A stretch of 30,928 nucleotides of DNA from a virus (Duplodnaviria > Caudoviricetes), in the IMG/VR virus record IMGVR_UViG_3300044667_000096, positions 1 through 30,928 of that record, one strand, 5' to 3'. Position 1 is the stretch's first letter. Each line of letters starts with the position of its first letter. Shown piece by piece: positions 1 through 30,928 of this stretch. A program made the translations under genes and the position numbers. The notes under the pieces were generated by a model. That model was not told where the DNA came from and did not search any database. It saw nothing but the letters and a program-made list of their open reading frames with translations.

Positions 1-487
1 GGGGACGGAAGGGCGAAGGGTGGGGCCGGGACGGGGTGGGAAGTCGGGTTGGCGAGACGAGAGCCGGGCAGGCGCTGGGTAGTCGGGCGGGCTGGGAAGG
101 TTGGCCCCGGGTTGGCGTGCGTTGGGCTGGGGAGTCGAGACGGAATGAAGGAGGGACGGATAGGCGCGGGCAGGGCTGTCGGGCAGGGGCGCGGCGGCGT
201 AGAGGCGTGTCGAGGTGTCTCGGGCCGGGAGGGGAAGTCGATAGGGGTTGGGCAGGGGAGGGAAGCGCAGTCGGGACGGGATGGACGGCAGCAGGTAGGG
301 GCGGGTTGGGATGTCGGGGTGGTCTGGAGTGGTGGGACTGCGCACAGGTCAGGGGCGTCGGATAGGTGGGGGCTGCGAAGCGCTGGGAAGGGGAGGAAAG
401 TCGGGACGAGAGGGGACCGGGATGCTGCGGGTTGGCGTGGGATGTCGGGCGGGGGCTGAGGCGAGCAGGATTGGCAAGGGAAGTCAT
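1..487 (-). repeat. Pentamer-periodic array, (C)GAC + (NNCCC-like)n on the minus strand; candidate non-coding guide-RNA array, truncated by the window edge
   Basis: Plus-strand GTC(G) anchors at 43, 82, 134, 178, 209, 237, 270, 313, 357, 400, 444 and 483. Between them the sequence parses into 5-mers that nearly all start with G or GG, e.g. 270-312 gtc gggac gggat ggacg gcagc aggta ggggc gggtt gggat. Strand is inferred from the upstream operon. Confidence 0.85.
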
Positions 488-492
488 CGCGC

Positions 493-1047
493 TCAGGCCG
501 CCTTGACAGCCGGACCCGACCCCGGGGAGCGCCCGGTGATCGAGTCGTAGAGCTTCTGGTACTCGGCCTCGGTGAACACGTCGCAGGTCTTGCGCTTGCC
601 GACGCGCTTGCCGACCGCCCGGTGGAACGCTTCGAGCATCCGGGCGTTGGCGGCCGTCTGCTTGTAGCCGTCAGCGACGAACAGGTGGTCAGCACCGGTC
701 ATGTCGCCGAGCGTCCGGCGGGTTTCTCCTTCGTCGATGACGTAGCGGACCGTCGCGAACATGGACAGCGCGGCGTCGTTGCCCGCCTGTGCCGCGTCGC
801 TGGCCTCCTTGAACCGGCGGGCACCGCCGCGCGAACGGGCAGCCGAACGCTCGTTGCGGTCCCGGTCTCCGATCGCCCGCGTCAGGAAGTGCACCGCGCC
901 CTCGCGCAGCCACCCGTCCAGCAGGTCCGGGTCGGTCTCCAGAAGGTGGGCGTGCAGCTTCTCGGCGAGTGCCGGGGCGACAAAGTCCCCGTCAGCCATT
1001 GCCTCGGCAAGGCGGTCGCCCATCTCGGCGATGTAGTCGCGGGCCAT
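493..1047 (-). CDS. Hypothetical phage protein, 184 aa, immediately upstream of the array
   Basis: Protein-like composition; ATG overlaps the antirepressor stop (TGATG); no family recognised. Confidence 0.85.
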   Translation of the reverse strand: MARDYIAEMGDRLAEAMADGDFVAPALAEKLHAHLLETDPDLLDGWLREGAVHFLTRAIGDRDRNERSAARSRGGARRFKEASDAAQAGNDAALSMFATVRYVIDEGETRRTLGDMTGADHLFVADGYKQTAANARMLEAFHRAVGKRVGKRKTCDVFTEAEYQKLYDSITGRSPGSGPAVKAA

Positions 1048-1766
1048 CACCGCTTCACCGCCTGGAACGCCTGCTCCAGCACGTCGGCCGGGTAGGTGTT
1101 GACGGAGCCGAACGTGGCGTCCTGACGCTTTACGGGCTGCTCTCCGCCCTCGCGCAGGATGCGACCTGCCCGCGTGCCGACCTTGATCAGGTACGGCCGG
1201 TCGGTGGGGCGGTCGGTGAGTTTGGCGTAGCCGAGTGCGGTGAACCAGTCGTGCCGCCCCTCGATCGCCGAGACCTTCGCCTCGACGGCGGCGATGCGCT
1301 GCCGGTCCTCACGGATCGCGGCGATGATGCTCTCCGCGAGGGCGAGATGGTCGGTCGACTTCGCAGCCACCTCAGCCCGCTCGCCGAAGAAGTGGTTGCG
1401 CAGGGCGCGAGCCGCCTCGCGCTGATAGGTCACCACCACTTCGCGAGCGCTGGCCTTCACGCGGGAGGGCTGGAGGCGAGCAAGCCAGACGGCGAAAGTC
1501 TCCAGCGTCACGACCATGGACTTGCGGGCCTGATCGTCGCCAGGCATCTGGATTGAGATGAACTCAATGCAGGCCGTCTGATCTGCGGAAAGCTTCGCGT
1601 ACTGGCCAGCCCAGTTCAGGCCGAGCAGGTCGGACACCGGCTTGAGGATCACCATCGGCTCGTCGCCGATCCGCACGCACGGGATCGCGCCGCTGAGGAA
1701 CGGGACGGCGATGACGTTCGACTGCCGCTCGGGCTCGCTGCTGGGGAACGGGATCAGGTCACTCAT
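1047..1766 (-). CDS. Phage antirepressor (P22 Ant N-terminal-like domain plus C-terminal domain)
   Basis: VPFLSG...PMVILKPVSDLLGLNWAGQYAKL...WLARLQPSRVK...YQREAARALRNHFF fits the P22_AR_N pattern; GAGGGGAG RBS before ATG 1766. Confidence 0.85.
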   Translation of the reverse strand: MSDLIPFPSSEPERQSNVIAVPFLSGAIPCVRIGDEPMVILKPVSDLLGLNWAGQYAKLSADQTACIEFISIQMPGDDQARKSMVVTLETFAVWLARLQPSRVKASAREVVVTYQREAARALRNHFFGERAEVAAKSTDHLALAESIIAAIREDRQRIAAVEAKVSAIEGRHDWFTALGYAKLTDRPTDRPYLIKVGTRAGRILREGGEQPVKRQDATFGSVNTYPADVLEQAFQAVKR

Positions 1767-2127
1767 CGCCGTGGCTCCCCTCGGGGCCCGACACCGCCGG
1801 TGCCTCCACAGATGGGACAGGCGATCGGGTCGCCCCCGTCGTCGCCGGGGTTTGGGACCGTTCCGCGCCCGTTGCATTGGCCGCACTTGGGCACGAGGTC
1901 TCCGGGATTTCGGGGTAGGGGAAGAGGTTGGCGACCTGTTGGCCAATTTCGGCCGCGACGCGAATGCGGGCCTCGTCGCCAAGCCCCTTCTCCCCGCGCT
2001 CGAAGCGGGCGAGGTGGGAGACGTGGATGTCCGTTCGTCGAGCTAGCTCGCGGATGGACAGATCCAAAGCCTCCCGCGCCCTCGTGAGGCGGCTGCCCCA
2101 CTCGACGTTCAGGTCGGTGCTTTGCAT
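1759..2127 (-). CDS. Cro-like XRE-family HTH regulator
   Basis: GSRLTRAREALDLSIRELARRTDIHVSHLARFERGE is a typical XRE HTH; divergent from the repressor; low-complexity C-terminal tail. Confidence 0.85.
   Translation of the reverse strand: MQSTDLNVEWGSRLTRAREALDLSIRELARRTDIHVSHLARFERGEKGLGDEARIRVAAEIGQQVANLFPYPEIPETSCPSAANATGAERSQTPATTGATRSPVPSVEAPAVSGPEGSHGDE
1763..1894 (-). CDS. 43-aa DnaJ-type zinc-finger microprotein nested in the cro tail
   Basis: MPKCGQCNGRG...CPICGGTG has two CxxCxGxG motifs; GGAG RBS before GTG 1894; stop overlaps the antirepressor start (ATGA). Confidence 0.65.
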   Translation of the reverse strand: MPKCGQCNGRGTVPNPGDDGGDPIACPICGGTGGVGPRGEPRR

Positions 2128-2133
2128 GCTTGG

Positions 2134-2162
2134 AGCGTCGCACGTCGTGCGACGTACGTCAA
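2134..2162 (-). promoter_or_regulatory. Leftward early promoter for a leaderless cro mRNA
   Basis: Minus strand TTGACG-17 nt-GACGCT with an extended TGn, then 6 nt to ATG 2127. Confidence 0.7.
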
Positions 2163-2228
2163 GCGTCGCACGGAAAACGACAGTGACCAGCAGGGATGTC
2201 CCGATCGGGCGTCGCACGGCGTGCGACA
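2136..2228. promoter_or_regulatory. Three palindromic operators of the lysis/lysogeny switch
   Basis: CGTCGCACG-T-CGTGCGACG at 2136-2154 (perfect), CGTCGCACG-G-AAAACGACA at 2164-2182, CGTCGCACG-G-CGTGCGACA at 2210-2228. Confidence 0.85.
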
Positions 2229-2237
2229 CTGGGTCCC

Positions 2238-2687
2238 ATGTCCACCAGAGGAAGACGAAGCGAACCGACTCCCGCAGGACGGTGGCTCCGGCAGCAACGG
2301 GAGCGGCTCGGCATCGCCACTCAGGCCGAACTAGACCGCCGTCTTGGATGGAACAAGGGCACGGTCAACAACTACGAGACTCGCGACGTGATGGTCTCCG
2401 ACGAGAGGGCCGAACAGCTTGCCGAGTTGTTCGGCCTCGACATCATCACGGTCCGTCGCAACCTCGGCCTATGGGTGCCAGGTGAGGATGTGGGCGCCAC
2501 GTCTAACGCCTTGCCCGTCCCTACTGATGAGAAGTTGCGGCAATCCGGACTCGCCCCTGAGACGGTGGAAGCATTGTTGGCCATGCGCCGCAGCGTCGAA
2601 AGGTTCGTCGAACAGCGGAATGAATCTGCGATTCGCAGGGCCAATCGCGTATTGGAGGCGCTCGATGAGGAGCAGGACGCGGGCTGA
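2238..2687 (+). CDS. Immunity repressor, XRE-family HTH (CI-like)
   Basis: GRWLRQQRERLGIATQAELDRRLGWNKGTVNNYE HTH; divergent from cro and co-oriented with the integrase; TGcGACACT -10 lies 7 nt before the ATG (leaderless). Confidence 0.85.
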   Translation: MSTRGRRSEPTPAGRWLRQQRERLGIATQAELDRRLGWNKGTVNNYETRDVMVSDERAEQLAELFGLDIITVRRNLGLWVPGEDVGATSNALPVPTDEKLRQSGLAPETVEALLAMRRSVERFVEQRNESAIRRANRVLEALDEEQDAG

Positions 2688-3071
2688 TGCAAGTGCATCG
2701 CCCAGGTCAGAGCCGTTGGAAAGTTCCAAAACAGACCCGGCATCCAATAACAACCACTGGGTTCCGGGCCGCCGTAATGCACGTGCATCCCAGAGAATCT
2801 CGGACATGAACACCGGGTGAACTGGAACCAGATTCGGTGCACATCAACCTACTGACCTGCGCAGACGTGCCAACAGGGTTGACTTTTGTCACTATGTGAA
2901 ATGCCGTCGACGGGGCCGAAAATGCAGCGGGTGTTGTTTTCGCGACACACCGATACATAATCATCCCCACGGTGACCGAATCCACGGAGGATCACGGACC
3001 GTCACAACTGAAACGAGGGGTACGAGGCGTCCCGCCCCGCGCGCTCCCAGGCTAAGGACTCAACGACGAGA

Positions 3072-3085
3072 CCCCCCCCCCCCCC
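3072..3085. repeat. C14 homopolymer tract
   Basis: 14 consecutive C, 35 nt upstream of ATG 3121. Confidence 0.9.
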
Positions 3086-3120
3086 GCAATTCTGAGAGTT
3101 GGAAGGGGCCTGGAACTCTC

Positions 3121-3534
3121 ATGACACATCACACCCTGAGCGCGCATACGGACGGTGACGACATCGACCCTCGCACCGTGGCAAGGGTGCTGCGCCGCGC
3201 GCTCGGCGGACTCGGATCCACGCTCGCCGTGGTCGGCCTGGTCGCCCTCTCCTTCGGCCTGCACGAGGAGGCCGTCGAACTCCTCCTCATCGGATGTACC
3301 GCGCTCGGGTGCAGCACCGTCGCCGTTGGCATCACCCTCACCGTCTACCTCATCGAGTTGGTCGTGCGCGGCCAGGCCGCCATCCGCACGGAGGTGCACG
3401 AGGTGGCGCAGGAGCAGGAGCAGCAGGCCGAGCGCCTCACCGCACTGGAGGAGGGGGAGCGTGCCCTCGCGGGCGCCGTGCGGACCATGAACCGCCCGCC
3501 CGACGAGCTGGGCGGGCGGCGGCGTCAGAGCTAA
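3121..3534 (+). CDS. Membrane protein, two TM helices plus coiled coil
   Basis: Hydrophobic LGGLGSTLAVVGLVALSFGL and LLLIGCTALGCSTVAVGITLTVYLI followed by an E/Q-rich helix; GGAAGGGG upstream. Confidence 0.75.
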   Translation: MTHHTLSAHTDGDDIDPRTVARVLRRALGGLGSTLAVVGLVALSFGLHEEAVELLLIGCTALGCSTVAVGITLTVYLIELVVRGQAAIRTEVHEVAQEQEQQAERLTALEEGERALAGAVRTMNRPPDELGGRRRQS

Positions 3535-3538
3535 GACT

Positions 3539-3573
3539 CCCACCGGCGGGTATCCCGCTCGCCCGCCGGTGGG
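3539..3573 (+). terminator. Hairpin upstream of the integrase (terminator or attenuator)
   Basis: Perfect 12-bp stem CCCACCGGCGGG/CCCGCCGGTGGG with an 11-nt loop; no U tract. Confidence 0.55.
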
Positions 3574-3592
3574 CCCCAACATGGAGACAAGC

Positions 3593-4924
3593 ATGCCCTC
3601 CTACCGCAAACTCCCCAGCGGCCTATGGCAGGCCACCGTGCGCCTGCCGTCCGGGAAGCGGATCACTGAGACCGACAAGCTCAAGTCCGTGGTGAAGGCC
3701 TGGGCGATCGAGCAAGAGGACGCGATCCGCCGCGGCGTATGGCGAGACCCCCGAGCCGCCCGGATCACGTTCGGCGAGTGGTACCAGCGATGGTGGGCGG
3801 CGCGCGTCGTCGAACCGGAAACTCGTCGTGGCGACCGCGCGCAACTCACGTACCGCATCCTCCCGCAGTGGGAGGAGTGGCCACTGGCCAAGATCAAACG
3901 GATGGACGTCCAGGGATGGATACGGCAGATGCAGGCCGACGGCATTCCCGCCGCGACGATCCGCCGCACCTACAACCTGTTCAGCTCCATGATCGGCGAC
4001 GCCGTCCTTGAGGGTCCGATCGGAGAGTCGCCATGCGTGAAGATCGCACTGCCGCCCACGGACCCGAAGCTGCCCGCATGGTTCACGCGCGCGCAGGTCG
4101 ATCGGATCCAGGTCGAGCTGCCGCGCACCCACACGGTCATGGTCGAGCTGATGGTGTGCTCCGGTCCGCGCTGGGGCGAAGCCGCCGCCGCTGTCGGACG
4201 GGAGCGTGACGACGGCCAGGGCAACGTCATGGACTGGACGCGGCGCAAGCTGCGCATCACCGGCACGCTCACCCAGTACGGCGAGTGGAAGGAATACCCG
4301 AAGAACTCTTCCTCGCGGGGCGAGATCCCCGTTCCGCCGCACGTATGCGACATGATGGCGGCCTTGCTGACTGGGCGCGAGCCGGACGGGTTCGTCTTCG
4401 TGGCCCGGCGGCGCTCACCGAAGACGGGAACCTTCCCGACGCTGTCAGGGGCGAACTGGCGAGGCGTCTGGTATGCGGCGATCGACGCCGCCAACGAGAA
4501 GATCAGGGAGCAGAACCGCAATCTGCCGGAGGGTCGGCGGCTCGCGCCCGTACCGCGGTACGACCCGCATGACTGCCGCCACACGGCGGCTTCATGGCTG
4601 GTGCAGGCCGGCGTCCCGCTCTACAACGTGCAGGCGCTACTGCGGCACGCTTCCTTCGTGACGACGCAGCGCTACGCGCACCTGGCGCCTGACCGCAATG
4701 ACGCCATCGCCGCCGGGTGGGCGAAGGCGCGACAGGACGCCACCCTCATCGCGGTGGCCGACGAGGCGACCGGCGAGCCGGAGCAGTTCGAGGAGTTCCT
4801 GCGCGCCTGCCTCCGCTGGTATCGCGACGACCCCGACCGCGCGCTGGCCGCGCTCGCCCCACACTGGGGGCCGCGCCTCGCGGCGGTCGACGGGCGCACG
4901 CTCAAGATCATGACGCACAGGTGA
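3593..4924 (+). CDS. int: Tyrosine integrase
   Basis: Catalytic set SGPRWGE (R), YPKN (K), HDCRH, LRHAS, TTQRYAHL (Y); N-terminal arm-binding segment RKLPSGLWQATVR; GGAG RBS before ATG 3593. Confidence 0.95.
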   Translation: MPSYRKLPSGLWQATVRLPSGKRITETDKLKSVVKAWAIEQEDAIRRGVWRDPRAARITFGEWYQRWWAARVVEPETRRGDRAQLTYRILPQWEEWPLAKIKRMDVQGWIRQMQADGIPAATIRRTYNLFSSMIGDAVLEGPIGESPCVKIALPPTDPKLPAWFTRAQVDRIQVELPRTHTVMVELMVCSGPRWGEAAAAVGRERDDGQGNVMDWTRRKLRITGTLTQYGEWKEYPKNSSSRGEIPVPPHVCDMMAALLTGREPDGFVFVARRRSPKTGTFPTLSGANWRGVWYAAIDAANEKIREQNRNLPEGRRLAPVPRYDPHDCRHTAASWLVQAGVPLYNVQALLRHASFVTTQRYAHLAPDRNDAIAAGWAKARQDATLIAVADEATGEPEQFEEFLRACLRWYRDDPDRALAALAPHWGPRLAAVDGRTLKIMTHR

Positions 4925-5136
4925 CGCACGGCCCGTACAGAGACGGACGAATCTGGGCGTTGACCTGGAACGCACCCATCTCGGACGCCTTCCCGATGAC
5001 GCGCCACGTGGAACTCCTGGCGACGCTGGTCAGAGGCTGACCGGTGCTGTGACCTGCACAGTTGCTTGACTGCACGGGACTGGGCGGGACAGGAAAGGAC
5101 TCGGATTCTCACCCTCTTGACGCACGAGCGACGCAC
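4911..5136. other. Putative attP: paired arm-type sites flanking a core that matches an RNA methyltransferase gene 3' end
   Basis: YGACGCAC direct repeats at 4911, 4922, 5118 and 5129 (11-bp spacing in each pair); 4984-5040 reads DAFPMTRHVELLATLVRG*. Confidence 0.75.
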
Positions 5137-5252
5137 GATCATGGCTGGTCGATCATGGCCGGATAGTGACAGCCGCCTCACTAGGTGAACCCGCAGCGAC
5201 GGTCGGGACGTCTCACGCTCGTCCCCCGCCGCACCGACCGAACCGAAGGACC

Positions 5253-5882
5253 ATGATGCGTTACCTCGCGGCCGCCCTCGGCCTCGCCATCACCCTCAGT
5301 CTCGCGGCATGCGGGGGAGGGGAGTCCGACGACACCGGCGCCCATGGCGCCCCAGTGTCCCCGGCAGCCGCCAAACCTGCGGCGCCCGCAAACCTCACCT
5401 GGGGCCAACCCGCCGAGGTGACCGGCTACAACATGACGAAGATCCGCGTCACCCCGCAGGCTGTCCTGTACCACCGTGGCCCGTACACCAGCGGCCTGGA
5501 GGGACCAGAGAACGGCTGGTACGCCATCATCTCCGTGAAGGCCGAGCCGCTCAGCAAGCCCGACTCGACGGCGGGTGGCGCGGGTGGGGGCGGCTTCCAG
5601 TGGCGGGGCTCGGGGCAGACGCTCGCGGAGACGGACGGGAACACGAGTAGCACACCGTGGGTCGGATCGGCTCCCGAGTTCGGCGTGGACGCACCGATCG
5701 AGCCGGGCGACCCGCGCGAGGGCATCTTGACGTTCGACATCCCGAGCAAGACTGGCGGGCGGCTGGTCTATCTGAGCCCGGAGGACATGACCATCACCGC
5801 ATCGTGGGACATCCCCGCGGCCGACCAGGGGACCACGCCTGGCATCGTGAAGGTCCGCAAGCGGATCAAGCTGTTCAGCTGA
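5253..5882 (+). CDS. Lipoprotein (DUF4352-like beta-sandwich, tentative)
   Basis: Signal peptide with lipobox LAAC, Pro/Ala linker, and IEPGDPREGILTFDIP motif; GAAGGA RBS. Confidence 0.8.
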   Translation: MMRYLAAALGLAITLSLAACGGGESDDTGAHGAPVSPAAAKPAAPANLTWGQPAEVTGYNMTKIRVTPQAVLYHRGPYTSGLEGPENGWYAIISVKAEPLSKPDSTAGGAGGGGFQWRGSGQTLAETDGNTSSTPWVGSAPEFGVDAPIEPGDPREGILTFDIPSKTGGRLVYLSPEDMTITASWDIPAADQGTTPGIVKVRKRIKLFS

Positions 5883-5891
5883 GGCACGTCC

Positions 5892-5921
5892 CCGCCCGTC
5901 GGCCTGCCGGTCGGCGGGCGG
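5892..5921 (+). terminator. Hairpin between the convergent lipoprotein and GntR genes
   Basis: 13-bp stem CCGCCCGTCGGCC/GGTCGGCGGGCGG with two G-U pairs and a 4-nt loop. Confidence 0.65.
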
Positions 5922-5928
5922 TCGGCTG

Positions 5929-6675
5929 TCAGTCCACGGGGATGACGTACGCCAGCTCGTACCGGTCGACGGGCACGACGATGTCCGCGGTCTCCACCGG
6001 CCGGTCGCCGGAGTACGTCCGCTGGATCACGGTGACGATCGCGCCGATCGGCTCGTCGAGCAGGTCCGCCTCCTCCGCGGTCACGGTCCGCGCGGTGACG
6101 ATCTCGGTTGCGAGCGTCACCGTCTGCCCGATAGCCGCCATGCGCGCGACTACGCCCACGCCCGCGTGCGGCCCGGCCTCCGGCAGCATCACCGGCGTTC
6201 CGCGGGTCAGGGCGAGCGGCTCCCACGAGGTGGACAGCATGACGGGCTGGCCGTCGGCGAGGAAGACGTAGCGGGTCATCATGACCGAGTCGCCCTCGCT
6301 GATGCCGAGTCGTTCCGCGACGGCCGGTGACGCTGTGGTCGTCTCCGAGTTGGACCGCCACGCCCCGGCGCGGCCCTGCGACTCCATGTCCGCGCGGAAC
6401 GGCGAGGACGCCCGGCCGCGGGCTTCTCGATACCAGGAGCGGGTCAGCCGTGTGACCTGCGGACGCTGGCGGACGTACGTGCCGGATCCGGAGCGGGCCT
6501 GGACGTAGCCCTCGGACACGAGCAGTCGGACGGCCTGGACGGCGACCGCGTCGGAGACGCCGTAGCGCTGGCGGAGCTGTGGCCGTGAGGGGATCTTGTC
6601 GCCGGGCGCAAGCGCCCCGTTGATGATCTGTTTCCGCAGATCATCCGCTATGCGCTGGTATGCGGGCTGCGTCAC
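5929..6675 (-). CDS. GntR/HutC-family regulator with UTRA domain
   Basis: PAYQRIADDLRKQI...PGDKIPS...YGVS...GSGTYV winged HTH plus a UTRA-type C-terminus; GGAG RBS before GTG 6675 (TTG 6693 is an alternative start). Confidence 0.92.
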   Translation of the reverse strand: MTQPAYQRIADDLRKQIINGALAPGDKIPSRPQLRQRYGVSDAVAVQAVRLLVSEGYVQARSGSGTYVRQRPQVTRLTRSWYREARGRASSPFRADMESQGRAGAWRSNSETTTASPAVAERLGISEGDSVMMTRYVFLADGQPVMLSTSWEPLALTRGTPVMLPEAGPHAGVGVVARMAAIGQTVTLATEIVTARTVTAEEADLLDEPIGAIVTVIQRTYSGDRPVETADIVVPVDRYELAYVIPVD

Positions 6676-6718
6676 GGGGACTCCGGTGGCCAAGGTGGAA
6701 CGGATTCAGGGCACAAGC

Positions 6719-6761
6719 TTGACAAGCTGTGCGCACGGGTTGCAAGCTGTGCGCACAGCTT
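6719..6761 (+). promoter_or_regulatory. Promoter overlapped by two palindromic operators, probably GntR sites
   Basis: TTGACA (6719)-18 nt-CAAGCT; AAGCTGTGCGCACGGGTT at 6724-6741 and perfect AAGCTGTGCGCACAGCTT at 6744-6761. Confidence 0.7.
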
Positions 6762-6804
6762 TCTTGTTACCCAGCGTCAAGGCGTGATCGCTTGGGGGTG
6801 CCCT

Positions 6805-7194
6805 ATGGAATGGTCCCAGACCTACCCCGGTCTGCCGTCCATGGTGCCAGCTATCAGAGCGTTCGTGCGAGGGCTCCTCGACGGGACGCCCCGACAGGAC
6901 GACGCGGAGCTGATCGCGAGCGAGTTCACCGGGAACGCGCTCCTGCACACCCCGTCCGGCCAAGACGGCGGCGAGGTGTCCGTCACCGTGGCCAGTCGGC
7001 CAGGGTGGGCGCGCATCGCCGTCAGTGACTCCGGAACCGGCGACTGGGTCCGCCCATTGACTGCGGCCGACGCCCTCGGCGACTACGGCCGCGGCCTCGT
7101 TCTCGTTGAGAGTCTCGCGGACAAGATGGGCCACGAGATCGGCGAGGCCGGGCAGACCATGTGGGCTGAGCTGACATGGAGCGTGGAGCCGTGA
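6805..7194 (+). CDS. HATPase_c_2 (RsbW/AbaA-like) ATP-binding protein
   Basis: N box ELIASEFTGNALLH, G1 box VSDSG, G2 box YGRGLVLV, and MWAEL. Confidence 0.9.
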   Translation: MEWSQTYPGLPSMVPAIRAFVRGLLDGTPRQDDAELIASEFTGNALLHTPSGQDGGEVSVTVASRPGWARIAVSDSGTGDWVRPLTAADALGDYGRGLVLVESLADKMGHEIGEAGQTMWAELTWSVEP

Positions 7195-7400
7195 CCGGGC
7201 CCCAGTCGTCCGAGCCGCCGAAGGCCACCGAGGTTCAGCACGCGGCCGCCGCGTACGGCGCGTTGATGAATGCCATCGTGCCGGAGTCGCAGTACAACCG
7301 GGGCGCGCGAGAGAACCCGGACAAGATCGCCTACTTGGGCAACATCATCGAGCGCGCCGCCGCCCGACGCCGCGAGCGGTCGCGCCAGGTGGACACCTAG
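7191..7400 (+). CDS. Small hypothetical protein, 69 aa
   Basis: GTGA overlap with the upstream stop; GGAG upstream; helical composition. Confidence 0.6.
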   Translation: MTGPQSSEPPKATEVQHAAAAYGALMNAIVPESQYNRGARENPDKIAYLGNIIERAAARRRERSRQVDT

Positions 7401-7633
7401 ACCGAGGGGCGCCGCCGGTCCGCCCTGCTCCAGGCGGCGCCCCTCACCAGCAGCCGCACTGCGTCCCCGCGCGGGGGGACGGTGCGGCCTTGGGCGGCGG
7501 CCTGCCTTGGCGGGTCGGGCCGGCGCCCATCCAGTCGCCACGCCCTCGGGACCGCGCGGGTTTCCGGGGGCGTGGCCTTTGATAACCCGGCTTGCCAGCA
7601 GGCGAGGGCAGCGAGGGGCGAGAGCGTGTCCAT
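7397..7633 (-). CDS. Possible small hypothetical protein, 78 aa
   Basis: TACCGT -10 lies 7 nt before the ATG and the stop overlaps the convergent gene's stop (CTAG), but it overlaps the tail of 7444-7902. Confidence 0.35.
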   Translation of the reverse strand: MDTLSPLAALACWQAGLSKATPPETRAVPRAWRLDGRRPDPPRQAAAQGRTVPPRGDAVRLLVRGAAWSRADRRRPSV

Positions 7634-7902
7634 GACCTCGACGGTAGGCATCGGCGCGACGACGGCGAGGTGAATCGGCTGCCTGTGGATAACCGGCGGT
7701 TGGGGTGTCCCTTCCCGACCGGGTGTGGCGGGTCGTACCAGACCGTCTCCACGCCCTCGTCCAGGCAGTGCCTGCACTGCACGGTGCGGTGGCCCTTCAG
7801 CCCGCTCCACGCGGCCGCGCACGTGCAGGGCGACCAGCCAACCAGGACCTTGCCGCGCTCCAGGGGGCGGTGACAGGTCGGGCAGTCGGGCTGGTCGGAC
7901 AT
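7444..7902 (-). CDS. Cys/His-rich putative zinc-binding protein; C-terminal half doubtful
   Basis: CPTC...VLVGWSPCTC...GHRTVQCRHC...YDPPH; GTGACC-17 nt-TATCGT-6 nt-ATG leaderless promoter. Confidence 0.6.
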   Translation of the reverse strand: MSDQPDCPTCHRPLERGKVLVGWSPCTCAAAWSGLKGHRTVQCRHCLDEGVETVWYDPPHPVGKGHPNRRLSTGSRFTSPSSRRCLPSRSWTRSRPSLPSPAGKPGYQRPRPRKPARSRGRGDWMGAGPTRQGRPPPKAAPSPRAGTQCGCW

Positions 7903-7967
7903 CCCGCCACGATAGAGGACGGATCGCCGCAGGTCACGGGGTGGGTGGCAGGATGCTGCCAACCCTC

Positions 7968-7996
7968 TTGCTTACAGACCTTAAGGTCTGTAAGGT
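7968..7996 (+). promoter_or_regulatory. Promoter with an embedded 24-bp perfect palindrome (autoregulatory operator)
   Basis: TTGCTT-17 nt-TAAGGT-7 nt-ATG 8004; CTTACAGACCTTAAGGTCTGTAAG at 7971-7994. Confidence 0.8.
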
Positions 7997-8003
7997 TCTA
8001 GGC

Positions 8004-8447
8004 ATGAGTGAGAACATCGGCATCCAAGAGGCCCGCGAACGATTCGCCGACCTGATCACCGCCGCCAAAGAGCGCGGCGAACCCACCATCATCACCCGCC
8101 ACGGCAAGCCCGCCGCAGTCCTGATCTCCCCCGCCGACTTCGCGCAGTCCTTCCAGTACATGAGCGAGGCGGCCCGGCGCATGGGCGAGTCCTTCCAGCA
8201 CATGAACGAGTCGATCCGGTACGCCAAGGGCACGCTCGCGCCCATCGTTGAGCACCTCAAGGAGCAGAACATGGACAAGCGCGGCCCCCTCGCCGTGGGA
8301 GACCGCGTCAGCATTCCGGCCGACTCGGTACCGGAGGACTGGTCGCGCGAAGGCGAGGTCGCCGAGATCGGCGACGAGACGATCATCGTTGAGCTGGACG
8401 GCGGCCACCGGCAGGAGGTCCCGGCCACGGACGTCACCACCGCCTGA
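8004..8447 (+). CDS. Phd/YefM-family antitoxin-like domain fused to a small SH3/KOW-like domain
   Basis: IGIQEARERFADLI...GEPTIITRHGKPAAVLIS is a Phd/YefM signature; C-terminal LAVGDRV...GEVAEI...IIVELDGG suggests a beta-barrel. Confidence 0.85.
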   Translation: MSENIGIQEARERFADLITAAKERGEPTIITRHGKPAAVLISPADFAQSFQYMSEAARRMGESFQHMNESIRYAKGTLAPIVEHLKEQNMDKRGPLAVGDRVSIPADSVPEDWSREGEVAEIGDETIIVELDGGHRQEVPATDVTTA

Positions 8448-8463
8448 CCCCCGGGCACGACGA

Positions 8464-8495
8464 AACGCCCCGCCTCCCGAAGGAGACGGGGCGTT
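8464..8495. terminator. Bidirectional terminator ending the late operon
   Basis: AACGCCCCG-C-CTCC-CGAA-GGAG-A-CGGGGCGTT stem-loop between convergent genes. Confidence 0.8.
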
Positions 8496-8533
8496 CGCAC
8501 GGCCAGCGGGTCTTCCCCTCCCGCCGACCGGGT

Positions 8534-8719
8534 CTAGCGGGGGTCGGACTGCCTGGCGTTCGGCACGACGTACGTGATGCCCAGCGCGCCGAGCACCGCC
8601 AGCGCGACGCCGACCCATTCGCCGGTCGTCACCGTGTCGTCGGCCAGCGCCGTGCCGAGCGCGGCACCACCGGCGGTGATGGCGGCGACGATGGACTTGG
8701 CGTAGGTTCCGAGCTTCAT
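8534..8719 (-). CDS. Holin
   Basis: 61 aa, two TM helices, YAKSIVA...EW...GITYVVPN actinophage holin pattern; AAGGAGG RBS; next to the endolysin. Confidence 0.85.
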   Translation of the reverse strand: MKLGTYAKSIVAAITAGGAALGTALADDTVTTGEWVGVALAVLGALGITYVVPNARQSDPR

Positions 8720-8739
8720 TGCGACCTCCTTGGGGTCAC

Positions 8740-8798
8740 GAACTTGCAGGTCGGTGTAGATTCCGGCGCGAAGAACTTGCAGCGCTGTGTAGATTCCG
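8740..8798. repeat. Two direct repeats with a 33-bp period
   Basis: GAACTTGCAG-N4-GTGTAGATTCCG at 8740-8765 and 8773-8798. Confidence 0.85.
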
Positions 8799-8820
8799 CC
8801 GACGTCGGATGATGGTGCGG

Positions 8821-9606
8821 TCAGACCTTCAGCAGGTCGTACCGGCTCTGGTTGCGGGCGACGGCGATGTGGAGCTGCGACAGGGCGTACTCGTCGACCT
8901 GGTCGCCGTAGCCCTTGCCCGCGTCGGAGCCGACGCTCTTGCGGACCAGGCGCAGCGCCTCGGCGGTCGCCGGTCCGTAGTCACCGTCGATGCCGCTGGA
9001 GCCGAGCGCCTTGCCCTGCCCGGCCGCCTGGATCATGAGCTGCAGCAGCTTGACCCGCTCGCCGGTGTCGCCCTTCGTCAGACCGAGCATGTCGTCTTCC
9101 TCCTCGCTGGTCGGCCCGCCCAGCGCGCCGAGATAGTTGGGCCGTCCGTAGCCGTAGATGCGGTCGGAGCCGCGCGACACCGTCTTGCGATACACGCCGT
9201 CACCGGCGTAGTAGCGGCCCTCTAGAGACCCGCTGGTGTTGCCGCCGATGGTGACGATGCTTGCCGAGTGGACCGCGACGACCAGCTCGACATGGGTCGA
9301 ACCGCGTGGGCCGTAGAAGACCCAGTCACCCACGTGCGGCGAGGACGACCACCGGTCGCGGGTCTTGAACCAGCCGACCGCCACCTCGCACCCGGCCGTG
9401 CGCGGGTAGTCGCGGTTCGCCTCGCCGCCCGCCCGGTCGGCGACCCAGCTCTGAAAGCTGGCGCACCACGGATAGCCGTGGCCGCCGTGCGGGTAGCCGG
9501 GGATCGTCCCGAACCAGTCGTTGTACTTGACCTTGTTCGTGCCGGTCTCGCGGGTGCCGACCTCTCGGGTGGCAGCCTCGATCGCGGCGGCGACGGTGTA
9601 GGTCAT
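8821..9606 (-). CDS. Endolysin: CHAP domain plus peptidoglycan-binding domain
   Basis: YPWCASFQSW (Cys), THVELV (His), IGGNTS; C-terminal LTKGDTGERVKLLQ...IDGDYGPAT. Confidence 0.9.
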   Translation of the reverse strand: MTYTVAAAIEAATREVGTRETGTNKVKYNDWFGTIPGYPHGGHGYPWCASFQSWVADRAGGEANRDYPRTAGCEVAVGWFKTRDRWSSSPHVGDWVFYGPRGSTHVELVVAVHSASIVTIGGNTSGSLEGRYYAGDGVYRKTVSRGSDRIYGYGRPNYLGALGGPTSEEEDDMLGLTKGDTGERVKLLQLMIQAAGQGKALGSSGIDGDYGPATAEALRLVRKSVGSDAGKGYGDQVDEYALSQLHIAVARNQSRYDLLKV

Positions 9607-10130
9607 CACCCCTCCTCATCCCTTACGCATGTCGCCGCGTCCTGCGGCCCGCTCGCCGTGACGACCGTGACGGTCTCCACGTGGTAGCCGTCCGGGCACT
9701 GCGGCCCGGCGGGTCCCGGCTCGCCGCGCGGCCCCGGCTCGCCCTTCGGTCCGGGCGGCCCCTGCGCGCCCGGCTGCCCATCCGCACCGGGTGCACCTGA
9801 CGCGCCCGCGACGCCGGACGGTCCCGGAGCGCCGCGCTCACCCTGCGCTCCTGGGCGGCCGGACGGACCCTGCACACCAGACCGGCCCGGCGCGCCGCTA
9901 GCACCCGGCACGCCCGGAGATCCGGACGGTCCGGCCTCGCCCGGAGGGCCCGGCTTCGGGGACTTCAGCGGCACACCGCCGAGCCGCTCAACCTGCTCGG
10001 TGAGCACCGCGTTGTCGTGGCGAAGGTCCACGATCGCCAGCGCCCCCCACAGCACACCGAGCACCAGGCCAATCACGCCGACGACGATCGCCACATCGAG
10101 GCCGCGCGCCTTCGCCTGCCGCCGGGTCAC
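9606..10130 (-). CDS. Membrane-anchored collagen-like protein of the lysis cassette
   Basis: N-terminal TM helix, long Gly-X-Y run, C-terminal CPDGY...C. Confidence 0.85.
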
Positions 10131-10444
10131 GGCTTACCGCCGATCGCCGCGAGTATGACCGCCGCCAGCACCGTTGCGATCACCGACGCCACCGCCGCGA
10201 GCACCGCGACACGGACCTGCGCGCGGGAGGTCTTGGCGTTCTCCTCCAGGGCGATGATCCGCTGGAGCATCGCGGACTCCTTGGCCTCGAAGACCTCCTT
10301 GAGGACGAACTGCCGGAGCTTGTCGGCCAGGTCCGTAGAGTCGCGGGCGACCTGTGTCTTGAGGTCGAGGTAGTCGTCACGGACGTCGGCGTGGTTGCGC
10401 TCGATGAGGTTCTTGAGCTCGCGCAGCGACGGCTCATCGGCCAT
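10127..10444 (-). CDS. Coiled-coil protein with C-terminal TM helix (lysis-cassette membrane protein)
   Basis: Charged helical N-terminus then [23 protein letters not shown]; GTGA coupling to the next gene. Confidence 0.8.
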
Positions 10445-10488
10445 CGTCACCCCCGTCCATCAGCGCTCGTCGATCATCGGTGCGGCAA

Positions 10489-11247
10489 CTACGGCGCCAG
10501 AAGGTAGTTCGGGGTCCCGTCCTCCGGGCCGTCGAACGACACCGAGTGGTAGCCGCACGCGAAACACCCGGCGGCGGGCTGCCAGGACCGGTAGCACCAC
10601 CCGGCGCGGCGGGCCATCTGCCGGATCATCGCGGCGGAGCTGGACGGCAGACCGTACTGCCCGGCCCCGGCGGCGCTGGCCTGCTCAGGCTTGACGAGCC
10701 ACCGCCGGTCGGGCGGCGCCCACGTCCGCAGCGCCGAGCCGAGCGCGGCGTGATCACTGTGGTTGTCGCCCCACCACATCGTGTAGTGGCCCACGCTGGA
10801 CCAGCCGAGCGCGGCGAAATGCGCCGCCCACGACTGCATGACCTGCGTCGCCCACGTCGTGGAAATGGTGGTCGGCAGGTCCATCGTCGTCGCCGCAGGA
10901 GCGTCCGCGCGGCCCAGGTGGACGCGGGACGCGGGCACGCCGAGCTGCGCACACGCCGCGACCAGCTCACGGGTCCGGGCGTCAGCGAAGTCGGCCGCGG
11001 TCAGCGGCGCATACCCCTCGCGCGGCGGGTAGTGGTAGCCGCCCCACCAGTAACTGTCGTCGTCCCCGTTGATCAAGCCGCGCGCACCCGAGGTGGAGCC
11101 GTTGGAGACCAGCACCACGTGGACCTCGCGGTTCGCGAGAGCGTGACGGGCGATCACCTGCCCCATGAAAAGCGTCTCGTCGTCCTGGTGCGGGGTATAG
11201 AAGACGACCGGTGCGCCGGTCGGAGTCGCGGGTACGGGGTCGGTCAT
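10489..11247 (-). CDS. PIG-L/LmbE-family Zn-dependent deacetylase
   Basis: PHQDDE, VSNG, RTRELVAACAQLG and HSDH motifs; GGAG RBS; ATGA overlap with the upstream tail gene. Confidence 0.88.
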   Translation of the reverse strand: MTDPVPATPTGAPVVFYTPHQDDETLFMGQVIARHALANREVHVVLVSNGSTSGARGLINGDDDSYWWGGYHYPPREGYAPLTAADFADARTRELVAACAQLGVPASRVHLGRADAPAATTMDLPTTISTTWATQVMQSWAAHFAALGWSSVGHYTMWWGDNHSDHAALGSALRTWAPPDRRWLVKPEQASAAGAGQYGLPSSSAAMIRQMARRAGWCYRSWQPAAGCFACGYHSVSFDGPEDGTPNYLLAP

Positions 11248-12578
11248 CGTCGCTCCAGGTTCTTGAGCCGCTTGTCGATCGCCGACGGCCAACGCCTGAA
11301 GTCGGGGCGCGGGCCGCCGAGGGTGAGCGTGATGTTCTCGCCGCCGTCGCCGTCCAGGGCGATCTCCACCTCGTGCACGCGCAGCGCTGCGTCCACTGCG
11401 AGCCGCCCCGACCGCACGACCAGCCGGACCGTGTCGCCGAGCCAGATGTGATCCGGGCCGTCCCACGAGCCGCGCGTCAGCCGGACCGTGTACACGGGTG
11501 TGACGACCTGGCTCTGTGCGAGTTGCCATGCGGCGCGGTCGTCCAGACCGTCCTGCGTGAGGCCGTCGTCACCGAACGCCGCATCCCAGCGGCCCTGCGG
11601 GAAGACGTCCGGCTGCGCCAGGTCGGTGGCCTCCGACTCGTCCGGGGTCGTCGCCGGGTCGCTCGCGCCCGTGTACCGCAGTGCGTTGGCGTAGTCGGAC
11701 GGGTTGACCTCGCGTTGCACCTGCGCGGCGAGACCGCCGTGGATGAGCACCACGCCCCGGTCGGAGCCGCGCTCCGGGGACCAGACGTCCAGGCGGAGCG
11801 CACTCGCCGAGGTCGGCGTGATGTCCCAGTCGTAGCCGTCGATGACCTCAGACAACTCCTGGATGCGCTCGCCTATGGAGTCGCCCGCCTCGTACGTGCG
11901 GTCGCGGGGCTGCCCTGTCGGCGACGTGCCGACCCAGCCCTTGGAGATGCCGAGGTTCCCGCCTGCTTTGCCCTGCGTGTAGTTGATCATCGACCAGGCG
12001 ATCTCCGCCTGATCGACGGCCGTGTAGGTCAAGGTGGCGTCCGAGTACAGGCGGCGCCGGGCGAGCACGGCACGATAGTCCAGGCAGGTGACCTCGACGC
12101 GGTGCTCGGTCTCGCCGACGTCGTCTCTGGTCTGGCCGACCCGGCACCTGTCCAGGATCGTCGTGCCGGTGGAGTCGCTGAACAGCAGGTGGATGTCGGT
12201 GGACAGCTCCTCGATCGCGGCGGACTGTTCGTGACGGCCGTCGATCGAGAAGGACAACTCCGAGTTGTCGTTGAGCCTCGCCGTGTACCGCCGCGCGCTC
12301 GCCTCCGTCAGCGCCAGCTCGTGCCCGCCGCTGGCCGGGCCGATGACAAGCTGCCAGCGGGTGCGTGGTCTCGGCGGCAGGCCGATGCTGGTGTTCTTGG
12401 TGCCGACAAGGGTGACGGTGGCCTCGCCGGTGACGGTGAGGTCGCCATGCCGGTGGGCGGTGCCGGTGAGGGTGACGTCCGCGTTGCCGGTGACGAGAAG
12501 GTCGCCGTGCGGCGATCCGGCGGCCCGTGTTCGGGTGATGACCGGGCGGTTCGGCTGGCGGCGTCCGAGGCGGGCCAC
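11244..12578 (-). CDS. Minor tail protein (ReqiPepy6 Gp37-like hub, tentative) with a short N-terminal repeat extension
   Basis: ARLNDNSELSFSI, VLARRRL, IQELSEVIDGYDW and IWLGDTVRL motifs; ends RLKNLERR, as such proteins often do. Confidence 0.75.
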   Translation of the reverse strand: MARLGRRQPNRPVITRTRAAGSPHGDLLVTGNADVTLTGTAHRHGDLTVTGEATVTLVGTKNTSIGLPPRPRTRWQLVIGPASGGHELALTEASARRYTARLNDNSELSFSIDGRHEQSAAIEELSTDIHLLFSDSTGTTILDRCRVGQTRDDVGETEHRVEVTCLDYRAVLARRRLYSDATLTYTAVDQAEIAWSMINYTQGKAGGNLGISKGWVGTSPTGQPRDRTYEAGDSIGERIQELSEVIDGYDWDITPTSASALRLDVWSPERGSDRGVVLIHGGLAAQVQREVNPSDYANALRYTGASDPATTPDESEATDLAQPDVFPQGRWDAAFGDDGLTQDGLDDRAAWQLAQSQVVTPVYTVRLTRGSWDGPDHIWLGDTVRLVVRSGRLAVDAALRVHEVEIALDGDGGENITLTLGGPRPDFRRWPSAIDKRLKNLERR

Positions 12579-12589
12579 TGCTCACCCCC

Positions 12590-13288
12590 TCACCATGTGG
12601 CCGCGCGCCGTACGGCGGACGTCGAGACGAGCACGCCGGAGCGGCGCCGCGTGACCGGGCCGGGGAAGCCGATGCTGTTGACGTTGAGTCCGTCCATCCA
12701 GCCCGTCCACGTCGAGGCGTTGAAGGAGCCGAATTCCAGGCGATCGCAGTTGGCGCCGATCCCCGCTGCGTTGGCGACGCTCAGGCTCTCTGTCGGCGTA
12801 GTCGAGTCGGGGCTGTTGAAGGTTCGCAGTTCCACCGTGGCGTTCGTCGCGACGAACTGGATGTGCCACTCCAGTCGTATCCACTGGCCGGTGGGGATCG
12901 CCCCGGCCGTGGAGAACTCCGGCGAGTTGCCCGAGTCGGAGATCGTCAGCAGGCCGGTCGACTCGTACCGCAGCCGCGCGGCCTGCGACCCGCCGGACAT
13001 GAATCGGGCAATGCCGGTGACGGAAGACGGGTGGCCGTCCGACCACAGGTAGATGCGCCCCCACGTCTCGGCCTGCGTCCCGTGGCTCGCCGACGTCCAC
13101 GCCATCTGTTGGGCACTGCCGCCCGCGACCACCTTGTAGGCGAGGTTGCCGAGGGAGTGGGTGTTGTCGTAGGTAATCGTCGGGGTGCCGACCGTGGCAT
13201 CCCAGGCGTTGCCGGACGCGGCGCCGGAGTTGGCCGCCGAGACGGTGACGCCGTTCGCGCCGCCCTCGGCGTTGTTATTCAGCTCCAC
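12590..13288 (-). CDS. Minor tail protein with a concanavalin/LamG-like beta-sandwich
   Basis: S/T/G/W-rich; IPTGQWIRLEW and WMDGL motifs; lies in the tail module (GTG 13294 is an alternative start). Confidence 0.7.
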   Translation of the reverse strand: MELNNNAEGGANGVTVSAANSGAASGNAWDATVGTPTITYDNTHSLGNLAYKVVAGGSAQQMAWTSASHGTQAETWGRIYLWSDGHPSSVTGIARFMSGGSQAARLRYESTGLLTISDSGNSPEFSTAGAIPTGQWIRLEWHIQFVATNATVELRTFNSPDSTTPTESLSVANAAGIGANCDRLEFGSFNASTWTGWMDGLNVNSIGFPGPVTRRRSGVLVSTSAVRRAATW

Positions 13289-13317
13289 CCGCACCCCCGA
13301 TCAGCGACACTGGACGG

Positions 13318-13647
13318 ATGGACCTGGTGGAGTTCCTGCGGGCACGGATCGACGAGGTGGCGCAGCGCGCCGAACGGGCCGCCGATCGATGGGACGACGA
13401 AGACGTCCGCTACGAGTGGGAAGACCTGCCCGACGATGTCTTCGCGCACGCCCGCACTCAGAGCCCTGTGCGGGTGCTGGCCGAGGTCGAGGCCAAGCGG
13501 CTCTTCTTGGCCGACCATGACGGCGTGCACCGGTGCGACTGGGGCGAGCACCGAGGCGCTGACCATCTGGGGTGGTGCACGACCCTGAAGCGCCTCGCCT
13601 TGCCGTACGCCGACCACCCGGACTTTGACGAGGACTGGAAGCCCTAG
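13318..13647 (+). CDS. DUF6221-family protein, antisense to the late operon
   Basis: DLVEFLRARIDE...PVRVLAEVEAKR...LKRLALPYADHPDFDEDWKP is the characteristic pattern; GACACT -10 lies 6 nt before the ATG. Confidence 0.85.
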   Translation: MDLVEFLRARIDEVAQRAERAADRWDDEDVRYEWEDLPDDVFAHARTQSPVRVLAEVEAKRLFLADHDGVHRCDWGEHRGADHLGWCTTLKRLALPYADHPDFDEDWKP

Positions 13648-14111
13648 CAGCGCTCCCAGACCAGGCCCGCGCGGACGTTGACGGCGGCGGGTGCCGTGCA
13701 CCGCAGCGCGAACCCCTCGGACACCGCCGAGTCCGGGGTGTCGCCGAGCGGCCAGTCGTATAGCACCAGCCCACCTGCCGGGGTGAGCAGCCACTCCTCC
13801 AGCGCGGTCAGCACAGTCGGCTCGGCGGTGTAGTTCCTCGCCGCAGTCGCACCGACGGTGACGGACCGGCCGTAGACCTGCTTGATCGACGAGGACGCGT
13901 CGGTCGAGGTGCCCGCCGTGGCGTACGTGGCGTAGCACAGCTCGACCAGCACCGGCACCGCCGAGCCCGACGTCCCGTCAAAGCTCACGCGGAGCTTCTT
14001 CAGGTCGATCCCGGACGACGAGGGCGCCTTCACTGCGAGGACCGTCTTGGCGGTCGCCGCCGACAGAGCGACCGCGCCGCCCGTCACGATGGAGTAACCA
14101 GCCTTGGCCAT
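13644..14111 (-). CDS. Putative virion (tail-associated) protein, 155 aa
   Basis: Starts MAKAGYSI with TGATG coupling; beta-rich A/T/S/V composition. Confidence 0.75.
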   Translation of the reverse strand: MAKAGYSIVTGGAVALSAATAKTVLAVKAPSSSGIDLKKLRVSFDGTSGSAVPVLVELCYATYATAGTSTDASSSIKQVYGRSVTVGATAARNYTAEPTVLTALEEWLLTPAGGLVLYDWPLGDTPDSAVSEGFALRCTAPAAVNVRAGLVWERC

Positions 14112-14422
14112 CAGTCGTTGATCCTCACGCCCGCTAGGTCGTCCCAGACTGCGTTGACCTGGAACTGGATGTTGTCGTCGGTGGACTGCGCCGTGATGCC
14201 TGCGTTGGCGACCGTGCCCCACACGAACGCCTCCAGCCACATCCCCGACGCGGCGGCGCGCAGCACCTCGTAGGCGAGCCCCTGTCGCTTGCCCCAGTGC
14301 TCGTCGGAGTAGGCGTTCTGCGCCTCGCCCATCACCTGCGTCGCGGCGGTGGCCAGTGCGACCCGCACCCGGTCTCGGAAGGTCTGGTCGGCGGCCAAGG
14401 TCGCCTGGTCGGTGTACGTCAC
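14111..14422 (-). CDS. Hypothetical tail-module protein, 103 aa
   Basis: GGAGGA RBS before GTG 14422; TDDNIQFQVNAVWDDLAG C-terminus. Confidence 0.75.
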   Translation of the reverse strand: MTYTDQATLAADQTFRDRVRVALATAATQVMGEAQNAYSDEHWGKRQGLAYEVLRAAASGMWLEAFVWGTVANAGITAQSTDDNIQFQVNAVWDDLAGVRIND

Positions 14423-14430
14423 TCGTCCTC

Positions 14431-14787
14431 CTAGACGGTCGCGGTGACGGAGTCGGCCGTGTACGTGCCGGGGCTGCTGAACGTCTGCGGGTTCGGCAGC
14501 AGCTTGCCGAACCTGTACGTCCCGCCCGAACCGGCATTCCACAGGCCAAAGTGCGTGATGACGGTCGAACCGGGGACCTGAAAGACAGGTGGCTCGACCA
14601 CGGTCTTCTGACCGTCCGACGCGGGGTTCCAGGTGATCGCCTGCCTGGCGTAGCTGCCGCCCGTCACCTCGCTCGCGCCGGAGGTCCCCGGGTCGGCGGT
14701 GTGCAGGCTTACGTGTGTCGCCGCCTTCGGGCCGTCCTCGTCGATGAGGTCGAGCATGGCGTTCTTGACGTCGTCAACCCAGCCCAT
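14431..14787 (-). CDS. Small tail-fibre-associated protein
   Basis: VSLHTADPG...EVTGGSYARQAITW...ITHFGLW pattern, common in siphovirus minor tail proteins; GGGAG RBS. Confidence 0.8.
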   Translation of the reverse strand: MGWVDDVKNAMLDLIDEDGPKAATHVSLHTADPGTSGASEVTGGSYARQAITWNPASDGQKTVVEPPVFQVPGSTVITHFGLWNAGSGGTYRFGKLLPNPQTFSSPGTYTADSVTATV

Positions 14788-14799
14788 CGCGTGCGCTCC

Positions 14800-15873
14800 C
14801 TACGGCCGCAGCCAGCAAACTTCCATCCCCGGCCCGGAATGGAAGGTGCGGTCGATGGCAACGCTGCTGCCGGAGCTCTGCCACACCACGGCCTCCACGT
14901 AGTCGCCCGCGGCGAGCCGGAGCTTGCGGGAGGCGTTCTGCACGAAGGTGATGTTGCCGGGGCTGCCGTCGCGCGCCCCGGGGTAGATGGTGGAGCCGTT
15001 GACCCGCAGGTCGAGCTGCCGCGCGCCGAGGGTGGCCTGCGCCCATGGCGCCGACACCGTCACCGCGTACAGCCCCGCGACCGGCGCCGTGTACCGGCTC
15101 GGGTTGGTCGTGTTGTCATGGCCGCCGTGGGTGTCCTCCAGTTCCGAGTTCCACTGGAGTGCCGTCGTCGTCGAGTCCGCGATGCTCTGGTTGGTGGTGA
15201 TGCGGCCGAGCCGGGCGGCGGGCGGGTTGATCCCGAACGGCCGCCACTCGCTGCCGTCCCAGACCTCGTAGTCCTTGGTGTTCGTCCGCCAGATCAGCTC
15301 CGACTCGTACGGGTTCGGCGGCCGGTCGGCGTCGGCGAACGCGAGCGAGTACTTGCTGGTGATCAGGCACGCCTGCGTGCGCGTGTCGGTGATGTTGGAG
15401 TCGGTCACCGACACCTGGCCGTTCGCGACGGACACCGTCGCCAGGGTGATCGCCGAGTCGGGCAGGGCGGGCGTGCCCGAACCGGTGTCCTCCAACAGCA
15501 CGGGCTCCCAGTCGTAGACCGACCAGTCGCTGCTGTTGTGGAGCTTGTCCTTCACCTGCGCGACGACCCGGTGAATCCGGGTGCCGCTGGCCGGCGGGGA
15601 CGGCACGGTCACGTTGATGACCGCGTCGGACCCGACCAGGTACATGCCCTGCCCGGCCACGTCGTCACCGAAGATGAACGCGGTCCCGGCCGCGACGTCC
15701 ACGGAGAAGTTCGCGCCCGCGCCCCGCTGACTGACTTTCAGCGAGCCGAAGACCACGTCGAACACGCCCTCATCGTGGAACAGGCTCGCGATCAGCGAGC
15801 GGTCATCCACCGCCGCGTACTCGATCTCGGTGTCGCCACCGGCAGCCTGCATCCACAGGACCCTGCGCGTCAC
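14800..15873 (-). CDS. Minor tail/baseplate protein with a C-terminal C1q-like head
   Basis: SVDVAAGTAFI, RIHRVVAQV, PALPDSAITLATV; C-terminal SRYTAPVAGLYAV...LAAGDYVEAVVWQ. Confidence 0.8.
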   Translation of the reverse strand: MTRRVLWMQAAGGDTEIEYAAVDDRSLIASLFHDEGVFDVVFGSLKVSQRGAGANFSVDVAAGTAFIFGDDVAGQGMYLVGSDAVINVTVPSPPASGTRIHRVVAQVKDKLHNSSDWSVYDWEPVLLEDTGSGTPALPDSAITLATVSVANGQVSVTDSNITDTRTQACLITSKYSLAFADADRPPNPYESELIWRTNTKDYEVWDGSEWRPFGINPPAARLGRITTNQSIADSTTTALQWNSELEDTHGGHDNTTNPSRYTAPVAGLYAVTVSAPWAQATLGARQLDLRVNGSTIYPGARDGSPGNITFVQNASRKLRLAAGDYVEAVVWQSSGSSVAIDRTFHSGPGMEVCWLRP

Positions 15874-15888
15874 ACGCCCTCCCTCATG

Positions 15889-16749
15889 TCACAGCCACGC
15901 GGGCCGATAGGTGATCACGGCAGCCGAGCCCGCGCTCGACGTCATGGGCGCGTACCGGACCTTGTTGTCGCCCGGCTCCATCCGCCACCACGACGTGACC
16001 TCGAAGTCCACGTAGGTGAGCCGGGACGCGTTGGTGTTCGACAAGGCCAGCGCCGTACGGTTGCGGGTGTCGATCTCCACGTACTCGCCCGCGCTCAAGC
16101 TCAGCGACGACGTAAACGTGATCTCTTCGCCCGTCGTTTCGTTGACTAGGCGCGGCGCCGTGCACGGGCCATACAACCGCGCCACGAAATGGCTGGGGAC
16201 GGAGCCAACGTTGCCGACAATCGTCGCCGCCGTGGACATCGTCGCCGCGTACGCCCACGGGTAGACCTTCGGATACGACCGGCCCGTCGTCGCCGCGACG
16301 TCAGCGAGCACCGTCGTCTCCGACTCCTCGACCGCCTCCCAGACCCCCGACGGAACCTTCCATGCGGCGGAGATCTTCCGGCCGTCCCACCGCGCCGTCT
16401 CCAGCGTCAGCGGCATCGAGAGCTGCTCGACCCGCAGACCGAGGCGGCGCGCCTGCGACCAGCCGTCGTCCTCCACCACCAGATACGGGCGCAGGCGCGG
16501 GTGCAGGAACCGCGCCAGCTCGTCTTCGACGGCGCGCGGGTCCTGCGTCACCAGCAGCTCGATCGAGCACGCCCGCGCGCCGAACAGCTCCGTGGAGTCG
16601 CGCTCACCGTCGTCATCGGTGCGCGCCTCGGAGACCGCTCGGACCTCCGGCATCGGCGCGTCGACCTGCTGCAAGAACACGCCCTGGGTCTGGCGCGGCA
16701 GCAGCACCATCTCGCGGGCGCCGTCGACCAACTTCACCGAGGTAAGCAT
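15889..16749 (-). CDS. Distal tail protein (Dit)
   Basis: Directly after the tape measure; NVGSVPSH...YGP...LSAGEYVEIDTRNRT...WWRMEPGDNKVRY...YRPAWL. Confidence 0.85.
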   Translation of the reverse strand: MLTSVKLVDGAREMVLLPRQTQGVFLQQVDAPMPEVRAVSEARTDDDGERDSTELFGARACSIELLVTQDPRAVEDELARFLHPRLRPYLVVEDDGWSQARRLGLRVEQLSMPLTLETARWDGRKISAAWKVPSGVWEAVEESETTVLADVAATTGRSYPKVYPWAYAATMSTAATIVGNVGSVPSHFVARLYGPCTAPRLVNETTGEEITFTSSLSLSAGEYVEIDTRNRTALALSNTNASRLTYVDFEVTSWWRMEPGDNKVRYAPMTSSAGSAAVITYRPAWL

Positions 16750-19700
16750 CAGCCGAAGCTCGCAGCCCTGATCGCGAAGCCCAGCCTGCCCGCGAGCATG
16801 TCCACGTCGGCGGCCTCGGTGACCTCGACCTTCTCGATGTTCACCAGCGGGCCGTCCTTGCCGTACGCTGCCGCGGCCTCCGTGCTCGGGAAGATCGGCT
16901 CGGGCTTGGACAGGCCGTTGTAGACCGTGGACCAGCCGCGCGGGAGCATGCCGCCGGAGTCGAACTTCAGCCCGTACTTCATCGGGAAAAGGCCGTCGTT
17001 CGTGCCGCGCGCACCGGGACCCATGTGGACGCCGCGCGACCCGGACGACTCCACGTTGACGCCGCCGAGCGTGCCCGCCATGTGGCCGACGCCGGCGTTC
17101 GTGACGCCGACGGTGAAGCCGGAGCGCAGCCCCTTGCGGAACCCCGACGGGCCGCTGTCCCCGCCGGTGAAGCTCCTGGTCGAGAACAGGCGGCTGTACG
17201 GGTTGCGACCCTTGATCACGTTGACGATCGCCGACATGAAGCCGGAGCAGTCATAGCCGCCGGGGCCGACGCCGCCCCACACGTACGGCTTGCCGGACTG
17301 GGACCGGGCGAACGCCAGGCCGCGCTGGACTCCCTTGCCGCCGACGCCGCCGGTGACCTTGCCCTTGATCCAGGCCAGGACCGTCTTCTTGATCCATCCG
17401 GGGATTGCGGCGACGGTGTCCCGGAAGACGCCGGAGCCCGGCACTGCGCCGCCGAGCACTTTCGACAGCAGGCCCTCGGCGGCCTTGCCGACGTTGCCGA
17501 TGGTCCAGTTCTTCACGCCGTCGACGAACTTGCCGATGACCCCGCCGAACGCCATCGCCTGGAGACTGCCGCCGCGGGCGAACGCGATGCCTTCGCCGCC
17601 GAGCGCCTGCGGGCCGCGTGTCCAGTCCCTGCCGCCCGACATCAGGTCCCGGCCCGCTGCCGCCCACAGCCCCTGTGCCCGGCCGCGGAACCGCGGATCG
17701 GTCGGGATGACGTATTCGGGGTAGCGCTGGCGGCCCTCGCCGACGATCGCCATCGGACCGTTCGTCATCATTGGCTGGACTGGCAACGGGTTGTCCAGCG
17801 TGCCACCACGTGCCAGCTTGGGAATGGCCGTCAGCCGCGTCTTTACCCCGGCGAAACCGGCCAGCTTGTTGACCAGGCTAACGATGCCCTTGTTGTAGAT
17901 CCCGATGACGAAATTGACGGGCTCCTTGGCCGCCGATTTCAGGCCGCCCCAGATTTTCCGGATTGCGGACACGGCCGTGGAGAATGCCGACCGCACCGTG
18001 CCCAATGCGCTCTTGAGCGCATTGAAGGACGGTCGAATGCTGCCCGTCCACACGGAGGTGATAGTGCCTTTCAGGCCATTCCATGCCGTCGTCGCGACGG
18101 AGCGCAGCAGCCGGAACGCCGGGCCGAGCACCGCCGCAAGGAAGCTGCGGATGGCGTTGAAGGCGACCTTCATCGCGTTCCAGTTCGCCTTGATGGTGGC
18201 GACGATCGCATTGAAGGCGGGCTTGACGACGTTGCTGTACAGCCACAGGAAGATCGGGGCCAATATTTTCGTGACGTAGAACTTCATCAAGTTGAAGTAG
18301 CCCTTGATCAGAGCCCACGCGACCTTGATGTAGATCTGGATCGCTATCCACACGATCTTGATCGTGTTCTGAATGACGATCCACGCAATGCGGAGCGGCC
18401 CTTGCAGGAACCCCGCGATTGCTATGAAGATCGCTTTAATGCCGGTCCACGTGTAGGAGATGATCGTCCACACCGTGGTGAAGACGAACTTCACATACGC
18501 CCAGTACCAGCGCAGCGCCGTACCTACGACAATGAGCAGGTAGTGCGCGATCTGCGAAAGAATCGGCTTGATCGTCGCCCATGCCTGCATGACAGCGTTC
18601 TTGATCGCCGCCCACGCCGCATTGACGAGATTACGGAACGCCTCGTTCTTCTTGTACAGAAGAACGATCGCGCCGACGAGCAGCATAATCCCGATGACGA
18701 TCAGCGAGATCGGGCTGGTGATGACCAGCAACGCGGCATTCAACAGCCATTGCGCCGCCGTCCATAGGGCCGTCCCCACGGCCGCGATCTTCGTCGCGAT
18801 GGAATGCGCGATGACCCTCGCCGTGGACACGCCCTGCGCCGCCGCCATCTGCCGCCACAGCATGATCTGGCTCTTGAGCGCGGCACCGAGACGGGTCATC
18901 AGCGGCGCGTTCGCCGTCATCGCCGCATTGATGTTCATGAAGCCCTGGGCGAAGTTCGTCGCCATGAGCAGCCGCATCGCGCCCGCGTAGGTGCGTGTCG
19001 CCGCGGTGGCCGTCACCGTGGCGATGGAGTACCCGGCGATCTCGTACTTGACCACTTTGACCGCGTGCGAGGCCGCCCAGGTCGCCGCAGTCCAGGTGGC
19101 CGTCACACCCGTCAAGATCTTCAGGCGGCTGCCAACGACGCCGATGATGATGCTCCAGCCGACCATCTGCCCGACGACGTCCTGGAGGCCCGGCGGCAGT
19201 CCGGCCAATGCCTTCACCAGCAGCCCGAGCGGAGACAGCAGCAGCGGCAGCACCTGCGCGAGTTGCGCAGCCGACTGGCCGAGGCTGCGGAACAGCCCCG
19301 CCGCGGCCGCCTGCCCGGACGCTGACGCCGTCCACGCCGCCATCGCCCCCGTCAGCCGCTCCAAGCTGCCGAGGAGGTCCGTGCTGGCGCCGCCGAACAG
19401 TACCGCCTGCCCGGTGATGTTGATCAGCGTCTGGATCAGGTTCGAGCCGATACGGCCGAGCGCCGCCAGGCCATCACTGACGCCGGCGACCGCATGGGCC
19501 AACTGGCCCGACTCCGTGCGCGCACGCAGCCACGCCGCGGCGACGCGGATGCCCTGCACCGCCCAGGCGGTGAGTTGACGCACCAGCGGCATGCCCGCGA
19601 CCGCCAGGCGCAGCACGCTCTCCAGCAGCGGCCGGACCGCACCCTGAAGCGTCCGGACGATCCCCGTCGTCCCCTGGAAGACCTTCGCGACCTGGCCGCG

Positions 19701-20285
19701 GAACCACGGCGTGGACGCGGTCTTGGCGGCCTCGTGGCCAATGCCGTTCAGCGCGCCCGCGACGCCGACCATGCCCTTGCGGGCCGTCGGCAGCAGGCTC
19801 TTGCCGAGCCGCGACAGGTCGTCGTCCAGCCCGCGGAACAGCCTGTTCTGCGTGGCCTGCTGCACGCCCATGACCTGCTTGCGCATGGCGCTGGCCTGCT
19901 TGACGAACGCCTTGGCGTTCGGGCTGAGCTTCTTGAGGCTCTCGTTGAGCTTTTCCGCATCACCCTCGGCGACCGCCGACATGGCGTCGCCGACACCGAC
20001 TAGGCCGACTTTCAGCGTCCCGGACGCGACCTTCGCCGCAGCCATCGCCGCGGGCAGTGCCGCCACGGCCGCCACTGCCGGGGCCGCCGACCGCGCCAGC
20101 GCCAGCACGCCCGCGCTTGCCGTGGCGATGCCGCCCGCCTTGCCGACCTTGTCGAGCTTGGCCATCGCCCGGTTCAGGCGCGACGTCTCTTCGGTGGCGT
20201 TGGCCATCTCCCGCGACACGCCCCGCATCACGCGAGAGATCCGGTCGCGGCCGACGAGATTGAGGAGGATGGTGCGACCGGCCAC
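16749..20285 (-). CDS. Tape measure protein with a C-terminal NlpC/P60-like hydrolase domain
   Basis: About 1180 aa, Ala-rich helical with Trp-periodic repeats; GKPYVWGGVGPGGYDCSG...GHMAGTL near the C-terminus. Confidence 0.92.
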   Translation of the reverse strand: MAGRTILLNLVGRDRISRVMRGVSREMANATEETSRLNRAMAKLDKVGKAGGIATASAGVLALARSAAPAVAAVAALPAAMAAAKVASGTLKVGLVGVGDAMSAVAEGDAEKLNESLKKLSPNAKAFVKQASAMRKQVMGVQQATQNRLFRGLDDDLSRLGKSLLPTARKGMVGVAGALNGIGHEAAKTASTPWFRGQVAKVFQGTTGIVRTLQGAVRPLLESVLRLAVAGMPLVRQLTAWAVQGIRVAAAWLRARTESGQLAHAVAGVSDGLAALGRIGSNLIQTLINITGQAVLFGGASTDLLGSLERLTGAMAAWTASASGQAAAAGLFRSLGQSAAQLAQVLPLLLSPLGLLVKALAGLPPGLQDVVGQMVGWSIIIGVVGSRLKILTGVTATWTAATWAASHAVKVVKYEIAGYSIATVTATAATRTYAGAMRLLMATNFAQGFMNINAAMTANAPLMTRLGAALKSQIMLWRQMAAAQGVSTARVIAHSIATKIAAVGTALWTAAQWLLNAALLVITSPISLIVIGIMLLVGAIVLLYKKNEAFRNLVNAAWAAIKNAVMQAWATIKPILSQIAHYLLIVVGTALRWYWAYVKFVFTTVWTIISYTWTGIKAIFIAIAGFLQGPLRIAWIVIQNTIKIVWIAIQIYIKVAWALIKGYFNLMKFYVTKILAPIFLWLYSNVVKPAFNAIVATIKANWNAMKVAFNAIRSFLAAVLGPAFRLLRSVATTAWNGLKGTITSVWTGSIRPSFNALKSALGTVRSAFSTAVSAIRKIWGGLKSAAKEPVNFVIGIYNKGIVSLVNKLAGFAGVKTRLTAIPKLARGGTLDNPLPVQPMMTNGPMAIVGEGRQRYPEYVIPTDPRFRGRAQGLWAAAGRDLMSGGRDWTRGPQALGGEGIAFARGGSLQAMAFGGVIGKFVDGVKNWTIGNVGKAAEGLLSKVLGGAVPGSGVFRDTVAAIPGWIKKTVLAWIKGKVTGGVGGKGVQRGLAFARSQSGKPYVWGGVGPGGYDCSGFMSAIVNVIKGRNPYSRLFSTRSFTGGDSGPSGFRKGLRSGFTVGVTNAGVGHMAGTLGGVNVESSGSRGVHMGPGARGTNDGLFPMKYGLKFDSGGMLPRGWSTVYNGLSKPEPIFPSTEAAAAYGKDGPLVNIEKVEVTEAADVDMLAGRLGFAIRAASFG

Positions 20286-20300
20286 GCGCACCCCCTCGGC

Positions 20301-20657
20301 TCAGATGTCGTCAGGAACGCGCAGGCGGACACGGCCGCTAGGCGGCCTCGGAGCCTTGGGGCGGTTGGCCTTCTTGCCGTTGCCGCGCTGCCAGTTCGCG
20401 ACCTCGGCTTGGTGGATCATGACGGTGCGCTGCTGGCCTTCAGGCGTCCACGCGGCGATCTCCTCGCCGTACAGCGCCCGCTTGCTGTGGGAGTCCTCGG
20501 GCAGTCGGGACACCAGCACCCACAGGCGCCGCAGAGACATCCGCCCCGCCCAGAACTCGCCGAGCTGGTCGGCGTCGCGCGGGTATCGCGCCGCCAGGTC
20601 GGCCTCTACGTCCTCGCTCGCCCCCAGGATCAGGCAGGCGAGGAGCTGGAGTTTCCC
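20301..20657 (-). CDS. Tail assembly chaperone, post-frameshift (gpT-like) segment
   Basis: The -1 frame continues KLQLLACL...VEADLAARY...LRRLWVLVSRLPEDS up to the tape measure gene. Confidence 0.8.
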   Translation of the reverse strand, partial: GKLQLLACLILGASEDVEADLAARYPRDADQLGEFWAGRMSLRRLWVLVSRLPEDSHSKRALYGEEIAAWTPEGQQRTVMIHQAEVANWQRGNGKKANRPKAPRPPSGRVRLRVPDDI

Positions 20658-21019
20658 GCCGTCGTCCCGCCGAGGGCGTTCCCGAGCGCCTCGAACGCAG
20701 CCTCGAAGTCGTCCTCGCCGATGTCCAGGTTCTCGATCTGCTCGACAACCTCGTGCGGCTTGTCGACCATCTCCCCGGTCATCGGGTCCTTCTCCTGCGA
20801 CGGCGGCCAGATCGCGTCCAGGCACCCCGAGATGTCGCCCCGCCGCAGCGCCCGCATGAACTTGAACCGCTTCCACTTGCGCGGCAGATCGAACGTGGCC
20901 GCCTCATCGCCCTCGCCGAAGGTGATGGTGCGGTCCTTGCCGGTCGCCTCCGCCTCAGCCGCCTCGACGGCCGCTTTCGCTCTGCTCGGTGCTGCCACGT
21001 CGTTCTCCCCGGATGTCAT
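20630..21019 (-). CDS. Tail assembly chaperone (gpG-like)
   Basis: Acidic 129-aa protein upstream of the tape measure, carrying the slippery site. Confidence 0.85.
   Translation of the reverse strand: MTSGENDVAAPSRAKAAVEAAEAEATGKDRTITFGEGDEAATFDLPRKWKRFKFMRALRRGDISGCLDAIWPPSQEKDPMTGEMVDKPHEVVEQIENLDIGEDDFEAAFEALGNALGGTTAGNSSSSPA
20651..20657 (-). other. -1 ribosomal frameshift slippery site G GGA AAC
   Basis: XXXYYYZ heptamer in the correct phase (GCG GGA AAC) near the end of the chaperone gene. Confidence 0.85.
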
Positions 21020-21528
21020 GATCTGCTCTCGATCTCGCGGGCGTATCGGTCGATCGCCCGCACGGCGGCGCGCTGCGCCTCACCGCCATACCGGCTGGCC
21101 GTGGAGTAGAACCACGGCGTGGGCCGCTGTGTCACCCACGTGTCCCGGCCGAACACCGGATGCCGCCACCGCTGATACGGGCGGACACCCTCCATGTAGC
21201 CGGGCACGGACTGCTTGCCTGCGGGCATCTTCTTGGGGTTCACCCACACGACCACGCCCGCGCGGGCACCTGCCGTGCGGACCCGCAACTGCGTCGCCCT
21301 CGCCACCTGCCGCCGCGTGGACGGCAGGCCGCGCCGCGCGTTCTGCCCCTTGGAGGGCAGTGCCCGCACCGCCCGCTTCTCCTCTTTCAGGAGACGGCCA
21401 CCAGTGCGCCGCAGCTCCTTGCGGAGCTGCGTGCGCAGCACCTTGCCGTCCTCCAGCCGCCGCGTCTCCCGCACCAGGTCGCGTAGCCGGTCGCCGTTCT
21501 CGATGGCGAGCTGAAGGGTGGCGGCCAT
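21016..21528 (-). CDS. Basic tail-completion/neck protein (HK97 gp10-like, tentative)
   Basis: Arg-rich; YMEG...WRHPVFG...WVTQRPTPWF; coupled to both neighbours. Confidence 0.6.
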   Translation of the reverse strand: MAATLQLAIENGDRLRDLVRETRRLEDGKVLRTQLRKELRRTGGRLLKEEKRAVRALPSKGQNARRGLPSTRRQVARATQLRVRTAGARAGVVVWVNPKKMPAGKQSVPGYMEGVRPYQRWRHPVFGRDTWVTQRPTPWFYSTASRYGGEAQRAAVRAIDRYAREIESRS

Positions 21529-22016
21529 CAGGCGGGGATGACGAGGTTCTCGGCAGGCTCGTCGGTGATGTTGAAGTTCACCTGGATCGAACTGGCGTCG
21601 TCGTCCAGGGTGATGTTCTTGCCTAGCGAGCCGATACGGCTGGGCCAGACGTCCATCGTCGGATTGCCGGCGATGTCACCGCCGTGCAGCCACACCACGA
21701 AGCCGTCGTCGTCGAGTTCGAGGACCGCGCGAATGTCGGCTCCGTTGCGGTCGGAGTACATGGTCAGGCTGGAATCGTCGGCGCTGGTGCTGCCGTTGAT
21801 CGACCCGGTGAACCGGGTCGCCAGGTCGGGCGTCTCAACGGACTCCGATTCCAGCACCCAACCGTCCACGTCCATGATCTGCGGGGACAGGTCGATGCCA
21901 GCGTCCAGCTCACCGCGCGTGGGGGCCGACTTGTTGGCGATGTCCGGGACCCAGTAGCACTTGGTTTTGGACTTCGCGACGTACCGGGTGTGGGCGTTGA
22001 TCGGGGGCGGCGCCAT
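21528..22016 (-). CDS. Major tail (tube) protein
   Basis: WVPDIANKSAPTRGELDAGIDLS...TPDLATRFTGSING...DVWP pattern of actinophage tube proteins. Confidence 0.85.
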   Translation of the reverse strand: MAPPPINAHTRYVAKSKTKCYWVPDIANKSAPTRGELDAGIDLSPQIMDVDGWVLESESVETPDLATRFTGSINGSTSADDSSLTMYSDRNGADIRAVLELDDDGFVVWLHGGDIAGNPTMDVWPSRIGSLGKNITLDDDASSIQVNFNITDEPAENLVIPA

Positions 22017-22318
22017 CACTCACTCTCCTTCTTGGTGCGCCGACCACGCGGCGACTGCTTGGCCTGGTCTTCGGTAAGCACCGGCTCGGGCTCGGTGACC
22101 GCCTCCTCCGCCGCGGCGGACGGGAGCTCGCCCCCCTTGTCGAAGGGCTCGCCAGACGGTTCGGGGTCGGGCAGGGGGTCCAGGACTGGCGCGGGTGGCG
22201 AGGTGGGCCGGTCGTCGGTGACGACCTCCCAGCCGGACTTGCGGTACACGTCGACCGCGGACTCGCGGGCCTCGAACTCGCCGCCGGTCTCGGGGTGGCG
22301 GAGCTTCACGCGCCTCAT
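22016..22318 (-). CDS. Hypothetical protein with an acidic, Pro-rich tail
   Basis: Coupled on both sides; LRHPET...YRKSGW N-terminus. Confidence 0.7.
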   Translation of the reverse strand: MRRVKLRHPETGGEFEARESAVDVYRKSGWEVVTDDRPTSPPAPVLDPLPDPEPSGEPFDKGGELPSAAAEEAVTEPEPVLTEDQAKQSPRGRRTKKESE

Positions 22319-22821
22319 GCCGAACTCCCGATGATCGTGATGTCATAGGTCACGCCGGTCGTGCCGCCAGAGTTGGCGACCTGCAGCAGGTCACCGGTCG
22401 CCGCGGTCACCGCGTAGCCGGTCGCGCCCGGCGCGACGAGCAGCAGCAGACCGCCCGGCCGGATCACGACCTTGTCGGTCGCGTCGCTCACCCAGTTGAC
22501 GAAGGCGTTGCTGGCCGCGCCGCCGAGCACCACGTTGTTGGTGTTGGCGGAGGACGCCTCGACCAGCAACGCCTTCACGCGGGCGAAGGTGAGGGTGGTC
22601 CCGAGCGCATCCACCAGGCTCCCGGCCAGGTCCAGCGACTCCGAAGCCGACGCCGCCAGGGTCCGGCGGTCCGCGAACCGCAGGTCGGCCTGATTGGCGC
22701 CGGTCCCGTTGGCCAGCGGGAACGACCGCGCCTTGCGGACATCGGAGGCCGGTGGGCCGAAGTCGGCGGTGCCGGTGAGCAGCGCGGTCAACTCCACGCC
22801 GATACGGCTGGTCAAGGACAT
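22315..22821 (-). CDS. Putative virion structural protein, 168 aa
   Basis: Beta-rich A/T/G/L sequence; GAGGGA RBS; located in the head-tail region. Confidence 0.75.
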   Translation of the reverse strand: MSLTSRIGVELTALLTGTADFGPPASDVRKARSFPLANGTGANQADLRFADRRTLAASASESLDLAGSLVDALGTTLTFARVKALLVEASSANTNNVVLGGAASNAFVNWVSDATDKVVIRPGGLLLLVAPGATGYAVTAATGDLLQVANSGGTTGVTYDITIIGSSA

Positions 22822-22837
22822 GAGGGTCCCTCTCGTG

Positions 22838-23278
22838 TCAGGAGGTGTAGGCGTCCACGTGGACGGTGAGGCGGACCGTCGCGACTACGCCCTGGTCGGT
22901 CCGCTCCTGGATCAGGTCGCCGGAGATGAGCCGTGCCGACATGCAGGCGCCGCCGAGGGTGTCGTCGTCGGCCAGAGCGGCCGCCGCGGCGTTCGCCAAC
23001 TCATAGACGCGATCCCGGACGGTCTTGAAGTCGGCAACGCCGCTGTAGGACGACGCCAGACACGACACGTCGTAGGACTCGCGGTCCGGCTCGGCGGCGA
23101 GTTGCTCGCGGGTGCGTGTCGAGTCGACGGCGGGCTCGCCGGGGACGTCGTGACACCCGACCGCGATCAGGTCGTCCTGCGTGTCGAGGGGCTGCCCGTC
23201 GGCGACCTGCACGTCCGGCAGCGCTGCCGCCCAGCGGGACGTCAGGGCGTCCAGGACGGCGGGAACCGTGGAGATCAT
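22838..23278 (-). CDS. Tail terminator-like protein
   Basis: Starts MISTVPAVLDAL with ATGA overlap; DDTLGG motif; position after the adaptor. Confidence 0.7.
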   Translation of the reverse strand: MISTVPAVLDALTSRWAAALPDVQVADGQPLDTQDDLIAVGCHDVPGEPAVDSTRTREQLAAEPDRESYDVSCLASSYSGVADFKTVRDRVYELANAAAAALADDDTLGGACMSARLISGDLIQERTDQGVVATVRLTVHVDAYTS

Positions 23279-24105
23279 GCGATCCCCGACACGGGCTCGC
23301 CGAGCAGCTCCAGCGCCCGGTACGGAATGGCGTAGGCGCTGGGATTCACCACATAGGTAGCCGGGTCGGCGACCTCGCCGCCCAGCGCCGGACGCGACCC
23401 GCCCGCCGCGCGCTGCGTCTCCCACATGTGCTTGAGGATGATCAGCGCGGCGCGGCTGATGTTGGCTGGGATGACCTGCCTGCCTGCGGTGTAGGTCACG
23501 GCGATGTTCGCCGCGCCGTCCAGCCAGCACCGCCGGTACCGGCCAGACATCCGCGTCAACACCCCCGAGTCCTCGTCCAGGTCATAGCCGGACGCGGCGA
23601 CGGTCGCGCCGGACTCCGTCACCGACGTGACCGACAGGACCGGCGTGTGCGCCAGCACGACCGCGTCACGGCCGCCGTCGGAGGTCTGCGTGTGCGATGC
23701 ACGCAGCACCGCGCCCGCGTACCGCTCCACCACGGCTGTGGTCGCCTCAATGAACGACCGCAGCTCCTCGTCGTCCTCGACCCGCGACGTCGGGATGTTC
23801 AGGTGCGCCTTGGCGTCGGCGAGCGACACGACGAAACCCGGGTCGGCCGGACGGACGTCGAACACGTCGCTGTACGCCGTCGCCGGACCGGTCGTCACCA
23901 TCCGCCAGGCGTGCCGCCCAGCCTGCGTCGTGGCGAAGTCCACGACGAGCTGGCCGGTCGCGTCCGGGGGGAGCGACACGGCGGGCGACGTCGTGGTGCC
24001 GTCCGGCAGCGTCACCGTCAGCGTCGCGGTCGCCGGGTCGGCCAGTACGCCGTCCGGATCGCGGACGGCGACGGTGATGCGGTGGACGTCGCCCAGGTCG
24101 ATCAT
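23275..24105 (-). CDS. Head-tail adaptor (gp6-like) with an N-terminal Ig-like extension
   Basis: VSLADAKAHLNI...DDEELRSFIEAT...VTYTAG...PANISRAALIILKHMWETQR. Confidence 0.85.
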   Translation of the reverse strand: MIDLGDVHRITVAVRDPDGVLADPATATLTVTLPDGTTTSPAVSLPPDATGQLVVDFATTQAGRHAWRMVTTGPATAYSDVFDVRPADPGFVVSLADAKAHLNIPTSRVEDDEELRSFIEATTAVVERYAGAVLRASHTQTSDGGRDAVVLAHTPVLSVTSVTESGATVAASGYDLDEDSGVLTRMSGRYRRCWLDGAANIAVTYTAGRQVIPANISRAALIILKHMWETQRAAGGSRPALGGEVADPATYVVNPSAYAIPYRALELLGEPVSGIA

Positions 24106-24108
24106 CGG

Positions 24109-24330
24109 CTACGCGCTCGTCTCGCCCTTGCCGCTCTTGGCGGTGCGTCGCGGCGGGGTCTGCCGCCCCTTCGGCGGCTCGGACTGTGGGTCGTCCTGAG
24201 ACTTGCCGTCTGCGGTGTGGCCGTGGAGCTTGAGCTGCTCGTCGACCTGCGCGACCCGGTCATCCAGACCGCGCGTGACGTACCCGGCGCGCTCGCGCAG
24301 CAGCGCGGCGACCATCGGATCTTCGGCCAT
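24109..24330 (-). CDS. Small hypothetical head-region protein
   Basis: AAGGAGG RBS; ALLRERAGY...RVAQVDEQL. Confidence 0.75.
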   Translation of the reverse strand: MAEDPMVAALLRERAGYVTRGLDDRVAQVDEQLKLHGHTADGKSQDDPQSEPPKGRQTPPRRTAKSGKGETSA

Positions 24331-24353
24331 CTGCCCTCCTTGGTGATGGTGTC

Positions 24354-24704
24354 TCAGGTCGGCACCACGAGCAGCGTCGCGCGGAAGGTGACGCTGGGCG
24401 TGGTGCCGGCCACCGTCGCGGTGACGCGCACGAAGTTCTTGGTCACGGCCCCGTTGGCGAGCGCGTTGCTCGCAGCCGTGAGCTGGGTAATGGAGCTACC
24501 GGGGACCGCCGACCACGAGGACCCGTCCGCCGACTCCTCCAGGGAGGCGTTCAGCGTCGGAGTTCCGGACACGGCAGACACGTGCACGAGCAGCACCACG
24601 TCGGTGGCGACGCCCGCGTTGGCGACCGGGCCGGAGGTGAAGGTGCCGGCGGCTCGGGCCGATGACGGCAGCGCCACGTCGCCGAGTAGGGGCCGAAGGC
24701 CCAT
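24354..24704 (-). CDS. Putative head decoration protein
   Basis: AGGAGG RBS; beta-sandwich-like VSAVSGTPTL...LEESADGSSW...FVRV. Confidence 0.65.
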   Translation of the reverse strand: MGLRPLLGDVALPSSARAAGTFTSGPVANAGVATDVVLLVHVSAVSGTPTLNASLEESADGSSWSAVPGSSITQLTAASNALANGAVTKNFVRVTATVAGTTPSVTFRATLLVVPT

Positions 24705-24724
24705 GAGGTCCTCCTGAAATGGGA

Positions 24725-24761
24725 CCGCCCGCCAGAACCCGGGGTCAGTACTGGCGGGCGG
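24725..24761 (-). terminator. Post-capsid hairpin (terminator or stabiliser)
   Basis: 11-bp perfect stem CCGCCCGCCAG/CTGGCGGGCGG, followed on the minus strand by TCCCATTT. Confidence 0.65.
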
Positions 24762-24772
24762 AGCGATACGGG

Positions 24773-25312
24773 TCAGGAGGCGTCAGCCTCCAGATATGCG
24801 AGGACTCGGCGGAACATCTCCGGCGAGTCGCCGAAGCGGCCGAGCAGGAGGTTGTGCTCTGGACAGAGCAGTCCGCGAACACGGCCAGTCTCGTGGCAGT
24901 GGTCGACGTGCAGGTACGTCCGATACCTACCTGCGGTCAACTCCTCCGGCGTCACACCGCAGAGGGCGCAGCCGCCACCCTGCTCAGCGAGGATGCGGTC
25001 GTAATCGGCGGCACCGATCCCGTACTGGCGGCGAAGGTGCTGGTCACGCGCCTTGCCGGAGAGTTTGCGGCCTTCTTCCTTGCATTGCCGGGAGCAATAC
25101 GCGGCTGTCGCCTTGAGTTGCTTGGGTCGATACGACTTCCCGCATGTCACACAGGTGCGTTCCTCATGCTCTACAGGCGGCGGCAGTTCCCCGCGGTGGT
25201 ATGCCGCAAAGCAAGGCTTGCACCACGTGCCCCGCTTGCCCCGATAGGACGGCGAGAACGCCAGCAGTGGCCGGTCTTGCTTGCATCGGCCGCACCTCTG
25301 TTCTGATCCCAT
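24773..25312 (-). CDS. Endonuclease VII-like (His-Me finger) nuclease with N-terminal zinc fingers
   Basis: YGIGAADYDRILAEQGGGCALC...LHVDHCHETGRVRGLLCPEHNLLLG; N-terminal CGRC/CKPC and CVTC/CSRQC pairs. Confidence 0.9.
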   Translation of the reverse strand: MGSEQRCGRCKQDRPLLAFSPSYRGKRGTWCKPCFAAYHRGELPPPVEHEERTCVTCGKSYRPKQLKATAAYCSRQCKEEGRKLSGKARDQHLRRQYGIGAADYDRILAEQGGGCALCGVTPEELTAGRYRTYLHVDHCHETGRVRGLLCPEHNLLLGRFGDSPEMFRRVLAYLEADAS

Positions 25313-25343
25313 CCCCCGATTGTCTCAGAAGATGGGATCAGAA
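25301..25343 (-). promoter_or_regulatory. Hairpin sequestering the endonuclease start codon, with an internal -10 in the loop
   Basis: 13-bp perfect inverted repeat TTCTGATCCCATC/GATGGGATCAGAA; TGaGACAAT lies 6 nt before the ATG. Confidence 0.7.
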
Positions 25344-25351
25344 TCAGAAGG

Positions 25352-26770
25352 TTAGAACGTTGGGGTCGTCAAGCCAGTGCCAGACACCTTCTGCATGCCG
25401 TTGGAGTACCGGCCGAAGGTGTAGGCGAAGTAGCTGTAGGCGACCAGCAGGACGCCCAGGGATGCCGCGGCGGGCTGCTCGGCCCGGATGAACAGCGGCG
25501 CGTTCGGGTCCTCCCACAGGTGGCATTCCGACTGCGGGACGACGTACACCTCGTCCTCGTTGGTGCCCGCACCCACGTTCGTGGCGATGTTGTTGTCCAC
25601 CACGACTTCCAGCCCGCACGGCAACACGCCGCGTGGCCCGGAGGCGTACGAGCTGGCCGCGTTCGCGGTGCCAGCCGCCTGGACGGGGATGTTCGTCCAG
25701 TTGATCATCGGCCAGGTGGACGACATCTGGGACGACAGCCAGTACCAGCGCCGCGAGTGCATCACCGCGTGCGTCGGCCGACCCATCGCCAGCAGCGCCG
25801 CCTCCACCGCCGCCGTCGCCCCGAGGATCTTGGGGTACAGCTCGGCGCCGGTCGGGGAAGCGTCGGTGTAGGCGTTGGCCTGCGCGACGTTCGTCAGACC
25901 AGTCGTGGCCTGGTTCAACAGGGTGTTGTCCAGGACCGTCGCGACTCGGTTGAACAGGTCCTGCATCGTGACGTCCTCGATGCCGGTTCCGCGGTCGATC
26001 GCCTGGCGGCTGATCGTCTGCTGGCCGGCGGCGGTCTGGACGTTCACCGTCAGGAGGGTGTCGTCCATGTTCGTCTCGGACACTGCGCTGTTCTCCGACG
26101 CCTGGAGTGCAGCCGAGGAGGAGGTGGTGACGCGGGAGATGTTGACGGACATGCCGTCGGCGGGCAGCGGGTGCCGGTTGCACACGTCCGCGAACGGCCG
26201 CAGGGCCGCCGTCGCCGGGGCGTACATGTCGGTCAGGTACTGCGGGACGGTCAGCCCCGCCCAGGCGCTGGTGCCGACCGCGCGCGAGAGGTACTCGGCG
26301 CGCTCGACGCGCTCCTCGGCCATGTGCCGCGAAAGCCTGGTGGACGCCTCGACGTCCTGGAACATGTACTGCCGGGCCACGTCCATCAGGAACGACTTGC
26401 CGTACGGGTCCTGGTCCTTGCGGTAGGTGCGCTCCTCGGCACCGACGCGCGCGACCTGGTCGTAGGCGGGCTTGCGGGTCGCGGTCGGGGTGACCTCGCG
26501 CTGCTTCTCGGCGCGCTCGGCCTCCTCGGCCTTGACCTCGTTGGCGTCGGCGAGCTTGCGCTTGGCGCCCTCGATGTCGCCCTTGGCCTGCTCTCGCGCG
26601 GCCTTCAGCTCCTCGATCCGGGCGCCCTCCTCCTCCGACAGGTTGGAGCGGCCCTCCTGCTGGGCCTTGGCGAGGATGAGTTCGGTTTCCTTCAGGGTCT
26701 TGGCCGCGCGCTTCTGCGCAGCCTCCAGCTCGACCTCGATCGAAGCGATCAGGTCGTCGATGCCGGGCAT
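25352..26770 (-). CDS. Major capsid protein, HK97 fold with N-terminal coiled-coil scaffold domain
   Basis: Charged helical N-terminus, then GLTVPQYL, AGQQTISRQAIDR and VVVDNNI; follows the protease; GAAAGG spacing favours ATG 26770 over 26776. Confidence 0.92.
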   Translation of the reverse strand: MPGIDDLIASIEVELEAAQKRAAKTLKETELILAKAQQEGRSNLSEEEGARIEELKAAREQAKGDIEGAKRKLADANEVKAEEAERAEKQREVTPTATRKPAYDQVARVGAEERTYRKDQDPYGKSFLMDVARQYMFQDVEASTRLSRHMAEERVERAEYLSRAVGTSAWAGLTVPQYLTDMYAPATAALRPFADVCNRHPLPADGMSVNISRVTTSSSAALQASENSAVSETNMDDTLLTVNVQTAAGQQTISRQAIDRGTGIEDVTMQDLFNRVATVLDNTLLNQATTGLTNVAQANAYTDASPTGAELYPKILGATAAVEAALLAMGRPTHAVMHSRRWYWLSSQMSSTWPMINWTNIPVQAAGTANAASSYASGPRGVLPCGLEVVVDNNIATNVGAGTNEDEVYVVPQSECHLWEDPNAPLFIRAEQPAAASLGVLLVAYSYFAYTFGRYSNGMQKVSGTGLTTPTF

Positions 26771-26909
26771 GGGCATGCCTTTCGACAGATCCGGTAGGTG
26801 GTCATGTCGCAGCGCGACCAGCCGGAACGGCTCGGGTCATCTGCCGAGCGGCCGGGCGGTCCCGCCTCCGGGCGATCTGCCGGACGGCGTGCTTGACGTA
26901 GGGGTGCTG

Positions 26910-27707
26910 CTAGAACTCCTCGCGAGCCTTCTCCACGAGGAGGTGCGCCTGAAGCAGAGCGACCGAGGGCCCCTTGGGCTGCTCGGGCTCCGGCGGGGCC
27001 GCCCGCAGCGAGGCGGCCACGTCCAGGCGCGCACCCAGCCGCTCGTACGCCTCACGGGCGACCAACAGCGGGAGATCAGGGATGTCGTTCAGGAACTCGC
27101 CGGACCGGGCGGCGATCGAGGTGTGCGGCGACGCGCCGTAGGTGACCGGGCCGACGTCCCCGCGATCCAGGTCCACCTCGTTGATCCGGTACTCGGTGTA
27201 GTCCGGGGACCACTGCCCCTGGGTGATGCGGAACATGAACGACTGCTCGCGCACGTCTTCGTCCTCGATGGCGTGCATCAAGAGCTTGACGTCCTCACGC
27301 TTGGGGTTCAGGTACGCCCTGTCACCTAGGCCGTTCTCGTCCGCCCACAACTCCAGGCGACCGTTGCGCGTCCCGGCCATCGGCGTCCCAGCATGGTTGA
27401 ACCGGAACACCACCTCCGGGGCCGCGGCGAGTGTCTTGTCGAACGCACCCGCCGACACGACCTCGGTGTACGGGCCGAACATGTCCCACATGGTGTAGCC
27501 CTGCTCGGCAACGGAGGCGTACCCCTCGACCAGCCACCAGTCGTTGTCGTCCTTGGTGACCTTCTTGGCGCGCATCGCGGACTTGAACCGCAACTCCGGC
27601 GCGGCGGGCCGCTCCCAGGGCGTCTCCATCGGATTGGCGTCGGCCGACCGCGCGGCGGCGGCACGTGCCGTGGCGGCCTCGGCTCGCAGGGCCGTGGTGT
27701 CGGTCAT
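26910..27707 (-). CDS. HK97-family prohead protease
   Basis: VEGYASV, EVVSAGAF, FNH (His), EQSFMF (Ser) and GPVTYGA. Confidence 0.9.
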   Translation of the reverse strand: MTDTTALRAEAATARAAAARSADANPMETPWERPAAPELRFKSAMRAKKVTKDDNDWWLVEGYASVAEQGYTMWDMFGPYTEVVSAGAFDKTLAAAPEVVFRFNHAGTPMAGTRNGRLELWADENGLGDRAYLNPKREDVKLLMHAIEDEDVREQSFMFRITQGQWSPDYTEYRINEVDLDRGDVGPVTYGASPHTSIAARSGEFLNDIPDLPLLVAREAYERLGARLDVAASLRAAPPEPEQPKGPSVALLQAHLLVEKAREEF

Positions 27708-28885
27708 GTCGTCGCTCCAGTCGGTGCGCTGCCACCCGTCGGGGTGGGCGTCTTCGGGGGCCCGTACAGGCGGTCGAACTCGGCGAGCTGCGCCTCGGTG
27801 AACGGCGGCAGATCCTCCAACGCCCGCGCCTCGCTCGGCGCCAACGTCCGCGCGTCGAGCCGCGTCTTGATCGTCTGCGCGCGGGTAGCCGGATCCATCC
27901 GCAACAGCGCGTCAGTGTTCAGCTTCACGAACCGCGGACGCGAGGTGAGCTTGCTCAGCGCGTTCTCCCGGCGGGCGACCGCCGGACCCAGATGCATGAT
28001 GAGGAACTGCAAGTTGCGCTGCGTGATGTTGGCGTAGGTGATGTTGCCGGTCGACACCGCGGCGTCGATGAGGTCGCCGGGGCAGTCGAAGAACCGGGCA
28101 ATGTCCCCGACCCCGTACTTCTTGGCCTCCAGCCAGTCCGCCCCCGCCTGCTCGGCCTGGATCGGCTTGTACTCCCAGTCGGCGCCGGACACGAACATGT
28201 CGCCGTTCTGCGTCGCCGCCCTGAAGGTCTTCTTCACTGCCGCAGCCTCGGCCTTGTCCAGCGTCTTCTTGACCGTGTTCTTCAGGTGCGCCTGCGGGAT
28301 GCCGCCGTTACCGAACCAGTTCAGCGCGAAGTCCTGCACACTCAGGTACTCCGAGATGCTCCACGCCGCGTACGCCACCGGCGACAGGCCGATCGGCAGC
28401 CCCGCGACCGTGTACTGCTTCTCGTGCCACACCTGCGAGGGGTCGTATTCGATCCCGCCGATTCGGTACTTCTCGATCGTGCCGCCCTTGCCCTTGATCC
28501 CAAGTTCGGAGATCGGGACGAGTTCAATGCGGGCGGGAAATCCCATGCCGTCCCGCGCAGTGATCAGGCCGACGACATTGCCCGCCCGATCGAGATCGAA
28601 CTGCGAGCTGTACAGCCACTCCTGCATGTCGACCTGCTCACCGCCGGGCTGCACGAGCACAGGCGGCTTAGGCACCTCCACCTGCACGCCCTGCACCTTC
28701 CGATACAGGTCGACCGGCATCGTCGAGACCAGGTTCGCGCGCAGGCGCAGGCACGCCCACACCGCGCTGTGCCGTAGCGCCGTGTCGTTGGTGACGGCCG
28801 CCGTCCCGGCCCGTACTCCCGGCCGCTCCGGGATCAACTGGTCGGCCGTCGCGCCCGGGCCGCTCCGCCGGGAGAACAGGCTCAC
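27704..28885 (-). CDS. HK97-family portal protein
   Basis: ALRHSAVWACLRLRANLVSTMP, GLSPV, IARFFDCP, YANITQ and PSEARALEDLPP; GTG 28885. Confidence 0.93.
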   Translation of the reverse strand: MSLFSRRSGPGATADQLIPERPGVRAGTAAVTNDTALRHSAVWACLRLRANLVSTMPVDLYRKVQGVQVEVPKPPVLVQPGGEQVDMQEWLYSSQFDLDRAGNVVGLITARDGMGFPARIELVPISELGIKGKGGTIEKYRIGGIEYDPSQVWHEKQYTVAGLPIGLSPVAYAAWSISEYLSVQDFALNWFGNGGIPQAHLKNTVKKTLDKAEAAAVKKTFRAATQNGDMFVSGADWEYKPIQAEQAGADWLEAKKYGVGDIARFFDCPGDLIDAAVSTGNITYANITQRNLQFLIMHLGPAVARRENALSKLTSRPRFVKLNTDALLRMDPATRAQTIKTRLDARTLAPSEARALEDLPPFTEAQLAEFDRLYGPPKTPTPTGGSAPTGATT

Positions 28886-29043
28886 CGCGTCAGCCTCGCC
28901 GACACCTGCGACCCGGCCAGCACCACGCCGCCGGCCACCGCCAGCCCCGCCGGGCCGATCCACGGCCACACCGCCGCCGCCGCGCCCGCCGCCACCAGGC
29001 CCAGCCCCGCCACGTCCAGGAGGGTCGTCATCAGCTCGCGCAT
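28882..29043 (-). CDS. 53-aa two-TM membrane protein between terL and portal (absent from the ORF track)
   Basis: GGGAGGG RBS; MRELMTTLLDVAGLGLVAAGAAAAVWPWIGPAGLAVAGGVVLAGSQVSARLTR; GTGA overlap with portal. Confidence 0.75.
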   Translation of the reverse strand: MRELMTTLLDVAGLGLVAAGAAAAVWPWIGPAGLAVAGGVVLAGSQVSARLTR

Positions 29044-29052
29044 CAACCCTCC

Positions 29053-30573
29053 CTAGAAGACCGACTGCATCACGTCGTAGTTGGCGGCATCCGCAGCGAA
29101 CTTGCTGTGCGCCCACCGCGCCAGCGTCACCGCCACCAACGGCGAGATGTCCACGCTCACGCCCCGCCGGTCCCACGCCCACGCATCACCCAGTGGGCGC
29201 TTGCTCGCCCCGCTCAGGGCCGCCGACAGGGCCGGGTGCGGGATGTGCCGCACCGTGGACGCCCAACCCTCCGGCGCCTCCGGCGGGCGAACCACCGCGT
29301 CATACAGCGCGCCGCACGCCGCCGCGGCGTGCCGTGCCCGCGGCAACGTCAGCTCGATCCCCGCCGCCTCGAAATCGGCGACCAGGCTCCCCGCCGGGCC
29401 GCCAGCGTCCACCGCCACCGCACACGGTGACCACCGCTCGATCAGCGTCTTGACCCGGTCAACCACCCAGCCCGTCCCCGGACGGTGGTCGACCACCTCG
29501 ACGTGCATCAGACCGTCCGCGCGGGCGCCAGCCACCGCGATGGCCGCCGCACTGCGGTCCGGGGTAACGTCCACGGCGAAGGCCACCGGGTCCAGCGGCT
29601 CGGAGGAGGTGTCCTCGGTCGCCGACCAGGCGGCCTCGGAGATGACGTCCCAGCCGCCGCCCGACACCGGATAGTTCCCGACTGACAGCAACTCGCGGGC
29701 GAACCCCCGCGGCGACATGGATGCATGCAGTCCCGCGATCGCCTCGGTCGACACGCGGTCCGTGCCGAGCGCAGGATTACACTTCGCCCAGGTCAACGGG
29801 TCGCCGGGGTCGTCGTGCTCGGTGCAGTCCGGGCCGCACTGGTCGCTGCACAGCTGCGCCGACCACTCGAAGAACGCCAGCCCGTCCGCCGGGCCCTCCA
29901 GCGCCCGGCCCCGCACCCGCGTGATCTGCTCGCACGGCGCCAGGTCCTTGTCCGGCGCGGACCCGCCGTACCACAGCTGCGGGTTCGGCCGGGCCAGCAT
30001 CGTCGGCATCATCGCGTCGACGCTGGCGTCCGGCAGGTTCTGGCACTCGTCCCAGATCGTGCAGTCCGCCGAGAAGCCCCGGCCGGAGTTGGTCGAGCGG
30101 GCCACGAACCGCAGGCGCTGTCCTCGTGGGCACTTCTCGGTCGGAAGGAGTTCGATGCCCTCCTCGCCCTTGGAGCGGGCGACGGCCTTCACTCGCCGAC
30201 GCAGCTTCGGCGTGCTCTCGATCAGCCCCAGCACGCGGCGAAAGATCTCCCCGGCAGTCTTGAACTCGTGCGCACTGTAGAGGATCAGCTCTTCGTTGAA
30301 GATGAACAGGCCCGCGAGCATGCGCGCCTCGAAGATCGCCGACTTGCCGTTCTGGCGGGCCACGATCAGGCCGACCTCGCGCGACGACCAGCGCCGCTCG
30401 GCGCCGAGCCCCAGCGACCGCTCCAGCACCAGGCACTGCCAAGGGTCCAGCACCAGGCCCGCCGTTCGCGCCAGATCGATCGCCAGACGTCCGGCAGAGA
30501 CCGGCGCGTTCGGGTGGACGCAGATCCGCGGGTCCCGCGCGCCCAGGATCAGCCGGTCCTCCACGGCCGTCAC
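29053..30573 (-). CDS. terL: Terminase large subunit
   Basis: LDPWQ, Walker A ARQNGKS, Walker B IWDECQ, nuclease motifs AVDVTPD and DISPL. Confidence 0.95.
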   Translation of the reverse strand: MTAVEDRLILGARDPRICVHPNAPVSAGRLAIDLARTAGLVLDPWQCLVLERSLGLGAERRWSSREVGLIVARQNGKSAIFEARMLAGLFIFNEELILYSAHEFKTAGEIFRRVLGLIESTPKLRRRVKAVARSKGEEGIELLPTEKCPRGQRLRFVARSTNSGRGFSADCTIWDECQNLPDASVDAMMPTMLARPNPQLWYGGSAPDKDLAPCEQITRVRGRALEGPADGLAFFEWSAQLCSDQCGPDCTEHDDPGDPLTWAKCNPALGTDRVSTEAIAGLHASMSPRGFARELLSVGNYPVSGGGWDVISEAAWSATEDTSSEPLDPVAFAVDVTPDRSAAAIAVAGARADGLMHVEVVDHRPGTGWVVDRVKTLIERWSPCAVAVDAGGPAGSLVADFEAAGIELTLPRARHAAAACGALYDAVVRPPEAPEGWASTVRHIPHPALSAALSGASKRPLGDAWAWDRRGVSVDISPLVAVTLARWAHSKFAADAANYDVMQSVF

Positions 30574-30827
30574 GGCACGACCCTCAGCTTGCCGAACTCG
30601 TCCTGAAGGTCGGCCACGTCATCGTTGGCGGCCTCCGGCGAGGCGAGCTTGCGAAGGTCCACCAACAGCGCCCGCAACTGCGCGTGCAACATCGCCGCAG
30701 CCGCCGGACGCAGGTCCTCGGTCTCGGTGAGCCGGTCGGCGATGTCCAGGGCCGCCTGACCCTCCGGCGACTCGGTCAATTGCCACGCGGCGAGCTGCCG
30801 TTCCAGAACCCGAGTGAGGTCACTCAC
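30570..30827 (-). CDS. Terminase small subunit-like protein
   Basis: 85-aa helical protein coupled to terL; GGGAGGTG RBS; AALDIADRL...QLRALLVDL...DDVADL. Confidence 0.7.
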   Translation of the reverse strand: MSDLTRVLERQLAAWQLTESPEGQAALDIADRLTETEDLRPAAAAMLHAQLRALLVDLRKLASPEAANDDVADLQDEFGKLRVVP

Positions 30828-30928
30828 GGTGACACCTCCCGTGATCGTCCGGAACGGGATCTTGAGAGAGTCACGGAACGTGACAGGAGCACCCGTCGCT
30901 CTGGGTCACGGAGAGAGAAACGGGAGGC

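Follow-up and report, generated by a model that had tools for sequence, protein, structure and literature searches.

The stretch of DNA analysed here (the window) is an entire virus record of 30,928 bases. It carries an integrase, cI, cro, an antirepressor, a terminase, a portal, a capsid protein and a lysin, and represents a temperate phage. Its left end (positions 1–487) is occupied by an array of pentamers at the end of a presumed early operon, and the coordinates of the array, of its decoded units and of the adjoining genes are collected in Table 1. Because the window is the whole record, the array is cut at position 1; an assembly contig identical over positions 1–562 extends 66 nt further.

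Table 1 Coordinates of the array, its decoded units and the adjoining genes in the window
Feature	Position	Strand	Remarks
Putative guide array, 12 GAC-led NN-(C)(C)C units	1–485	-	Truncated by contig end; vipr predicted left of position 1
Unit, 7 pairs including one 6-mer step	46–81	-	Antisense FDEPHLY, actinophage terminase Walker B; 14 exact matches in viral contigs
Unit, 10 steps, longest	85–133	-	No target found; 0 exact matches in viral contigs
Unit, 8 pairs including one 6-mer step	137–177	-	Antisense T[IM][DE]TYA[HQ]L, integrase catalytic-tyrosine motif; viral and metagenome matches
Unit, 8 pairs	273–312	-	Sense INAYARIV in actinophage portal gene; 3 of 7 exact matches are the portal site
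First unit, 7 nt past accessory-gene stop	447–482	-	Top local match 13/14 (ALAHFNK), not significant alone
Accessory (vap-like) gene, 184 aa, mostly helical	493–1047	-	Unmatched in Pfam, PHROG and PDB; homologues adjoin 12 of 13 arrays
Antirepressor Ant (P22_AR_N)	1047–1766	-	Overlaps accessory gene start; same presumed early operon
Cro-like HTH gene	1759–2127	-	Heads presumed early operon
cI-like repressor	2238–2687	+	Divergent from cro

The nearest relative found for the window's terminase is 62% identical and comes from Actinomadura sp. KC216, and positions 2000–6000 gave no match among named phages. Several direct and inverted copies of GTCGCAC/GTGCGAC, likely operators, are present in the gap between cro and cI (2136–2229). 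Between the integrase and the lysin (5929–7400), a GntR-UTRA regulator lies divergent from an anti-sigma-like HATPase_c gene and a small ORF, and an Endonuclease VII/HNH gene is inserted directly after the major capsid gene (24773–25312).

The model of the accessory protein (pLDDT 91) is mostly helical and resembles no known fold in searches with Foldseek (best E 2.5) and VIA (best Z 4.5), a result short of showing a new fold, and it has no match to vap1 of Escherichia phage SUSP1 (probability 0.2%). A homologue search returned 84 matches, self included, and a search of the viral contigs for related loci with this protein returned nothing. No vipr homologue is present within the 30,928-base record, in agreement with the original prediction that no effector gene is visible in the window.

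Anatomy of the pentamer array

The five-base period was resolved by autocorrelation of positions 1–487 at lag 5 (z 5.5) and lag 10 (z 3.0), together with longer spacings at lags 39 and 43 (z 2.8 each), as measured against 500 mononucleotide shuffles. A high score for GG at period 5 is confined to positions 1–600 of the contig. GTC linkers at positions 43, 82, 134, 178, 209, 237, 270, 313, 357, 400, 444 and 483 delimit 12 units with lengths of 42 (clipped by the contig end), 39, 52, 44, 31, 28, 33, 43, 44, 43, 44 and 39 nt, and the best parse places 88 pentamers in them. These counts reproduce the original prediction of at least 12 units of 28–52 nt, five of them of 43–44 nt, with some 85–90 pentamers in all.

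Neighboring units abut via 3–4 nt. Read on the minus strand, each unit consists of GAC followed by NN-s-C-C steps, and the three scaffold positions hold C in 58, 67 and 87 of the 88 pentamers; the three conserved bases claimed earlier for each pentamer are thus unequal in their conservation. A/T makes up 55% of the variable pairs, the contig as a whole having 69% G+C, in line with the A/T richness noticed at the outset. As for the linker, described before as GTC(G), the GTC holds at the 12 positions, and the extra base of the 39- and 44-nt units often belongs to an internal six-base step, one of which occurs within several units. Assigning this base to the internal 6-mer rather than to the linker changes the decoded string.

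The canonical type II repeat of the VIPR systems, looked for as (YNNGG)x3, is absent from both strands of positions 1–487, and Rfam gave no match to the array, including no CRISPR repeat. A conserved structured 3' tail per guide was not found in the units, the far end of the array lying beyond the contig. In computed folding, the minus-strand array RNA is less folded than 99 of 100 shuffles, and a search of positions 1–2400 for a consensus promoter, such as the cro promoter from which the original prediction has the array transcribed, found none.

Locus order and partner gene in relatives

When viral contigs were scanned with a gapped motif, 34 loci emerged, of which 13 were judged by eye to be true arrays; the remaining 21 matches to the array pattern were dropped as chance or simple repeats. 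A homologue of the ORF at 493–1047 adjoins the array in 12 of the 13 look-alike arrays, and a 220-aa gene with a GIGASRSQGYG loop and a RAMP/Cas7 fold likewise accompanies 12 of them. The order accessory gene, array, 220-aa RAMP gene (here also vipr) is kept in 11 of the 13, and one contig ends inside the array as the window does. Wherever an accessory gene and DNA past the array are both present, vipr is located there (11/11). The RAMP/Cas7-like gene that the original prediction expected beside such arrays is therefore borne out in the relatives, where both genes are conserved neighbors of the array. In Actinomadura sp. KC216 the array is split by the assembly: the accessory gene and the array start lie at one contig end, and the array and vipr at the start of another contig. 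We predict with high confidence, from this locus order, that the vipr gene of the present phage lies just left of position 1, off the record.

A search with the 220-aa family recovered 13 genome loci, mostly from actinomycetes, and 62 viral loci. Among 76 loci (L035–L110), 40 distinct ones have the accessory gene 200–2600 nt upstream of vipr, and 39 of these 40 gaps are C-rich on the coding strand, as expected from the C-rich operon transcript with CGAC punctuation that had been presumed. At the ten junctions displayed, the array runs from near the stop codon to the ribosome site. In 1,490 pentamers collected without a composition filter, positions 1–2 are near even, and the fraction of C at positions 3–5 is 0.54, 0.64 and 0.96. 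The clade family is large, with 1,908 proteins among 8,000 scored, and a count of clusters at 50% identity gave 344 for E up to 1e-30. Four loci (L086, L095, L080 and L263) have 47–64 detected units each, arranged in several blocks. Two divergent members from lower-GC phages (L100:3260–3640 and L101:5850–6310) keep the GAC punctuation with A/C-rich triplets, which suggests the last scaffold C as the fixed letter.

The model of the relatives' 220-aa protein (pLDDT 85.5) finds its best PDB matches in type VII Cas7 and Csm3 (E 1.6e-7). Compared as a profile with four canonical Vipr proteins (SUSP1, LittleE, Ecliptus and phiHSIC), the family reached an hhalign probability of 68% and an E of 4.7e-5 at 17% identity. 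The single protein gave nothing significant against Pfam and PDB sequences, a RAMP profile search returned weak rows only (Cas5/Csm4/Cas7, E 0.04–0.9), and the single-sequence comparison with SUSP1 Vipr had a probability of 2%. Judged by its profile and modelled fold, the array-side gene of the relatives is a Cas7-fold homologue of Vipr. Residues R138, D177 and W178 of SUSP1 Vipr are named, in the available text of a preprint, for reading two scaffold guanines (bioRxiv 10.64898/2026.04.26.720927). In the 17%-identity alignment, R138 is replaced by E in 41 of 72 sequences (E/T), D177 by A in 71 and W178 by S in 58, and R179 is kept in all 72; as mapped through this alignment, the G-reading residues are replaced in the C-rich clade.

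Reading of the variable pairs

Across the family, 979 distinct units were extracted, and those with 6–13 pentamers, 654 in all, were matched against 3.0 Mb of array-masked DNA from phages and prophages. Read with one base skipped after each pair, the units gave 39 matches of at least 24 bits vs 17, 20 and 21 in shuffles (p 6e-4). At the same threshold, contiguous reading gave 17 vs 20, 19 and 15 (p 0.63) and a two-base skip 19 vs 6, 16 and 19 (p 0.15), so that between the gapped and the contiguous spellings proposed originally, only the gapped one is enriched. A three-base skip gave 28 vs 15, 13 and 15 (p 0.005), with two of the top 12 matches array-like; leftover array sequence accounts for this excess only in part. 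In 32 of the 39 one-skip matches, the skip falls on the wobble base of a codon (23 antisense and 9 sense), vs 9, 10 and 11 in shuffles (p 5e-6; 654 guides). A code in which one base, at the wobble position, is skipped after each pair holds across the family, and the NN pairs do spell a gapped target as had been claimed.

Among the top one-skip matches, we recognised what we take to be terminase Walker A (18/18), the vipr motifs KVAEGWLK (16/16) and QGFGRYE (14/14), and motifs of helicases and integrases. Six-base steps decode via their first two bases in two strong cases (21/22 and 16/16). Independently of the target search, the dinucleotide frequencies of the guides correlate more closely with codon positions 1–2 read in antisense (r 0.70) than in sense (r 0.37). 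A search confined to vipr and the accessory genes returned five one-skip matches in vipr vs 1, 1 and 0, with skips of zero and three also at five. The vipr motifs, the most conserved ones of that gene, are matched in other phages (targets L001, L097 and L023) by guides of L013/L048 and L095, KVAEGWLK in antisense and QGFGRYE in sense, and the vipr of L095 itself is matched by one of its guides at 13/14. Different guides from L038 and L035 have a common site in L145 near 11,800 (minus reading), encoding GEIDLIVDK (18/20 and 16/18).

Four units of the window were scanned exactly against the viral contigs. All 14 exact matches of unit 46–81 are in frame as FDEPHLY, one of 16 possible peptides; 13 lie in one terminase gene family (two of them identical) and one in an unrelated protein. 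The pattern was picked after a 12/14 local match, with wobble bases restricted to G/C, and its shuffled control, run once, gave two unrelated matches. The portal match of unit 273–312 is complete (16/16) and lies on the sense strand. The portal and terminase sites occur together in one contig of 5,965 bp, against an expectation of about 2e-4 such overlaps. The two sites are matched on opposite strands, which points to a DNA target. Matches of unit 137–177 were assigned by eye to tyrosine integrases in 14 of 22 viral and 7 of 21 metagenome cases, many of them redundant or from low-GC hosts.

By blastp, the targeted terminase is not significantly similar to that of the window, and the best match of the units to their own 30.9 kb is 13/16. 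From these matches, the units are likely directed not at self but at packaging genes, those for terminase and portal, in an unrelated family of actinophages. In actinomycete genomes, unit 46–81 had no match among 201 (five for the reversed control) and unit 137–177 none among 251; the latter was also absent from 10 terminase-family phages at three mismatches. Five other terminase-family phages contained no site for units 273–312 (the portal pattern being tried at two mismatches) and 447–482. Unit 403–443, in the parse of the original prediction with the first pair dropped, gave four one-mismatch places among those listed for 48 records, about as many as the control. A convincing target is lacking for 9 of the 12 units, including the eight outside the four exact scans, which had no significant match.

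Relation to VIPR systems and the guide strand

VIPR and its non-canonical repeats are already known from preprints of 2026. Type II is described, in the available text of three of them, from Escherichia phage SUSP1 and a Pseudomonas fulva prophage (bioRxiv 10.64898/2026.04.26.720920, 10.64898/2026.04.26.720927 and 10.64898/2026.10.15.759431). The present system resembles it in having a phage-borne two-gene locus, a lone RAMP protein, pentamer guides, a one-skip code at the wobble base, and both-strand targets in rival phages that include other vipr genes. In contrast to type II, the coding strand is C-rich and neither strand contains (YNNGG)x3, the scaffold is NN-(C)(C)C instead of GGY, CGAC joins units of 25–50 nt in which no 40-nt structured tail was seen, and the array lies between the accessory gene and vipr. 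The relatives' Vipr is also distant, and the accessory protein, without a vap1 match, has no assigned counterpart among vap1–6, although the two-gene locus does contain such a gene. Collectively, the features shared with VIPR are the RAMP gene beside the array (in relatives), the accessory gene, the fixed-triplet/NN pentamers, the wobble skip and the non-self targets, whereas three canonical type II features, namely the YNNGG repeat, the structured tail and the G-reading residues (in a low-identity alignment), are missing.

The array is thus related to VIPR, as originally suggested. The further suggestion of a distinct type agrees with the three missing features, but non-canonical VIPR repeats already stand in the preprints. 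Types I and III–VII, the 'staggered' arrays and the NNNGG, YNNNG and NNNNG variants (bioRxiv 10.64898/2026.04.26.720920) likewise have pentamers of related consensus, guides packed without spacers, and phase resets; the text of that preprint, in contrast, describes only G-fixed consensus repeats with 1-nt overlaps. The terms C-rich, Actino and Streptomyces are absent from its text and supplement, and the clade may be drawn in its Figs 5, S17 and S18. In our reading, the GGCAGG-type phase shift of Gordonia phage Ecliptus fits 'staggered' better than the window array does. The COMPASS preprint (bioRxiv 10.64898/2026.10.21.760802), in its available text, lists 21 non-canonical clusters with non-GGY triplets beside Vipr-like folds, termed divergent VIPR. 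They are similar to the present locus in that adjacency and differ in the clusters named (GAC/NN, CAC/NN, WGT/NN and TGH/NN), for which that text gives no targets, strand or punctuation; CCC/NN may be in its Fig. S10. The literature search found no text on C-rich, CGAC-punctuated VIPR arrays, which Figs 5, S17, S18 and S10 of these sources may nevertheless depict. With the Cas7/Csm3 backbone of Class 1 CRISPR (types VII and III-A), the relatives' partner protein shares the RAMP fold and the G-loop, whereas the locus has no CRISPR repeats and no contiguous spacer, and the relatives' neighborhood clusters contain no other cas genes. The direct repeats, contiguous spacers and several cas genes of a CRISPR-Cas system are therefore not found, and contiguous reading is without excess. 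Canonical G-rich VIPR loci were seen in Mycobacterium phage LittleE (L335:2648–3013) and in Ecliptus (L336:1857–2119), so both scaffold types occur in actinophages.

Taken two on and one off, the variable letters find exact counterparts in packaging genes from an unrelated phage family, and the array is on this ground likely the guide-RNA store of a VIPR-type system directed against rival phages, with guides that are probably C-rich. The strand deserves closer weighing. With system and code unchanged, the guide could instead be the G-rich plus strand (G-G-N/NN), transcribed from an antisense promoter, which would make the array an NNNGG or NNNNG variant. The plus strand can indeed be parsed as (NNNNG)n over as many as 12 consecutive repeats, repeats of the NNNGG/NNNNG type are listed in the VIPR discovery preprint (bioRxiv 10.64898/2026.04.26.720920), and the terminus of the plus-strand units, GGGTA-GTC, closely resembles that of the SUSP1 tracts, GGTAGT, which favours the G-rich strand. 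The target matches are symmetric to strand, and the types of wobble mismatch gave no distinction between the two RNAs. A G-rich guide would, however, need a promoter within vipr and directed against it in most loci, and one beyond the downstream end of the operon in others, whereas the guide is co-oriented with vipr in canonical loci, the G-rich tracts of SUSP1, LittleE and Ecliptus all lying on the vipr coding strand (3/3 read). In L079 (1770–2560), L083 (4540–4870) and L089 (4150–4900), a second array faces away from vipr and the accessory gene follows vipr; in all three of these divergent arrays, two of which are closely related, the C-rich strand is preceded by an extended -10 motif (TGnTAnnnT) and a leader with a short hairpin. 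The C-rich strand is also that of the operon, so that vipr would be transcribed through it, and it is unusually unstructured. Together with the replaced G-reading residues, these points make a G-rich guide unlikely, and the C-rich minus strand is probably the guide RNA.

Binding of mRNA instead of, or besides, DNA was also considered, as most of the C-rich guides would pair with a coding strand: antisense matches are in excess (48 vs 17, 22 and 18; p 2e-6) and sense matches not significantly so (23 vs 14, 14 and 22; p 0.12), the guide dinucleotides track antisense codon positions, and the nearest folds are the RNA-targeting type VII and III Cas7. Perfect sense-strand matches, the portal unit of the window (16/16) and the G-loop site of vipr (14/14), speak against it, as does the binding of published VIPR to either strand of DNA (bioRxiv 10.64898/2026.04.26.720920), and we regard it as quite improbable. 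Still more improbable is an orphan array that borrows the protein of another phage, as in satellites; the record does lack vipr, and orphan vrRNAs are published according to the available text of bioRxiv 10.64898/2026.10.15.759431, but the invariable presence of vipr beyond sufficiently extended look-alike arrays and the equivalent assembly break of Actinomadura sp. KC216 argue otherwise. Almost no credence is left for a structural DNA element (G-quadruplex or R-loop, the alternative offered originally), a repeat arisen by slippage or one that encodes protein. In favour of such readings, G makes up 54% of the plus strand, and two minus-strand frames are free of stops over positions 1–492. Against these points, the codon-position G+C of the long plus-strand ORFs is flat (0.72, 0.69 and 0.72) vs that of the neighboring gene (0.71, 0.50 and 0.88); the units differ and yet decode to conserved phage genes; and a structural element explains neither the tight linkage to a RAMP gene nor the target matches.

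Under the preferred reading, a guide store of VIPR type, target sequences of rival phages would be kept two bases at a time, with a three-base scaffold between one pair and the next. Transcription of the early operon would extend across the accessory gene and the array and likely yield a C-rich RNA, and division of this RNA at CGAC into guides of 25–50 nt has, in our estimate, an even chance of being correct. By analogy with the VIPR preprints, the Cas7-fold Vipr would coat each guide as a filament with one subunit per pentamer, the complex may bind double-stranded DNA with two bases on and one skipped, and the likely outcome would be transcriptional silencing of genes for packaging and integration in competing temperate phages.

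A wider reading of the clade is tentative and somewhat doubtful: a VIPR type not yet described but common in actinophages, with scaffold recognition switched from G to C, tail-less guides of 25–50 nt cut at CGAC from the mRNA of their own operon, 10–60 guides per phage, an accessory protein with a new fold, and a coding-strand preference that could extend to mRNA. If true, it would add a second alphabet of scaffolds to the RNA-guided recognition of non-contiguous sequence and provide a test case for the reading of the scaffold by Vipr. Dense arrays of many guides, each far shorter and lacking a tail, would amount to a natural tool for multiplex silencing in actinomycetes, with the decoded targets supplying ready-made assays. 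With 10–60 distinct guides per array, the writing of gapped guides from a target could be tested in comparisons among close relatives. In the named phage collection, the sole match to the clade's RAMP gene is in a phage deposited as infecting Microcystis aeruginosa (L110; PP395641.1, 3717–4047), where a C-rich GAC array lies behind the gene.
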